64,000 bases of DNA from Dehalococcoidia bacterium (GTDB taxonomy: Bacteria; Chloroflexota; Dehalococcoidia; Plut-88900), in the NCBI GenBank assembly GCA_965207225.1, contig CBDBLV010000005.1:1408001-1472000 (forward strand), read 5' to 3'. Of the stretch, positions 1 to 64,000 are shown in pieces (the first letter of the stretch is position 1; each line of letters begins with the position of its first letter). The notes below the pieces were generated by a model, which saw nothing but the letters and a program-made list of their open reading frames with translations, was not told the DNA's origin and ran no database searches. Position numbers and translations under genes: made by a program.

Positions 1-546
1 GATCCCAAGGTGTGGAAGCTGGCAAAGGGGCTGCTCCTGGATTCAGAAAGGGACGGACCGCCCGCGGTGATTGACGCGGACGGGCTAAATGCACTGGCGT
101 CGGAGGAGGGGTGGTGGGAGAAGTTAAATCGGGATGCGGTGTTGACGCCGCACCCCGGAGAGATGTCGAGGCTGATGGGGGCGTCAACGAAAGAGGTCCA
201 GGGTGACAGGATCGGGATGGCTCGTGAAGCGGCGAAGAGGTGGGGCAAGACTGTGGTGCTGAAGGGGGCGCACACGGTGGTGGCCCGGGCGGATGGTCGG
301 GCCGTGGTGAGTCCTTTTGCGAACCCGGGGCTGGCCTCGGCTGGGACAGGTGACGTGCTGGCAGGTGCGATCGCTGGGCTCATTGTACAGGGGTTGGGGG
401 TGTGGGAGGCAGCGCTGGCCGGGGTATACCTGCACGGGGTGGCGGGGGAGGTGGGTCGGGAGGAGATAGGAGAGGCGGGGCTGGTGGCGAGTGACCTGCT
501 AGTCAGGCTGGCGGGGGCGGTGCGGGGGGTGGAGAATGCGGGGTGA
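1..546 (+). CDS. nnrD: NAD(P)H-hydrate dehydratase (NnrD/YjeF C-terminal domain), 5'-truncated by the window edge
   Basis: Motifs VIDADGLN, LTPHPGEM, VVLKGAHT, LASAGTGDVLAG. Confidence 0.92.
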   Translation, partial: DPKVWKLAKGLLLDSERDGPPAVIDADGLNALASEEGWWEKLNRDAVLTPHPGEMSRLMGASTKEVQGDRIGMAREAAKRWGKTVVLKGAHTVVARADGRAVVSPFANPGLASAGTGDVLAGAIAGLIVQGLGVWEAALAGVYLHGVAGEVGREEIGEAGLVASDLLVRLAGAVRGVENAG

Positions 547-563
547 ATGCTCTCTGGGGGCAT

Positions 564-609
564 TTGAAGTGAGTCAAAAGCTGAGGCATAATGACTCATC
601 AAGTGACTC
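564..609 (+). promoter_or_regulatory. Sigma-70 promoter and probable antitoxin operator of the TA operon
   Basis: TTGAAG(564-569)-N17-CATAAT(587-592); inverted half-sites TGAGTCA (570-576) and TGACTCA (592-598), plus TGACTC (604-609). Confidence 0.6.
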
Positions 610-627
610 GCGAGGAGTGAGTGAATT

Positions 628-891
628 ATGAACCAACTAACTATCAGAGGATTCGACGATGATCTAAAGGAGAGGATACGGAGCCTCGCGGAACAGGAAG
701 GCATCTCGTTAAATCGGGCAGCGGTGAAACTTCTTAAGAAGGGGGCAGGACTGATGGATATTGGGGCGGGGAGGGGGAAGGTGGGCAACTCGCTTGATCA
801 TTTAATTGGATCGTGGAGTAAGGAACGGGTGGACGACTTTAAATCGATCATGGTGGAGTTCGAGAAAATCGATGAGTCGATTTGGCAGTGA
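628..891 (+). CDS. vapB: Type II antitoxin, FitA/VapB-like ribbon-helix-helix
   Basis: 87 aa, N-terminal QLTIRGFDDDLKERIRSLAEQEGISLN RHH pattern; stop overlaps the PIN toxin start (GTGA). Confidence 0.8.
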   Translation: MNQLTIRGFDDDLKERIRSLAEQEGISLNRAAVKLLKKGAGLMDIGAGRGKVGNSLDHLIGSWSKERVDDFKSIMVEFEKIDESIWQ

Positions 892-1286
892 AGATTCTAC
901 TTGATACAAGTGCTTATATAGAACTTATGGATGGGCATGAGGAAGTCTCGGAGCTAGTGCGCAGGGCTGACGAGGTACTCTTGTCACCGATTGTCTTGGG
1001 GGAGTTGATGCAAGGGTTTCGGATGGGCAGGTACTTTGAGATGAACTACCATAGCCTGAGAGTATTCCTGGAAGGTGAGGCCGTATCTGTAGTGGCAGTT
1101 GGAGAGGTAACTGCCGACAGATATTCTCGAATTGCGATGGCTCTGAGAGCAAAGGGAAGGCCGATTCCGACCAACGACATGTGGATCGCGGCGCATGCGA
1201 TGGAAATGGGAGCGGACCTGGTGTCGGCGGACAGGCACTTTGAGTATGTGGACGGGATCGCGCTGGTGCCCATAGAGGCAAACTGA
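888..1286 (+). CDS. vapC: Type II toxin, VapC family PIN-domain ribonuclease
   Basis: ILLDTSAY, IVLGEL, GRPIPTNDMWIAAHA, LVSADRHF; GTG start at 888 preferred. Confidence 0.93.
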   Translation: MKILLDTSAYIELMDGHEEVSELVRRADEVLLSPIVLGELMQGFRMGRYFEMNYHSLRVFLEGEAVSVVAVGEVTADRYSRIAMALRAKGRPIPTNDMWIAAHAMEMGADLVSADRHFEYVDGIALVPIEAN

Positions 1287-1297
1287 GTTGAGACGCC

Positions 1298-2065
1298 ATG
1301 CTTCTGGCTATTGACATAGGGAATACGAACATAACACTTGGGGTGTATGACGGGGAGTCGCTGGCTGCGACCTGGCGGATTTCGACAGATGCGAACAAGC
1401 AGGCGGATGAGTACGCCGTATTGTTCAACGGGCTTCTACAGACGCGAGGGATGCCGGACTCCATGATTACGGAGATTGTGGTCTGCAGCGTCGTGCCGCC
1501 GCTGACGGGAGTATTCGAGGAGTTTTGCCAGAAGCAGTTCGGATTGAAACCGCTGGTGGTGGGGATGGGGGTGAAGACGGGGATGCGCATCCTGTATGAG
1601 AACCCGAGGGACGTGGGGGCGGACCGGGTGGCGGATGCGGTGGCCGCCTATCATAAATACGGCGGGCCGGTGATAGTGGTGGACCTTGGGACGGCCACGG
1701 TGTTTGATGCGATTTCCAAGGACGGGGAATACCTGGGTGGGGCAATTGCCCCGGGAATCGGGGTGGCGGCGGAGGCCCTGGTGGCAAGGGCATCCAAGCT
1801 GACGAGAGTGGAGTTGGAGGCGCCGCCGAACGCCATTGGCCGGACATCCCCTGCGAGCATGCAGTCGGGGCTGATATACGGGTACGTGGGCTTAATTGAG
1901 GGGTTGGTGGCGAGGTTCAAGAAGGAACTCGGGGGCAGGGCAAAGGTGGTGGGGACGGGGGGTCTTGCCTCAATAATGGCGGGCGAGACTGACGTGCTGG
2001 ATGAAGTGGACCCGGACCTGACGCTCGAAGGGCTGAAGCTGATCCACGAGATGAACCCGAGATGA
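1298..2065 (+). CDS. coaX: Type III pantothenate kinase
   Basis: LLAIDIGNTN, VGADRVAD, VVDLGTATVFD, GGAIAPG; directly upstream of coaBC. Confidence 0.95.
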   Translation: MLLAIDIGNTNITLGVYDGESLAATWRISTDANKQADEYAVLFNGLLQTRGMPDSMITEIVVCSVVPPLTGVFEEFCQKQFGLKPLVVGMGVKTGMRILYENPRDVGADRVADAVAAYHKYGGPVIVVDLGTATVFDAISKDGEYLGGAIAPGIGVAAEALVARASKLTRVELEAPPNAIGRTSPASMQSGLIYGYVGLIEGLVARFKKELGGRAKVVGTGGLASIMAGETDVLDEVDPDLTLEGLKLIHEMNPR

Positions 2066-3282
2066 GCGACACAATGCAAAGTCGGGGCAGGGGGCTGGGG
2101 GAGAGGCGGATAGTGCTGGGCGTTACGGGAAGCATTGCTGCGTACAAGGCGGCGGACCTTACGAGCAAGCTGGTGCAGCAAGGCGCCGTGGTGGACGTGG
2201 TGATGAGTGAAGGGGCAACGCAATTTGTTGAGCCGTTGACGTTCCGGAGCCTGACTCACAGGCCAGTGCTGCACCAACTTTTTGACCCGGCTTCCGACGC
2301 GGGGATCGAACACGTGGCCCTGGCGGAAGGATGTGATGCAATTCTGGTTGCGCCGGCAACGGCAAACCTGATTGCGAAGGCGGCAAATGGGTTGGCGGAC
2401 GACCTGTTGACCTGCATGCTGCTGGCCACGCGGAGGCCTGTCGTGCTTGCCCCCGCAATGGACGGGTATATGTTTGAGAACCCGGCGACCCAGGAAAATG
2501 TCGAAAGACTGCTCACCCGTGGCTGGACGTTTGTGGGGCCGGGGGAGGGTAGGCTGGCATCGGGGCTGGTGGGACGGGGGAGGTTGGCGGACGTGGAGGA
2601 CATCATCGGGGGGCTGAAGCAGGTGTTGGGTCGGGAAGGGGACCTGGCGGGGAAGTCGGTGGTTGTCTCGGCGGGAGGGACGCAGGAGCCGCTCGATCCG
2701 GTGAGGCATATCGGGAACCGGTCGTCGGGGAAGATGGGGTACGCGCTGGCTGAGGCTGCGCGGGACAGGGGTGCGACGGTGACCCTGGTGTCGACGCAAA
2801 CATCGTTAAGGGCCCCGTATGGGGTAGATTTTGTGAAGGCAGACACGGCGGAGGAGATGCGGCGAGAAGTGGTGACCCGGGCTCTGGATGCCGACATACT
2901 GGTGATGGCGGCTGCTATTGCCGACTTCAGGCCGGCAGCGGAGGCTGAGCACAAGATCAAGAAATCGGGTGGCGGGATGACGCTGGAGCTGACACAGACG
3001 GCTGACGTGCTGGCGGAGGCGCGAGGCGAAAGGCTAGTTAAGGTGGGGTTTGCCGCGGAAAGCCAGGACCTAGAGGAGAACGCTCGGGAGAAGATGGTCA
3101 GGAAGGGCGTCGATCTTATGGTGGCGAACAACATCACGGTCGAGGGGAGCGGGTTCGGGTCGGACACGAACCGGGTGGTGATCATAGGGAGAGACGGCGA
3201 GAAGGAAGAGTTGCCACTTCTGCCGAAGGCCGAGGTAGCGCACATAGTCCTGGACCGAGCGGCAAGGACCGAGAAGGGGTAA
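2062..3282 (+). CDS. coaBC: Bifunctional phosphopantothenoylcysteine decarboxylase/ligase
   Basis: GVTGSIAAYKA, APATANLIAK, APAM, SAGGTQEPLDPVRHIGNRSSGKMG, VGFAAES. Confidence 0.96.
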   Translation: MSDTMQSRGRGLGERRIVLGVTGSIAAYKAADLTSKLVQQGAVVDVVMSEGATQFVEPLTFRSLTHRPVLHQLFDPASDAGIEHVALAEGCDAILVAPATANLIAKAANGLADDLLTCMLLATRRPVVLAPAMDGYMFENPATQENVERLLTRGWTFVGPGEGRLASGLVGRGRLADVEDIIGGLKQVLGREGDLAGKSVVVSAGGTQEPLDPVRHIGNRSSGKMGYALAEAARDRGATVTLVSTQTSLRAPYGVDFVKADTAEEMRREVVTRALDADILVMAAAIADFRPAAEAEHKIKKSGGGMTLELTQTADVLAEARGERLVKVGFAAESQDLEENAREKMVRKGVDLMVANNITVEGSGFGSDTNRVVIIGRDGEKEELPLLPKAEVAHIVLDRAARTEKG

Positions 3283-3286
3283 GGGG

Positions 3287-4567
3287 TCAGGCCTCGACGG
3301 GGTTGGGTGGCGGGGTGGGTCTCGGGACGCGGATTCCCTTGAAGATTCCGAACATTGACGCGCCGGCGACGGCGAGGACAATTGATTCGACGAGGAAAAC
3401 TCGGCGATGACCGATGCTCCAAGCGAGCGCGCCTCCCGTCAAGGGGCCCAAGCCCCAGGCCATGGCGGACGCCGAATTGAGTATGCCGAAGGCTGCACCT
3501 AGGTGTTTTCTGGGGAGCATGAGGCCGACTATCGAACTGAGGGAAGTCATCATTGCCCCGTTACAGAGGCCTGAAAGGGCAAAGAGGAGGACGAACACAT
3601 AGTACTGGTGGTTGAAGAACTGGGGCAGCAAGGCCAGAGAAGCCCCCAAACAGGAGACTATGAGGACCGTGCGAAGGTTCAACTTTGATGCCATCCTGCC
3701 GACGAATATGGCGCTTACTCCGGAGCAAAACCCGAGGACCCCGAAAGCAAGTCCTGTGTCAAAAACCACTCGGTTGGCGTCGGTGATGGATTGGATGAAG
3801 CCCGGGGCCACGGGAGCGAGGACGGTCGGGGCCCCCTGGATGATGGGGACGAAGAGGAGGGCGGGGAGGAGGCCCGGGGTGGCGAGGACCTGTCGAGTCT
3901 CCGAGAAGAGGGCGAGGGGGGAGCCGCTTTTATCGTCGGACCTCTGGAAGGACTCCTTGACGAAAAGCAGGATCATCAGGCCGGCGGCAAGCACGAATCC
4001 TGAGGAAATGAAATAGGTTGTCCTGAAGCCGAAGGCCTGGGCAAGCTGGCCTCCTATAAAGGGTGAGATGGTGATGGAGAAGTAGCTGGTGAACTGGAGG
4101 AGTCCGACTACGAGGGGAAGGCGGTTGCTGGGGACAAAGGAACCGGCCAGCGCCATGGCCGCACCGACGCTGCCGGAGACGCCGCCGTGGAGGATGCGGA
4201 TGCCGATGAGCTGGGGGATATTGGTAATGAGGCCTGAGAACATGAGGACAAGGGTTCCGGCGGCATAGGCGCGGACGAGCATGGGCTTGCGGCCATAGGT
4301 GTCGGCGAGGTGGCCCCAGAAAGGGCCTGCGAGGCCCATAAAAAGGGCGAATACGCCAGAGGATGCACCGGCCCAGAATGCGGCGTCGGCGGCGGAGTCG
4401 ACGCCGAGCTCCTGCTCGATAAAGAGAGGGTAGAAAGGCTGCATGAAGGACCAGCCGATGGAGGCCACCCCTTGGGCAAGGCAAACGAGGGCTACCTGGC
4501 GTTTCCAGTTGTCCAGGCCACGCACGAGTAGGAAGGGGATGAGGGGAGCTCGGGGGAGGGAGCGCAC
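3287..4567 (-). CDS. MFS transporter (DHA1/MdtG-like); start uncertain (GTG 4567 or 4525)
   Basis: About 12 hydrophobic segments; motif A WGHLADTYGRKPML. Confidence 0.88.
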   Translation of the reverse strand: MRSLPRAPLIPFLLVRGLDNWKRQVALVCLAQGVASIGWSFMQPFYPLFIEQELGVDSAADAAFWAGASSGVFALFMGLAGPFWGHLADTYGRKPMLVRAYAAGTLVLMFSGLITNIPQLIGIRILHGGVSGSVGAAMALAGSFVPSNRLPLVVGLLQFTSYFSITISPFIGGQLAQAFGFRTTYFISSGFVLAAGLMILLFVKESFQRSDDKSGSPLALFSETRQVLATPGLLPALLFVPIIQGAPTVLAPVAPGFIQSITDANRVVFDTGLAFGVLGFCSGVSAIFVGRMASKLNLRTVLIVSCLGASLALLPQFFNHQYYVFVLLFALSGLCNGAMMTSLSSIVGLMLPRKHLGAAFGILNSASAMAWGLGPLTGGALAWSIGHRRVFLVESIVLAVAGASMFGIFKGIRVPRPTPPPNPVEA

Positions 4568-5472
4568 TAGCCGGGGCCCGGGGACCCCGAATTGGGCTCG
4601 GAGCGGTCTATGCCTGAGAGTTGCAAAAGCAGAGGGACGTCGCGTTCCCATCCCATAGGCATGATGTGGATGCCTCGGGTGAGGGATGCAACCTGGGAGA
4701 TGATCCGGGAGGCAATTTCAATGCCTTTCTCCCGCTTGTTTTCGGCGACGTCCATTTCGTCGATGAGGTTTTGGGGCACCACAATGCCGGGAACATTTTC
4801 ATTGAGATAGCGGGCCATGCGGCCGGAATGGAGTACGAGAATACCGGCGATTATCGGGACGTTTAGGGGTCGTGCCTTCTCCATGAATCGGGCGAACTGG
4901 TCGGGGTCATAGACGGCCTGGGTCTGGAAGAAGCGAACGCCGGCCTCAACTTTCTGGGCCATACGGGAGACTTCAAGGTCTGTGTCGGGGGCGCCGGGGT
5001 TGGCTGCGGCGCCGAGGCAGAAACTCGGCGCCCCATTCAACTCGTTGCCGGCCAGGTCTTTACCTGACTCCATGCCGGAAGCGGCGCGGATGAGGTCTAT
5101 GACGCTGAGGTCGAAGACAGGCTTGGCCTCGGGGTGGTCACCGGTGCCGGTGGGGTCGCCGGTGAGGCAGAGGATGTTCTGGATACCTAGTACATTGGCT
5201 GCAAGGAGGTCGGACTGGAGGGCTATCCTGTTGCGGTCCCGGCAGGTGAACTGGCAAATGGGTTCGACGCCCTTGTCCAGGATGACTTTGCCAAGGGGCA
5301 GGGGCCCAAGCCGCATGACGGAGGCGTTTTGGTCGGTGACGTTGACCGCGTCTACAGAGGCCAGGGAATCTAGGGTGGAGAGAGCAGGTTCGATGTTGAT
5401 GCCCTTGGGAGGCGTGACTTCCGCGGTCACAAGGAAGGCATCCGACTCAAGTTTGTCTTTGAAACCAGGCAA
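4567..5472 (-). CDS. metF: Methylenetetrahydrofolate reductase
   Basis: TAEVTPPKG, NVTD, TCRDRNRIALQSDLL, LCLTGD, FFQTQAVYD. Confidence 0.9.
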   Translation of the reverse strand: MPGFKDKLESDAFLVTAEVTPPKGINIEPALSTLDSLASVDAVNVTDQNASVMRLGPLPLGKVILDKGVEPICQFTCRDRNRIALQSDLLAANVLGIQNILCLTGDPTGTGDHPEAKPVFDLSVIDLIRAASGMESGKDLAGNELNGAPSFCLGAAANPGAPDTDLEVSRMAQKVEAGVRFFQTQAVYDPDQFARFMEKARPLNVPIIAGILVLHSGRMARYLNENVPGIVVPQNLIDEMDVAENKREKGIEIASRIISQVASLTRGIHIMPMGWERDVPLLLQLSGIDRSEPNSGSPGPG

Positions 5473-5628
5473 TTTTTCGCCTTAGATTGTTCTTGAGGGA
5501 GCCGTGCAGGCTCCCCCGGGACATATAGTAAACCCAAAAGGGAGAATTCGTCATCCGGGGTAGTTGCAAAGCATTGTGAAATTTGGTACATTGCGCTGTG
5601 TTCCATATTTCACAAAGGAATTGCCGGA

Positions 5629-6567
5629 ATGACCGCTGAACTAATCGATGGGCGCAAGATAGCTGCAAAAGTAAGGGACGAAGTGCGGAGTGGGGTGCGG
5701 GAACTGAAAAGGACCACCGGCGTAGTCCCCAAACTGGGGGTGGTGATGGTTGGGAATAACGCAGCGTTGGACGTATACGTCAAGACCAAGGAGAAGGCGG
5801 CGCGGGCTGTGGGTATCGAGACTCGAACGGTGAGGCTTGGGGCGGATGTTTCGGAAAAAGAGGTGACGAGTCTGCTGGACTGCCTGAATGAGGACGACTC
5901 GGTCCACGGGGTCCTGGTGCAGTTGCCGTTGCCGGACCACATGGACCCTCTGAGAGTAGCCAGTGTGGTCGATCCCATGAAGGACGTTGACGGATTGCAT
6001 CCGGACAACGTCGGGCTTCTGCTGATAGGGGCGCCGAGGTTCGTGCCATGCACACCGGCCGGGATCCAGAGGATGCTGCTGCAGTCGGGGATGACGACGG
6101 ATGGGAAGCACGTGGTGATCTGTGGCAGGAGCCTGATAGTAGGCAGGCCACTGGCTGCGCTGATGATGCAGAAGCACGCAGAAGCCAATGCAACGGTTAC
6201 CGTTGCCCACACGGGTACGAAGAACCTGGCCGAAGTCACCAGCCAGGCCGATATCCTAGTAGCGGCTATAGACGAGCCTGAAGGCATTACAGTTGAAATG
6301 GTGAAACCCGGGGCGGTGGTCATAGACGTCGGCGTGCATAGATTGGAGGACGGGTCTCGGGAGAAGGGTTACCGTTTGGCGGGTGATGTAGATTTCGAGA
6401 ACGTGAAGGAACGGGCCAGCGCTATCAGCCCGGTTCCCGGGGGCGTGGGGCCCATGACAGTGGCCATGCTGCTGGTCAATACCCTTAAGGCGGCCAGGCT
6501 CGCGGCCAATACGGGAGAAGAGGTGCTCCGTCAACCGATTGATATCAATTTACTGCCGGTAAGATAG
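5629..6567 (+). CDS. folD: Bifunctional methylenetetrahydrofolate dehydrogenase/cyclohydrolase
   Basis: YVKTK, VHGVLVQLPLP, KDVDGLHP, PCTPAG, GRSLIVGRP, SPVPGGVGPMTVAML. Confidence 0.96.
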   Translation: MTAELIDGRKIAAKVRDEVRSGVRELKRTTGVVPKLGVVMVGNNAALDVYVKTKEKAARAVGIETRTVRLGADVSEKEVTSLLDCLNEDDSVHGVLVQLPLPDHMDPLRVASVVDPMKDVDGLHPDNVGLLLIGAPRFVPCTPAGIQRMLLQSGMTTDGKHVVICGRSLIVGRPLAALMMQKHAEANATVTVAHTGTKNLAEVTSQADILVAAIDEPEGITVEMVKPGAVVIDVGVHRLEDGSREKGYRLAGDVDFENVKERASAISPVPGGVGPMTVAMLLVNTLKAARLAANTGEEVLRQPIDINLLPVR

Positions 6568-6657
6568 CAGGCAATAACCCAGGGGCCGGTAAAACGTTAC
6601 ATAGTAGGGGTCGAGAAAAAACAAGTAGTAAGGAGGAATGCACCAAGGGTTTGTAGT

Positions 6658-6703
6658 ATTGTTTTATAAAACAATTGACAAATTATGCAAATGAGCGTAT
6701 CCT
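6658..6703 (+). promoter_or_regulatory. Sigma-70 promoter of the sigma-factor gene with an abutting 18-bp palindrome
   Basis: TTGACA(6675-6680)-N17-TATCCT(6698-6703); perfect palindrome ATTGTTTTATAAAACAAT at 6658-6675. Confidence 0.65.
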
Positions 6704-6740
6704 AAGCGTGAATAACCCCGGATAACGGGTTTGCAATGGA

Positions 6741-7784
6741 GTGCAGCATAAGGTCATGAACAAGGAAATGGTAACGACCTACAACATAGAATCGGTGCTG
6801 GAGAGCCTGGACGAAGAAGAGGGCCTCGGTCTGGTAAGCACGGCGGTAGCCGAGGAGACCGAGGACAAGCAGGCCCAGCAGGAACTGGTGGACGAGCCTC
6901 TGAAGGCTTACCTGAAGGAGATAGGCGCCTCGGAGCTTTTGACCTTCGAAGAAGAGAAGGCACTGGCGAGGGCCATCGAATTCGGCGCTGAGGCGAAGGC
7001 GAAACTGGAAGGCGGCGCACCGGACGTCGAAGGCAGGTTGTCGCTGGAGCAGGCTGCGAAGGTAGGTGAGTCGGCGAGGCGTCGGATGACGGAGTCGAAT
7101 CTCCGGCTGGTGGTAAGCATCGCCAAGAAGTACCAGGGCAAGGGGCTGCCGCTCCTGGACCTGATACAGGAGGGCAACCTGGGGCTCCTGAGGGCGGTAG
7201 ACAAGTACGACTACCGTCGGGGGTTTCGGTTCAGCACGTATGCGACCTGGTGGATACGCCAGGGCGTGATGCGGGCCCTTACCGACAAGGGCCACACAAT
7301 CCGGCTGCCGGTGCACCTGAGCGAGACAGCGGCCAAGGTAGAGAAAGCCACGCAGGCGCTGACCCAGGAGCTGGGGAGGCGGCCACAGGGAGAAGAGATA
7401 GCCGAGGCCACCGGAATAGACCAGGCCAAGATCAAGCGGATCATGCGGGCATGGCAGCAGCCGGCCTCGCTGGACCAGCCGCAGGGAAGCGCCGGACTGC
7501 TCCTCGGGAGTACGCTGACAGACAACGATGCTCCCACGCCGGAAGAGACCCTGTCGCAGAACATGCTGAAAGGGCACCTGGACACGATGTTGAGCGAGCT
7601 GAATCCTCGGGAGAGGGAAGTGCTGGAGATGAGGTTCGGCCTCAAGGACGGCATGGAGCACACGCTGAAAGACATCGGGGAGGTGCTGGGGGTTACCCGG
7701 GAGCGGGTCCGGCAGATCCAGAGCGCGGCCGTGGCGAAGCTGAACAGGGAGTCGACAAGGGAGTTGCTGGAGGGTTACCTGTAG
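6741..7784 (+). CDS. RNA polymerase sigma-70 factor, RpoD/SigA family lacking a clear region 1.1 (probably a secondary, group-2-like sigma)
   Basis: YLKEIG..ELLTFEEE (1.2), NLRLVVSIAKKY, DLIQEGNLGL, RFSTYATWWIRQ, TLKDIGEVLGVTRERVRQI (4.2); no dnaG neighbour. Confidence 0.9.
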   Translation: MQHKVMNKEMVTTYNIESVLESLDEEEGLGLVSTAVAEETEDKQAQQELVDEPLKAYLKEIGASELLTFEEEKALARAIEFGAEAKAKLEGGAPDVEGRLSLEQAAKVGESARRRMTESNLRLVVSIAKKYQGKGLPLLDLIQEGNLGLLRAVDKYDYRRGFRFSTYATWWIRQGVMRALTDKGHTIRLPVHLSETAAKVEKATQALTQELGRRPQGEEIAEATGIDQAKIKRIMRAWQQPASLDQPQGSAGLLLGSTLTDNDAPTPEETLSQNMLKGHLDTMLSELNPREREVLEMRFGLKDGMEHTLKDIGEVLGVTRERVRQIQSAAVAKLNRESTRELLEGYL

Positions 7785-7818
7785 CAAACCAACCCCGACT
7801 TCCCAAGACCGAAGATAG

Positions 7819-7854
7819 AAAGGTGAGGGCCAAAAAGCTCTCACCTTTTTGTTT
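7819..7854 (+). terminator. Rho-independent terminator after the sigma gene
   Basis: Stem AAAGGTGAGGGC / GCTCTCACCTTT followed by a T-rich tail. Confidence 0.75.
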
Positions 7855-7866
7855 GGGAATTGGTGA

Positions 7867-7896
7867 TTGGCGTGAGTTCGGCGCTTAACCTATAAT
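7867..7896 (+). promoter_or_regulatory. Probable aspS promoter
   Basis: TTGGCG-N18-TATAAT (7891-7896), 22 nt before the TTG start. Confidence 0.5.
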
Positions 7897-7918
7897 TTCT
7901 CGCCGTGGGTGCTAAGAG

Positions 7919-9712
7919 TTGTTAAAGACAATAGGGTGTGGTGAACTCAGGGCAGCGGATACAGGCAAGGATGTTACGCTGGCTGGATGGGTGCACCGTC
8001 GGAGGGACCACGGGGGGCTGATATTTATCGACCTTAGGGATAGGTCGGGGGTGGTGCAGGTGGTGCTGAACCCGAAGGAGTCCCCAGAAGCCCACGAAAC
8101 AGGGACACAGTTTCGCAACGAATGGGTGGTGCAGGTGGAAGGTAGGGTCGGGGCGAGGCCCGCGGGCACGGAGAATCCGGACTTGGCGACGGGAGAGATA
8201 GAAGTGGGGGCACGTGTGGTGAAGGTACTGAATCAGTCACGAACGCCGCCGTTCTACGTGAATGAGGAAATAGAGGTTGAAGAAGGGCTCAGGCTCAAGC
8301 ACCGCTACGTTGACCTAAGGCGTCAGAGACTCCAGCGAAACATCGCCCTGCGTCACCGTGCTGTGAAGTACATCCGGGACTTCCTGGATGCTGAGGGTTT
8401 CCTCGAGATCGAGACACCGGTGCTGATAAAGAGCACGCCGGAAGGGGCCCGGGACTACCTGGTGCCGAGCCGTGTGCACCCGGGGAGCTTTTATGCCCTG
8501 CCGCAATCGCCGCAACAGTTGAAGCAGCTGCTCATGGTGTCGGGGTTCGAGCGGTATTTCCAGATAGCGCGGTGCTTCCGGGACGAGGACCAGCGAGCAG
8601 ACCGACAGCCGGAGTTCACCCAGCTGGACCTGGAGATGAGCTTCGTGGACGACGAAGACGTGCTGGACCTGACGGAGGCGTTGTTCACGGGTCTGGTGGA
8701 GTCGGTTACACCGGATTTCGATTTGACCAAACCTTTCCCTCGACTGAACTACGACGAAGTGATGAGGAGGTTCGGTACGGATAAGCCGGACCTTCGATTC
8801 GGGTTGGAATTGGAAGAGATCACGGATGTGGTGAAGGAGTCGGGGTTCAAGGTGTTTCGGTCAGTTGCGGAGAGCGGGGGAATGATAAAGGGGATGCGGG
8901 CGACGGGGTGCTCAGGATACAGCCGGAGGCAGGTGGACGAGTTGACGGAGTTTGCCAAGGAGAGGGGTGCGAAGGGCTTGGTGACGATAGCCTTGCAAGG
9001 GACACCGGACTCGGGGGGATGGTGGGGTGTTGAACAGGTAAGGTCGGCGGTTACGCGCTTTCTGAGCGAGGATGAACTGAATGGAATAATTGGTCGTCTT
9101 GGAGGGGAAACGGGAGACCTGCTTCTGATAGTGGCGGGGGATGAGAAAACGACGAATGCGGCGCTGGCGGCGTTGAGGAACGAGATGGGGCGGAGGCTCG
9201 GGCTGGCTGATCCGAAGAAACTGTCCTTCTTGTTCGTGGTGGACTTCCCGCTGGTGGAGTGGAACGAGGATGAGGGGAGATGGGACTCGACGCATCACCC
9301 GTTCACCTCGCCTCGGGAGCAAGATATCGGGTTGATGGACTCTGAGCCGGGTCGGGTGCGGGCGCGGTGCTACGATATGGTGTGCAACGGGCAGGAGCTG
9401 GCCAGCGGCAGCATACGGATACACGATAGAGAACTGCAGCAGAAGGTGTTCAAGCTGTTGGACTACGACGAAGAAGAGGCACAGTCGCGGTTCGGGCACC
9501 TGCTGGAGGCGTTCGAATACGGGGCACCGCCGCACGGGGGCATTGCCCCGGGTATCGACCGGCTGGTAGCGATCCTTGCCGGAGAAGAGAGCATCCGGGA
9601 GGTGATTGCCTTTCCCAAGAACCAGAGTGCAGTGGACGTAATGACGGATGCGCCCGCGCCCGTGAGCCCGAACCAACTGAGGGATCTGCACCTGAGGATT
9701 GTGCCAGAGTGA
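7919..9712 (+). CDS. aspS: Aspartate--tRNA ligase, probably non-discriminating Asp/Asn type
   Basis: [58 protein letters not shown]. Confidence 0.96.
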
Positions 9713-9750
9713 TGGGACTCGGGGGGAGGGGCGTTGTCGGGGGTGGGCTG

Positions 9751-9759
9751 TGCTATAAT
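9751..9759 (+). promoter_or_regulatory. Extended -10 promoter of tig-clpP-clpX
   Basis: TGcTATAAT about 50 nt upstream of tig. Confidence 0.55.
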
Positions 9760-9808
9760 TTTCACGAACGGAAGCTTAGCATTTCCGTCGCCAAGGGAGT
9801 TCTCCACC

Positions 9809-11152
9809 TTGAAAGTCACCAGCGAAAAACTACCCGAAAGCCGCGTTCTTCTCACCATCGAGGTGGAGGGCGACGAGCTTGAAGGTACGTTAAAGAAGAC
9901 GTACAAGAGCCTGGCGCAGCGGGTACGGGTGCCGGGATTCAGACCGGGGAAGGCCCCGAGGGCCATCATCCAGAACTTCGTAGGCAAGGAAGCGGTAATC
10001 AACGAGGCGCTGCAAGACCTGGCGCCTGAACTGGTCGAAAAGGCAATCGAGGAGCAGGACCTGGAGGTGATCGATACGCCCGACGTGGAGTTCGAGCCAC
10101 GGGAGCCGGCGGTAATCAAGGCTACGGTGCCCCTGAAGCCCACGGTGGAGCTGGGAGACTACAAGTCGATACGGGTAAAGCCGGACCCGGTAGAGATAAC
10201 TCCGGAGCAGGTGGAAGAGGCGATGGAGTCTGTGAGGCAGAGGAACGCACCGTGGGAGCAGGTGGAGAGGGCGGCAGAGTTCGGGGACCTGTTGACGATA
10301 GATGTGGATGGTCGGGTGGATGGGGAGTCGGTGATCAGTGAGTCGGGGTCTCCGTACCAGCCCAACCCGGATATGGACTTCCCTGTGCCCGGATTTTCGC
10401 AGCAGTTGGAGGGCATGGGCAAGGGAGAGTCCAAGGAGTTCGCCCTGATGCTTCCAGACGATTTCAGACAGGAAGAGATCGCCGGAAAAGAGTGTGAGTT
10501 CAAAGTCACGGTGCAGGAAGTCAAGGCCAAACTGCCGGGGACTGTGGACGAAGAGTTTGTAAAGGGGTTGGACGGGGACTACGAAGACCTGGCCGACTTC
10601 CGTGCGAAGACTGTCGAGGCGCTGGAGGAGCAGGCCAAACAGCTGTCGGACCGCAAGTTCGAGGAAGAGCTGATGCAGGCTCTCAAGGAGAAGGCTAGCA
10701 TCGAGGCGCCCCCCAATCTGACGGAGCGGGAGATCGACCACATGATAGTGGACGAGGCACGGGCCATCGCGCAGGCCGGGCTCGAGTTTGGGAACTATCT
10801 CCGGGCCATCGGTCAGACGCCGGAAGGGCTCAGGGATGCGAGACGGGAGTCGGCGGAGAGCCGGGTCACGACGTCGCTCATTCTCAACAAGCTGGCGGAG
10901 GAGGAGGAGATTGAGGCGAGTGAAGAGGAGATAGAAGAAGAAATCAGAGAGGCCGAGGCCCAGGCCGATGCGGCAGACCCGGAGATGTTGGAACGGCTGC
11001 ACAGCGATGAAGTTAGGGGCAACCTCGGGAATCGGATCAGGCTGAGAAAAGCCGTTGAACGCATGAAAGAGATCGCCCAGCAGGGCCCGGCGCTTGCGGT
11101 GTCGGGGGCCGGGGCAGTGAATGAAAACGAGGAGAAAGATGCGACCGGATAA
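9809..11152 (+). CDS. tig: Trigger factor
   Basis: [10 protein letters not shown] ribosome-binding motif, FKBP-like middle domain; TTG start at 9809 after RBS AAGGGAG; upstream of clpP. Confidence 0.94.
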
Positions 11153-11768
11153 CGTGATACCGATGATAATCGAGAGCGGCGCCCGGGGGGACAGGGCGTT
11201 CGACATCTATTCGCTGCTGTTGAAAGAGCGGATCGTATTCCTGGGCACACCGATCACGGACCACGTGGCCAATCTGATCGTAGCTCAGCTCCTTTACCTG
11301 GAGCGGGAAGACCCGGACAAGGACATCAACCTGTACATCAACTCGCCTGGTGGCGTGATCAGCGCCGGGCTGGCGATTTACGACACGATGAGGCTGGTAC
11401 AATGCGACGTGTCCACGATATGCGTCGGGATGACTGCGAGCATGGGCACGGTGCTGCTGAGCGGGGGCAAGGCCGGCAAAAGGTTCGCATTGCCCAACTC
11501 CACGATACACATGCACCAGCCGATGGGCGGAGCACAAGGACAGGCGTCCGACATCGAGATTGCGGCGAAAGAGATACTGAGGCTTCAGGACAAGCTGAGG
11601 AATATCCTGGCGGACAACACGGGCCAGGACTACGAGAAGATAGCCAGGGACACGGATCGGGACATCTACCTTAGCGCGGACGAAGCTAGAGACTACGGAT
11701 TGGTTGACAAAGTGGTGGGCTCGGTGGAAGAAGCGAAGGAAGAGGCTAAAGAGGAGAGCGCCGAGTGA
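11139..11768 (+). CDS. clpP: ATP-dependent Clp protease proteolytic subunit
   Basis: [35 protein letters not shown]; ATG 11139 after GAGGAG. Confidence 0.96.
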
Positions 11769-11798
11769 TATGGGCCGCGGGGCCCGGGCTGAGACTGA

Positions 11799-13124
11799 AT
11801 GCCCGACGAAAGAGACGGAAAACCGAGCTACGCCTGCTCCTTCTGTTCCAAGAGTCCTCCTGACGTAAAGAAGCTGATTGGGGGGCAGGCCGAGACTTAC
11901 ATCTGCGACAACTGCGTGGCGCTATGCCAGCAGCTGATAGACGAAGATCGCAGTTCGGCGGGCAAGGATCTGGGGCCGGAGCAGATGCTGACTCCCCGGG
12001 AGCTCTACGACAAGCTGAGCGAATACGTCATCGGTCAGTCCCGGGCCAAGAAAGTCCTGAGCGTAGCGGTATACAACCACTACAAGAGGATAAGCAACAG
12101 GGGGTCGGGTGGGGAGGTGGAGCTGGACAAGACCAACATCCTGCTGGTGGGGCCCACTGGATGCGGCAAGACCCTGTTGGCCCAGACCCTTGCCAAGATC
12201 CTGCAGGTGCCCTTCGCTATCGCCGATGCGACGACCCTCACAGAGGCAGGGTATGTTGGCGAAGACGTCGAGAATATCCTGCTGAGGATAATACAGGCGG
12301 CGGACTATGACGTCGGGCGGGCGCAGCGGGGCATTATTTATATCGACGAGATAGACAAGATATCCCGGAAGAGCGAGAACCCTTCGATCACGAGGGATGT
12401 GTCGGGAGAGGGGGTGCAGCAGGCGCTGCTGAAGGTGATAGAGGGGTGCATTGCCAATGTGCCGCCACAGGGAGGCCGAAAGCACCCGCACCAGGAATAT
12501 ATCCAGCTTGACACGTCAAACATTCTGTTTATCTGCGGTGGTGCGTTCGATGGGCTGGAGGAGCTTATAGAGCAGCGGGTGAAGAGAGACGTGATAAACA
12601 TGGGGTTTACCTCGGCGGTGCGAGGGCAAAGAGGGTCAGAAGAGTTGCTCAACCAGCTGGAGCCCGAGGACCTGCTGAAGTTCGGACTGATACCCGAGCT
12701 CATTGGTCGGCTGCCGGTGATGGCGGCAGTGGGAGCTTTGGACAAGAAATCGCTAATTTCTGTGCTGACGCAACCAAAGAACGCGCTTGTGAAACAATAC
12801 GAGCGGATATTCGAGCTGGACGGGGTGGAGCTGGAGTTCACGAAGGCGGCCCTGGGACGGGCGGCGGATATGGCGATAAGGCTAAAGACCGGGGCCAGGG
12901 GCTTGAGGTCCATATTAGAAGAGGCGCTCATGGAGGCGATGTACCATGCGCCTTCGATCCCAGACGTGGTGAAGTGTTATGTGGATGAACAAGCGATGGC
13001 AGGAAAGAGGTCGGCTACGCTGATAACGTCGGATGGCAGGGTGCTTGAAGCGAGGGCGGACTTGGATGACATGGGTTCGGGGCTGAGGCTGGACACGGGG
13101 CTCGAGGAAGAGAAGACTGCCTGA
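11799..13124 (+). CDS. clpX: ATP-dependent Clp protease ATP-binding subunit ClpX
   Basis: CSFC/CDNC zinc finger, [43 protein letters not shown]. Confidence 0.97.
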
Positions 13125-13143
13125 AGAAAAGGGGGGAGGGGTT

Positions 13144-13944
13144 ATGAGTGAAGATATCAAGTCTCATCTTTTGGTCGAGAAGAAGAGCCGCATAGCTTAC
13201 GTGACGTTGAACCGGCCCGAGAGGTTGAACGCGCTCACGGATGCACACTGGAAACAGCTGGCCGATGCGTGGAGGGACCTGGATGACGACCCCGATGTGT
13301 GGGTGATCATCATCACCGGGTCTGGGGAGCGTGCTTTCTGCACGGGCCAGGACCTGAAGGACGTGGCGACCACGGGCCCCGAGGCCTGGGCGGGTGAGTA
13401 CTCGGTGAACAACCCTCCCGGACTGCCGCACGTCTACGAGATGTATATCTCCACGCCGGCCATAGCCGCAATTAACGGGTTCTGCATAGCAGGGGGCCTG
13501 GAAATAGCACTGAGCTGCGACATAAGGGTGGCGGCAGAACATGCACAGTTCGGGTTGCAGGAGGTGAGGTGGGGAATCATCCCCAGCGGCGGTGGAGTTG
13601 ACAGGCTGCCGAGGGCGATGCCCATGTGCATAGCCATGGAGCTGTTGTTGACGGGGTCGAGGATAGACGCTCAGGAAGCGTACAGGACCGGACTGATAAA
13701 CCGGGTGGTGCCTGCCGACCAGGTGATGTCCACGGCGGAGGAGATCGCGGAGAAGATTTGCCAAAATGGCCCGCTGGCCGTGCGGGCGATAAAGGAAGCA
13801 GTCCTGCGGGGCTACAACCTGACGATGCCCCAGGCATTCCAGTTCGAAAAGGTCTTCAGCAGTATTCTGAACACCACTGAAGACTCAGTGGAAGGGCCCC
13901 TGGCTTTTTCTGAAAAACGACAGCCGCAGTTCAAGGGCCGTTAA
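13144..13944 (+). CDS. Enoyl-CoA hydratase/isomerase family protein
   Basis: TLNRPERLNAL, AFCTGQDL, AGGLEIALSCD, FGLQEV. Confidence 0.92.
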   Translation: MSEDIKSHLLVEKKSRIAYVTLNRPERLNALTDAHWKQLADAWRDLDDDPDVWVIIITGSGERAFCTGQDLKDVATTGPEAWAGEYSVNNPPGLPHVYEMYISTPAIAAINGFCIAGGLEIALSCDIRVAAEHAQFGLQEVRWGIIPSGGGVDRLPRAMPMCIAMELLLTGSRIDAQEAYRTGLINRVVPADQVMSTAEEIAEKICQNGPLAVRAIKEAVLRGYNLTMPQAFQFEKVFSSILNTTEDSVEGPLAFSEKRQPQFKGR

Positions 13945-14000
13945 AGAGGGGACTGGCGGGCAAGGGCCGACCACTGAGGAAGTTCGACTCGGAGAAAGCT

Positions 14001-14786
14001 ATGTCGCAGGTAATTTTCGAAAAGAAGGGCCGGATAGCCTACGTCACGATCAACCGGCCGGAAAAGATGAACGCCCTTAACAACGAGGTTGTAACCGGAC
14101 TGAATGCGGCGTGGCATGAGATTGAGAACGACACCGAGATCTGGTGCACGATAGTCACGGGCGCCGGGGGCAGGGCGTTTTCGGCGGGGGCGGACCTGAA
14201 AGAGATGTCCGACCGGCGGAAGGGGGACGGCAAAGGCGAAGGGATCCTGGCCGAGGTGCGCGCCTCAGGGTTCTGGCGCACTAGCGACCTGACCAAGCCG
14301 GTTATTGCGGCAGTGGACGGCTATTGCCTGGCGGGAGGTTTGGAACTTGCCCTGGCGTGTGACTTCATAATTGCCTCGGATCGGTCCCATTTTGGGTTGT
14401 CGGAAGTGTTAAGGGCGATCATCCCGGGTGGTGGTGGGACTCAAAGGCTGCCCCGGTCGATGCCCTTCCGCCGGGCCTTGGAGGTGCTGCTTACGGGAGA
14501 CCGGCTCAATGCACAGCAGGCCTATGACCTGGGTCTCGTCAACCGCGTGGTGAAGCCCGAGGAAGTGATGTCGACAGCCGAGGAGCTGGCTAACAAGATA
14601 AACGGCAACGGCCCGCTGGCTGTGAGAGCGATCAAGCAGCTGGCTTACCAGGGAATCGATATGCCCCTAGAGCAAGGGCTTCGGTTGGAGGAGTTGGTGT
14701 CGCAGAGGATCCACAAAACGGAGGACTCGAAGGAAGGGCCCCTGGCTTTTGTGGAGAAGAGGAAGCCGAACTATAAGGGTAGGTAA
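14001..14786 (+). CDS. Enoyl-CoA hydratase/isomerase family protein (tandem paralogue)
   Basis: TINRPEKMNAL, AFSAGADL, AGGLELALACD, FGLSEV, PGGGGTQRLPR. Confidence 0.92.
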   Translation: MSQVIFEKKGRIAYVTINRPEKMNALNNEVVTGLNAAWHEIENDTEIWCTIVTGAGGRAFSAGADLKEMSDRRKGDGKGEGILAEVRASGFWRTSDLTKPVIAAVDGYCLAGGLELALACDFIIASDRSHFGLSEVLRAIIPGGGGTQRLPRSMPFRRALEVLLTGDRLNAQQAYDLGLVNRVVKPEEVMSTAEELANKINGNGPLAVRAIKQLAYQGIDMPLEQGLRLEELVSQRIHKTEDSKEGPLAFVEKRKPNYKGR

Positions 14787-14822
14787 GTTCGGATCAGACC
14801 TTGCCGGCTAGTTGACTCAGTA

Positions 14823-14907
14823 CTCCCTCCTCCCCAAGGAAAAATAAATTGATATGCCCAAAATGCATTGCATTTTGGGCATATTCTTTCCCAGGGGGAG
14901 TGGGAGG
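14823..14907. terminator. Long inverted repeat between convergent genes (bidirectional terminator or REP-like element)
   Basis: Perfect 15-bp arms ATATGCCCAAAATGC (14852-14866) / GCATTTTGGGCATAT (14870-14884), with imperfect C-rich/G-rich outer arms. Confidence 0.6.
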
Positions 14908-14930
14908 GAATAAGAATGAATCAGGTGGAA

Positions 14931-15701
14931 CTAAGCGGGTAAGATAGAGGACTCGATCTGGGGGGTGAGGTCCTGGGGTGGGATGTCCGTCGATAGTGTG
15001 ATAGCACCACGGGAGAAGGTGGCGAGGGTCTCGACGAGGAGGGGTAGTTCACGCTTAACGCCCTCGGCTCGGATGGCCTGGAAGAGGGGCAGGTCTTCAC
15101 CGAGAGTGTTTCGGAGGTCTTCAGCTGAGGCTTCGCCGATGGCATTCCAATGACGGTCAAAGGCCTTGCCGCGTATGGGGTATTGGCAGTAGGCGATGGT
15201 AGGGCCCTGGTCAAGTTCCTCGGTGACGAGGTGGATTTTGACACCGCTATAGGTCGCCCGTTGCTCGATTAGACGCCAGATTACTTCTTGCCATGTGCCG
15301 TCGGGGCCGTCGGGGGCGGCGGGGTGAAGGTTGATCATGGGAAACCTGCGGCAAAGGGCAGGGCTAATGATGAGCATGTAGCCGGCTAGGACGCATAGGT
15401 CGGGGGATAAGGGTGCGAGGAGGTCGGCGACTTGGGCATCGTAGGCGGCGCGCCATTGAGACAGGTCTCCGGTCCACTGACGTCGGAAGGCCTTGGAAGA
15501 GTGGTGCACGACCGGGAGGTCGAGGGAGTTGGTGAGGGCGAAGAACTGATCGCTGCCTTCGTGTTCGCTTGGTGCCCGATTAGAGAAAACGAATCGAATC
15601 CTAGCGTCGATTCGGTTGTTCAGTATAGCCTGATGAACGGTGGAGAGGAGGGCACGGGAGCCGGGCCCCCGGCCCGTGGAGAACCAGCCGAGGTTGAGCA
15701 T
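14931..15701 (-). CDS. purN: Phosphoribosylglycinamide formyltransferase
   Basis: GWFSTGRG, FVFSNR, VLAGYMLI, INLHPA, HLVTEELDQGP. Confidence 0.88.
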   Translation of the reverse strand: MLNLGWFSTGRGPGSRALLSTVHQAILNNRIDARIRFVFSNRAPSEHEGSDQFFALTNSLDLPVVHHSSKAFRRQWTGDLSQWRAAYDAQVADLLAPLSPDLCVLAGYMLIISPALCRRFPMINLHPAAPDGPDGTWQEVIWRLIEQRATYSGVKIHLVTEELDQGPTIAYCQYPIRGKAFDRHWNAIGEASAEDLRNTLGEDLPLFQAIRAEGVKRELPLLVETLATFSRGAITLSTDIPPQDLTPQIESSILPA

Positions 15702-15720
15702 GGGTGGCGTGGAGGGCCAG

Positions 15721-16032
15721 CTAGCCTTCTACGACTTCACTGATGATTGCCGTGGGCATGCCCGGGGAGTAGTAGTTGGGCACGTCTCCTATCACCTTGG
15801 GGACGGTGCTATCGTTCATTCCCGCGGCGCGCTTCTCCTCGCTCTCAAAGTAAAGGTAGCCGATGCAGTGGATGGGGGAGTCGCCGCCGGCTGCGTCGCT
15901 GACTACGTTGTCGACATCCCACTTGAAGGCGCCGAACTCGGCGGCGGCCATAGGCATGTGGGTCTTCAGGTAATAGTTGAGGTCGAAGGTGCTGTCCTCG
16001 GTCCTGTTGTAGATGATCGCCATCCGGATCAT
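15721..16032 (-). CDS. EthD family reductase
   Basis: FDLNYYLKTHMPM and GDVPNY motifs, 103 aa. Confidence 0.8.
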   Translation of the reverse strand: MIRMAIIYNRTEDSTFDLNYYLKTHMPMAAAEFGAFKWDVDNVVSDAAGGDSPIHCIGYLYFESEEKRAAGMNDSTVPKVIGDVPNYYSPGMPTAIISEVVEG

Positions 16033-16047
16033 GTCAGCCGCCTTTCT

Positions 16048-16686
16048 CTACTCCCAGATCTCGACTTTAAGACGCTTGTTGCCCTGTTCGTCTCCTTCGC
16101 CGTTGACAAAGGAGACGTCCCCGGCCGGGCAAGCGGAAAGCCCGACGAGGCAGTCCATTTCGGCGCGCATGTCTATGTAACCGCCCTTGCCTGCTACCGG
16201 GCCGTGGATGTGGTAGCGACCATCATCGTCGTAAGAGACGTTCATGAACATGTTGAATACGTCGGGAACATCATCGGGGGTGATGCCGTGGGGTTCAAGG
16301 GCCTCAACGAGATTCATGAAACAGCTGCGGTGACCACCCTCGATATTCCAGACCTTGTAGCGCTGGGGGGTGCATTTGGCTCCGCATAACATCCAGTGGG
16401 TGCCCACCGTGTCTCCAACTGTGGTAAACATTACGTTCATGTTAGGGGGTCGGGAGTAGAAGTCGCGTACGGCCTTTGCGCCACCGGTGCCCTGGGCGCT
16501 GTTCATGATGAAGGTGTGGGAGGAGTCGTAATGCTCCTTGAAGTTGTTGGCGTTGAAGGCTGTCCAGTCCCCGACCTGGGGGCCGTCGATCATTATGACC
16601 CGCTGGACCTGGCCTTTCTTGACGTAGTAGGCGGCACCGTATTCGGCTTCGACCATGATTTCCTGTACAAGCTTGCGGCCTTCCAT
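16048..16686 (-). CDS. DUF1989 / urea carboxylase-associated family protein
   Basis: VKKGQ, GPQVGD, SCFMNL, PDVFNMFMNV, YIDMRAEMDCLVGLSACP. Confidence 0.85.
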   Translation of the reverse strand: MEGRKLVQEIMVEAEYGAAYYVKKGQVQRVIMIDGPQVGDWTAFNANNFKEHYDSSHTFIMNSAQGTGGAKAVRDFYSRPPNMNVMFTTVGDTVGTHWMLCGAKCTPQRYKVWNIEGGHRSCFMNLVEALEPHGITPDDVPDVFNMFMNVSYDDDGRYHIHGPVAGKGGYIDMRAEMDCLVGLSACPAGDVSFVNGEGDEQGNKRLKVEIWE

Positions 16687-16821
16687 TTCTCTCCTCCTTT
16701 CACAAGAACATCGTGAAGCTCAGTGTCCCGGTTTACGCTAGAGGATTGAATGTGTCCAGACCCCACCCCTGATTCCTTGCGGGGCATCGGAATCACATTG
16801 GGGCAAAGGTCACTTCATAGA

Positions 16822-17379
16822 CTATACCCGCTCCATGTAATCGCCGGAGCGGGTGTCCACTCTTATGGTGTCATCTTCATTGACAAACATTGGGACGGTT
16901 ACGGTAAGGCCGGTTTCGAGGGTGGCGGGCTTTGTGCCGCCCTGGGCTGTGTCGCCCTTGAATCCGGGTTCCGTCTGGGTGACGCGGAGGTCGACGCTGG
17001 TTGGGAGCTCGACGCCGATGGGGACGTCGCCATGGAGAATAACGTCGAGGGTCATGCCTTCCAGGAGGTAGCCGATCATGTCTTCAAGCAGCTCTGATGA
17101 AACGGGGTTCTGCTCAAAGGTGTCGGTGAACATGAAGTAGAACAGGTCGCCGTCCCGGTAGAGGAATTGGGCTTCACGGCGCTCGAGTCGGGCGATGGCG
17201 AAGCGTTCGCCGGCCTGGAAGGTCTTTTCGATGGTGTGGCCCTCGGTGACGTTGCGGAGCTTCATCCTGACCTGGGCCGAGCCCCTGGCGATTTTGATGT
17301 GCTTGAGCATGAGTATCTTGAAAAGGCTGCCATCGATCTCGATGGTCATGCCCTTTCTGATGTCTCCGGTCTCGATCAT
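16822..17379 (-). CDS. efp: Elongation factor P
   Basis: HIKIARGSA (Arg at the modified position), TEPGFKGDTA, KPATLETG, VPMFV, VDTRSGDY. Confidence 0.96.
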   Translation of the reverse strand: MIETGDIRKGMTIEIDGSLFKILMLKHIKIARGSAQVRMKLRNVTEGHTIEKTFQAGERFAIARLERREAQFLYRDGDLFYFMFTDTFEQNPVSSELLEDMIGYLLEGMTLDVILHGDVPIGVELPTSVDLRVTQTEPGFKGDTAQGGTKPATLETGLTVTVPMFVNEDDTIRVDTRSGDYMERV

Positions 17380-17435
17380 AAGCGTTCCTCAGTCAGCTAT
17401 CACATTCTGCGCGGAGGCCAACAGAAAGACTCCGC

Positions 17436-18536
17436 TTAATTGGTTGCCAAATCAATTCCCTTGGCAGTCTGAGTTATGACCCGTACTTTGCCGTTCTCCA
17501 AGACTACCATGTCTTCAATCCGGACGCCGCCCCAGCCGGGGATGTAGATACCGGGCTCAATGGTGAAGACCATGTTCTTTGCCAGCACGCTGCCGCCCCG
17601 GGGCCCGACAACGGGCACTTCGTGGACGGCGAGACCTATGCCGTGGCCCAGGGAGTGGCCGAAGCGTTCACCGTATCCGGCAGCGTCGATGACGGTGCGA
17701 GCGAGGGAATCGGCGTCATGGCCGGTCATGCCTGAACGGACCTCTTCTATAGCATTGAGCTGGGCATCGAGGACGGTGTGATAGACCTTGTCGAGTTGTT
17801 GGTCGGGCTTGCCAACCACAATAGTACGGGTGATATCGCTGCAGTAGCCGTTGATCCTGGCTCCCATGTCAATTACGACGGGCTCGCCGTCCTGGATCTG
17901 CTTGTCGGATGGGCGGTGGTGGGGAAGGGCGCCGTTGGGACCGGAGGCGACGATAGTATCGAAGCTGATGGAGTCGGCGCCTGCATCACGCATGGCTTTT
18001 TCAAGCTCCCATGCGACCTGCCTCTCGGTCATGCCGGGCTCGATGGCGGGGACGACTTTTGCGAGTGCTGCGTCGGCGAAGGAGGCGGCCCGGTCGATTT
18101 CTGCAATTTCGGCAGCGTCCTTGACCTCGCGTAGGGCTTCGACTAGGTTGCGGGTGGACATGAGTCGGGGTCGTTCATTGTAAGGAAGCTCCGCCAAGGA
18201 CCGCTTGATTGCGGAGTAGAAAGCGAAGGATACATCCGATGCTTCGAAGCCCAGGCGCTTGGGTTTAATCTCAGCGAGGGCCTCGTGGAACCAGCCGAGG
18301 GGTTTGCCGCCAGCCATCTTGATCAGCGTGTAGTCCGGGCACTGGCGGGCGGTCTGTTCGAAGTAACGGAAATCGGTGGCGATGAAGGCGTGGTCTCGGG
18401 AGACCATGAGGAATCCGGCGGAGCCGCTGAATCCAGAGAGGTAGAGTCGGTTCTCGGGCTGGGAGATGAGTATGGCGTCTAGGCCTGCATCAGCGAGCTT
18501 TTCTCTGAGCCTTTGAGTCCTGTCCAATGTGCTCAT
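17436..18536 (-). CDS. Xaa-Pro aminopeptidase/dipeptidase (M24B)
   Basis: YLSGFSGS, ALPHH, IDMG, YCSDITRT, HSLGHGIGLAVHE, TIEPGIY, GVRIED; usual aroQ-peptidase-efp order. Confidence 0.93.
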   Translation of the reverse strand: MSTLDRTQRLREKLADAGLDAILISQPENRLYLSGFSGSAGFLMVSRDHAFIATDFRYFEQTARQCPDYTLIKMAGGKPLGWFHEALAEIKPKRLGFEASDVSFAFYSAIKRSLAELPYNERPRLMSTRNLVEALREVKDAAEIAEIDRAASFADAALAKVVPAIEPGMTERQVAWELEKAMRDAGADSISFDTIVASGPNGALPHHRPSDKQIQDGEPVVIDMGARINGYCSDITRTIVVGKPDQQLDKVYHTVLDAQLNAIEEVRSGMTGHDADSLARTVIDAAGYGERFGHSLGHGIGLAVHEVPVVGPRGGSVLAKNMVFTIEPGIYIPGWGGVRIEDMVVLENGKVRVITQTAKGIDLATN

Positions 18537-18548
18537 GGTATTTCTATC

Positions 18549-18989
18549 CTAGCGGCTTTCCTTGAGGGAGTCGACGATTAGATCGAGGGCGGATATGTAT
18601 CCCCTCCAGCCCTGACCGGCGACCTGGCCACGGGCGATGGGGGCGATGACGGAAACTGAGCGGAACTTTTCCCGGGCGTGAATGTTGGAGATGTGGACTT
18701 CGATGACGGGGAGACCGGTGTCGGTAAGGGCGTCGCGGAGGGAGAGGCCGTAATGGGTGAGGGCGCCGGGGTTGATTACGATGCCATCGGCGGCTTCGGA
18801 CTCTGCCTGTAGGAAGTCGATAATTGCGCCTTCGTGGTTGGACTGGAAGAAGGAGACCTCGACAGCGATCTCGGCGGCCCGGGCGGAGACGGCGGTTTCA
18901 ACGTCAGCGAGGGTCAGGGTGCCGTATTGAGTCGGGTCACGTTTGCCCAATCGGTTCAGGTTGGGCCCGTTGACTACCAGAATTCTCAT
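18549..18989 (-). CDS. aroQ: Type II 3-dehydroquinate dehydratase
   Basis: NGPNLNRLGKR, QSNHEG, INPGALTH, EVHISNIHARE. Confidence 0.96.
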   Translation of the reverse strand: MRILVVNGPNLNRLGKRDPTQYGTLTLADVETAVSARAAEIAVEVSFFQSNHEGAIIDFLQAESEAADGIVINPGALTHYGLSLRDALTDTGLPVIEVHISNIHAREKFRSVSVIAPIARGQVAGQGWRGYISALDLIVDSLKESR

Positions 18990-19930
18990 TGGGACTCCGC
19001 GGAAGCTCGGGCACGTGGATGGGCTTTTTCGTAGGTCTTGCGGGTCTCAGCTGTGGTCATATGGGTGTAAATCTGGGTGGTGCCGAGGCTCTCGTGGCCC
19101 AGGAGTTCCTGGACGACCCGGAGGTCGGCGCCGCCGTCAAGGAGATGGGTGGCGAAGGAGTGGCGCAGGGTGTGGGGATGGGCGGGGTCGTGGAGGCCCT
19201 GCTCAAGAGAGTACTTTCGGACAAGGGCCTGGACGCTGCGGGATGACAGCCGACCACCGCGACCATTGAGGAAGAGGGCGCGGTTCTTGGGATCGGTGGA
19301 GAGCTTTGGTCTGCCGTGGGAGAGGTATCGGGCGATGGCCTGTACTGCCTGTTTGCCAGCGACAACATCTCTTTCCTTGGAGCCTTTACCGAGGACCCGA
19401 ATCTCGCGATTGCCCTCGGCAACGTGGTCTATGTCGAGACCTATGACCTCACTGACCCGGAGGCCGGTAGCATAAATCAGCTCAAGCAAGGCTCGATCAC
19501 GAAGGCCCTGGGGGGTTGGGTCCTGGGGGGCCTCGACGAGGGAGGAGGCCTCCTGTGGAGAAAGGAACTTGGGGAACTTTTTGTCCAGTTTGGGCAGCGA
19601 GATCCGGGCCACGGGGTTGGTATCCAGGATGCCTTCCCGGATGAGAAATCGGTAGAAGGTGCGTAGCACGCTGATTTTCCGGGAGACACTGCGCATGTCA
19701 TGACCGTGCTTGGCTAGGCCCTTGGTGACTTGTATACGGCGTTCGGTCATGAGCCATGAAACGTATTTTCTCAGGACGTGGCGGTCTACGTCGGCGAGGT
19801 TGTAGATGCCGTTGTCTTCCAGGAAGTTTAGGTAGGGGAATAGATCGGTCCTGTAGTTGCGAACCGTATAGGGCGATAGGTTTCGCTCGCCTTCAAGGTG
19901 CAGGATGAATCTGTCGAGGTGTTCGTCCAA
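18986..19930 (-). CDS. xerC: Chromosomal tyrosine recombinase XerC
   Basis: ERNLSPYTVRNY, LIYATGLRVSE, GKGSKER, HPHTLRHSFATHLL, LLGH, TTQIYTH; follows topA. Confidence 0.9.
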   Translation of the reverse strand: MDEHLDRFILHLEGERNLSPYTVRNYRTDLFPYLNFLEDNGIYNLADVDRHVLRKYVSWLMTERRIQVTKGLAKHGHDMRSVSRKISVLRTFYRFLIREGILDTNPVARISLPKLDKKFPKFLSPQEASSLVEAPQDPTPQGLRDRALLELIYATGLRVSEVIGLDIDHVAEGNREIRVLGKGSKERDVVAGKQAVQAIARYLSHGRPKLSTDPKNRALFLNGRGGRLSSRSVQALVRKYSLEQGLHDPAHPHTLRHSFATHLLDGGADLRVVQELLGHESLGTTQIYTHMTTAETRKTYEKAHPRARASAESQ

Positions 19931-19945
19931 AGCAATCGCTCGGGG

Positions 19946-22405
19946 CTAGGCGGGTACGGGTTCCTTGGCCTTCTTGGAAATGAGAGACCTGGCGTTCTTG
20001 CACTTTGGGTAGCCTGTACAGGCAATGAATTTACCCCTACGCCCGACCTTAATTGCGAGCGGTTTGCCACACTTTTCGCAGGCTTCGTCGATGAGTTCCG
20101 GCTCTGGGCGGGGCTGTTCGCCGGGGAGGGGTCGGGTGTTCTTGCACTTTGGGTAGGCGGTACAGGCGAGGAATTTGCCGCGACGACCTGACCTGACAAC
20201 CATAGGGCTTTCGCACTTGTCACAGACCTCGGAGGTCTCTTCCGGAGCTTCTCGCTCTTCGCCCGGCAGAGGCCGGGTGTTCTTGCACTTGGGGTAGGTG
20301 GTGCAGGCGAGGAATTTGCCGCGACGACCGGACCTGATGACCATGGGGCTCTCACACTTGTCACAGACCTCGGAAGTCTCTTCTGGGGCTTCGCGCTCTT
20401 CGCCGGGGAGGGGTCGGGCATTCTTGCATTCGGGGTAGCCGGAGCAGGACAGGAATTTGCCATAACGTCCGACCTTGATGAGCATGGGGCGTTCGCACTT
20501 TTCGCAGAAGATGTCAGTCTCCTGGGGCTCCTCACCGGGAATGGGCTTCGCGTTCTTGCATTTGGGGTAGGCACTACAGGAAAGGAACCTGCCATTGCGC
20601 CCGAACTTCACTTCCATGGGCTGACCGCATTTGTCGCAGATGATGCCCGTGGCCTCGTCGGGGATGGCATCGGATGCCTTGTCGAGGGCCTGTTGGAAGG
20701 GCTCGTAGAATTCCCGGATGACGGGGACCCACTCGCGCTCTCCGCGGGAAATGTCATCCAGTTCCCGCTCCATCTCGGCGGTGAACCCGAGGTTGACGAT
20801 GTCGGGGAAGTGATCGCTGAGTAGAGCGTTGACCCTTAGACCAAGTTCCGTGGGATGAATACGACCCTTCTCCTTGTGGATGTACTTGCGATCCTGGATG
20901 GTTGAAAGGGTGGGGGCGTAGGTGCTGGGGCGGCCGATGCCGTTCTCTTCCAAGGCCTTAATGAGAGATGCTTCGGTGTAGCGGGGGGGAGGCTGGGTGA
21001 AGTGCTGCTTTCGTTCAAGGCCAAGGAAATCCAGGCTTTCGCCGTTAGAGAGGTTGGGGAGGGGGGGTTGCTTGTCGGAAGCCTGGTCGTCGGCGTCTTC
21101 CTGATAGAGGGTGAGAAATCCTGGGAAAACTGTCACGGAGCCCGTGGCCCGAAACATGTAAACAGGTGTCTTCTCGACGGATTGATTGTTTTCCGCTTCA
21201 ATGTGTGCCGTGGTCTGGTCTATAAGCGCCGCACTCATCTGGCTGGCGATCATGCGCTTCCAGATGAGCTCATAGAGCCTGAGCTGGTCTTTGTCGAGGT
21301 AGGACTGGAGGTAGTCAGGGTCGCGGAAGCAGGAGGTAGGGCGGATGGCTTCGTGGGCCTCCTGGGCGCCCTTGGCTCGAGCTTTGTAGGCGCGAGGCAA
21401 GGGAGGGACGAACTTATCGCCGAACTTTTCGGAGATGTAGCGACGTGCCTCGTTGCGGGCCTCGTTAGAGACGGATGGGGAGTCTGTCCTCATGTAGGTT
21501 ATAAGTCCAACTTGGCCTTCACTTCCGACGGACAAGCCTTCATAAAGCTGCTGGGCGACCGCCATTGTCTTCTTGGCGGTGAAACGCAGCTTACGCCCGG
21601 CCTCCTGCTGAAGGGTGCTGGTGGTGAAGGGAGGGGCGGGCTGACGCCTGGCCTGCTTCTTGTCGACCTTTGAGACAGTGTAGGCGGCGCCGTTAAGGGC
21701 GTCTGTGATTGCGTTGCTGGTCGCCTCATCCGGTATGGCGAGTTTTCCACGCTTGCCCTTCTGGTTGTAGAGGAGGGCTGAGAAAGAACTCTTCTTGAGG
21801 TCTCCTTGTTTCTTCAGGTCCGCCTCGACGGTCCAATATTCCGTGGGGATAAAAGCCGTGATTTCGGCTTCTCGGTCTGAGACCATACGGAGGGCAGCCG
21901 ACTGGACACGCCCGGCGGACAGGCCCTTTTCCAACTTGCGCCAGAGGAGGGGGCTGAGGCGGTATCCGACCACGCGGTCGAGGATGCGACGGGCCTGCTG
22001 GGCGTCGACGAGGTCCATATCGATTTCCCGGGGGTGATCGAATGCCTCGATGATGGCGCCTTTGGTGATTTCGTGGAAGACTACGCGGTGTACGGGGACA
22101 CCCTTGATGTTGGACGCTTCGAGCAGGTGCCAGGAGATGGCCTCGCCTTCTCGGTCTGGGTCTGTGGCCAGGTAGACGGCACTGGCGCCCTTAGCGGCCT
22201 TGGAAAGGTCCTGGACTGTCTTTTTCTGTTTTTTGGGGACCTCGTATGCGGGCTCGAAGTCGTTGGCGACGTTGACGCCGAAGCGGTACTGAGGAAGGTC
22301 CCGGACGTGGCCGAGGGATGCCTGGACGTTGAAGTCTTTGCCCAGGATTTTGCCGATGGTGCGGGCCTTGGCGGGGGATTCCACTATTACGAGTTTTTCA
22401 GCCAT
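19946..22405 (-). CDS. topA: DNA topoisomerase I with five C-terminal C4 zinc ribbons
   Basis: LVIVESPAKA, ATDPDREGEAI, SAGRVQS, ITYMRTDS, AHEAIRPT, GIGRPSTYA. Confidence 0.97.
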   Translation of the reverse strand: MAEKLVIVESPAKARTIGKILGKDFNVQASLGHVRDLPQYRFGVNVANDFEPAYEVPKKQKKTVQDLSKAAKGASAVYLATDPDREGEAISWHLLEASNIKGVPVHRVVFHEITKGAIIEAFDHPREIDMDLVDAQQARRILDRVVGYRLSPLLWRKLEKGLSAGRVQSAALRMVSDREAEITAFIPTEYWTVEADLKKQGDLKKSSFSALLYNQKGKRGKLAIPDEATSNAITDALNGAAYTVSKVDKKQARRQPAPPFTTSTLQQEAGRKLRFTAKKTMAVAQQLYEGLSVGSEGQVGLITYMRTDSPSVSNEARNEARRYISEKFGDKFVPPLPRAYKARAKGAQEAHEAIRPTSCFRDPDYLQSYLDKDQLRLYELIWKRMIASQMSAALIDQTTAHIEAENNQSVEKTPVYMFRATGSVTVFPGFLTLYQEDADDQASDKQPPLPNLSNGESLDFLGLERKQHFTQPPPRYTEASLIKALEENGIGRPSTYAPTLSTIQDRKYIHKEKGRIHPTELGLRVNALLSDHFPDIVNLGFTAEMERELDDISRGEREWVPVIREFYEPFQQALDKASDAIPDEATGIICDKCGQPMEVKFGRNGRFLSCSAYPKCKNAKPIPGEEPQETDIFCEKCERPMLIKVGRYGKFLSCSGYPECKNARPLPGEEREAPEETSEVCDKCESPMVIRSGRRGKFLACTTYPKCKNTRPLPGEEREAPEETSEVCDKCESPMVVRSGRRGKFLACTAYPKCKNTRPLPGEQPRPEPELIDEACEKCGKPLAIKVGRRGKFIACTGYPKCKNARSLISKKAKEPVPA
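19985..20645 (-). repeat. Five tandem zinc-ribbon coding repeats in topA; units 3 and 4 nearly identical (141-bp period)
   Basis: CxxC..GR.G.F..C..YP.CKN x5; cacagacctcgga recurs at 20221 and 20362. Confidence 0.9.
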
Positions 22406-22410
22406 AAGGT

Positions 22411-23523
22411 TTACGCGGGGGCGGGATATGCGGGCCTCGTTTCTCGGATTTTGATGTAGGTCATTGCACCCACCTGCTTAACTATACCTTTCAATTCCAT
22501 CATAGCCAGTGTGCTGCTAACAGTCGATACCGGAAGGGCGCATTGTCGGGTGACTTCGTCGATGTGGACGGGCTCCCGAGACAGAAACTGTAACAGATCA
22601 GCCTCGGGAGACGAAACCTCAATAAGTTCTTGCATGACCAGCTGTTCAGGTACGAGTCTGAGGTTGAGCTCTTCCAACACATCTTCTATGCAAGTGACGA
22701 GTTTGGCGCCTTCCTGGATGAGTCGGTTGGCTCCCCGGCTTTTTGGAGAGGTAATGGTTCCGGGCAGTGCGAAGACCTCGCGATTTTGCTCCAGGGCATA
22801 GCTGGCAGTTATCAATGCGCCGCTTTTCTCATCGGCTTCGATGACGAGAGTGCCGAGGGTAAGGCCGCTCATTATGCGGTTTCTACGGGGGAAGTAATCG
22901 GGACGCGGGCGGGTCTCGAGGGGGTAGTCGCTGATGAGGGCGCCGGATTCGGCGATTTCATCGGCAAGGCGTTGGTGCTCGGGCGGGTAAACCATGTCGA
23001 GGCCGCAGGCCTGAATGGCAAGGGTGCGTCCCCCGGCATCGAGGGCCGCGCGATGGGCGACGGAATCGATGCCCCGGGCCAGGCCACTGATCACGGTGAT
23101 CCCGTTGCGCACGAGTTCCATGGACAATAGGTGGGCCATCTCCCGACCGTAAGCTGTGGGCTTTCGGGTCCCAACGACGGCAATTCCCCAGTCGTCCTGC
23201 TCCTTGATTTCGCCCTGAATGTATATTACGGGCGGCCTATCATATATTTGCTGTAAGCGATCGGGGTAGCGGGAGTCGTGCCAGGTGAGGGGTGTAATCT
23301 GCCTGGCAATTAGCTGCGACATCACGGTGTCAGGGTCTATGGATGAACGTCGGGACTGGATGGAGGAGATGGTACGTCTGTCGAGACCTGCCCTCTTGAG
23401 TTCGGCGGCCCCTGCCTTCCAAGCCGATTCTAGAGAGCCGAAGTAAGCTTCAAGAGCAGCGTAGCGGGCCCTGCCAACTCCGGGTATCCTGTTGAAGGCG
23501 ACCCAATACTTGATATCTTGCAT
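22411..23523 (-). CDS. dprA: DNA-processing protein DprA
   Basis: IAVVGTR, ISGLARGID, FPRRNRIMSGL, SGALITA, REVFALPG, GANRLIQEGA, C-terminal wHTH. Confidence 0.96.
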   Translation of the reverse strand: MQDIKYWVAFNRIPGVGRARYAALEAYFGSLESAWKAGAAELKRAGLDRRTISSIQSRRSSIDPDTVMSQLIARQITPLTWHDSRYPDRLQQIYDRPPVIYIQGEIKEQDDWGIAVVGTRKPTAYGREMAHLLSMELVRNGITVISGLARGIDSVAHRAALDAGGRTLAIQACGLDMVYPPEHQRLADEIAESGALISDYPLETRPRPDYFPRRNRIMSGLTLGTLVIEADEKSGALITASYALEQNREVFALPGTITSPKSRGANRLIQEGAKLVTCIEDVLEELNLRLVPEQLVMQELIEVSSPEADLLQFLSREPVHIDEVTRQCALPVSTVSSTLAMMELKGIVKQVGAMTYIKIRETRPAYPAPA

Positions 23524-23751
23524 GCAAGGGATTCTAGCACAGGGAAGTTAGGTGAAGAACAGCAAGGGGTGACAGTGAAGGGTAGGATAAGCCCTCTGCT
23601 ATGAATTTGTGACCATGGATAGCGTGTTTTCGAATCAAACACAACTATCGCGAAAGGGGTCCGGAAACTCCTACCATCCAGCAAACTTTTCTTTCGGCGA
23701 ACATGAGCGGCGGAATGGCAATCAGCTGTGTCACATGTCGGGGACTTGCGA

Positions 23752-24666
23752 TCAGATGAAACCGAGTTTTTGCACAAAGTCCCGAGTCAGCGCTGCGCAT
23801 TCTCGGGGTTGCTCCAGCTGGAGGAGGTGGGTTGCATCCGGCAGGAAGTCGTAGTCGATGCTGAGCACATCGCTGAGGTCGAGGGTTGGCAGGAAGGAGA
23901 AGGGCAGGGTGGGGTCTGCGCCGACAACTTTTATTGGACAGCGGAAGGCATCGAAGTTAATTCCCACGGCAAAAGCCGAGGCATAGTCTACAATCTGGGC
24001 TTCATATTCCCGGGGGCAACGTAATTCAAAGCCTTTTCCGCTATCCCGCTTGCGTAGTGTGGTTCTGGCCACCAATTCAAAGACCCCCGGCACAACGCGT
24101 GCGTAAAGCGGGACTATGGACACAACCTCAATTAGCTGGTGCATTGACTTGAATTTCTCAGTGCGGCGTCGGGCGACCGCTGCGGCGCGTGTAGCTGCTG
24201 CATCGAAGTCTTCATATGACGTGCGAGTGGGTTTACAGAGAGGTGGATCGAAGAGAACGAGGCCCGATAGCCCGCTCCCCTTAAATGGGGACATCAGCGC
24301 TATAAGGGCCGAAAGGGAATGAAAGACGCCTACAGTTGGCTTTTCTCCGTAGTGGGAGTTAGCGGCTTCAAGAATTCGATCATGGTCCGCGGCTAGTGTA
24401 GGAACGTTGTGCGCGTCCATTTGACTGGCTCGGTTCCAGCCATGATTTCTGAGATCGTGGATGATGAGGTCAAACTCTTCGGTGAGGAGAGACCAGTAGG
24501 GGACGTAAAGATCGATTGCAAAGCCATTGCCATGGGTCAGGAGAAGCCTTGGGCCATCCGGGTTACCGTGGCGACGCAAGGTGACGACGGTGTTATCGTC
24601 GACTGGGACGTCAAAGGTGGAGAGGGGCTCGGGAATCTGCCAAACCGGATCTAAGGTCCGCATCAC
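23752..24666 (-). CDS. Alpha/beta hydrolase (SupD/E-like) of the PKS cluster
   Basis: HGNGF oxyanion loop, DLRNHG, FHSLS nucleophile elbow, ATHLL; overlaps the PPTase stop. Confidence 0.82.
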   Translation of the reverse strand: MMRTLDPVWQIPEPLSTFDVPVDDNTVVTLRRHGNPDGPRLLLTHGNGFAIDLYVPYWSLLTEEFDLIIHDLRNHGWNRASQMDAHNVPTLAADHDRILEAANSHYGEKPTVGVFHSLSALIALMSPFKGSGLSGLVLFDPPLCKPTRTSYEDFDAAATRAAAVARRRTEKFKSMHQLIEVVSIVPLYARVVPGVFELVARTTLRKRDSGKGFELRCPREYEAQIVDYASAFAVGINFDAFRCPIKVVGADPTLPFSFLPTLDLSDVLSIDYDFLPDATHLLQLEQPRECAALTRDFVQKLGFI

Positions 24667-25523
24667 GATACTACGATTTCCAGAGATTGGCGGTCTCCAT
24701 CAGACTGTTTGGAGGACAGTGACGGGCCCAGTTCTTGGGCAACAGCAGCGCAAAAGCCATTTGTAGTCAAGGTGTCCAGGCGCCAGGCAATGGAGGTAGC
24801 TTGAGGAAAGCGAAAGATGCCACTGGTGCCCCCAAATAGCAAAGCTAAGGGCACTTCGAAGCTGGAGATGTCTAGAGACAGGCCCATGCCAACCGCCTTT
24901 ATAAGCGCCTCCTTAATGGTCCAGAGCCTGAAGAATAGGCGTTGCCGATTGATTGCAGACTCGGTCAATTCCATGGCTGCACGTTCTGCGGGCGTGAATG
25001 CGGTTTCGATGAGCGGGAGCAAATTGCGGTCGGTGTCCCACTCTTCGATATCGACTCCCACGCGACCCCCTTCGCACAATCCTATCAGACCGTGGCTTCC
25101 GCTGTGACTGACGTTAAAGCTGATGGGATGTGACTTTCCCTTGACGATGGCATACGGCTTTTCGAAGTAGGAGGACCCTATGGTCAGTTGCTCGTTGGAG
25201 CACCCGAGATGGGTGCAGAGAATGAAGCGCAGAGCGGCGCGGCAGAGAATAAAGCGGTGCCGAGGGCCTGAGGTGGTGAACCTTTGGGCACGCGCCCGTT
25301 CGTAGTCGTCCAACAGGGCGAAGGCCTCGGCCTCTCGGGCAGGGCCGGGGCCCAGGTCTAGGCTATGGGCAGTGACACTTCCGACTTGAAACGCCTTCTT
25401 CCACCATTTCTTGGTAGTGGAAGCGGATGCTACAGCCAACAAGTGAACGTAATCTCTGTTCAGTATGAGTGCATGCTGAGCCTGCTTTGGCCAAGATTGG
25501 GATCTGGCGTTCGGGCCGCTCAA
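24663..25523 (-). CDS. Sfp-type 4'-phosphopantetheinyl transferase (SupC-like); true start probably further downstream
   Basis: KP, FNVSHSG, VGVDIE, FFRLWTIKEALIKAVGMGL. Confidence 0.9.
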   Translation of the reverse strand: MSGPNARSQSWPKQAQHALILNRDYVHLLAVASASTTKKWWKKAFQVGSVTAHSLDLGPGPAREAEAFALLDDYERARAQRFTTSGPRHRFILCRAALRFILCTHLGCSNEQLTIGSSYFEKPYAIVKGKSHPISFNVSHSGSHGLIGLCEGGRVGVDIEEWDTDRNLLPLIETAFTPAERAAMELTESAINRQRLFFRLWTIKEALIKAVGMGLSLDISSFEVPLALLFGGTSGIFRFPQATSIAWRLDTLTTNGFCAAVAQELGPSLSSKQSDGDRQSLEIVVS

Positions 25524-25565
25524 CCAATATGAGGGGGCCTAGTGTGTTGAAACTATGTGAACCGG

Positions 25566-25811
25566 TCAGGCTGCTTGGCCGTCGATAAAGTCAACGACTT
25601 TCTTCAGGTTGTCGATAGCAGCGCAGTCATCGGGGGTGATGGTGACGTTGAAGTCTTCTGCTATCATCTTCGCCAATGTAACAATATCCGTAGAAGGTAC
25701 GCCGGCATCGGCGAGGCTGAAATCCAGGTCGTCGGGGAGGTCGAGGGCTTTGCCGTCCACTTCAATGTTGTCGTTTACCAGTTTTCGGAGTCGGTCTGCA
25801 GTCGAGGCCAT
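25566..25811 (-). CDS. Stand-alone acyl carrier protein (SupB-like)
   Basis: 81 aa, acidic, SLADAGVPSTDIV (Ser in a variant motif), EDFNVTI; ATG 25811 after GGAAGGA. Confidence 0.8.
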   Translation of the reverse strand: MASTADRLRKLVNDNIEVDGKALDLPDDLDFSLADAGVPSTDIVTLAKMIAEDFNVTITPDDCAAIDNLKKVVDFIDGQAA

Positions 25812-25905
25812 AACACTATTCCTTCCACAGTAACGTGAATTTGCAGATGGGTCTTGACACACTTCTAGGATACCAACGTAGACTTGCTATTTCAAGAAGA
25901 AGGGG

Positions 25906-28900
25906 CTAAATCGTCAGCCTTGGTGCGTCTACCCAATGTCTCCGTCTTTGGAAGGGGTAACCGGGCAATGGCACCCTTCGACGTGCCTCTCCAGCAAAAA
26001 GGCCGGTGAAGGCGAGGTCCAGGCCCGATTCGTAAGCCTTTGCCACGGCCTTCATAAAACCAGCGTTGCCATCCGGGGCGTCACAAAAGCTTGTCAAGAC
26101 CACCGGCTGGCCCGGAGTTTCCGACCCTTCCCACGATACCGGCCAGGCATCCCGAATACTGTCTTCAAGTGTGTCCCCAGCCCCCATTGCAATCACCGAA
26201 ACCACACCCAGCTCCGCCAGCATCTTGGCACAACCCTCCGCCCTTGCGAGCTTCTGCCTTTCAACCTTCCAGAATTCAACGCCTGGCGCTTCGCCGGACT
26301 CAATCACCTGCCCTGTAGCTCCGTTCACTATGGGCACGGTCGGCAAAGAGAAGTTGGCGGCTGCCACTGCGTTCGCCAGCGACTCGGCGTTGTCCCCGTT
26401 GGCAGATATCGATTGTATTTCTGCCACTGATGCCACAATCCGGAGCCCGTCAACAAGGTCAAGGACCCCCGCCGCCTGGGCCGCCGATATCAAGCCCAGT
26501 CCATCGCCTACCACCGCTCCCGGACTAACCCCCAAACTCCTCCACAGGGCCGCCAAGGCACACTCCAGGGCATAGACGGCTACCTGGGCCAAGACAGGAT
26601 CAGCGGAGCCTTCTGCGCGCTCGGACATCAAGTTCAAGAGTGAAAGGCCTTGCTCCTTGAGAAATATCTCATTACATCGGTCCAGCACTTCTCGTACCAC
26701 GGGCTCCGTCTCGAACCAGTCTCGACCCAAGCCAAGACGTCCGTCATTTTCGCCCGTGAATACGAAGGCCGCTTTGAGCATTTCCGGGACCTCCCGGTCT
26801 CCTCGCCCATTGTCTCCGTTTGCCACTGCTGCCAACCCCTCCTGGAGCTGATCAACATTGCTAAAGGCTATTCCGGCCCGGTGGCTGAAGTGGCTTCTAC
26901 CTACCCCCGCCGACCAGGTTATATCGGCAAGGATTGCCCCGCCAGCCGATAGCTCGCCGTCCCGCTCATCGAGGAACCCTGCGTAGCGTTGGGCCAATTC
27001 CCGAAGGGCCTCGGGCGTTTTGCCCGACAGCGGGAGCAACCGGGTCCCGCGCTCTTTGAGGCCGCCCTGGCCGATGGGCTGCCCGTCGACTTTAACCGGC
27101 TGAGCAGGCCCTACCGGCCAACTTTGCCTGTTGTCAGTCTCCGCGCTTTCATATCCTCCCACCACTACGTGGGCATTTGCGCCCGAAAGGCCAAAGCTGT
27201 TCACCGCAGCCAAGGGGGGCTTTTCAGGGCAAGCGGGCCAGTCAACAGCTTCAGATGTGACTTGTACGTCCAGCCGGTCCCAGTCCACGTGGGGATTGGG
27301 GTCTTTGAAATTGAGGTGTCTGGGTATCACCCTCCGACGCATTGCCAGTACTGTCTTAATCAGGCTCGCTACGCCTGAGGCCCATTCCAGGTGTCCGATG
27401 TTCGTCTTCACCGACCCTACATACAGGGGACGCGCCTCCGCCCGGCCTTTACCGTAGACCTCGGCCACGGCATTCAGCTCTATCGGGTCTCCGAACTGGC
27501 TCCCCACACCCTGCGCCTCCAGGTAGTCGATGTCCGATGCTGCCACATCCGCCCGGGAGAGGGCATCTTGCATAACCCGTTCCTGTGCCGGGCCATTGGG
27601 CGCCATCAAGCCCGCACTCACGCCGTTCTGGTTCACCGCCGTACCCAGTACGACACCCCATATCCGGTCGCCGTCTGCCTCTGCATCACTTAACCGCTTC
27701 AGCACTATCATGCCGCAGCCCTCGCCGCGGACAAAGCCGTCGGCGGCAGCGTCGAACGCGTAGCACTGACCACTCGCCGACAACACCCCCAAGTCATTGA
27801 AGAATTTGGAAACTTTCGGCGAAAGGATGGCGTTTACTCCGCCCGCCAGGGCCATGTCTACTTCGCCCCGCTGCAACCCCACCACTGCCTGGTGCACTGC
27901 GGCCAGCGACGATGCGCAAGCCACGTCAATAGGCATGGCCGGTCCTTCGAGACCCAGGGCAAATGCAACCCTGCCCACGGTTAAGGACCCGTTCGTGCCG
28001 GCGTAGCTGTACTCCTGGCCTCGAGTTGAAATCAGGTCTCGATACTCGCTGCCCCCGACTCCCGCATATACTCCCGTGCGGCTGCCCTTCAATCCCTCGG
28101 CATCGATGCCCGCATCTTCAAGAGCTTGCCAGCTGGTTTCCAGCAGCATCCTCTGCTGGGGGTCCATCATTCTTGCTTCTATCGGCGAGATCTTGAAGAA
28201 CCTCGAGTCAAACAGGTCGATGCCTTCTACAAAGGCCCCGCGGCGGACAATCGGGTCATCGGCCGCCGGGTCTCCGAGAACGCCTTCCCAGGAACCCGAG
28301 TCCAATCGGCCTTCCGTCACCGCATTCCCGCCCGACTCCAGCTGGCGCCAGAAGGAATCTATGTCCGGCGCTCCCGGGAACCGACAGGCCATTCCTACGA
28401 TGGCTATGGCTTCCTCGTCTCTCCGGACCTTGGGTCGGGCGGGCGGTGCGCTCTGGACGGGATTCGGAGCAGACCCGGCCAAAGCGCCAAGTCCATCGGA
28501 AAGATGACTTGCAAGGGCTGCGGCATTCGGATAGTCGAACACCACCGTATTGGAGGCCGTGTACTCCCCGGCCAGGGCCCGGTTTATCCGGTTCCTCAAT
28601 TCCACCGCCATCAGAGAGTCCATGCCCAGATCGAAAAAGCTGACCGTAGGGGAAGGGGGAGAGCCCAGCCTCATCACGCTCTTCAGCTCGTCCTGCAAAA
28701 ATGCCGACAATACTTTCTGCCGCTCACCCTCCGGGGCTTCCCGGAGTTGGGCCAGCAGGCCACTGGAAGCCGACGCTTCCTCGGTTTCTCGCGCTGGCGC
28801 CCGCTTCTTCACCAGCAGTTCTTCGAAGAATGGGGCAGAAGCCTCAGTCTCTTCGGTGACCACAGACCAGTCAACCGCGGTCACTGTGGGGGTGGTGACG

Positions 28901-31900
28901 TCTTGCCGCACCAGCCAATCGAGGGCCTTAATGCCCTGCTGAGGGGCAATCCAACCCGCACCTGTGGATTCCAGTTGCCTTTCAATCCTGTCGCGTTGCT
29001 CTTCTGCTTCCCCGATACCTGACCAGGCGCCCCATGCAATAGACTGAGCGGGCAGGCCCAGCATCCTGCGATGGGCGGCAAGCTGGTCCAGGAATGCGTT
29101 GGCAGCGGCATGGTTGGATTGCCCGGGGTTTCCGATTACCCCTGTAACGCTGGAGAAGAGGATGAACATGTCCAGGTCTTTATCAATGGTGGCTTTGTGT
29201 AGATGCCATGCCCCGAGAACCTTGGGCCACATCACCTGCTCGAACCGTTCCCAGGTCTGGTTCTCTATCGCCCCGTCCGACAGCACCCCTACGCTGTGTA
29301 CAACGCCTCCTAGCGCTGGCAAGATCTCCTCAATTCGGGCCAGCATCTCATCGACTGCGGCAAAGTCCGTCACGTCGGCGATTTCAACGCGAACGTAAAC
29401 GCCGCTCTCCCGAAGCTCCTTGATCACTTCAACTGCCTCGAGGTCCGGCTCCCGGCGCCCGTTCAGAACAATGGTGGTGGCGCCGTTTTCGGCCAGCCAT
29501 CGCGCAACCTCACACCCAATTCCCCCCATTCCACCCGTCACGAGATAGCTGCGGTCGTCCCTCAAAGTACCCCTGGCAAGAGGCGGCATCCGGAATACGT
29601 TCTTGCCGATGTGACGGGCCTCCCGCATCACGTCCATCGCCGACCGGATCTCCGTAAGGGGCCACACGGTATGCGGCAGCGGATTCAGCTCTCCCGCCGA
29701 AAGTCGCTTCATTACCCTGGTCAACGAGGCCCCCGGGGTTACAGACTCAACCCTTTTCAGGGTATCCACGTCCAAGATGTGGTAATCGACATCGGGCCGA
29801 GCCACTGACATCTCCTCTTCGCTGTAGATTCTCCGCTTCGCTATCTCCACGAACCTGCCACTCTTGCCCAGGCACGATAGGCTCGCCTCGATAAACCCTT
29901 CTCCAGTGAGACTGTTCAGGACTACGTGGACACCCTTGCCCCCCGTCGCTTCCAGGATTTGTTCCCCGAAATTCGTTTGACGGCTGTCGAAGACGTGCTT
30001 TACACCCAGGTCCCGGAGATAGGCTTGCTTGCCTACGCTTGCCGTGGCAAACACTTCAGCCCCCACCGCTTGGGCGAGCTGAATGGCCGCCAGTCCCACG
30101 CCGCCGGCCCCTGCATGGATAAGCACCCGTTCCCCGGCCTTCAGTCTCGAAAGTTCAAAGGCAAGCTCGGCGGTGACGAAGCAGATTGGCGCGGTGGCCA
30201 GCGCAGTCGCCGGAAACCCTTCGGGAGCCGGGGCCGCTAGCACGGCTTTGGTTACCATCTCTGGCGTGAACCCACTAAACCCTACGGCGACAACCGCGTC
30301 ACCCACTGAAAAACTTTCTACGTCTTCCGCCGTCTCTAGGATACGGCCGTACGCTTCTCGACCAATCTCCAGCGTATATTCGAACGCCCCAATGCTCATG
30401 AGCATGTCGGCAAAGTTCAACCCCATCGACTCCACGGCTATACGCACTTCTCCGGGTTCGAGAGCCTGTTTTGGCCGAGGCTTGGTCCGCAACACAGTGT
30501 TCCCGGCCTCCGGGTCCTCGGGCCCGATGCCCCACTCCGTACCCTCAGGCAATACGAGACGCCTGTCCTCCACACCCCGGACCAGCCGCGCCGCCAGGCG
30601 GTTGCCTCCCCTATAGGCGATGTTGGTCTCGGAGTCAGGAGAGAGAAGCTCATCAACGAGACCGGACACCACATCACGCGGCCTTGGGTCCAAATCGATC
30701 AGTCTTGGCTGTAGGTGCGCCGCTTCTCCGGCCATAACCTTCCCGAATCCCCACAAAGTCGCTCCCGCAAGCTCGCCTGTCGTCCGGTCTATAAACTCCT
30801 GCTCCAATACCTGGGCCCCACGCGTCACCAACCAGACTCCTTCACTGGGCATGACTCCGGCGTCGACAATCCCCTGCGCCAGAGCCAGTGCGCTACACGT
30901 GACCCGGGTCACGTCCTCCGCCATCTCCCCGGTGGTCGCCGACGCTCCATACCCATCCAGCGCCGCCAGGTGCACTACCCCCTTGAGCAGCACCTCCTCC
31001 GATAATCCTTCCAACACCGACCGCCACGATTCCCTGTCCGTCGCCTCGACCTCGACCACAGAAACTCTGGAATCTCCGTGTGAGCCCCCTTCTTTTACAC
31101 CGGCCAAGACCACCGACTGCCCCCGTGAAGCCAACTCTGCCGCTAGCTCCGCCGCAGTCCCGCCTTCATCTGCCGCAATGACCCACGCGCCTGGAGATAG
31201 CGCAACGTCAGACGGCCCCCGGGCCATGATCACCCCTGATCCCAGTGGCTCATCGTTGTATGGATCGACAGGGCCAATGAACCCAACATCGGAGTACCCA
31301 ACGTCGCTCAGAGCCTGCTTCCATGTCTGCGGAGTGGCCAGAGCATGTTCGGGCCGGTATGAGTCGGCGAAGCGCCACCAGCCGTCCAGCAACCCGAAGG
31401 TGAGGTCTTGCCACGCCCGACGCCTCAGTCCCTCTAACGCAAGCATCTGCCCCGAAGGCGCCAGCAGGTCCCGGCAATGGGCCAGCGTTTCGCCAAGGTC
31501 TCGGGTCGCGTGCAATACGTTCGCTGCGATGACAAGGTCGTATCCATGCCCATCGAATCCCTGGCTCACTGGGTCTATTTCAATGTTCAAGGGCTTGTAT
31601 TCGATAGGCGCGTTTGTTTTCGACAACCGTGACTCGGCTTCCGTGAAGAAGCCCGCCGAGATATCCGTGAACGTGTATTCAAATCGCCCGGATGGCAGAA
31701 GCGGAAGTATATCCGTCGTCGCCGATCCCGTCCCCGCCCCGACCTCCAGTATACGGAGGACTCTATCTTCGGGAAGGTCGGACACCGCGGCAGCCACTGC
31801 ATCCGCCAGCATCTGGTTCGCCGCCCGGGATGCGGGCGCTTTCAGGTAGAGGTCAGCCGCGCTGGGCCCTTCGTCGCTGAACAGGAGTCCCAGTGGGTCC

Positions 31901-34900
31901 TCGCTGCCCTGCAAGACTTGGTCCAGAGACGCTCCGCAGCGCCGAAGTAGACCCAGCTCGTTGGCCCCGTGAGGATGTCTAGTGCTGATTTCATCAGCCA
32001 GCGACTCCGGGTCGGCAAGAGCCTCATCGGGGAGCAGGTCCCCAGCCCCGACCTCGATCTGGAAGCCGTTGATGAAGGGAGATATAACACCCGCCTCCGA
32101 CAACATGCCTAGGAGTCGACCCAGGAGCCGCTGGTGCTCGTTAGCTATCTTCAGCCGCTGGATCAGCTCCTCCTGCGATACCGTTTCACCCGCCTTGCGT
32201 TCCCATCCTAGCCTCTCCAGCGCATTAAGTGCGTAGGACTGGGAAAGCCGCTCCAAATCCTTCAGGAAATCCGCCCTGTCCCGGGATTCGACGCCCTCTT
32301 CAAGTAGATAGTCATTAAAGCTGCGCGATTCTTGGGATAATCTTGCTGGGTCGGCCAGGAAGTCCGCGGGAGGCATGCCTTTGGTAAGGGGTTTTCCCCG
32401 CCAGAGGACTTCGTACAGTATGTCCTTGAGACTATCCCTGGCAGAGAGCAGCGCAGCCCTGGTCGCTCTCTTCGCCGTGTACCCCATCAGGGCGCCAAGA
32501 GGAGCGCCTTCCATGGAGTAGAACCGTACGTCCGCAACGACGGTCTCCGGCGGCCCGACAGATGTCGAGTCCACCCCTCCCCTCGATGCGGGATTCCTCA
32601 GGGTGGAGTGACACAGGATCCTCTCCGGCATGGGCCCGGACACCCACAAACGCTCCCAACCAAACGGGAGGTAAACGGCCCCCTGCTCCACCTTCATCAT
32701 GTGCCGTGCTATCGCCGAGATCTGGAAACAACCATCCAACAGAAGGGGATGCAGCTCTATGCCGGCCGCATCCACGGATTCCTGGAGCGCAAGTTCGCCG
32801 AGGGATTCACCTTCCCTGGCCCAGAGTGCCCTTAGCGAGTGATAGGACGGCCCGAGATGAATCTCACCGCTCCACCTCATCCGGTAGAACGCGTCCGTGT
32901 CCTGCTGCTCCAGTGCATCCTTTATTTCATCCGGGTTGACGGGTGCGAGTTGTTCAGAGTCAGACAGACCTGATGACAGCCTGCCTTCGGCATGAAGCGT
33001 CCAGCCTTCTTCGGTTTCACCTTTGCTGAAAATCTGGAAGCCACGCTCCGATGAATCCGCAGGGGCATCCAGAATTAGCTGCAGTTTGCGGCCTTCCTCC
33101 CTGCCGCCTTCTTCCGACTCTTCGTAGTCGAAGATCAGGGCGCTGTGCATCTGCACGTCATCCACCGTCGCTAAACCTTCGTGTTCGGCTAAGGATGCTG
33201 AAATAGGCATGGCGCCGTAGAGAGCGCCGGGCGCAACTATACGGTCGTAGACGAGGTGGTCCACCAACCAGGCGGGGTCCGACGGGAACATCTCCGTCTC
33301 GAACATCACCTCTCCGCGCGGCGACTCATGCCGAGTCCCCAGAAGAGGATGACCCGCATCCTGCCGTCGGCGCTTCGATGTCTGCACCCAGTGATGCTTC
33401 CGCTGGAACGCGTACGTCGGCAGCGACACACGGCGCCGCTCTTCCCCGCTGAACAGCCCTTCGAACCTGATGGGCAGGCCCGCTTCGTATGCTCCGGCCA
33501 CCGCCGCCACGAAACCGCCTCCCGTGTCTATAACTGGCTCATTCGGGTCCCGAGGCGGACGTCTTAGGCTCTGGAGCACTATAGGAGTGCCACTAGGCGA
33601 CGCCTCGGGCCACGTCATCGACACCACCGGTTCCAGAATCGCATGAGGCCCAAGCTCCACCACAACTTCCACCCCCATCTCTGCCAGCGTCTCGACACAG
33701 CTGCGGAATGCCACAGGCTCCCGCGCGTGGCGTCTCCAGTAGGCGGCATCCATCCGCTCATCTTCTCCGATTGGTCTGCCGTTCAGGTCGCTGATCAAGG
33801 GAACCGAGGGTGCGGGTGGTGTTCCGGCTATCTCTCCAACCGCTGCTGCCAGGTCATCCAGCGCAGGCTCCATCAGGGCGCTGTGATACGCCGGGCTTTT
33901 CCTCAACCGCCTCACCTTGACGTCTTCCGCTTCAAAGATCTCGACTACCGCATCCACGTCCTTGCCCGGCCCGCTCACTACCTGCTGCAGTCCATTGTCC
34001 ACCGCTACGCTCAGCCCGACGTCGTCGGAGTTGGCGTTGTGCTCCTCGACTACCGCCGCAACCCGCGAGGCAGGCGCAAACACCGCCGCCATTGCCCCGT
34101 CTTCTCTCGTAGACCCCAGCAGCGTGCCCCGCGCCGAGGTAAAGCGCAGCCCTTGTTCCAGGTTGAACACCCCTGCCGCCTGCGATGCCGCTATCTCCCC
34201 CAGGCTGTGGCCCACCACAACATCGGGCTTTATTCCCACGCTCGCCCACAGCGCTGTCAGCGCGGCTTCCAGCGAATAGATGGCGGGTTGCGTCCACTTG
34301 GGCTCATCCAACAAGCCTTCGGTCCCATTCCGACCGAACATCACATCCAGCAGCGACACCCCCCGCTCTTCAAAGAGCAAACGGTCGCACTGGTCCAGCA
34401 CCGCCCGGAACACGGGCTCCCTTTCGTACAATTTCTTGCCCATCCCCACCCACTGAGCCCCTTGTCCCGTGAAAACAAAGGCCACCTTGCTTGCGGCTCT
34501 TGTTTGTCTGTCCGAGTCGCCATCACCATCGGCCAGCGACTTTAACGCCTCCCTCAAATGCGCCACTTCGCTGAACACGACTCCTGCGCGATGAGAGAAA
34601 TGGCTCCTCCCCACGGCAGCGGTCCACGCTGCGTCCGCGAGCGCCGCCTCCGTACCCGTCGACTCAGCAGGTATCCCTCCGCCCTGTTCATCCAGCCATG
34701 CCAGGTACTGGGTTGCCATGTCTCGCAGCGCTTCGGGCGATTTAGCTGAAAGCGGCAGGACCCGGGTCTCCCGTTCGCCTCCTTTCTCCAGGTCTCTGCT
34801 AGCCGGTTGACACGGAACGGTCAATTCGGGACCCGAGGGAGGGGCCATAGTGGCCGGGTCTGAACAGACCAACGGCTGCCCATAGCCCTCTACAACTACG

Positions 34901-35334
34901 TGCGAGTTCGTGCCCGACCATCCGAAAGAGTTGATGCCCGAGAGGGGAAGCCTGCCAGAATTTACAGGCCACGCAGTGTTTGTGTCCGTCACACGCACGG
35001 GCAGGTTCTCCCAGTCGATCCGCGGGTTCGGGTCTCTAAAGTTGAGGTGTTTCGGGATAACTCCATGTCTCATTGCCAGAACGGATTTGATTAGGCCCGC
35101 GACACCCGCCGCAGGCCCCAGGTGTCCGATGTTGGTCTTTACAGAGCCAATCAGTAAAGGATTATCTTTTTCGCGCCCCATCCCATAGACCGCCGTCGCC
35201 GCATTCAGTTCGATCGGGTCCCCGACCACCGTCCCCGTGCCGTGCGCTTCCAGGTAGTCCATGTCAGAGGGGCAAATGCGTGCCCGGGCCAGAGCTTCCT
35301 CGATTGCCTTCTCCTGGGATGGTGCGCTGGGCAC
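25906..35334 (-). CDS. supA: Type I polyketide synthase, SupA-like: (KS C-terminal half)-AT-DH-MT-ER-KR-ACP-KS0-AT0; 5' end disrupted
   Basis: HGTGT and KTNIGH (KS1), GHSLGE (AT), DHLVYDRIVAP (DH), LEVGAGTG (MT), LIHAGAGGVG (ER), LVTGGMGGIG (KR), LGMDSL (ACP), second KS with DVACASS/EAQGVG, second AT lacking GHS; followed by ACP, PPTase, hydrolase. Confidence 0.88.
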   Translation of the reverse strand: MPSAPSQEKAIEEALARARICPSDMDYLEAHGTGTVVGDPIELNAATAVYGMGREKDNPLLIGSVKTNIGHLGPAAGVAGLIKSVLAMRHGVIPKHLNFRDPNPRIDWENLPVRVTDTNTAWPVNSGRLPLSGINSFGWSGTNSHVVVEGYGQPLVCSDPATMAPPSGPELTVPCQPASRDLEKGGERETRVLPLSAKSPEALRDMATQYLAWLDEQGGGIPAESTGTEAALADAAWTAAVGRSHFSHRAGVVFSEVAHLREALKSLADGDGDSDRQTRAASKVAFVFTGQGAQWVGMGKKLYEREPVFRAVLDQCDRLLFEERGVSLLDVMFGRNGTEGLLDEPKWTQPAIYSLEAALTALWASVGIKPDVVVGHSLGEIAASQAAGVFNLEQGLRFTSARGTLLGSTREDGAMAAVFAPASRVAAVVEEHNANSDDVGLSVAVDNGLQQVVSGPGKDVDAVVEIFEAEDVKVRRLRKSPAYHSALMEPALDDLAAAVGEIAGTPPAPSVPLISDLNGRPIGEDERMDAAYWRRHAREPVAFRSCVETLAEMGVEVVVELGPHAILEPVVSMTWPEASPSGTPIVLQSLRRPPRDPNEPVIDTGGGFVAAVAGAYEAGLPIRFEGLFSGEERRRVSLPTYAFQRKHHWVQTSKRRRQDAGHPLLGTRHESPRGEVMFETEMFPSDPAWLVDHLVYDRIVAPGALYGAMPISASLAEHEGLATVDDVQMHSALIFDYEESEEGGREEGRKLQLILDAPADSSERGFQIFSKGETEEGWTLHAEGRLSSGLSDSEQLAPVNPDEIKDALEQQDTDAFYRMRWSGEIHLGPSYHSLRALWAREGESLGELALQESVDAAGIELHPLLLDGCFQISAIARHMMKVEQGAVYLPFGWERLWVSGPMPERILCHSTLRNPASRGGVDSTSVGPPETVVADVRFYSMEGAPLGALMGYTAKRATRAALLSARDSLKDILYEVLWRGKPLTKGMPPADFLADPARLSQESRSFNDYLLEEGVESRDRADFLKDLERLSQSYALNALERLGWERKAGETVSQEELIQRLKIANEHQRLLGRLLGMLSEAGVISPFINGFQIEVGAGDLLPDEALADPESLADEISTRHPHGANELGLLRRCGASLDQVLQGSEDPLGLLFSDEGPSAADLYLKAPASRAANQMLADAVAAAVSDLPEDRVLRILEVGAGTGSATTDILPLLPSGRFEYTFTDISAGFFTEAESRLSKTNAPIEYKPLNIEIDPVSQGFDGHGYDLVIAANVLHATRDLGETLAHCRDLLAPSGQMLALEGLRRRAWQDLTFGLLDGWWRFADSYRPEHALATPQTWKQALSDVGYSDVGFIGPVDPYNDEPLGSGVIMARGPSDVALSPGAWVIAADEGGTAAELAAELASRGQSVVLAGVKEGGSHGDSRVSVVEVEATDRESWRSVLEGLSEEVLLKGVVHLAALDGYGASATTGEMAEDVTRVTCSALALAQGIVDAGVMPSEGVWLVTRGAQVLEQEFIDRTTGELAGATLWGFGKVMAGEAAHLQPRLIDLDPRPRDVVSGLVDELLSPDSETNIAYRGGNRLAARLVRGVEDRRLVLPEGTEWGIGPEDPEAGNTVLRTKPRPKQALEPGEVRIAVESMGLNFADMLMSIGAFEYTLEIGREAYGRILETAEDVESFSVGDAVVAVGFSGFTPEMVTKAVLAAPAPEGFPATALATAPICFVTAELAFELSRLKAGERVLIHAGAGGVGLAAIQLAQAVGAEVFATASVGKQAYLRDLGVKHVFDSRQTNFGEQILEATGGKGVHVVLNSLTGEGFIEASLSCLGKSGRFVEIAKRRIYSEEEMSVARPDVDYHILDVDTLKRVESVTPGASLTRVMKRLSAGELNPLPHTVWPLTEIRSAMDVMREARHIGKNVFRMPPLARGTLRDDRSYLVTGGMGGIGCEVARWLAENGATTIVLNGRREPDLEAVEVIKELRESGVYVRVEIADVTDFAAVDEMLARIEEILPALGGVVHSVGVLSDGAIENQTWERFEQVMWPKVLGAWHLHKATIDKDLDMFILFSSVTGVIGNPGQSNHAAANAFLDQLAAHRRMLGLPAQSIAWGAWSGIGEAEEQRDRIERQLESTGAGWIAPQQGIKALDWLVRQDVTTPTVTAVDWSVVTEETEASAPFFEELLVKKRAPARETEEASASSGLLAQLREAPEGERQKVLSAFLQDELKSVMRLGSPPSPTVSFFDLGMDSLMAVELRNRINRALAGEYTASNTVVFDYPNAAALASHLSDGLGALAGSAPNPVQSAPPARPKVRRDEEAIAIVGMACRFPGAPDIDSFWRQLESGGNAVTEGRLDSGSWEGVLGDPAADDPIVRRGAFVEGIDLFDSRFFKISPIEARMMDPQQRMLLETSWQALEDAGIDAEGLKGSRTGVYAGVGGSEYRDLISTRGQEYSYAGTNGSLTVGRVAFALGLEGPAMPIDVACASSLAAVHQAVVGLQRGEVDMALAGGVNAILSPKVSKFFNDLGVLSASGQCYAFDAAADGFVRGEGCGMIVLKRLSDAEADGDRIWGVVLGTAVNQNGVSAGLMAPNGPAQERVMQDALSRADVAASDIDYLEAQGVGSQFGDPIELNAVAEVYGKGRAEARPLYVGSVKTNIGHLEWASGVASLIKTVLAMRRRVIPRHLNFKDPNPHVDWDRLDVQVTSEAVDWPACPEKPPLAAVNSFGLSGANAHVVVGGYESAETDNRQSWPVGPAQPVKVDGQPIGQGGLKERGTRLLPLSGKTPEALRELAQRYAGFLDERDGELSAGGAILADITWSAGVGRSHFSHRAGIAFSNVDQLQEGLAAVANGDNGRGDREVPEMLKAAFVFTGENDGRLGLGRDWFETEPVVREVLDRCNEIFLKEQGLSLLNLMSERAEGSADPVLAQVAVYALECALAALWRSLGVSPGAVVGDGLGLISAAQAAGVLDLVDGLRIVASVAEIQSISANGDNAESLANAVAAANFSLPTVPIVNGATGQVIESGEAPGVEFWKVERQKLARAEGCAKMLAELGVVSVIAMGAGDTLEDSIRDAWPVSWEGSETPGQPVVLTSFCDAPDGNAGFMKAVAKAYESGLDLAFTGLFAGEARRRVPLPGYPFQRRRHWVDAPRLTI

Positions 35335-36004
35335 CGTAAGCCCCTGGCTCGCGCCGTCCTGGTTAACCGAGGTACCCCTGATGACGCCCCAGATGCGGTC
35401 TCCATCGGCCTCCGCCTGACTGAGAAGCTTGAGGACTACAAGCCCACACCCTTCGCCACAGACAAATCCGTCGGCCGATGCATCGAATGTCCAGCATTAG
35501 CCCGTGGGGGACAACATCCCGGCATTTGCGCGCAATTCCAACGGGCGACCCGCCAGGAATATATGGACCCCGCCGGCAATGGCCAGATCGGTATCATTTC
35601 TCTGCAACCCCGCCACCGCCTGGTGGATTGCAACCAGCGAGGATGAGCAGGCCGTGTCAATCGCCATCGACGGCCCTTCCAGCCCCAGCGCGAACGAGAC
35701 GCGGCCTATGGCCGTGTTCAAGGCAGTTCCCGTAACTGCATAGAGCCCGCCCGCAGCTTCCACACTCTCAGGAGAGTTGATTACCATCTCCCGGTAGTCG
35801 TAGTTGCTGATGCCTGCGTAGACCCCCGTACGGCTTCCCTTGAGGCTCTCGGGGTCTATGGCCGCGTCTTCCAGTGCTTGCCAGCTCACCTCCAGCATCA
35901 TGCGCTGCTGGGGGTCGAGCATCTGGGCCTCGATTGGTGAAATGCGGAAGAACTCAGCATCGAACTGGTCCAGGTCTTCTATGAACGCTCCGTAGCGGAG
36001 CGCG
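35335..36004 (-). pseudogene. N-terminal part of the PKS KS1 domain, interrupted by an in-frame TAA at 35497-35499 and missing its first ~55 aa
   Basis: Reads ALRYGAFIEDLDQFDAEFF..DPQQR..DTACSSSL..MLSPTG*CWTFDASADGFVCGEGCG.., in frame with the 3142-aa ORF. Confidence 0.85.
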
Positions 36005-39000
36005 CTGAAGCTGTAGATGTTCTGGTCGTCGTCTCCTACGGCAAACAGGTTCAATCGCTGGTCGTGGTCCATCTTGGTGCGTCCCGCCAGGGCTGAAATG
36101 AGCCTGTACTCCAGTTCCTTGATATCCTGATATTCGTCCACCAGGATCCATCGGAATCCGGCCAGCAGCCTTTCTCGCAGCTCGTCTCCTTCATCGGGCC
36201 CCGCGTTCCTTCCTTCAAGCAGGTCTATGGCCTCCTTAAGGACGTCGTCGAAGATGGTCTGCTGTCTGGCCTCGCCCTGGTCGACGGAACCAGCGAAGGT
36301 GGACCCCGCCAGGCGCATGGCGAGGGCGTGACAGGTGAGGACCGTCACCCCGGCGGCATCTTCTCCGATCAGGTCGTGAAGGCGCTGCCGAATCTGAACG
36401 GCCGCGTGCCGGTTGTACGCCAGTGCTAGGATGGACCTGGGGTTTTCTCTCCTTGCGCGAACCAGGTAGGCTATGCGGTGAACCAGCACCCTGGTCTTGC
36501 CCGAACCGGGCCCGGCCAATACGAGAACGTTGGCGTTCTGCCGGTTGTCCGTAACGATGGCACGCTGAATCCTGCTGTTCAGACTATCGACGATCCTGCG
36601 CCAGGACTCCGGTGTGGTCTGCCTGCCCAATTCGTGCTTTTTTTCGGACAGCCATTTGTCCAGGAAACGCTCCCTCGACAAGCTGAAGTAGTCCAGGGTC
36701 AGGCGCACGGCGTCGGCCACGGATGCCAGGCCCTTCTCCGCATACTCGGCCATGATGTGGATCTGCAGGGTCTGCTCGGCATAGTGGATCTGCAGGGGCT
36801 TGAAGTGGGACTGGAGAAAGCGGCCTTGATCCTTCTTCAGGCGGATGGTCATGGCTGACCTAAAGACCGACATTCCCCTGTTGAGGCGCAAGACCTCCTG
36901 GTCGTGCAGCCACAACAGGGCCTGCCGCAGGAGGCGGTCTGCGTCGACTGACCTGTCAAGCAACTGGCCAAAAGTCAGGGCTTCGGTTAGCTGGCCCACC
37001 GTGGTTTCCACCAGCAGATCGGCACCCCGTGCGCCCCTGTCCAGCTTTGAAAGCAGGTGCCTAAGAACCGAATCTGCGGCCTGGCGCCTTCGGAGGGAGC
37101 TGTCCCTTACCGAACTCCAATCCGTGAGCAGTGTTATGTGCATCACCTCGTTCCCGCCAGTGCGCACACGCATGTTCGTCCTGTTTTCGCCCTTCTCGAG
37201 TCCGTCTCCGGCGATGCTCTTCAGGCTCCGTTGCACGAGGAGGGGCAGAGCGTTCTTGTGACCCCCGTGCTTCAGGCGCTGGCTGGCCTCCCGCAGGTAG
37301 AGGGGCACGGTCTCATCCCTGTCCAGGTGTGGGGCCTGTTCCTGCAGCAGCCTTATCAGCTCCTCTTCCATAGCCGCAGCCTGGGAGAAACGCTCCAACG
37401 ATGGACGATGCACGCCCTGATGAACGTAGGCCGTTAGAATGGTGTCGTCGGAGACCAATCCCAGCCGGGCCAGGTCAGCCATCGCCTTCCGCACGCCCCC
37501 GACGGTGAGGCCGGTGATGCCGCCAAGTTCGTCGGTGGTTATGCCTTCGTCGCTGGCGGCATTGATCAGTCGCCGCAGAATCTGGACTAGCTGCTGCCTG
37601 TAGGTGAATTCGAGATTCCGATCGCCTTGTAATGCTCTACGGGCCTCCTCTATGGACCGGACCTGGAGGGAGGCGGGGAAGACCCTCACCTCGTTCTCGT
37701 GACGCGAGAGAAACTCCGCCTCTTCCAGCCAGGAGACGGCCGTCCTCACCCTGGTATCGTCGGTGGCCGTGTCCCTCTCGAAGTCCTGCTCCTCGTCCTT
37801 GAGGAGGATCTCCCCGGATGTGGCGACGACCTCTCCGTCAGTCCTCTTCCTGCGGTCCAGCTTCTTAAGGGCCCTGAGAACGGCGTTGATCTCGTGCTGG
37901 GCGAGGCGGGACCTGGCCGTCATCCGGTGCTGTCTCTCGATGTCCTGGTCGGCATAAAGGAGGACACAGTGGGCGGCATCGTTGTCACGGCCCGCCCGGC
38001 CCGCCTCCTGCAGATAGTTCTCCAGCGAACCCGGTATGTCCGCATGGACTACCAGCCGGACGTCGGGCTTGTCGATGCCCATGCCGAAGGCGTTGGTGGC
38101 GGCGATGGCCCTGAGCCTTCCGTCTATAAAGTCCTCCTGTACCTGCTTCTTCCTCTCCGGGGTCAGCCCGGCGTGGAAATGCTCCGCCTGGATCCCCTTG
38201 CTCGCGAGGTACTCGGCGGTCTTCTCGGCGTTTTTTCTTGTGGCACAGTAGACGATGGCTCCACCCTCCAGGTCACCGGGCAGGTAGCTCTCGATAACAG
38301 AGTGCAGGTGGGCCAGCCTGTGGGTCTCGGTGGTCTGGATCACAGCGAACTGCAGATTGGAGCGCTCCGTACCACCGTCTTCCACGTCCAGGTCGACGTT
38401 TACGGTCTCCCGGAAGTAGTCGACGATCTCCCGCCTTACGTCCGGCTTGGCGGTGGCGGTGAGGCAGAGGACGGGTGGGGGCTCTCCTCCATCCCGATGT
38501 CGATCTATAAAGCGCCCGATGTAGCGGTAGTCGGGCCGAAAGTCGTGTCCCCACTTTGAAAGGCAGTGGGCCTCGTCCAGGACCCATGCACCGATCTGCC
38601 TCTGGTCCAGTGCGTTCCTCAGCGACCTGCTCCTCAACTGCTCCGGCGAAATGAGCAGGATAGAGGCCTCTCCCAGCCGCACCTTGTCCAGGGCACTCCT
38701 CCTCTCCGGCATGGAGAGGAGACCGTTGACTGTAACGCAGGAGGTCACACTCCGCTTCTCCAGGTTTGCCACCTGGTCCGCCATGAGCGCAACCAGCGGC
38801 GAAATCACCACCGTAAGGGAGCCCGCCTTGTCGTACCGGGAAAGGGCCGGCACCTGGTAGCAGACAGACTTGCCCGCGCCCGTGGGAAGCACCGCCAAAA
38901 GATGCCGGCCCAGCATGGCCTTCTCGACAATCTTTTCCTGGAGTGAAACACCCTGCTCGTCCGCGGGCTCGGCCTTGAACTTATCGAAGTCGAACCACCG

Positions 39001-39861
39001 CTTAAGCTCCCTTGTAGGGTCGTGACGCTCCCGGCACCAGCCGCACTCCGGCCGCTGACATGGGCTGTCCCGCAGCCTCTTGACCATTTCGCCGGCCTGG
39101 GGGAACTGGAACAGCACCCATGGCGGCATCACTGAGTTTGTTCCGGCCACCGACAGCCAGGCGAGCACGTAGGCCAGGGGCCATTCCTGCTCCTCAACTT
39201 CGCCCAGGACCGACCGGGTGTAGATCTCGCAGCCCTGTCCCTCAAGCCTCCTCCGTATTGCCCCTTGCGCCTCGTCCAGTGTAGGCCTTATGGCGCGCCT
39301 CAAGGTCGAGAATACCAAGTCAAACCCGGCGCCGTCCTTACCCCCGGTCAGCCAGTGCCAGGCAGTGAGCAAGTTGGGCGGAGCGTCCGCCAATTCCTTT
39401 AACTGGTACGCGAAGGCCTCCGCGGCAAGCTTGCTGTCCAGCAGGGGATCGTTGAGCCCCCTTCGGACCAGCCCTCCGTCCTTGTAGTGCTTGACCAATC
39501 GGTGATAGGGGTGTTTGGGGAAGGCGAGGGGGTTGAGACGGAGGCTGTCCACAACCGGCATTTCGAGGAGCTTCAGGTGGGGATTCAGGGCCTTGAGATG
39601 GGGAATATCGAAAGCGATTACGTTATGGCCGAGTAGGAAGGACGCGCCCTCCGCGAGCCGATCGAACCGCTCGAGGTCACTGCCTTTGGGCCGGTCGGAC
39701 ATGGAGAGGGAGGCGTCGGTGTCTGGGCGGAAGGCGGCCGCTTGGAGGAGAGTACCGTCGTCGGTGGAGACCTCCAGGTCCAGGGATAGGCATCGACGAA
39801 GGGCCGGGTAGGGTACTTGGGGGATGGCGGGTTGACTTCGCTTGTTCGACGGGTTCTGCAA
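35497..39861 (-). CDS. Exonuclease-like/RecQ-family helicase/UvrD fusion protein, truncated after UvrD motif III and fused to a KS fragment
   Basis: N-terminal SLDLEV..GHNVIAFD; RecQ LPTGAGKSVCYQ, DEAHCLSKWGHDFRPDY, TATA, AFGMGIDKPDVR, QEAGRAGRD; UvrD AGPGSGKT, VDEYQD, VGDDDQNIY. Confidence 0.85.
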   Translation of the reverse strand: MQNPSNKRSQPAIPQVPYPALRRCLSLDLEVSTDDGTLLQAAAFRPDTDASLSMSDRPKGSDLERFDRLAEGASFLLGHNVIAFDIPHLKALNPHLKLLEMPVVDSLRLNPLAFPKHPYHRLVKHYKDGGLVRRGLNDPLLDSKLAAEAFAYQLKELADAPPNLLTAWHWLTGGKDGAGFDLVFSTLRRAIRPTLDEAQGAIRRRLEGQGCEIYTRSVLGEVEEQEWPLAYVLAWLSVAGTNSVMPPWVLFQFPQAGEMVKRLRDSPCQRPECGWCRERHDPTRELKRWFDFDKFKAEPADEQGVSLQEKIVEKAMLGRHLLAVLPTGAGKSVCYQVPALSRYDKAGSLTVVISPLVALMADQVANLEKRSVTSCVTVNGLLSMPERRSALDKVRLGEASILLISPEQLRSRSLRNALDQRQIGAWVLDEAHCLSKWGHDFRPDYRYIGRFIDRHRDGGEPPPVLCLTATAKPDVRREIVDYFRETVNVDLDVEDGGTERSNLQFAVIQTTETHRLAHLHSVIESYLPGDLEGGAIVYCATRKNAEKTAEYLASKGIQAEHFHAGLTPERKKQVQEDFIDGRLRAIAATNAFGMGIDKPDVRLVVHADIPGSLENYLQEAGRAGRDNDAAHCVLLYADQDIERQHRMTARSRLAQHEINAVLRALKKLDRRKRTDGEVVATSGEILLKDEEQDFERDTATDDTRVRTAVSWLEEAEFLSRHENEVRVFPASLQVRSIEEARRALQGDRNLEFTYRQQLVQILRRLINAASDEGITTDELGGITGLTVGGVRKAMADLARLGLVSDDTILTAYVHQGVHRPSLERFSQAAAMEEELIRLLQEQAPHLDRDETVPLYLREASQRLKHGGHKNALPLLVQRSLKSIAGDGLEKGENRTNMRVRTGGNEVMHITLLTDWSSVRDSSLRRRQAADSVLRHLLSKLDRGARGADLLVETTVGQLTEALTFGQLLDRSVDADRLLRQALLWLHDQEVLRLNRGMSVFRSAMTIRLKKDQGRFLQSHFKPLQIHYAEQTLQIHIMAEYAEKGLASVADAVRLTLDYFSLSRERFLDKWLSEKKHELGRQTTPESWRRIVDSLNSRIQRAIVTDNRQNANVLVLAGPGSGKTRVLVHRIAYLVRARRENPRSILALAYNRHAAVQIRQRLHDLIGEDAAGVTVLTCHALAMRLAGSTFAGSVDQGEARQQTIFDDVLKEAIDLLEGRNAGPDEGDELRERLLAGFRWILVDEYQDIKELEYRLISALAGRTKMDHDQRLNLFAVGDDDQNIYSFSALRYGAFIEDLDQFDAEFFRISPIEAQMLDPQQRMMLEVSWQALEDAAIDPESLKGSRTGVYAGISNYDYREMVINSPESVEAAGGLYAVTGTALNTAIGRVSFALGLEGPSMAIDTACSSSLVAIHQAVAGLQRNDTDLAIAGGVHIFLAGRPLELRANAGMLSPTG

Positions 39862-40304
39862 AGCGGCTGGGAGCTCCAGTTGATGGCTGGCAGCGGGGAA
39901 GTCTACGGGACTATATCACATGGGTACTCGTACAGCTGCTCGGTGGGCTGCCTATCACAGGATGCGATGGCGATGCATTCGAGAGTCCGGCGTGTATTCC
40001 AGATCAAGCCATAGCTATAAAACTTCAAAATAGCCCAATTGGCGACGGGGCTTCAAACAAATAATGTCAGGCAATTATACATGCTCCAATATATTGACGG
40101 TACCACTTTGTATTCATGTCATAGTGTGCACGATGTAAAATGCGTACATCGTGGTTTCCGGACCACCATAAAACGGAGATGACAAACAGGCACTCTGACC
40201 ATCTATTGCACTACAAAGAGACTTCGCGAACGGAAGAGCATGGAAGGACAAGTAGTGCGCATTGACTGTAGAACCCTAGCGTATTGAGTTGAGGGCCAAG
40301 TGAA

Positions 40305-40607
40305 ATGCAGGACGATTACAAGCATAAAGCGATCTCGCTGCTAAAGGCGGCTAGTTCGCCATGTGGACTTAGCGAATATCCTGATGATTTTTGGGCAGAC
40401 AGAGAAGATGAACGATCGATACTGACTGAACTTCACAAGAGAGGATACATAGAGGGGAATTACGCGACGCTCTATGGGAGGAACTACTTGGGAGAATTGA
40501 CAGCACGGAAGAAAACGTGGCTCAAGAAGAATTGGCATCCGATAGCTACGTTAATTGTGGGTGGGATTGCAATCTTCTGGCCGGTTCTTGCTCAACAGAT
40601 TTTCTAA
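40305..40607 (+). CDS. Hypothetical protein with a C-terminal transmembrane helix
   Basis: 100-aa ATG ORF ending WHPIATLIVGGIAIFWPVLAQQIF. Confidence 0.5.
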   Translation: MQDDYKHKAISLLKAASSPCGLSEYPDDFWADREDERSILTELHKRGYIEGNYATLYGRNYLGELTARKKTWLKKNWHPIATLIVGGIAIFWPVLAQQIF

Positions 40608-41553
40608 CCTGAAGGAAACTGCACGATGACTACCAGGAATGCACCATGACTTGTCAACGACCTGGATTCGAAAGGACTTGAAACCAGACCATTGAGCAGG
40701 GCCACCCAACATGCCAAATCTCCATTTTCAAACGGAGTCCAATAGAGAGAAGACATCACCGATGGCCGATGGGAATTACATTTCCCGGGTTGATAAAGAT
40801 CAACCAGAGTGTGGTGAGCGAAGGCAGGTGAACAACTACAAACTAGGACATGGTGACGGCGGGAGTGGAGCGCCATCTTCCTCTGTCACCTCTGAGATTT
40901 TGATGTGGGCCGTATCCATGGATGTCCCGAGAAATGGCGACAACGTGGGGATCCCAGAGGTATCCTCAGAGGATGTCGTCCTAACCGTCGCGTGTAAGAC
41001 GATTGACTAATGCAGGGACGAATTACGCGACTACCTGGGCCGGGAGCCCAAGAGAGATTCGTCCCTCAAGTATGTGATGATGACCGCTCCGTGTACCCGG
41101 GAAAGGCGGAGAACATTCCTGTCCAATGTGGCGGGTTACTAGTCTACAGCACCACTTTTGATGGGATTCCAGCCGGATACTACGACTGGGTGGAAGAAGG
41201 AGACGGTCAGACTCCGATGGCCAAAAACTTAGGGGCTCTAAGCTGGAAACAGACCCTCGTGGGAGTTCATAACTAGCGAATGCGGAAGCCGAGTTGCCTC
41301 GATCCAACGCACCCAGTCGTGGCCCTTAAGGGAACCGGGATGCGATTGAAAATACTACGCCGCACGCTGGCCGAGCAGCCAGATCGGTTGTCGTCGATGA
41401 TGTGCTTTCCTCGTGACTGGACCAGATTAGGAACCTAGGATGAAATTCGGGAACACACCTTTTTGAGCATGAACCCTCAAATTGGCTGCCAAAACCGCGG
41501 CCATAGAATACAAGCCGGTGGTGGAAACTAGCGGCAAGGTCAGAAAGAGGTGT

Positions 41554-41745
41554 ATGTTGGATCCTTTCAAAACGGCAGAATGGGCGCTATCCAAGGCATG
41601 TAATGCCATGAGAGCCGGTGACGGATGTGAACATTCCGGATGTGCAGAAGCTTTGGATGCGTATGAAGTGCTGGGGAGACTTCAAAGATTTGAAGGTATG
41701 GATAATAACGGGCAACTGGTAAAGGGCTACATCATCGAAGACTAG
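41554..41745 (+). CDS. Small hypothetical protein
   Basis: 63 aa, ATG 41554 after RBS-like AGAGGTG; no recognisable motif. Confidence 0.35.
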   Translation: MLDPFKTAEWALSKACNAMRAGDGCEHSGCAEALDAYEVLGRLQRFEGMDNNGQLVKGYIIED

Positions 41746-42002
41746 GCGCTACGGTTTCATTGCCCTGAACGAGCATCAATGTTCAGGAGAATCCAGCAGT
41801 AGCTTTGGCAAGCACTTTCGGTGTCCTGCTTCTAGGCATCTATTGCTTCATAGGCGGATCTTTAGCTCGCAGACCTCAAAATGTTGGTTTGCGGGCGTTG
41901 AGTTGTTGCTTAATAGCCAGCCCATGCAGCCGCGGATGCCGGTCCCGTTGATTTGTGGTCGCTAGACGCTTTGCTCTGATCTGAACTTGCCTGGGACAAG
42001 CA

Positions 42003-45000
42003 CTAGGGAGGAAGCATTTTGAGCACGGTCTGTACACAGTAGTCGACGTCATCGCGGACTTGGTGATTCCAAAATCGGACTACACGCCAGCCCAAATTTT
42101 CCAGCCTTGCGTCCCTTTCAGCATCGACTCTGGGATCCAGGTGAGTGGACTCCCCGTCTACCTCAACATCGATGCGCACTTCACCGCTGACTATTGCGAG
42201 ATCAAGCCTGTATTGGTTGACAGGGTGCTGAGGCAACGGGTTCAGGCCCTCGGCAACCAGTGCGTCATATAGGGGCCTTTCCCATGGGCCGATGTGTTCT
42301 TCCGAAGCCATAGTCGTTTCATATGGATTCGATCTCGACATCTCAACTTCCGCACAGTAAGTTGCGAAATTCCGTATGTACGGTATCCCGGAGTGGATGC
42401 AAGCATCTTTATTCCCGACTACGTGCAGCAAGGAGCGGGCCCGGGTTAGTGTAACGTTGAAGAGATTGGAAGTGTTCTTCAAGAAATTCCTGGAGCTTTC
42501 CCGCAGATCATCAGATACGCAGGGAGAAAAGAACACTACGTCTCTCTCGTCACCCTGGAAGCCATGCGCGGTATCCACTATCAGCTGTGCCCGATTGAAT
42601 AGGTCAGGCGACACACGCTGGGAGATGCGCTCGAGGATGATATTGGCTTGAGGACGGAAAGGAGTTACGACTCCGACCGTTCCGTCAAACCGCTGGTCCA
42701 CCAGAAGACTTTCCACCTGGTTTACGACCTCTTCGGCTTCCGCCATGACATACACGCTGCCATCTCTCGGCCTCGTGGCACGGCCGCTTACCTCTGTCCA
42801 CCGCACTCCATATCTCCCGTCGGGCGGGGGCTTGAGCTTCCGATAATCGATCCAAACCCTCAACGAGTTCTGATACCACTGGCGGTTCGAAAAGCTGGTG
42901 ATGTCGGCATGCGAGCGGTAATGGTCCTGCAGCTGAATGGGAGCTCTCAGAGTTGTGGCCAAATCATAGAGCGAGTTTTGACTGAACGCGAATATCTGAG
43001 AATCGGCGTCCAACTGGCATTTGGCCTGCAGATGCTGGTCTCTATGCCGTTCTATCTTGGCTATATGTCGCAACTGGTTGGCGTCACCTATGATCACGGC
43101 ACGCCTGGAGCGATAAAGGAGAGGTAGGGCGGAGGGAATATCGCATTGGCTTGCCTCGTCAATGATGAGGAGGTCGAACATGCATGGCTCAAGGTCAAGG
43201 CTGCTCCTTACCGACAAATTCGTCACGCACCAAGCAGGGATTTGGCGGGAAACATCATGAAACAAGCGGGCCATCTCTCGTCTGAGCCTGGCATATTCCC
43301 TTCCCCCCAAAAGGTCTCCCGCTAACCGTTCCTGGAGTGCTCTGAAATTGCCAATTGCCTGCCGATCAGCCGGACTCATTCGACTTGGAGAGAGTCGAGC
43401 GAACAGATCAATGAGCTTTGCGCCCGAGTCCGCGACCTCATCCTCGACTCTTCGCAGCTGCCGAGCAACTTCGTCCCTGGTCCTTAATGCGCGCAGTGCT
43501 GTAAGGCCGTCCCTATAGTTTGCGATGGCATCTAGCGCGGCCGCTCTTGACAGGGACTTCCTCGTCCAAGTCTGCCACGACTCAAAGGATTGGTCGGGGG
43601 TTGGAGACGGCCCAAGCACAGAGCACCCCTGGATCAACCGAGAAGCTATCGCCCTGATTCGATTACGGTCTCTGGAAGCAGCAATCCGAAGCATTAGCCT
43701 GCGAAGGAGGCCAACCTGCTGTTCCGTGTGCTTACCGACTAGCGTTTCTATTGCTTCCAGTAAACCCGGGTGCGGCCGTCCATGGGCCTTTTGCAATTGC
43801 TCCCATTCATGGGGAGTGTATTCCGCCATGAAGCGTTGCTGGGTGTCATATGAAGAGCTGACCCTGGAATTGGCCAGTCGGATTTCCTGCAATTCGGACC
43901 ACAGCTTTCTTTGCTGCTCCTGGGACAGTCTATATTGCGCCCTTAAGTCCTTATGTTCTTGGTGGTCAGCATTCGAGGGATTAAACGCCAACATCGATGC
44001 CAGCCGATTCGAAAGTTCATGGCGCAGATTCCTGGTCCCAGCCCTATTGCCCGTTCTTACCATTATGGGATTGGTCGAGAGAGATGACATTCGGTGCTCG
44101 ACAACGTCAACGGCCTTGTTATTCCTGCTCGTGAACAGAACGCTCTCGCCGCGCATATATGCATCGGCAATCATGGAGACAACGATCTGGGATTTGCCCG
44201 TCCCGGGCGGCCCGGTAACAACAGTCAGTGGGGAACGCATAGCCTTTCTCACAGCGTCGCGCTGTTCCTCGTTTAGTGGTACCACTTCAATGGGAACGCG
44301 CTCTTCCCCATCATTAGCCTTCCCCTCACCCATCAATGTTCCGAATGCGGTGCTCTCCCATCCGGGAGAGTTGCGGTCAACCATCTCAGTGAGATCGCGG
44401 ATCAGGCCCCTGGTGTAAGTTGGCTGTTTCGTCGCGAATAGCGCAGCGCAGTTATAGATCCCCGGCCGGTCGAAACCACTTCGGGCAGACATTGAAGATA
44501 GTTCTTGGGGATTAATCTGTTCGCGCAGGTTCTCAAGATAGCCCATCCCATCCATGCGGTTAAGCAATTCAACTATGAGCGTGATAGGGAGATCATTCGT
44601 GACATCAAGCAGGTCCAGTGAATCAAGTATCTGCCACCGCTCTTCCGCTGTGCGCGCCAAACGGCTCAGGTATTCTGGATTCAGCTCAGGCCACTCCGGG
44701 GTAACCTGGAGCCAAATTTCCTGGCCGTTTAGCTCATACTCCAGAGGCCAGGAGAACAGCGGGATGACTTGGCCGGAATCAACATCCATGTACGTGGGAT
44801 ACCCATACAGGAGAGAGCCGGTCGAGGGAGCATTTGACAACTCATAAGCGAATCCGGATTGGTCTTTTCCTATGCTGATCCGCAGATCAGCGTTATCCAG
44901 GCATGACAAGTCCGACGAAAATGGCCAAGGAATGAACTTCTTGCCGGCCTCATTCAAAGATGGGCCTATGGACTGACCCTCGTCTCGCCTTACACACTCG

Positions 45001-45074
45001 ATGTAATAGCGCAACAAGTTCTTGACGCGGACGGGTAAGGGAGGATTCACGGTTCTCGAATATCTAGAGGTCAC
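42003..45074 (-). CDS. Superfamily 1 (Upf1/DNA2-like) helicase with C-terminal DUF559/Vsr-like endonuclease
   Basis: GPPGTGKS, IIDEASQ, GDANQL, HYRS, VVTPFRPQ, TAHGFQGDERD, NVTLTRAR; C-terminal YRLDLA..VEVDG..H..DAERDARLENLGWRVVRFWN. Confidence 0.9.
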   Translation of the reverse strand: MTSRYSRTVNPPLPVRVKNLLRYYIECVRRDEGQSIGPSLNEAGKKFIPWPFSSDLSCLDNADLRISIGKDQSGFAYELSNAPSTGSLLYGYPTYMDVDSGQVIPLFSWPLEYELNGQEIWLQVTPEWPELNPEYLSRLARTAEERWQILDSLDLLDVTNDLPITLIVELLNRMDGMGYLENLREQINPQELSSMSARSGFDRPGIYNCAALFATKQPTYTRGLIRDLTEMVDRNSPGWESTAFGTLMGEGKANDGEERVPIEVVPLNEEQRDAVRKAMRSPLTVVTGPPGTGKSQIVVSMIADAYMRGESVLFTSRNNKAVDVVEHRMSSLSTNPIMVRTGNRAGTRNLRHELSNRLASMLAFNPSNADHQEHKDLRAQYRLSQEQQRKLWSELQEIRLANSRVSSSYDTQQRFMAEYTPHEWEQLQKAHGRPHPGLLEAIETLVGKHTEQQVGLLRRLMLRIAASRDRNRIRAIASRLIQGCSVLGPSPTPDQSFESWQTWTRKSLSRAAALDAIANYRDGLTALRALRTRDEVARQLRRVEDEVADSGAKLIDLFARLSPSRMSPADRQAIGNFRALQERLAGDLLGGREYARLRREMARLFHDVSRQIPAWCVTNLSVRSSLDLEPCMFDLLIIDEASQCDIPSALPLLYRSRRAVIIGDANQLRHIAKIERHRDQHLQAKCQLDADSQIFAFSQNSLYDLATTLRAPIQLQDHYRSHADITSFSNRQWYQNSLRVWIDYRKLKPPPDGRYGVRWTEVSGRATRPRDGSVYVMAEAEEVVNQVESLLVDQRFDGTVGVVTPFRPQANIILERISQRVSPDLFNRAQLIVDTAHGFQGDERDVVFFSPCVSDDLRESSRNFLKNTSNLFNVTLTRARSLLHVVGNKDACIHSGIPYIRNFATYCAEVEMSRSNPYETTMASEEHIGPWERPLYDALVAEGLNPLPQHPVNQYRLDLAIVSGEVRIDVEVDGESTHLDPRVDAERDARLENLGWRVVRFWNHQVRDDVDYCVQTVLKMLPP

Positions 45075-45275
45075 TGATAAAGTCCACTTTGAACTATCCT
45101 GCCGGGGCCATTAGATATTGGCCGTGTTCTTCAAGGGCCATGCCTCCCTCTTGGGCCGCCCCATACCGGATTTATTGGCATCCTTTAGGGTATCGGTGGC
45201 ACCGAACACACTTCCGATTCGCGAGTCATGTTGATCTGGGATACTGTTTCCTAAGGTCTGTTCACGTTCAAGCGG

Positions 45276-45680
45276 TTAGAACAAAACTTCGCGGCCAGCC
45301 TCTTGCAACAGTACTTTCATCCTGTCCAACAGGGCCTCCCTCTCGTCCAATATTAGTCTTGTTGCATCCCGTGATCCCTCTCCTGCTTGAATGAAAAGCT
45401 CAAAATCCGCGCCCACACGCTGGACATCCAAGGCCCGCCAATTCAATCGACTCCCCAAGTTGTTCAAGTTGTCGACGTCTCTGTCGCAGCTCGGATGCCA
45501 TTCCCACACGAACAAGGTCTTGTAGACCTCCAAGCGGGCTTCCTGCTCGTAGAACCGCTCTTCCAGTTCGGCGTCACCTGGCGCCCCACACCCTGTGAGA
45601 AGCGCCTTCCCGAAGACGCATACGAGAGGAATTAAGAGTCTTCTTATTTGGTCGCACGCGGGCCAATTGCAGATTGGCAC
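45276..45680 (-). CDS. Hypothetical protein, possible lipoprotein
   Basis: Hydrophobic stretch ending LLTGC (lipobox-like); start uncertain. Confidence 0.45.
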   Translation of the reverse strand: MPICNWPACDQIRRLLIPLVCVFGKALLTGCGAPGDAELEERFYEQEARLEVYKTLFVWEWHPSCDRDVDNLNNLGSRLNWRALDVQRVGADFELFIQAGEGSRDATRLILDEREALLDRMKVLLQEAGREVLF

Positions 45681-45702
45681 GGTTCGTGACTGGCATCCTA
45701 GC

Positions 45703-46125
45703 TCAGTCCTCGTGCCTTTTCAGGTAGGCTTCCCTATCTGCACCTTCCGGAAGCTCTAGGCGTCCCGTCAAACGGAATCCCTCAACGGCAGCTTCTAGCT
45801 CACTCGCCATTGAAGGATTCCCCATTTCGTTCTGCTCCCACACCCAGCAGGTGAGTTGATATGTCGGCTCCACCAGCGCTTCCCAGTCTCCGGGCTTGTA
45901 TTTCTTCACTTGCCAAGAAGAGTACTTGCCACTCCCAAGACGTTCTTGCAACAGATGGACCTTCGCTATGAACTTTCCGCCCGCCTTTATCGACGTCCAA
46001 CCTCTCGTTTCGTGCATTTGCACGAATAGGCCCAACTCATTGCACCATCCCCGTAATTCAAAAGGCATAAGCCTCTTGAGAGAGCCAATGCCTAGCAGCA
46101 TGCCTATAGTGTCTTGTGAGACCAT
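45703..46125 (-). CDS. Hypothetical protein
   Basis: 140-aa ATG ORF preceded by GAGG; protein-like composition. Confidence 0.55.
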   Translation of the reverse strand: MVSQDTIGMLLGIGSLKRLMPFELRGWCNELGLFVQMHETRGWTSIKAGGKFIAKVHLLQERLGSGKYSSWQVKKYKPGDWEALVEPTYQLTCWVWEQNEMGNPSMASELEAAVEGFRLTGRLELPEGADREAYLKRHED

Positions 46126-46470
46126 TTCTGCCTCAACTTGGAGGGAGTGCCTCCCTTCGCGCTAACCCTTCTGGCTGCCATCATTCTCTATGATGGCCGT
46201 GGTGACTTCTAGTGGCTCCAACGCTGTGAGCATTGTCGGAGACCTGTCGTCGACAGGGCCCGTGTGTCTATCTATGACGTCCATACCGCGGAAGCTATCC
46301 GGAGGGACACCTACTCCTTCGGTTTCGGTGGGTTCCGGATCCTGGAGCTCAGAATATGAGCACACTCTCACTGTGAGCGAAATCTATGTCATTCAGTCTG
46401 GCGGAGGCGATTGTGTCGTCGACGGCACTGAACGTTTTGATCGCATTTCTAGTCTGCCCGTGCACCACAA

Positions 46471-47043
46471 CTAAAGGGGTATCCAACAATTTCCTTCCCA
46501 TTTGAATAACGAGGGATTCTTGGGTCCTTTTGACCACTTTCTTGGATGCTCCAAAAAACACACATATAGGATTCCACCACAGCTACTAGCGACCTTGGAA
46601 AACATGCGCAGGGCTTGTTTCTGGCGTTCACCTTGGTAACTCGAAACGAACAGCTTGTTCTCCGAGCGGCCCATGACGAGCTTACTGAAATCTTTGATGA
46701 CCTCCCTGCTGTTGCCATTGAATTCGGACTCGACTTGCCAGAGGCACTTTTGAATGTATGGCAGTGGCTTCCTTTTGACTATCGACTTGACACATCCAAT
46801 CTGACACACCGATATATCGAACAATAACTCATTCAACTTGAAATCTTTGTTACATCCATTGTTCCTCCAGAACACTCGTTGATCCTCATTGGGATACACT
46901 TCCTGAAAGGCTTCCCCTAAGCAATTAATCCACGCGGTGGCCCTGTCCCCGTGAGTCTGCCCACGAGATTTGTTGGAATGGGCTCCCTGCTTCACTCTCT
47001 CCCAAGACTTTTCTATGAGAGCTTTAGGTTCAAAGGGGGTCAT
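46471..47043 (-). CDS. Hypothetical protein, possible PD-(D/E)XK nuclease fold
   Basis: 190 aa, RBS GAGGAG; ELLFDIS..QVESEF..DFSKL pattern. Confidence 0.55.
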   Translation of the reverse strand: MTPFEPKALIEKSWERVKQGAHSNKSRGQTHGDRATAWINCLGEAFQEVYPNEDQRVFWRNNGCNKDFKLNELLFDISVCQIGCVKSIVKRKPLPYIQKCLWQVESEFNGNSREVIKDFSKLVMGRSENKLFVSSYQGERQKQALRMFSKVASSCGGILYVCFLEHPRKWSKGPKNPSLFKWEGNCWIPL

Positions 47044-47345
47044 CAGGGTTACTCCTCGTTTTCACAACGATGGTCTATACGCTCATCAAGCCGATAACGG
47101 CCCCAGATCTGGTTCCCGCACTCGCAACAATAGGCCGCACCCTAGCTCTAGGACCCAAGCTAGTCTTCACCACGAAAAGCCCGCATTCAGAGAATCCAGC
47201 CCAGGAGCAAAAACAACCCAATCGAGGGCAAGGGCATCCACTGGTCCTGCGTACTCAGTCCTCCCTGCTCCACAAAATCCGGTATATAGTCCATTCCATA
47301 TGCCATGGTTACGACTTCCCCAAGATAGCGTAGGCCACGCGTGGC

Positions 47346-49745
47346 TCAGGTGGTAGCGTGCGGCTCACCTATCGGCGCTCCTTCCTTTGCCATCCGGTAG
47401 CCAACTCGGGGCTCGGTGAAGATATACCTTGGATTGTTGGCGTCGTCCCCGAGCTTGCGGCGCAGGTTCTTGACGGTAGCGCGTAGCAATTCATTCTCGG
47501 TTGAATACGCCTTTCCCCAGACCCGCTGCAGTATCTGGAGTTGAGTTAGGGTGCGACCAGCATTGGTAGAGAGTTCGGAAAGAAGTTTGTACTCCAACGC
47601 GGACAGATGCACGGGATTGCCGGACAAGGAGACGCTCCGTTGCGCGTAGTCTATACGTAAATCACCCTCGTGATAGAACGGGCCGGAAACCGGCGTATCG
47701 GCTGGTCTTTGCTTCCGAAGGGATGATGCGATTCTGGCCAACAGTTCGGTAGAGGAGAACGGCTTGATCATGTAGTCATCGGCTCCCATCTCAAGGGCCT
47801 TCACGACGTTCTCCTCCTGGTCGTTCGCGGACAGGAAGATGATTGGTGCTTCCGAAACCTCGCGAATTCGTTCCATCAGTTGGAATCCACTGGTACCGGG
47901 CAACATCAGGTCGAGCAGGACAAGGTGGGGTTGTTCAATGTCCAGCAGGTGCATCATCTCCTCTGCGTTGCTGGCTCCAAGAAGCTTGTACCCTTGTTTG
48001 GACAGGATGTTGCGGAGGAGCCAGAGTACCTGTGGCTCGTCATCTACGGCCAGGATTTTCCTCTGTTCGACCTGCGCCGAGACCAATGCTGTACTATTCG
48101 CCTCCAGGGAAACATCGGTGGCCTCCGGAATCGCAAAGGATATCCGAGTGCCGCAGCCCTCTCCATCGCTCTCGGCCCAGATGCGGCCGCCATGCGCTTC
48201 GACTATGCCCCTGCAGATCGCAAGTCCGAGCCCTTCCCCTGCAACCTTCTTCTTCGCTTCCCTGTCATCCAGGCGAGAGAACTTCTTGAACAGCCTGGCC
48301 AGTTGATTGGTAGGTATTCCTCTTCCTTCGTCCGTTACGGATATGACCACGAAAAACCCTTCTCGTGTTCCGGTTATTCTGATCCTAGAGAACTCCGGCG
48401 AATACTTCGATGCATTGGTCAACAGGTTGTCCAAGACCTGGGTGATTCGACGTCCATCCGCTGAGATCATGGGCAGGTTAACATCGAGGTCCATGTCAAC
48501 CGTGTGACGCGCCCCCCTACGCAGAAATGCGGTCTTTGCTTCGCTAACCAGGGATGCCACCTCCGTAGGTTTTGGAGTTACAGATAGGGCCCCAGCCTCT
48601 ATTCGGGTCATATCCAGCAGGTTGTTGACGAGTCCTCGCAGGTGGTCGGACTGTTCATCAATCATCCGGAAGTACTGGAGTAACTCGGAGATGTCCAACG
48701 GCTCGGAGCTACCCAACACTACACCTGTGCATCCCTTGATGGTTGTCAGGGGAGTCCGCAGTTCGTGACTCACCATCGCCAGGAACTCGTTTCGCAGGCG
48801 TTCCATTTCCTCAAGGGGCGTCATGTCTTGGACAACGGCGATAGCCGACACGATTCCCCCTGCGTCAGAATAGATCGGGGTTGCATTGACCAGGGTGGTC
48901 ACCTTCCGTCCGCCTGGGAGATCTACGAGTATCTCTTCGGCTCGCACGACCTCGCCGCGGTCCAGGGCTCTCGCCAGAGGTCGATCGTGGTCCTCATACC
49001 TCTTTCCATCCGTCCTCCGATAGATGGCTACCTGGTGATAGTCAACAAGCGTTGACCCCGGCTCGGGCGACATGCCGAGGATCCGTTCCGCCTCCTGATT
49101 GACCCAGGCGAATGTCCTGGTCGCCGCGTCGACCACCATCACGCCTACCGGCGAGGACTCCACCAGAGCCACCAACCGACGCCTCTCTGTCTCCAGGGCA
49201 TTCCTTGCTTGTTGCTCCTCCTCATGTCGCATGACGTTGCTGATTGCAATGGCAGCCTGGGAAGCAAACATGACCAGGGTCTCTTCGTCTTCTTCCGAGA
49301 ACTCTCCGCCTTCCTTCTCGGTGAGGTATATGTTGCCGACGGGTTTGCCAAGGTGTCGAATAGGGGCGCCCAGGAAAGTCTTCATGGGTGGGTGGTTCTC
49401 CGGGAAGCCGACGGACCGGCAATGTGAAGAGAGATCCCCAAGTCGCAGTGGCTTCTGAATCTCGTTCAAGTAGCCGAGGATTCCCTGGCCCTTGGGCAGA
49501 CTGCCCAGCAGGCGGCGCTGCTCCGGGGTAATGCCTGAGGTGATGAACTTCCGAACGCGCCCGTCCTCATCGAAGACGCCGACTGCACCATAGCGGGCGT
49601 CGGTCAGCGAACGGGCCCCGTCAACGACTTCCTGAAGCACCGTGTCCAGGTCCCAGCTCTCGGTGATGCGGCGGCTGACCCGGCTCAAGGTGGCAAGGCG
49701 CGCCCGCTGCCTTTCAATCTCTCGTGCTGCCGAATCGTCTCTCAT
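47346..49745 (-). CDS. Cytoplasmic hybrid sensor-regulator: GAF-PAS-HisKA-HATPase-REC-OmpR-type wHTH
   Basis: GAF GFPENHPPMKTFLGAPI; SHELRTPLT; NLLTNASKY, DEGRGI, GLGLAI; AVDDEP, LLDLMLPG, GADDYMIKPF; LRRKL..TEPRVGYR; no transmembrane segment. Confidence 0.92.
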   Translation of the reverse strand: MRDDSAAREIERQRARLATLSRVSRRITESWDLDTVLQEVVDGARSLTDARYGAVGVFDEDGRVRKFITSGITPEQRRLLGSLPKGQGILGYLNEIQKPLRLGDLSSHCRSVGFPENHPPMKTFLGAPIRHLGKPVGNIYLTEKEGGEFSEEDEETLVMFASQAAIAISNVMRHEEEQQARNALETERRRLVALVESSPVGVMVVDAATRTFAWVNQEAERILGMSPEPGSTLVDYHQVAIYRRTDGKRYEDHDRPLARALDRGEVVRAEEILVDLPGGRKVTTLVNATPIYSDAGGIVSAIAVVQDMTPLEEMERLRNEFLAMVSHELRTPLTTIKGCTGVVLGSSEPLDISELLQYFRMIDEQSDHLRGLVNNLLDMTRIEAGALSVTPKPTEVASLVSEAKTAFLRRGARHTVDMDLDVNLPMISADGRRITQVLDNLLTNASKYSPEFSRIRITGTREGFFVVISVTDEGRGIPTNQLARLFKKFSRLDDREAKKKVAGEGLGLAICRGIVEAHGGRIWAESDGEGCGTRISFAIPEATDVSLEANSTALVSAQVEQRKILAVDDEPQVLWLLRNILSKQGYKLLGASNAEEMMHLLDIEQPHLVLLDLMLPGTSGFQLMERIREVSEAPIIFLSANDQEENVVKALEMGADDYMIKPFSSTELLARIASSLRKQRPADTPVSGPFYHEGDLRIDYAQRSVSLSGNPVHLSALEYKLLSELSTNAGRTLTQLQILQRVWGKAYSTENELLRATVKNLRRKLGDDANNPRYIFTEPRVGYRMAKEGAPIGEPHATT

Positions 49746-49764
49746 AGATGGCCGCCCTATTTCG

Positions 49765-49889
49765 ACTCTATCATACGTTAACGGGACGCCTTGTGAAGAG
49801 CATTCACGGAAATATCCCCAATTTTCACGGATGCTTTCACGAGAATTGGGTTGCTTTTCACGGCTGTTTCACGCGGAAGGTCAATAATG
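49765..49889 (+). promoter_or_regulatory. 125-bp regulatory element, copy 1: five TTCACG direct repeats plus a -10-like box
   Basis: TTCACG at 49803, 49824, 49836, 49857, 49868; AATAAT at 49883-49888; lies between the divergent sensor-regulator and the 49953 gene. Confidence 0.75.
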
Positions 49890-49952
49890 AGCGATGTCGC
49901 AAGCAACTAAGCGCTTATTCGACAGCGGAAGGGATATTGAAAGGAGCAAGAG

Positions 49953-50756
49953 ATGAAGGCTAGAGGGTTCTTTTCCATTCTTACTGGTGTTGCGATGATC
50001 CTTGCTCTTGGCGTGGTCCTCACAATCCAGCTTGGAGGTCAAGAGGAGGTAAGTGCCGCTACGTTGACGCAACGTGCAGAATCGCAGGCCAACGTGTTGC
50101 TGGATGAGTTAAGGCCAGGGGACGTTTTGCACATTCGGTGGGAACACTACAAGCGGCACGGTCCAAAGGCAGCTTTGATTCAATCATTCCCGGAGGCATT
50201 TCCAGAACGCTTCACTTCTGATCTCTGGATTGAGGCAGGCGAAAACAATACGGGGACTAAGCAGCACACGATAGTTAGGGACTCGGAGGGGGTGATAATT
50301 CAGGAGTCTTTTGTGTTGGACGGCCTCTTTGTCACCCGCTTCCCCCGAATCAGTCAGCAGGAGAGTGAGCCTTCATCTGGCATCACCTCCCCCGCTTTGG
50401 TGCTAAATTCCGCGGGGAAGCTAATCGGTTCCCTGGGCACAAGGCAGTACGCCAACACGGGTAGGTCGCAGTTGGGAGAAACGGATGCCGTGGTGCTTGA
50501 ACTGAGTACGCCATACAGTGAAAGTGATCTGGGGACGGGGAGTTTCCGCATTCCCACGACTTTTGACCTGAATCCGTCCCAGAAGATTCAAAGGGTAGAG
50601 ATAGTAGAGACCAACCCTTTGATCTACCGGTCGACTACGTGGGTAGTGGACGCAAATGGCTCGAAGACCCTCGTTTCAGAGACTAAGGTAACCGAAGTCG
50701 AGGTCCTAAGCGCAAATCAGTTGCCGACCGGGGTATTCAGTCCATACAGCGAATAA
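49953..50756 (+). CDS. Hypothetical secreted/membrane-anchored protein
   Basis: RBS AAGGAG; MKARGFF followed by a hydrophobic helix; beta-rich body. Confidence 0.75.
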   Translation: MKARGFFSILTGVAMILALGVVLTIQLGGQEEVSAATLTQRAESQANVLLDELRPGDVLHIRWEHYKRHGPKAALIQSFPEAFPERFTSDLWIEAGENNTGTKQHTIVRDSEGVIIQESFVLDGLFVTRFPRISQQESEPSSGITSPALVLNSAGKLIGSLGTRQYANTGRSQLGETDAVVLELSTPYSESDLGTGSFRIPTTFDLNPSQKIQRVEIVETNPLIYRSTTWVVDANGSKTLVSETKVTEVEVLSANQLPTGVFSPYSE

Positions 50757-50821
50757 AGGACCAGAAGTGCTTATACAAAGAGTGAAGATAGCTCATCAAA
50801 CCTTGTCCCGGGGGGTGTTCC

Positions 50822-51280
50822 ATGAAAAGCATGACCCTGAAACTACTAACATTGGTTATAGTCGTAGCACTCTCGATTGCGGGCGGTTCGGTTGCCTATG
50901 CTCACAGCAGCCAGACGTCCTCGTCCACTACAGTCAGTGGAGTGAAATTGACCTGGAAGGAAACAATTACCCACGGCGCCGAATGGGGCGGTGTGTCCAC
51001 CACAAAAACCGATGGTACGAATATCGACAACATCACGGCTGCCTCTGAAGGGCGGGAGATTTGCTTTGGCGTCGTCTACCATAACGAGTGGTACCAACAG
51101 AACACACGGTTCAATACCTGGATCGTAACTGCCGGCGGCGGCAACGACATGGAACCCACCTGTCCTCTATTGGATGATCAATTGAAAGTGTTGGGGTATC
51201 ACGCATGGGAGGATGACGATATCCCAGAGACCGAAGAAGTCGACACACATACTCACCCTCATCCAAATATACCGGTGTAG
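50822..51280 (+). CDS. Hypothetical secreted protein
   Basis: Signal peptide ending AYA; 152 aa with two Cys. Confidence 0.72.
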   Translation: MKSMTLKLLTLVIVVALSIAGGSVAYAHSSQTSSSTTVSGVKLTWKETITHGAEWGGVSTTKTDGTNIDNITAASEGREICFGVVYHNEWYQQNTRFNTWIVTAGGGNDMEPTCPLLDDQLKVLGYHAWEDDDIPETEEVDTHTHPHPNIPV

Positions 51281-51492
51281 GCAATTACACGCCCGGTTGT
51301 CCTTTCCTCTGCTCTGTTATCCGCCTGGTCTCTCATAAAGTGGAAAACGGGGTGGATTCCAGAAGGAATTTCCTACCAACTGAACAACTATAGGACTGGC
51401 CCTGTGTGCGCATCCTCTATTTGGGGGTGCACGCAAGGCCAAGCATAGTGCTGACCCACGGCGCAAAATGCGGGCAATAACTGTGAGGTTTT

Positions 51493-52365
51493 ATGGCTAA
51501 CAGTCCCATCGCAAGAGGGCTTTTGTCGGATCGTAGACGATGCCTTTCTGGAGTAGTATTGGTAATCGGCTTGCTGTTGACAGTGGCCTGTTTCCTTGTG
51601 TTTATAGGTCGTGGCGGGTTTACGGGGCGCGGCGAAGTGAGAGTAATGCATGCGAATTGGCATTCCTCGCAGAGACTTGATCTCATCGTCGCCTCTTGCA
51701 ACAGAAACCCGGTAGTATCGCTTTTGCGCGAGACGGATGTCGACGTGCAAGTCAAGGTCAAGGCTGACTCGGATTTCCGGTGGAGTGGGGGGGACTGCGC
51801 AGATATCGTTGAGGTCCGTCTTCAAGAGCCACTAGGAGACAGGGCCATAATTGACAAGCACACAGGGAAATCGGTGAGCATCATAGGCTTGATCCCGCAC
51901 ACTGTTGCAGACGCACAACCCTCGCCGGACTGGAGAGTCGTGGAGGTCCCGGGATGGCCAGATCAAGGAGGATTTACTCTGCAATTGCCTCCCCGGTGGG
52001 AACTGAATGTGATCAAGGAGATTGAATACATCGAATACTACGAAGGCGAAATCGCCGGCGAGGGAGTCCGGCTGGCCTTTGATTTCGGCGGGCGTTCCTG
52101 GAGCCGGTCTCCTTCCGATGATCCAGAGCACACCTACGTCATGGGCTACGAAGACATCGGTGACGTCAGAGCGAGTTTGCTCATTTCCATGGAACCCGGG
52201 GCCGGGTACACCGCTGCCTTCTTCCACAGGTCGGGTGGTCCCCACCTCCACATTGTGGGCGAAGACCTGACGCCGGAGCAGCGGCGAACTGCTGTCTCCA
52301 TATTCAGGAGCATACGCATTCTCGGGCAGGGGACAGGGAGGGAAGATCATGAAGGGCACGAATAA
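51493..52365 (+). CDS. Hypothetical membrane-anchored protein
   Basis: N-terminal TM helix; DC..VEVRLQEPLGDRAIID segment; 290 aa. Confidence 0.68.
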   Translation: MANSPIARGLLSDRRRCLSGVVLVIGLLLTVACFLVFIGRGGFTGRGEVRVMHANWHSSQRLDLIVASCNRNPVVSLLRETDVDVQVKVKADSDFRWSGGDCADIVEVRLQEPLGDRAIIDKHTGKSVSIIGLIPHTVADAQPSPDWRVVEVPGWPDQGGFTLQLPPRWELNVIKEIEYIEYYEGEIAGEGVRLAFDFGGRSWSRSPSDDPEHTYVMGYEDIGDVRASLLISMEPGAGYTAAFFHRSGGPHLHIVGEDLTPEQRRTAVSIFRSIRILGQGTGREDHEGHE

Positions 52366-52482
52366 GCTCAATTTTATGAACACGCCAGAGTCGTCGGATG
52401 GATGTCGGCCTATTGAATGGGACTGGGTTGAATCTGCGTCGCAACCATTAGACGAGCAAGCCAGAGAGAAAAGTCCTGTTTA

Positions 52483-53162
52483 ATGCGATTGGCAAACAGA
52501 AGAACCGAACTTTGTTGCTGATGTTGACGGCGATACTAGCTTCGTTGCTGGTCTCTTCCATCTGGCTCGTTGCACGGGAAGACGCCGAGAGCCCCGGAAT
52601 TGCTATGGAGACAGACATGCCGGTCTACTCATCTGTAGAAGGGCTATCAAGCGTGTCTGATCTGGTTATTGTCGGAACAGTGGGAGAGATCGTGGCCCGG
52701 GACGTTGATTACGGAGAAGAAAAGCCTCTGGAGGGAGCAGACTGGGGCATTCCGGTGGTGTTTTATTAGACCTCGGTGACCGAGGTGTTAAGAGGCTAAC
52801 TTGGCCAAGATACGGGAGCGATCCTTGTGGGGGCGACAGACGTGGACTGGCTGGATATAGAGTATAGAACAGTCTTACTGAGTGGACAGCAGGTACTGCT
52901 GTTTCTTAAGGAGAGCGATGCACCTGGCATAACTGCAGGCGACGACCATTACGTGATCGTAAGCATGGACAATGGTGTGTTTGACATTCTGGAAGGTGAC
53001 AACGTAGTAGGGCCAACGGGAATAGTAGACGACTCCATTGTCATACACCCGAGAGGCACAGGTGCAGATATGTTCGGAGACGCTACATTCAAGATGTCTG
53101 AGATCAGGAAAGCCATCGAACCCAAATCGAAGGAAGTGGGTCCGACAGGCAGCACCAACTAG
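52483..53162 (+). pseudogene. Pseudogene of a secreted protein
   Basis: ORFs 52512-52769 and 52827-53162 share one frame broken by TAG (52767) and TAA (52797); YSSVEGLSSVSDLVIVGTV motif; probable frameshift near the ATG at 52483. Confidence 0.7.
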
Positions 53163-53184
53163 CAGTTCGGATAGAGGCAGAGCT

Positions 53185-53391
53185 ATGGCAACATTGCTGT
53201 TCTTACTTGGCGTCTTCATACCAATTTCCGTGGCGCTGCTAGTCGCGGGGTTCTGGGCGATAAGGAAGAAACCTGAAGTTGGGTATCAGGTTTTAGGCGC
53301 CGTGGCAATCGTAGCAGGGGTGGTGTTGCTATTAACAACCCTCCTTATGGTGTTTTTCGGCGTCGGTGAGACAAGTCGGGCGATGCCCTAA
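53185..53391 (+). CDS. Small two-helix membrane protein
   Basis: 68 aa, two hydrophobic helices separated by RKKPE; AGAGG RBS. Confidence 0.6.
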   Translation: MATLLFLLGVFIPISVALLVAGFWAIRKKPEVGYQVLGAVAIVAGVVLLLTTLLMVFFGVGETSRAMP

Positions 53392-53419
53392 TAGCCTGGA
53401 TGCAAGGAGTACAATTCCC

Positions 53420-54253
53420 ATGGCAGGGATGCTTTTACTCGACGCTTTCGGAACTCTCTCCCCAGGTGCGAACCTGATCGATATCCTGGAGGAAGACCTC
53501 TACAGTGTTTTCAGATCACGCAGCGAATTGATGGGCTGGTACGACGGTCCCTCCACCAAGCCGGCTGGTCGCCGCGCGTCGCTCTGGAATATGCATGAGG
53601 CCGAACTGACCGCAGGTGACGGCACATCCCGGATCGGATGGGTGAAGGTGGGGCTGGACGTTGGAGACCTTGAACGAACGCAGGTGCCGCCACCACCTGG
53701 GCCAGGTTTTTATTTCGCACCGCTCGGATTTCAACAACGCTCAATCGAACCGGCTGTGATTCTGCCGGCCCTGACCCACTGCTTTATCGACTCACTGGAC
53801 CGCTTCGGGTCCATTGAGCTGACCGGGCTCCAGGTGACGGCGGGATACCTGGAGCCCGGCACGCCGCCCCACGGCGATGACCTACCGTCTGGACACAACT
53901 GGTTCCACACCAGTCGGAGGACCACAGTGGATGCTCACGTCGCCTTTAGCCAGGAGCTTCTCGCGAATCATGACAAGGTGGACCTCGTGACCGGCCTAAG
54001 TGGTAGGAGGCTGGGACGGTTCGAGTTTGGACCGGCAGTCACCGTGCCTGAACAGCATTGGATCTTGGCAGAGGCCGAGAGTTATCTCTCTCGTTTCGTT
54101 TCACCTGCGCGCACGGAAACGGGTTTGTCTGTAAGGATGCCGGAATGGACGGCGAGCGCCGTGGGGTGGGTTCTCGCAATTGTTTTTGACGCAGCGCGCG
54201 CCGTCGTGCCTGATGTCCCTCACTTTGCAGTCAGAGTGACACGCGTTCGTTAG
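53420..54253 (+). CDS. Hypothetical protein
   Basis: 277 aa from ATG 53420 after AAGGAG. Confidence 0.65.
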   Translation: MAGMLLLDAFGTLSPGANLIDILEEDLYSVFRSRSELMGWYDGPSTKPAGRRASLWNMHEAELTAGDGTSRIGWVKVGLDVGDLERTQVPPPPGPGFYFAPLGFQQRSIEPAVILPALTHCFIDSLDRFGSIELTGLQVTAGYLEPGTPPHGDDLPSGHNWFHTSRRTTVDAHVAFSQELLANHDKVDLVTGLSGRRLGRFEFGPAVTVPEQHWILAEAESYLSRFVSPARTETGLSVRMPEWTASAVGWVLAIVFDAARAVVPDVPHFAVRVTRVR

Positions 54254-54379
54254 ATCCGCCAATTGTTCTTCCCTGCAGCCGAGGTGCCTGGCCGCTCGCA
54301 CACGACGCCGGCACTTCCGCCGTCTCGTGAACTCGGCGCCATCGCCTACGGAAACCCCACAAATGGGCCTGTGCTGTCC

Positions 54380-54504
54380 ACTCTATCGTACGTCAGGACG
54401 ACGCCTTGGGTAGAGCTTTCACGGAAATACCCTCAATTTTCACGGGTTCTTTCACGGAATTGGTATTGCTTTTCACTGCTGTTTCACACGGGAGGTTTAC
54501 TATG
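54380..54504 (+). promoter_or_regulatory. 125-bp regulatory element, copy 2
   Basis: Ungapped match to 49765-49889 (99/125 by hand count); TTCAC boxes at 54418, 54439, 54451, 54472, 54483; TACTAT at 54498-54503. Confidence 0.75.
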
Positions 54505-54719
54505 GGAAAGGTCAGCGGTGAAAGGAGAGCAAAAAATGGATAAGCCGACGATCCATATCGAAGCTCACTTTAGAATGGAGTGCAGATGTTAATGCCCCTG
54601 CGGGCTCCAGATGAGAAGGCGCTGAAGGCTGCTTCTTGTCCGGGCCAACAGGGGCAGAGTACCGGTTAATGAAGAGTTCAGTGTTCCAGGGCAAATCCCG
54701 AGAATGAAGGGAGCGAGCA

Positions 54720-54824
54720 ATGACCAAGCGGGTTCGAATCACAGGAGCGGTGGTACTAGCTCTAGTCGGCCTCGCGGCCGTCTCAGCCGTCCGATGGCGT
54801 CGCCGGCAAGATTCCTTTGCATGA
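54720..54824 (+). CDS. Possible 34-aa single-TM peptide
   Basis: AAGGGAG RBS; MTKRVRITGAVVLALVGLAAVSAVRWRRRQDSFA. Confidence 0.3.
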   Translation: MTKRVRITGAVVLALVGLAAVSAVRWRRRQDSFA

Positions 54825-55155
54825 AGGATGCCTAGACGTTCAGGATGCCATAGACGCATTGGGGGGATGAGTAAGGATGACGGCCGGGCGATTGCCCGGC
54901 CGTCAACTGAGCAGGCGACGGCAGAAAAAACTTGTACCCGGTGCACGATCAATCCCGCACCAGCCATGGCGTGAGAATATAAGGAGTGCGACGGATAACC
55001 GCTGCAGGCAGCAATCTATCTGAATAATAATTTCCGGGATGACACAGGTCTGGAGATAGCCAGTGTTTTCCCACATGAGACTGGAGAGTCAGTCTGGACT
55101 GAAGACCTAGTGGTCGGACCGCCAACATTTTGTAAAGGCAAACAGGAGGTGCATC

Positions 55156-55368
55156 ATGACGTTATGGCAGCTCCAAGAGATGATCGATGTGCTGGGCCCC
55201 GACTTCCGGGTCCGGTTCCTGGTGAGGAACGGGCGGAAAGTATCTTCACGTCCTGCGTTGGGCCATCCAGAATCGGTCGGGTCCCGCACGAATACTCGGA
55301 TTCTCCAAGACGCTGCTACATTGGTAGCCGGGCGCAAGCGCGTGGACTGCCCAGCCTGGAAAGATTAA
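55156..55368 (+). CDS. Small hypothetical protein
   Basis: 70 aa, strong RBS AGGAGG. Confidence 0.4.
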   Translation: MTLWQLQEMIDVLGPDFRVRFLVRNGRKVSSRPALGHPESVGSRTNTRILQDAATLVAGRKRVDCPAWKD

Positions 55369-55554
55369 GGCATGCCTTCAGCTGCCGCTTGGGGGCTATA
55401 CAACGGGATATTCTCATCCGAGCAGGTGTCATACGATCTCAACACCGACCAGAGACCGCCGAATGATAGTGCCGACTCTTTCCACCGATTTCTGCTGCAG
55501 GGACCTTGCCCGGAGGTCACTCCATCCGCGGCCAACCAGCGACTAGGAGGGGCT

Positions 55555-56583
55555 ATGCGGCTACTGGTTCTGCCAATACTTCTCTTGTTGGCCTGTACCT
55601 CCGGGTCCTTCGCCAACCCTGACCCCGACCAGTATCTTGATCGCGTGCGCCAGATGCACGCCGAGTACAAAGAGCGGTTTGGACACTTAACAAGAGTCAC
55701 CCTGGCTGTGACGCCCCGACCCGAGACTCCCGGGCCCATCCCTACCCTTGAGGAGTGGCAACAAGAGTTCCTTCCAGGAATGGCCGTGATACTGGCTGAT
55801 TTCTCCCGTGTCAACCGCTTCCAGCGCGACGGTCTTGATGAACTCAGGTCTATGGTGGTGCCCCAGGAACACGAGGGCATCCATTATGACCTAATAGAAC
55901 TGTGGGAGGCGGGCATCGCATGGACGAATCGCTGGATGGTGGAAACCGAGAATTTGATCAGTGCAGCGCATAATGTGGAGTGGGGGTATTTTGACGTTGA
56001 GACCGATGAGGAAATATCCGCCTACAGCAAGATTCACGCTCGACATGTAGACGCCTGGGCGCGGGTGGACTTTGTGCTATTGGGCACTCCAGAGCCGCCA
56101 CCCTATGATATTCAGGGATCGGCCACAGCCTGGGCATTGACTCCATTTCCTGAAATACCCACTGCTACCCTGGGCCCCTCGCCAACACCGATGCCCGGGT
56201 CCACCTCCACCGGGGAGTATGGAGATTCCACGGGTCGGAAAGAGGCCCTGACGTGGTTCGCCGAGGCCGCCTGCGGCCCCGAAAAGTTGGACCTTCCGAC
56301 CATTGGCTGGCCGAAACTGGAGGGCGAACTATCGTGGACGATGCTACTGTTGAGGCATGACATACCCCGAGGCCTAGGGGGCTTTCGAGATGTCCTATGG
56401 GACTATTACGAGACCCTCAAGATATTTGCCGAGAAGCAGGACCGCACACTCAAGGTCGACGAGGCCTTGTTCATGTCGGACCAGGACGTTGTGCAGAAGA
56501 GGATGGCGGTCATAGAGGCTTTCGAGGCCCTGCCCGAGCCCGACCAACTGGCCCTTAAAGGGGCCGGCTGCGGCTTTGACTAA
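55555..56583 (+). CDS. Putative lipoprotein
   Basis: ATG 55555 after AGGAGG; MRLLVLPILLLLAC lipobox; Pro/Thr linker between two helical domains. Confidence 0.75.
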   Translation: MRLLVLPILLLLACTSGSFANPDPDQYLDRVRQMHAEYKERFGHLTRVTLAVTPRPETPGPIPTLEEWQQEFLPGMAVILADFSRVNRFQRDGLDELRSMVVPQEHEGIHYDLIELWEAGIAWTNRWMVETENLISAAHNVEWGYFDVETDEEISAYSKIHARHVDAWARVDFVLLGTPEPPPYDIQGSATAWALTPFPEIPTATLGPSPTPMPGSTSTGEYGDSTGRKEALTWFAEAACGPEKLDLPTIGWPKLEGELSWTMLLLRHDIPRGLGGFRDVLWDYYETLKIFAEKQDRTLKVDEALFMSDQDVVQKRMAVIEAFEALPEPDQLALKGAGCGFD

Positions 56584-56941
56584 CTCGGCGGCACATGGGT
56601 GGCCCTTGACAAGTCGAATATGCAGTAGCGAGCCCTTCTGGCAGAGCTCGCTACCTTCGGAACACACGGAGTGCGCTCTGGACGACTCATAAGTTGTAAT
56701 CTCGAAGCAAAATGCTCGGGGCCCGTATGCTTGGGCCGGACGTTGTGTTCCGATATCCATTCCATGGATAGGAGCCACCCCGCTATCCCACTGTCCATAC
56801 TTAGAAGACCAGGAGAACGAATTCTGGTACTCAGCATGTAACACGTACACCTGGCAGAACTGCCACGTCATGCTAAAGAGAGATCCCGAATATTTCAGCG
56901 GAGATAACCATCAGAGAGCTTTCGTGGAAAGGTGTTTGACG

Positions 56942-57874
56942 ATGTTGAGATCGACTATTCTGACAGTTTCGCTGCTCGTTGTGCTCCTGTATGTCGGATG
57001 CTCAGATGTTTATCCAGCGACTACTCCCGTACCTACCGTGACGGAGGCTCCTGAGACCGAGGAAGAAAGCGACGATGAGGTTAGGATTGCTGTTCAGCGG
57101 CTCTTCGAAACTTGGGATCGGGCACTTAGGGACAAAGACGCGAAGCTTTTCCGCTCCATCCTGACGCGGGATATCGCCGCAGGCTGCGGGCTAAACGACT
57201 TGCAGTCCTGGCTCGACCAAGACTTGAAGATTCTCAGGGAAGTGGTGGTGCGCTCAGTGTTCGTAGATGTCGCTGACCCCAGCCGAGCATTGGCTGATAT
57301 CATCCCTATGCGGGACCCTGGTCAATCTGGAGAACCTCCGATTTATCCTTGGCCGTTGACGCGGGAAGACGGAGAGTGGCGGGCAGGATTCATTTACGGC
57401 TCGACCGGCGAACGCTGCCCGTTTACGGCTTACTTCCAGTCTGCTGAGCCCGACGGTAGGGAACACGATTTCCCCCAGATACCTGGCTTGGACCTGGACC
57501 GGCGTGAGGATATTCTCGCTGTAGTGCCGGGGACCAGGGTCCTACATGGAAGTTTTGCGGGCGAGAATTTCGGCTCCAGCTTCAGTACCGGCAACTCAAT
57601 GTCCGGTTATAGCAATCAAGTGAACATTTTCGCAGAAGTAGAGTCTGACCTGGATGCCGCCGAGCTAGTGCGCCTTTACAGCGACGGTCTGAAGCATTCA
57701 AGTTGGGATGCTATCGACGAGGGGACCTCCGGCGACTTTGGCTGGTTCTCGTGGACCGTCCTCGACGACGTTGATCGGCTATGGCACGGCAACCTCGTGG
57801 CGGCACCGTCGAATGAGGGTTGGAGACATGTGTGGTTATCGCTGTATTCCGATGATTCGGGCGGAGGTCAGTGA
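56942..57874 (+). CDS. Putative lipoprotein with an NTF2-like N-terminal domain
   Basis: MLRSTILTVSLLVVLLYVGC lipobox; VRIAVQRLFETWDRAL..LTREDGEWR pattern. Confidence 0.72.
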   Translation: MLRSTILTVSLLVVLLYVGCSDVYPATTPVPTVTEAPETEEESDDEVRIAVQRLFETWDRALRDKDAKLFRSILTRDIAAGCGLNDLQSWLDQDLKILREVVVRSVFVDVADPSRALADIIPMRDPGQSGEPPIYPWPLTREDGEWRAGFIYGSTGERCPFTAYFQSAEPDGREHDFPQIPGLDLDRREDILAVVPGTRVLHGSFAGENFGSSFSTGNSMSGYSNQVNIFAEVESDLDAAELVRLYSDGLKHSSWDAIDEGTSGDFGWFSWTVLDDVDRLWHGNLVAAPSNEGWRHVWLSLYSDDSGGGQ

Positions 57875-58010
57875 TCCATGAACCTGGTTCTAGCTGCCGA
57901 CGCATCATGCCAGAGAATTCTGCCTGGAAAACTGGGTTCTTTCAGAAAGTAGTGTTTGCCATCCATAAGGCAAATGTTTGTGCCCGCTGGCAAAAGCCCT
58001 AGCGCTTCCC

Positions 58011-59052
58011 TCAATCTAGGTTTTTCTGGCTATGGGCCGCTTCCCCTAGGCAACGGCTTTCCGCTCCCAGCTCCCTACCCAAGAACAGCATGGCTTGCCG
58101 TCCGCGTGGCTTGGTGCGCCGTCTGCCTGGCTTCTTCTTCCGCTTGAATCCTGGTAGTCCTTTGGCCGTCTGGCCTTTGGTACTCTCCCGATTGCCTCCA
58201 ACTTGTGGGCCACCTCCTCCCAGTTGTGGAATGGGGGGGTTGGCCTTTGCCACACTAGCGGGGGTGGCCTTCCCCATTACCTATAGGTGAGGCCCGAGAA
58301 AGTTGTAGTTTAGCACCCACCCGTCAACGTACTGTTGGGCAGACTCCAGCCGCTTGAACCCCCTGAACACCTTGTCCCGTTCCTTGACGGTCCCGTTCAG
58401 CCGCTCGATAAGGCTGTTATTCACGACGGCGGCCAGTGCCTCCGTCTGCATGTGATCTACCTAGCCGTCAAACACGGCTTTGATTGCGGTGGGGCAGGAT
58501 TTCATCTTGTAGGTGCATATGAACTCAGGGAGATTGGCGGCAGTGTTCTTCGCCATTGGCATCACCCTAACGATTTGTCGGACATCCCGCCTGTGCGTCA
58601 GCAGGGCCGCAAGGATGTATAGGGAATCATCGTCCATGACAAGCCACAGCCAATTGTACTCCCTGTCTATCGTCACGTCCGTCTCTTTTGCCGACCATAC
58701 GGGGCCGGCCTGGGCCTTCACATCTTTGACTGCCCTTACTGCCTCGTCTGCGTAAGCTTGCACCCACTGGTAGATCGTGTTTTCGCTTGGCGCGGCTATT
58801 TCAAGGGTGTTCTTCAACTGCCTAGCGGTTTCGCAATAAGAAAGCCCTTCGAAATATGACTGAAGCGCCGTGCCGATTTGCTTGATGGAAAACTGCTTAC
58901 TTTTGGTGATGCCCGGGGCGCGAAACTTAGTCCGGCATTTCTTGCACTGGGTAGCGTTGATGCTTGCCCTACATCCCGACCTTGATGACCTTCCCTCCGT
59001 CCTTATTGGGGCATCCGATTGTGTAGGTTATGTTCTCGGAAATCTCAGTCAT
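58011..59052 (-). mobile_element. Degenerate IS6-like DDE transposase pseudogene with an N-terminal zinc ribbon
   Basis: Fragments GCPNK..VIKVG*..QRY/QCKKC; WSAKETDV (catalytic D lost); TYKMKSC; NNSLIERLNGTVKERDKVFRGFK..YNFLGPH..TPA; several stops and frameshifts. Confidence 0.78.
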
Positions 59053-59295
59053 GTCTACTCCAAGAGTATAGGGCAGTCAACGGCGATAATTCTATGTATG
59101 AAACATTTACATCGGGCGCGCGCCCCGCCACAGACACCCGCAAATTAACATGAACTAATGAACATAACGGCGACGGGTTGTCTCAATAACGGACCGTTAA
59201 CGGAATGTCGGCCCTTTCCTTATGGCAAGTCGGAGGGGCCGTTTGGTGTGAGAAAACTCCAGCGAAGACCCATAACACGCATAGTTCGAAGTGCG

Positions 59296-59808
59296 CTACC
59301 CGCACCACGTAGCTATGGCGGCGGTACGCCGGATATTCGCCTGGGCCAACAAACGCCCGCCCTCGTCGAAGGCGAGTATCCCCCGGTCAAAAGTGGCCCC
59401 GTCGATGTGCCAAACACCGTCGGTCATCATCCGGGCCCCAGCTTGGAACTGAGCAGCGGCGGCCCGCACGCCTCCACGCCAGATGCGCAACTCCCTTTCC
59501 CTCTCGGGCGGCATCTTGAAGTTCAGCCTGGGAAGGTCCAGCAACCTCTCGGATTCCCTCTCCAGATCCTCCAGCAGGTTAAGCATGTCAACCTGCCAGT
59601 TTCCCTCGAAGCTCGTGTCATTCTCCGTCAGCAGCTTCTCCATCACAATCTCCGCTGCCTCCCGTTCTGCCAAGTAAGTTTCGATGCGCCCCTCCACCTC
59701 CTTAATGAAGGCTTGCTCCTGGCTGGTGAGACAGCCGGTTTCCGAGCTGCAGGCGGCTATTAGCAGGGCACCGATAATCGCCCCGACGCTCAAGATTTTG
59801 GTCATCAT
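59296..59808 (-). CDS. Putative lipoprotein
   Basis: MMTKILSVGAIIGALLIAAC lipobox; helical body. Confidence 0.7.
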   Translation of the reverse strand: MMTKILSVGAIIGALLIAACSSETGCLTSQEQAFIKEVEGRIETYLAEREAAEIVMEKLLTENDTSFEGNWQVDMLNLLEDLERESERLLDLPRLNFKMPPERERELRIWRGGVRAAAAQFQAGARMMTDGVWHIDGATFDRGILAFDEGGRLLAQANIRRTAAIATWCG

Positions 59809-60258
59809 CGATCGCGCCTTCCTTTCACTGGGGTCTAACGGCGTATTACCAGCTCCAAAGTGGCCAACGGGAGCATCCAATTCGCATTGGGGTCCGATAG
59901 CTCTGTATTATGTTGGTATGCTTGAAGAAGCAACCTACCTACCTAATCATCATTGTTGGGTTGCTCGCCTGCCTCATTTTATTGACGATAGGTATAAGGC
60001 AACTAGCATCAGCACTCCACCGATTGTCCAGCACCACTTTGCCAGCCTCCGATACAGGCGATACTGGAACTCCTTGGGTAGATAACTCTGTTTCCAACGG
60101 GAGAACAGGTACCCCAGTGCAACGACAGTAAGACTCGCTGCACCAACTGGCACTGCCCCTTCCACTACGCAAATTTTCCGGCCCGCTCATACCATGTCCA
60201 GTTCCATGCCTTGTCCGCCATGCGCCTTTCTTCAGTTTCGCTAGGGTAAGCCGTCGGT

Positions 60259-60525
60259 TTAGTCCACCACGCGATAGACACCACGCCGGACACGTTCTAA
60301 GTGACCTCTAGTTGCCATACGCGACACAGCCGCTCTTACCGCGTGCCGGTAATTAGGCCTGCTGCCCCATATGCCCGCTACTGCCCATTCTCGTACCAAC
60401 AAGTCTTCGTGTTCCTCCAGCCATGCGTACACCTCTGCTAGAGAGGCTTGGCCTTCATAAGCGTATAGGGCCTTAACTATTCGCAAGGTCCAGAAATCGT
60501 GTGGCCTTCTAAAGCGCACCATCAT
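60259..60525 (-). CDS. Small winged-helix protein (Mrr N-terminal/HARE-HTH-like)
   Basis: IVKAL..GQASLAEVYAWL..VRAAVSRM..GHLERVRRGVYRV. Confidence 0.6.
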   Translation of the reverse strand: MMVRFRRPHDFWTLRIVKALYAYEGQASLAEVYAWLEEHEDLLVREWAVAGIWGSRPNYRHAVRAAVSRMATRGHLERVRRGVYRVVD

Positions 60526-60604
60526 TCCGCAATCTCGCGGAGTGGCCTAGCGATTGAGCTTGTCGGTATTGGGCATATCAGGCTTCAATTCTGCGACGGT
60601 GCTT

Positions 60605-60835
60605 TCAATGTTTGGAGTCGTCCTCCCGCAATGCTCCACTTTGGGAAAGGCGACTCTCCAGCACAATTAGAAAATCTAGCGTTTCTTGCAGATGGGTTAA
60701 GATCAAATCGTGGAAGCCCTCATTCTTTGACCATCTCCGTTGCTCGATTTGCAATTGCTTCAGATTGTCTTGTAATGATTGAAGACGAGCCCCTAGGTCG
60801 TCTGTGTCACCATTAGACGCGGGCGCCTTAGCCAT
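60605..60835 (-). CDS. Small hypothetical coiled-coil protein
   Basis: 76 aa, ATG after AAGGCGG, directly downstream of the structured leader. Confidence 0.4.
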   Translation of the reverse strand: MAKAPASNGDTDDLGARLQSLQDNLKQLQIEQRRWSKNEGFHDLILTHLQETLDFLIVLESRLSQSGALREDDSKH

Positions 60836-60871
60836 ATCAATCCGCCTTGCTTATCACTGATTCTCTAGTCA

Positions 60872-60911
60872 AACAACCTCCCTTGCCCGAGACTTGGACA
60901 GGGAGGTTGTT
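60872..60911 (-). terminator. Terminator-like hairpin in the leader of the 60835 gene
   Basis: Perfect 12-bp arms AACAACCTCCCT (60872-60883) / AGGGAGGTTGTT (60900-60911). Confidence 0.6.
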
Positions 60912-61039
60912 GTCGATTGCGCTATGCTCAAGTCTTGGATAAACCCCAAGAGCTTGGCCAGCCCGATGCCTGCCTGTTTCAAGTGTCGGCGTGCCGCTCG
61001 ACGTCTCAAACGTCGAGTGACACTTTTTCGTTGGATGAT

Positions 61040-61068
61040 ATATTAAGATAGCCTATTGGTTATGACAA
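61040..61068 (-). promoter_or_regulatory. Sigma-70 promoter reading leftward
   Basis: Minus strand TTGTCA-N17-TAATAT. Confidence 0.55.
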
Positions 61069-61368
61069 GCGCGTAATTGGGCCTCGTACAGTATAAAACC
61101 TTATGGGAAGAGCCCTGTTGTATTGCGGCTCCTCTCCCCTAAGGCCCCTAGGGGGTCAAACCCTACTTCCAAAAGAACGATTTTATCCAGACTGGTGGGC
61201 CGCCGCGTACTGCACTGCCAACTCTTCGGTGGGAGGTTTCTATCTGGGTGACACCATCACGATCAGCGAAACAATCTGACTGGTTCGAATACGGCCGGAG
61301 GGCACGTTGGAAATCCGTGCGAGAGTCGTCTCGTAACATAAACAGCCGGTTTGTCCACCTAACTGGGG

Positions 61369-61410
61369 CTGACGGAACTTACTAACGAACCTAGGATGTT
61401 TACTGAACAT
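61369..61410 (+). promoter_or_regulatory. Probable viperin promoter with an overlapping palindrome
   Basis: CTGACG(61369-61374)-N17-TAGGAT(61392-61397); ATGTT-N5-AACAT at 61396-61410. Confidence 0.4.
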
Positions 61411-61442
61411 TTCTGCGGAGATTTAGAACATCGAGAGGTTGT

Positions 61443-62321
61443 ATGAACATTTCCACGCAAGTCCCTTCAGTCAATTTCCACCTGTGGAAGCCCTGCAACA
61501 TGAAATGCAGATTCTGCTTCGCTACCTTTCAAGATGTCGGACACCAGGTCCTACCTGAAGGACACCTTTCCCGTGAGGATTCCCTCGCGGTCGTGGAGAC
61601 TCTTGCTAAGGCCGGCTTCAGCAAAATCAATTTCGCCGGTGGGGAACCCATCCTTTGCCCATGGCTTCCTGATTTGATACGGCGAGCCCGAGAATTGGGG
61701 CTCACCACCTCCATGGTCACTAACGGCAGTTTCGTCACACCTGAATGGCTGGATCGTGTAGATGGCTGTCTGGATTGGGCGGCGGTAAGCATAGACACGG
61801 TGGACCCGGAAAAGTTGATACGCATTGGGAGAAGCACGCGGACCGGTCCAATGAGCGAGGCCGACTACCTGCGGGTCATGGATATGCTCAGACAGCGCGG
61901 CATACGGCTGAAGGTCAACACTGTGGTGACGAGGATCAACTACAATGAGAAGTTGGCTGGATTTATAGTCAAAGCGGGGCCGGAACGCTGGAAACTACTT
62001 CAAGTGCTGCCTGTCGGGGGCCAGAATGATGGATCGGTGGACAACATGTTGATAACCAGCGAAGAATTCGCCCGCTATGTAGCACGAAATCGATACGTGG
62101 AGTCCAGGGGCATTGTGGTGGTGCCGGAAAGCAATGACCTGATGACCGGCAGCTACGTGATGGTCGACCCGGCTGGACGCTTCTTCGACAATGTTGCCGG
62201 CACCCACGTCTACAGCCGCCCTATGAACCAGGTCGGCGTTCATGCTGCGCTGAGGGAGGTATTGATCGACACAGACAAGTTCGGGTTGCGGGGTGGTCTG
62301 TATGAGTGGCAACGAGCCTGA
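61443..62321 (+). CDS. pVip: Prokaryotic viperin (antiviral radical SAM enzyme)
   Basis: SVNFHLWKPCNMKCRFCFATF (CxxxCxxC), KINFAGGEP, VTNGS, KVNTVV, PERWKLLQVL, ESNDLMTGSYVMVDPAGRF, C-terminal RGGLYEW. Confidence 0.92.
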   Translation: MNISTQVPSVNFHLWKPCNMKCRFCFATFQDVGHQVLPEGHLSREDSLAVVETLAKAGFSKINFAGGEPILCPWLPDLIRRARELGLTTSMVTNGSFVTPEWLDRVDGCLDWAAVSIDTVDPEKLIRIGRSTRTGPMSEADYLRVMDMLRQRGIRLKVNTVVTRINYNEKLAGFIVKAGPERWKLLQVLPVGGQNDGSVDNMLITSEEFARYVARNRYVESRGIVVVPESNDLMTGSYVMVDPAGRFFDNVAGTHVYSRPMNQVGVHAALREVLIDTDKFGLRGGLYEWQRA

Positions 62322-64000
62322 AGCCGACATAACTGAACGCGAGGTCACACCCCGGCTTCCCACTAGCGGCCAGATACTGGGAGCAGTGGTCAAAAAACTG
62401 GGCATCAAACATGTCGAACTCCAGAGTAGAACAGCCCGCCGATTTTTCTCAGCCGATCCGGAATACCTCGTTAAGGACTCTTCCAGAGAAAAGATCATAG
62501 CAACGATCGCTGAAGTGCTAACTCGCTCCGGGCTGGTTGCATCGCCGCGGGAAGGCGCGGATGACTACAGGCAATCTGCGTTGGCCTCCATGCTCCGCTG
62601 GCATGCCGACCACTGGGACCTGCTGCGATCTTTCGTTCGTCGCAGGACAATGAGAGTCCTGCCCGGAAACTTGCCCAAGGTCTGGGAGGCATACGTCAGG
62701 CTCGCCATTATCGACCTTGCCCTTAGGGTAGCCGCCCACCTGCATCTCGCCGGCTCGTCCCCGGCAGCGCTGGATTTCCTCGCCTCGTCGAGCCACACAG
62801 GCCGAGGAGAATATCTCAACCAAAAGCGTCAGCAGACTTCCCTCTCTCTGGAGGAGTTTGCAGAGGCTGTGGGGGTAACAGACAACACCGTCGATGCCTG
62901 GATGTATCACGGGGCTCGGCCGTCCAGTGATAACCTTGCGAAGATAGCCGAGACGCTGGCTGACGAAATTGCAGATTCAAATTCAGCGGAAATTGCCCTT
63001 GAACTGCGGGCCCTGTACTGGGTCAGTGACGTCGTCGATCTGTTGTCCGAGCACATAGGAGACCGGGCTGCCGGCGAGGTCATCGGGCAATTGCGCCGGT
63101 ACGCTGAAGCAACCTATCGTGCAATCGAAGATCAGTTTCCAACCGAAAACCGGTCTGAAGACCTCATGGTGCTGGCGGACTTGGGAGTTGGCGCCCGCCT
63201 TGCGAAACCCCTGCTGTCTTCATTAATCCAACAGGAACAGGATGACGGTTGGCGGGAGGACCTTCGGGCCACCGGCATGGACTGGGTCCGCCGCGTCCTT
63301 TCGGTGAATCTGGGCGTTCACCTTGCCGAGGTGGATGACCTCATCCGGAAGACGGATGGGCGTCTTCTTGGGGACTGGGATGTTAGCAACCCCGAGGCTT
63401 ATGCCCATTACCGGCGTTCCCTGGAATTGCGGATGCAGGGGAGACTCCCCGAGGCCCTGGCCGAGGTCGAGATTGCTGCCCGGCTGGACCCTCTGGATCC
63501 GGCGAACCACTGTACGCTGGGGTCAGTGAAGACGGACATCGGCATTGCGAGTGAGGATACGGCCCTCATCAAAGAGGGCCTGAATGCGTTGTGGCTGGCG
63601 GTGACCCTTGACCCCAGCTGGAGCCTCCCATGGACCGAAATAGGCATAGTGTTGCACCATACCGGCAGGTCGGCGGAAGCGGTGGAGCACTTGCGAAACG
63701 TAAGTCCGGGATGCGGACGCCTGGATTCGAAATACCACAGCGCGTTGGGGGCTGCGTGCTGGAAGCTGGGTGAGCTGCCTGAAGCCCTGGCAGCTTTCGA
63801 GGTGTCACTCGAACTGGACCCTGAGGAGACCTCCGCTTTGCTAGCGGCATCAGAGCTCGCCTTGTTGATTGGCGACGACGAAAAGCACAGGCGGTATCTC
63901 AAAAAGGCCAGGCATTTCGGAGCAGACGAAGACACCCTCAGAGTTTGGGAACTGCTGCGGCGGTTCGGAGGGAAGGGTCAGGACAAGGCTGAAACGGCCG
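62302..64000 (+). CDS. XRE-HTH plus TPR-repeat protein, 3'-truncated by the window edge (absent from the ORF track)
   Basis: Hand translation is open from ATG 62302 to 64000 (at least 566 codons); HTH GEYLNQKRQQTSLSLEEFAEAVGVTDNTVDAWMYHGARPSSDNLAKIAETL; TPR-like GRLPEALAEVEIAARLDP, GRSAEAVEHL, GELPEALAAFEVSLELDP. Confidence 0.85.
   Translation, partial: MSGNEPEADITEREVTPRLPTSGQILGAVVKKLGIKHVELQSRTARRFFSADPEYLVKDSSREKIIATIAEVLTRSGLVASPREGADDYRQSALASMLRWHADHWDLLRSFVRRRTMRVLPGNLPKVWEAYVRLAIIDLALRVAAHLHLAGSSPAALDFLASSSHTGRGEYLNQKRQQTSLSLEEFAEAVGVTDNTVDAWMYHGARPSSDNLAKIAETLADEIADSNSAEIALELRALYWVSDVVDLLSEHIGDRAAGEVIGQLRRYAEATYRAIEDQFPTENRSEDLMVLADLGVGARLAKPLLSSLIQQEQDDGWREDLRATGMDWVRRVLSVNLGVHLAEVDDLIRKTDGRLLGDWDVSNPEAYAHYRRSLELRMQGRLPEALAEVEIAARLDPLDPANHCTLGSVKTDIGIASEDTALIKEGLNALWLAVTLDPSWSLPWTEIGIVLHHTGRSAEAVEHLRNVSPGCGRLDSKYHSALGAACWKLGELPEALAAFEVSLELDPEETSALLAASELALLIGDDEKHRRYLKKARHFGADEDTLRVWELLRRFGGKGQDKAETA

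Follow-up and report, generated by a model that had tools for sequence, protein, structure and literature searches.

A prokaryotic viperin gene and an HTH-TPR gene form a mobile unit with a conserved upstream site in Chloroflexota

The window, by which we mean the whole 64,000-nucleotide stretch of Dehalococcoidia DNA that was analyzed, carries near its end a viperin gene, the beginning of an HTH-TPR gene (hereafter, the partner), and a conserved upstream site with promoter-like hexamers (Table 1). The viperin ORF scores 298.5 bits against the NCBIfam family NF038283 (viperin_w_prok), which has a cut-off of 180, and it is matched by the PADLOC pVip model (1.5e-86), by the viperin part of the PADLOC kinase-fusion model (7.9e-112), and by Pfam Radical_SAM (1.2e-21). 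Residues 18 to 25 are CNMKCRFC, which is the radical-SAM CxxxCxxC cluster motif, and C18, C22, and C25 are invariant in a 15-sequence alignment (A4). Based on the curated family threshold and the cluster motif, the predicted product is a prokaryotic viperin (pVip). pVips make ddh-nucleotides and have an antiphage role, and they have so far mostly been studied as single genes under foreign promoters.

Table 1. Features of the viperin-partner locus, in window coordinates
Feature	Position	Strand	Basis
Conserved 22-nt site TTGTCCACCTAACTGGGGCTGA, putative operator	61351..61372	+	Conservation; core TTGTCC-N4-AACTGGGG
-35-like hexamer CTGACG	61369..61374	+	CTGACn in 15/19 aligned sites
-10-like hexamer TAGGAT	61392..61397	+	nAnnnT 17 nt after CTGACn in 19/19 aligned sites
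Prokaryotic viperin (pVip), predicted radical-SAM enzyme, 292 aa	61443..62321	+	NF038283, PADLOC pVip models, cysteine motif
HTH-TPR partner gene, first 566 of 861 codons in window	62302..64000	+	ORF list; genome sequence
Partner N-domain, aa 1-160, all-helical	62302..62781	+	AF2 pLDDT 82.3; no assignable fold
XRE/Cro-CI-type HTH domain, aa 161-250	62782..63051	+	Pfam HTH_3; structural matches
Helical linker, aa 251-365	63052..63396	+	Helices in an AF2 model (aa 1-370)
First TPR block, aa 366 to about 560	63397..64000	+	Pfam TPR families; common to short and long members

The viperin TGA stop codon (62319-62321) lies inside the partner ORF, which has candidate starts at GTG 62293 and ATG 62302 and is open up to base 63999. 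Alignment of homologues favors ATG 62302, and because this is the start that matches the homologues, the two genes overlap by 20 nt, just as the first-pass annotation of this DNA had read the junction; the ORF list agrees. That annotation had also seen the partner ORF stay open to the window end. Completed from the genome sequence (L004:6302-8887), the partner is 861 aa long, and its gene ends 887 nt past the window. The domain coordinates proposed earlier, with an N-terminus of ~165 aa, an XRE-type HTH at ~62806-62958, a linker, and TPR-like repeats at ~63390-63900, were right to within a few codons: Pfam HTH_3 falls at residues 174 to 219 (window positions 62821-62958; 27.4 bits, cut-off 23), and Pfam TPR families match from residue 376 onward.

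When the model of the partner HTH (residues 161 to 250) was compared with known structures by VIA-align, the matches included HigA (3trb, Z 9.6), C.EcoT38IS (Z 9.2), the CapH N-domain (7t5u, Z 8.9, rmsd 1.6 over 65 residues), and P22 c2 (Z 8.8). Fourteen chains had Z values of ≥8, and all among those listed are XRE type. These comparisons indicate that the modeled domain is a canonical XRE/Cro-CI five-helix fold. In the ESM Atlas, no score exceeded 0.86 and the clusters returned were all XRE type or unnamed, and when a profile of partner residues 1 to 370 was compared with PDB sequences, the HTH was the only part to match. The N-domain has no Pfam or PHROG family match, and when folded alone it gave no Foldseek match at an E value of ≤0.001. 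Its best structural Z values (VIA), 5.9 and 5.4, are to XRE-type regulators over residues 17 to 107 and 17 to 116. Because these values are under the noise level for helical models, and because hhalign of the N-domain against the partner HTH gives a probability of 1%, a "second HTH" in this domain would be only a guess. The linker is modeled as helices from residue 254 to 350 (block pLDDT 77 to 96) and obtained no fold match in structure searches.

The full-length partner has about 13 TPRs (TPR_2, 167.2 bits; TPR_1, 161.8 bits). Eight canonical 34-aa TPRs lie past the window end, at residues 586 to 857, and these are specific to the long form of the family, which is about 860 aa; the short form is about 560 aa (short relatives, 532 to 640 aa). 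The first 370 residues of the partner have matches in 273 clusters at 90% identity, and at an E value of ≤1e-30 the partner matches 179 clusters at 50% identity. No relatives were found in viral contigs.

In 17 of the 24 partner-family loci whose upstream DNA is readable, the gene immediately before the partner is viperin, and in all 24 that gene is co-oriented with the partner. All of these loci are from Chloroflexota. Two more loci could not be read because their contigs begin only 14 nt before the partner gene; one of the two is nearly identical to the viperin-bearing locus L025. Conversely, among 401 sampled genomes of the class, the partner is present beside 6 of the 9 viperins that score over the curated cut-off; the other three (L028 to L030) lack it. 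The first-pass annotation had named such a count of viperin neighbors as a check on its proposal of a two-gene module, and both counts bear that proposal out. The module recurs in several families of Chloroflexota. The junction is an 11-nt overlap in L017 to L020, and in L013 and L016 the genes are separated by a gap of 2 to 12 nt. Viperin and partner identities are, respectively, 91 and 86% in L005, 81 and 67% in L011, 70 and 66% in L006, and about 58 and 26 to 36% in L017 to L020. The upstream site described below stays conserved even though identity drops to 58% for viperin and to 25 to 36% for the N-terminal part of the partner. Of the loci from a metagenome scan, L025 alone was new: L024 and L026 duplicate L007 and L008 exactly, and L027 is a variant form of L014. 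The window locus was traced in 4 sequencing runs from one study, none of them identified as RNA. Because the loci come from one phylum only and many are related, the locus counts are not independent. Co-folding of the G165 viperin with its full-length partner (alignments A4 and A5) gave a score of 0.00, twice, a result that counts neither for nor against binding. The pairing is not due to chance, and the unit is both duplicated in this genome and found again in others.

On the same contig, 615 kb from the first, is a second copy of the module with 88.6% nucleotide identity. The homology between the copies covers exactly L004:5339-8919, from 12 nt before the conserved site to 32 nt after the partner stop codon, so that the copies are alike only in the promoter region and the two genes. 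In L006 and L009, which are from two different genomes, the module alone is common (91.8%), together with about 70 nt upstream of the site. Members of one genus differ in whether a syntenic locus carries the module, and in G131 the conserved site survives alone, exactly at the junction without the module. The surroundings of the module are variable and defense-like. No repeats were seen by eye at the cassette borders. Viperin and the partner are a discrete, horizontally mobile unit, and the earlier suggestion of a two-gene module is supported. Synonymous codon differences between the paralogues equal or exceed nonsynonymous ones in both genes. No domain stands out as evolving fastest, which gives no hint of an arms race at the TPRs. 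Contamination (8.33% for this MAG) was considered as an artefactual source of the two copies and was rejected because both lie on one 2.08-Mb contig.

In the remaining 7 of the 24 readable loci, an unrelated ORF of 49 to 56 aa replaces viperin upstream of the partner. Its product is hydrophilic, carries the motif "NQMNPNN..YW.SRG", and has no hydrophobic leader in its sequence. It has no Pfam or PHROG family, and the ORF was not found in viperin-type loci or in the genome containing the window. The HTH-TPR proteins of this sister clade share their architecture and upstream DNA site with the viperin-linked ones.

The upstream site stands out in an anchored alignment of 19 nonidentical sites, in which only tTTGTCCa...AACTgGGGCTGAC and the -10-like hexamer are conserved. 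The 3' end of the 22-nt site runs into the -35-like hexamer, and the spacer between the hexamers is fixed at 17 nt in all 19 sites while its sequence is not conserved. The proposed promoter has 8 of 12 consensus matches, and a simple consensus scan, which needs 9, therefore does not list it; the putative assignment is based on conservation. No Rfam family matches positions 60800 to 62400 at an E value of ≤1. At ≤3 mismatches, the site is found ahead of the first gene in 16 of 17 viperin-type loci and in 5 of 7 small-ORF-type loci (L022 and L034 to L037); it is degenerate in the small-ORF loci L021 and L023, and L032 retains the core only. It is missing before the partner-less viperins L028 to L030. 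Because the site is present before either kind of first gene, its association is with the HTH-TPR gene rather than with viperin. In the 4.03-Mb genome containing the window, the site occurs at ≤2 mismatches solely at the two modules. Across the 401 genomes of the class, at ≤1 mismatch, there are 11 matches, compared with 2 for a reversed control; 7 of the 11 are at modules, and 1 is an orphan at the syntenic locus. No exact copy was found in viral contigs. The site is asymmetric, its sole dyad being CCAG-N4-CTGG, which is imperfect in the window; most operators of XRE dimers are palindromes. The site starts at 61351 and is therefore cut by the region 61360-61440, which the first-pass annotation had proposed for a binding assay.

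We propose, with a probability of roughly 60%, that the partner regulates the transcription of its own operon and that its TPR array senses a signal. The cassette would be self-contained, consisting of a promoter with its adjoining site, the viperin gene, and a translationally coupled regulator gene. The XRE-type HTH of the partner, possibly aided by the N-domain, would bind the core TTGTCC-N4-AACTGGGG, immediately upstream of the -35 element and touching it, and the bound partner would control transcription of both viperin and its own gene. The TPR array would serve as the input domain, its signal being a protein or peptide that most plausibly arises during phage infection, and this signal would alter DNA binding or contact with RNA polymerase. 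Viperin would then make its predicted products, 3'-deoxy-3',4'-didehydro-nucleotides, which would end phage transcripts. That a TPR regulator controls viperin expression had been suggested before, and it now gains indirect support from the finding that the promoter-abutting site accompanies the HTH-TPR gene also in loci with another first gene in place of viperin.

We lean slightly toward the partner being an activator rather than a repressor, because the position of the site, whose center lies some 44 nt ahead of the inferred start of transcription, and the nonconsensus sequence of both hexamers would correspond to class II activation geometry, of which lambda cI at PRM is an example. Repression through occlusion of the -35 element otherwise fits equally well. 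The conserved promoter-proximal sequence could also have been inherited with the cassette and kept for a host factor instead.

One alternative is that the partner acts on the viperin protein. Its TPRs would bind viperin, or a supplier of its substrate or reductant, and would gate or localize the enzyme, while the HTH would tether the complex to DNA or be vestigial; translational coupling would set the stoichiometry. The conserved overlap of 11 to 20 nt between the genes is consistent with this, as are the way in which viperin and partner identities fall in step across loci and the established role of TPRs as protein-protein interaction modules. However, the sister proteins, alike in architecture and in their site, are paired with the unrelated small ORF, and therefore the conserved job of the family does not depend on viperin. 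The same class also has three viperins without a partner, and the HTH recognition helix is conserved rather than decaying, T196 and W200 being nearly invariant or invariant throughout the partner family. On this evidence, we consider action at the protein level unlikely.

It seems quite improbable that the site is something other than the partner's operator, namely, a promoter element, a host-factor site, or a 5'-edge recombination site, with the partner acting elsewhere, on phage DNA or on other genes. Such a reading would account for the asymmetry of the site, for the beginning of the inter-copy homology 12 nt before it, and for its retention at the module-less G131 junction. In L006 and L009, however, the site is not the cassette edge, because the DNA just upstream of it is common to both. 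The site is tied to the promoter because its spacing to the -10-like hexamer is the same in every aligned sequence; it is not the motif of a global factor because it is absent from the rest of its own genome; and, since the cassette spans several Chloroflexota families, all of them would need the same host factor. A role for the TPR protein as a second effector or an abortive-infection component, in which it would itself be a phage sensor-effector parallel to viperin and without regulation, is very improbable even given the defense-like surroundings and the TPR sensors known in other immune proteins, since Pfam, NCBIfam, PADLOC, and PHROGs find no enzymatic or toxic domain in its 861 residues and the DNA-binding HTH is its sole nonrepeat domain with a known fold.

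The proposed regulator invites comparison with the RRNPP family (PlcR, NprR, PrgX, Rgg/ComR, and AimR), whose layout the first-pass annotation had seen in the partner. The likeness holds insofar as a single polypeptide combines an XRE-type HTH with a TPR sensor and governs a promoter close by, putatively so in our case. It fails in the details. RRNPP proteins have an N-terminal HTH followed directly by TPRs, whereas the partner HTH is internal, after 160 aa, with a 115-aa linker before the TPRs; RRNPP proteins are roughly 280 to 390 aa, whereas members of the partner family, at 560 to 860 aa, are two to three times larger and are known from Chloroflexota. The partner HTH matches ComR (Z 7.4), PrgX (Z 7.0), and PlcR (Z 6.6) no better than it matches any XRE protein. 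Comparison of the two module copies revealed no conserved gene for a signaling propeptide, and no small gene is conserved downstream, because the inter-copy homology ends so soon after the partner stop codon. The partner is not a member of the RRNPP family, which is only a loose analogy, because the partner HTH is internal, the protein is so much larger, and there is no peptide gene.

Regulators dedicated to defense offer another comparison. BrxR/CapW proteins are defense-dedicated transcription regulators, and with these, the C proteins of restriction-modification systems, and CapH of CBASS, the module shares the plan of a small cassette with its own DNA-binding regulator and promoter site (putative here), as well as the use of one regulator family across cassettes with different cargo. 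The partner HTH resembles the controllers C.EcoT38IS and C.AhdI (Z 8.4) and the CapH N-domain. In contrast to these systems, the input would come through a TPR array and not through a WYL domain or a partner protease, and the partner is the distal, translationally coupled gene. The PADLOC capH model matches the partner at an E value of 0.0045 over the HTH only, and no CapP-like protease is present among the 18 neighboring ORFs scanned. The partner is not of the CapH/CapP or C-protein type, which are short HTH proteins of about 70 to 110 aa, accompanied in the case of CapH by the metalloprotease CapP; the HTH fold alone is common. If our reading is right, there is also an analogy, and only an analogy, with the interferon-induced viperin of animals, RSAD2, in that transcription would be controlled by a signal rather than being constitutive, through one cis-encoded regulator here and through a cytokine cascade there.

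The cassette bears on the control of prokaryotic viperins in the cells that naturally carry them, and it offers a directly testable viperin with its own candidate sensor-regulator, in which one enzyme, one DNA-binding protein, and a site of 22 nt are all the parts. Should a phage product prove to be what the TPR array recognizes, the array would represent a new type of infection sensor, one working via transcription. A broader and more tentative idea is that the HTH-TPR protein and the TTGTCC-N4-AACTGGGG site together make up a portable Chloroflexota infection-sensing switch with exchangeable cargo. Were this true, viperin would become the induced gene in a one-protein counterpart of interferon-induced viperin, the TPR array would be a direct receptor for phage protein, and the 49- to 56-aa protein would serve either as a small effector against viruses or as an antagonist of the regulator resembling SinI. 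A shared switch with exchangeable cargo would draw attention to a widespread family of small, unannotated proteins (591 clusters) as candidates for an immune or regulatory role.

In full-text literature searches on prokaryotic viperins and on XRE/TPR defense regulators, no paper among those listed is on a viperin paired with an HTH-TPR protein. The window viperin is like other pVips in being a full-length protein over the family cut-off in variable, defense-like surroundings. It differs in having a dedicated HTH-TPR gene and a conserved upstream site, whereas pVips have so far been described as single genes or beside nucleotide kinases, which are found at 12% of bacterial viperins (Shomar et al. 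2023 preprint), or HicA/RelE-type toxins (Gerdes preprint). The viperin of L029, which is from the same class, adjoins a HigB/HigA-like pair.

The window viperin is a member of the pVip family: it scores 298.5 bits against NCBIfam NF038283 ('viperin family antiviral radical SAM protein'; cut-off, 180), matches the PADLOC pVip models at 1.5e-86 and Pfam Radical_SAM at 1.2e-21, and contains the cluster motif CNMKCRFC. Its stop codon (TGA, 62319-62321) is inside a second ORF, here called the partner, that stays open up to the window end. ATG 62302 lines up with the starts of homologues, so the 20-nt overlap between the two genes proposed in the first-pass annotation is borne out; a GGGGTGG stretch lies a few bases 5' of this ATG. 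Extended in the genome beyond the window end, the partner ORF is 861 aa, and the layout previously read from its open portion (an N-terminal region, an XRE-type HTH, a helical linker, and TPR repeats) is confirmed. Residues 1 to 160 are all-helical with no family match, residues 161 to 250 are the XRE-type HTH (Pfam HTH_3 at residues 174 to 219; 27.4 bits versus a cut-off of 23), and residues 251 to 365 are helical. Approximately 5 degenerate TPRs begin at about residue 366 and are followed by 8 canonical 34-residue repeats at residues 586 to 857.

An AF2 model of partner residues 1 to 370, made with a 19-row alignment, is all-helical (pLDDT, 84.3; pTM, 0.80). Foldseek with this model returned nothing at E<=0.001 and gave local matches to XRE domains only. 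VIA-align places residues 161 to 250 on XRE/Cro-CI domains, including those of HigA (3trb; Z 9.6), C.EcoT38IS (Z 9.2), the CapH N-domain (7t5u; Z 8.9, rmsd 1.6 over 65 residues), P22 c2 (Z 8.8), SinR (Z 8.1), ComR (Z 7.4), and PlcR (Z 6.6). The N-domain folded alone (pLDDT, 82.3) has no convincing structural match: its best two VIA rows are XRE-type regulators at Z 5.9 and 5.4, which is below the noise level, and its profile comparison with the HTH gave a probability of 1%. We conclude that the partner belongs to the XRE-HTH and TPR superfamilies only. An HTH combined with TPRs had been taken as the RRNPP layout, and both elements are present, but the internal HTH and the long linker depart from the defining layout of RRNPP regulators, so by that measure the partner is not one of them, and it has no accompanying peptide gene. 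RRNPP proteins are also two to three times smaller. The partner may still work like one of them. It resembles the regulators of defense cassettes (C proteins, CapH, and BrxR/CapW) in its logic and HTH fold, but its input domain, size, and gene order are different.

A full-text literature search found no paper on a viperin paired with an HTH-TPR gene. In the preprint passages covered, the viperin neighbors are kinases (Shomar et al. preprint) or HicA/RelE toxins (Gerdes preprint), and the modularity preprint brings up viperins solely for their relatedness to a different radical-SAM protein. A search with partner residues 1 to 370, which exclude the TPRs, matched 273 clusters (90% identity level). 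Of these, the best 120 have 62 to 100% identity over this region, fall near 860, 560, or 500 aa in length, and bear uninformative names. Profile A1, built from 19 sequences, matched 1698 (E<=0.001), 479 (E<=1e-10), and 179 (E<=1e-30) clusters at 50% identity, mostly of 550 to 620 aa. The distribution of the family is patchy, with a single-protein query finding it in 7 of the 401 class-sample genomes and in 1 of the 7 other genomes of the source genus.

The partner context is readable at 24 distinct loci: the 2 copies in the source genome, 9 of 11 loci from species-representative genomes (the remaining 2 begin at a contig end; the record titles of all 11 are Chloroflexota, Dehalococcoidia, or SAR202 MAGs), 7 from the 401-genome class sample, 1 new metagenome locus, and 5 from a 401-genome phylum sample. 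At 17 of the 24, a co-oriented viperin is directly 5' of the partner, which supports the two-gene module proposed in the first-pass annotation, and at 7 an ORF of 49 to 56 aa is in the viperin's place. The viperin match is broken over two frames in two loci (L010 and L014); for the L014 locus, a record that is almost identical shows a single unbroken frame. In the reverse count, the class sample contains 9 viperins over the curated cut-off, in 7 of 401 genomes, and 6 of the 9 have the partner. One of the 3 partner-less viperins is the third viperin of the source genome (G000:C4:57071-57895, minus strand; L028:7056-7961), which is solitary on contig C4, is 53% identical to the window viperin, and has neither an HTH-TPR gene nor the conserved site described below. 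Another (L029:3978-4685; G398:C70) is followed after 139 nt, in the same orientation, by a pair of HigB/RelE-like and HigA-like genes, which agrees with the RelE-viperin association published in the Gerdes preprint. The third adjoins a 1715-aa helicase.

The motif TTGTCC-N4-AACTGGGGCTGA lies 80 to 95 nt 5' of the viperin ATG in viperin-type loci, and the 22-nt site is found at <=3 mismatches in 16 of the 17; L032 retains TTGTCC-N4-GACTGGGG alone. Anchoring 19 non-identical sites on the motif gave two conserved places, tTTGTCCa...AACTgGGGCTGAC and an nAnnnT hexamer exactly 17 nt past CTGACn, with no conservation in the upstream flank or the spacer. We read CTGACn-N17-nAnnnT as a putative sigma-70-type promoter of moderate quality. 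With 8 of 12 matches, it is below the minimum of 9 set in a simple consensus scan and is therefore missing from the scan output.

Coordinates of the window cassette features and of the small ORFs of the sister cassettes
Feature	Position	Strand	Length or basis
Viperin (pVip) ORF	61443-62321	+	292 aa
Putative operator site	61351-61372	+	anchored alignment, 19 sites
-35-like hexamer CTGACG	61369-61374	+	conserved CTGACn
-10-like hexamer TAGGAT	61392-61397	+	nAnnnT at 17-nt spacing
Small ORF	L021:7737-7904		
Small ORF	L022:7720-7890		
Small ORF	L023:7702-7851		
Small ORF	L034:1250-1375; corresponding stretches in L035-L037		

Our favored reading, with a probability of roughly 0.6, is that the partner regulates transcription of its own cassette; it would bind the conserved site at the cassette promoter and take its input signal through the TPR array. 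For an antiviral cassette, the simplest guess at the signal would be a phage protein. In the 19-sequence A1 alignment, T196 and W200 of the recognition helix show near-complete or complete invariance, which matches that of the DNA site. The site halves TTGTCC and AACTGG are about one helical turn apart, a spacing that would suit a pair of DNA-reading units on one face, either separate subunits or domains of a single chain. The site is centered ~44 nt before the inferred transcription start and touches the non-consensus -35. Such a position is that of a textbook class II activator (lambda cI at PRM); by analogy it would suit an activator of this class, and also a repressor that occludes the -35.

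Five of the 7 small-ORF loci (L022 and L034 to L037) also have the site, at 1 to 3 mismatches and ~110 nt 5' of the small ORF; L021 and L023 contain degenerate versions only. The site is absent from all three partner-less viperins. The site therefore accompanies the HTH-TPR gene, whatever the first gene is. Beside this pattern, we consider it unlikely that the partner is a protein-level partner of viperin. In the source genome (4.03 Mb), the site at <=2 mismatches occurs at the two modules only. The class sample has 11 matches at <=1 mismatch, in 9 genomes, versus 2 for the reversed control; 7 are at modules, and 3, each at one mismatch, have none of the three genes (viperin, partner, or small ORF) in their vicinity; one of these 3 is inside a GTPase-like reading frame. 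The last is an exact orphan in genome G131 (L041:5001-5022, minus strand; G131:C1:1901807-1901828). It is flanked by a small conserved gene and a P-type ATPase gene, a syntenic position that holds a viperin cassette in four genomes of this genus and two unrelated ORFs in G131. The G131 orphan leaves some room for a role of the site in recombination or in binding a host factor, a reading that, set against the confinement of the site to the modules in the source genome, we judge slightly less probable still. That this large protein is a second effector seems improbable, as an HTH is its sole non-repeat domain of known fold.

The small-ORF products are hydrophilic, with the core NQ[ML]NPNN..YW.SRG[YF]..RP.DW; their family, which has no Pfam or PHROG match, comprises 591 clusters (90% identity level), each of them 'hypothetical' or without a name. 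A maximum-likelihood tree was made from 24 N-terminal regions, with a midpoint root that serves only for display; L037 was excluded because its gene is split. In this tree, a branch with 98/98 support separates the six small-ORF-linked proteins from the 16 viperin-linked and two contig-edge proteins. Given this clean split by first gene, a single cargo exchange suffices. The tree is discordant with taxonomy: a protein from G577, which belongs to a different family within the phylum, nests among close relatives, and G005 carries one cassette of each kind. That the tree does not follow taxonomy points to spread of the cassette by horizontal transfer.

The window is G000:C5:1408001-1472000, and a second copy of the module is on the same contig of the source genome (C5:853939-856496). 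By blastn, the 18-kb stretches around the two copies have a single shared block (L004:5339-8919, around the window copy, versus L005:7836-11414), 88.6% identical over 3582 columns, which extends from 104 nt before the viperin ATG to 32 nt past the partner stop. Synonymous versus non-synonymous codon differences number 47 versus 27 in viperin and 29/27, 12/8, 15/16, 28/21, and 47/48 in the parts of the partner. Synonymous differences are thus at least about as frequent in every part, which indicates that both copies are maintained, and in this comparison no viperin or partner segment, TPRs included, stands out by rapid evolution. Likewise, L006 and L009, from two other genomes, have the module alone in common (91.8% identity over 8975-12543). 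In one MAG, two contigs both start 14 nt before the partner and have that gene alone in common (88.8%); paired starts of this kind would be expected if the assembly had broken in a repeated viperin.

The contexts of both source-genome copies are variable and defense-like. Upstream of the window cassette are two adjacent ORFs (58281-58817, minus strand) that appear to be parts of a single IS240-type DDE transposase gene (for the 118-aa piece, Pfam DDE_Tnp_IS240 at 1.1e-06), and an 88-aa ORF (60259-60525, minus strand) with a C-terminal match to the winged-helix domain of the AbiEi antitoxin (2.3e-05 with Pfam and likewise with PADLOC AbiEi); we noticed no AbiEii-like gene adjoining it. Downstream are an HNH nuclease gene and a serpin gene (L004:11687-13135, minus strand; 482 aa; Pfam Serpin, 2.3e-109), the latter ~3.7 kb past the window end. 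Serpins are uncommon in bacteria. Directly 3' of the second cassette are four co-oriented genes (L005:12798-17264; G000:C5, ~858.8-863.3 kb) encoding a PLD-like (DrmC-like) protein, a BrxD-like AAA ATPase, a HerA-like ATPase, and a 415-aa product without a family, which may be another defense system. Two genomes of the source genus share a 1715-aa helicase-nuclease-like gene (L023:10735-15882 and L030:1465-6612), with a small-ORF/HTH-TPR cassette upstream of it in L023 and a solitary viperin downstream of it in L030, and this neighborhood may be a defense-island hotspot.
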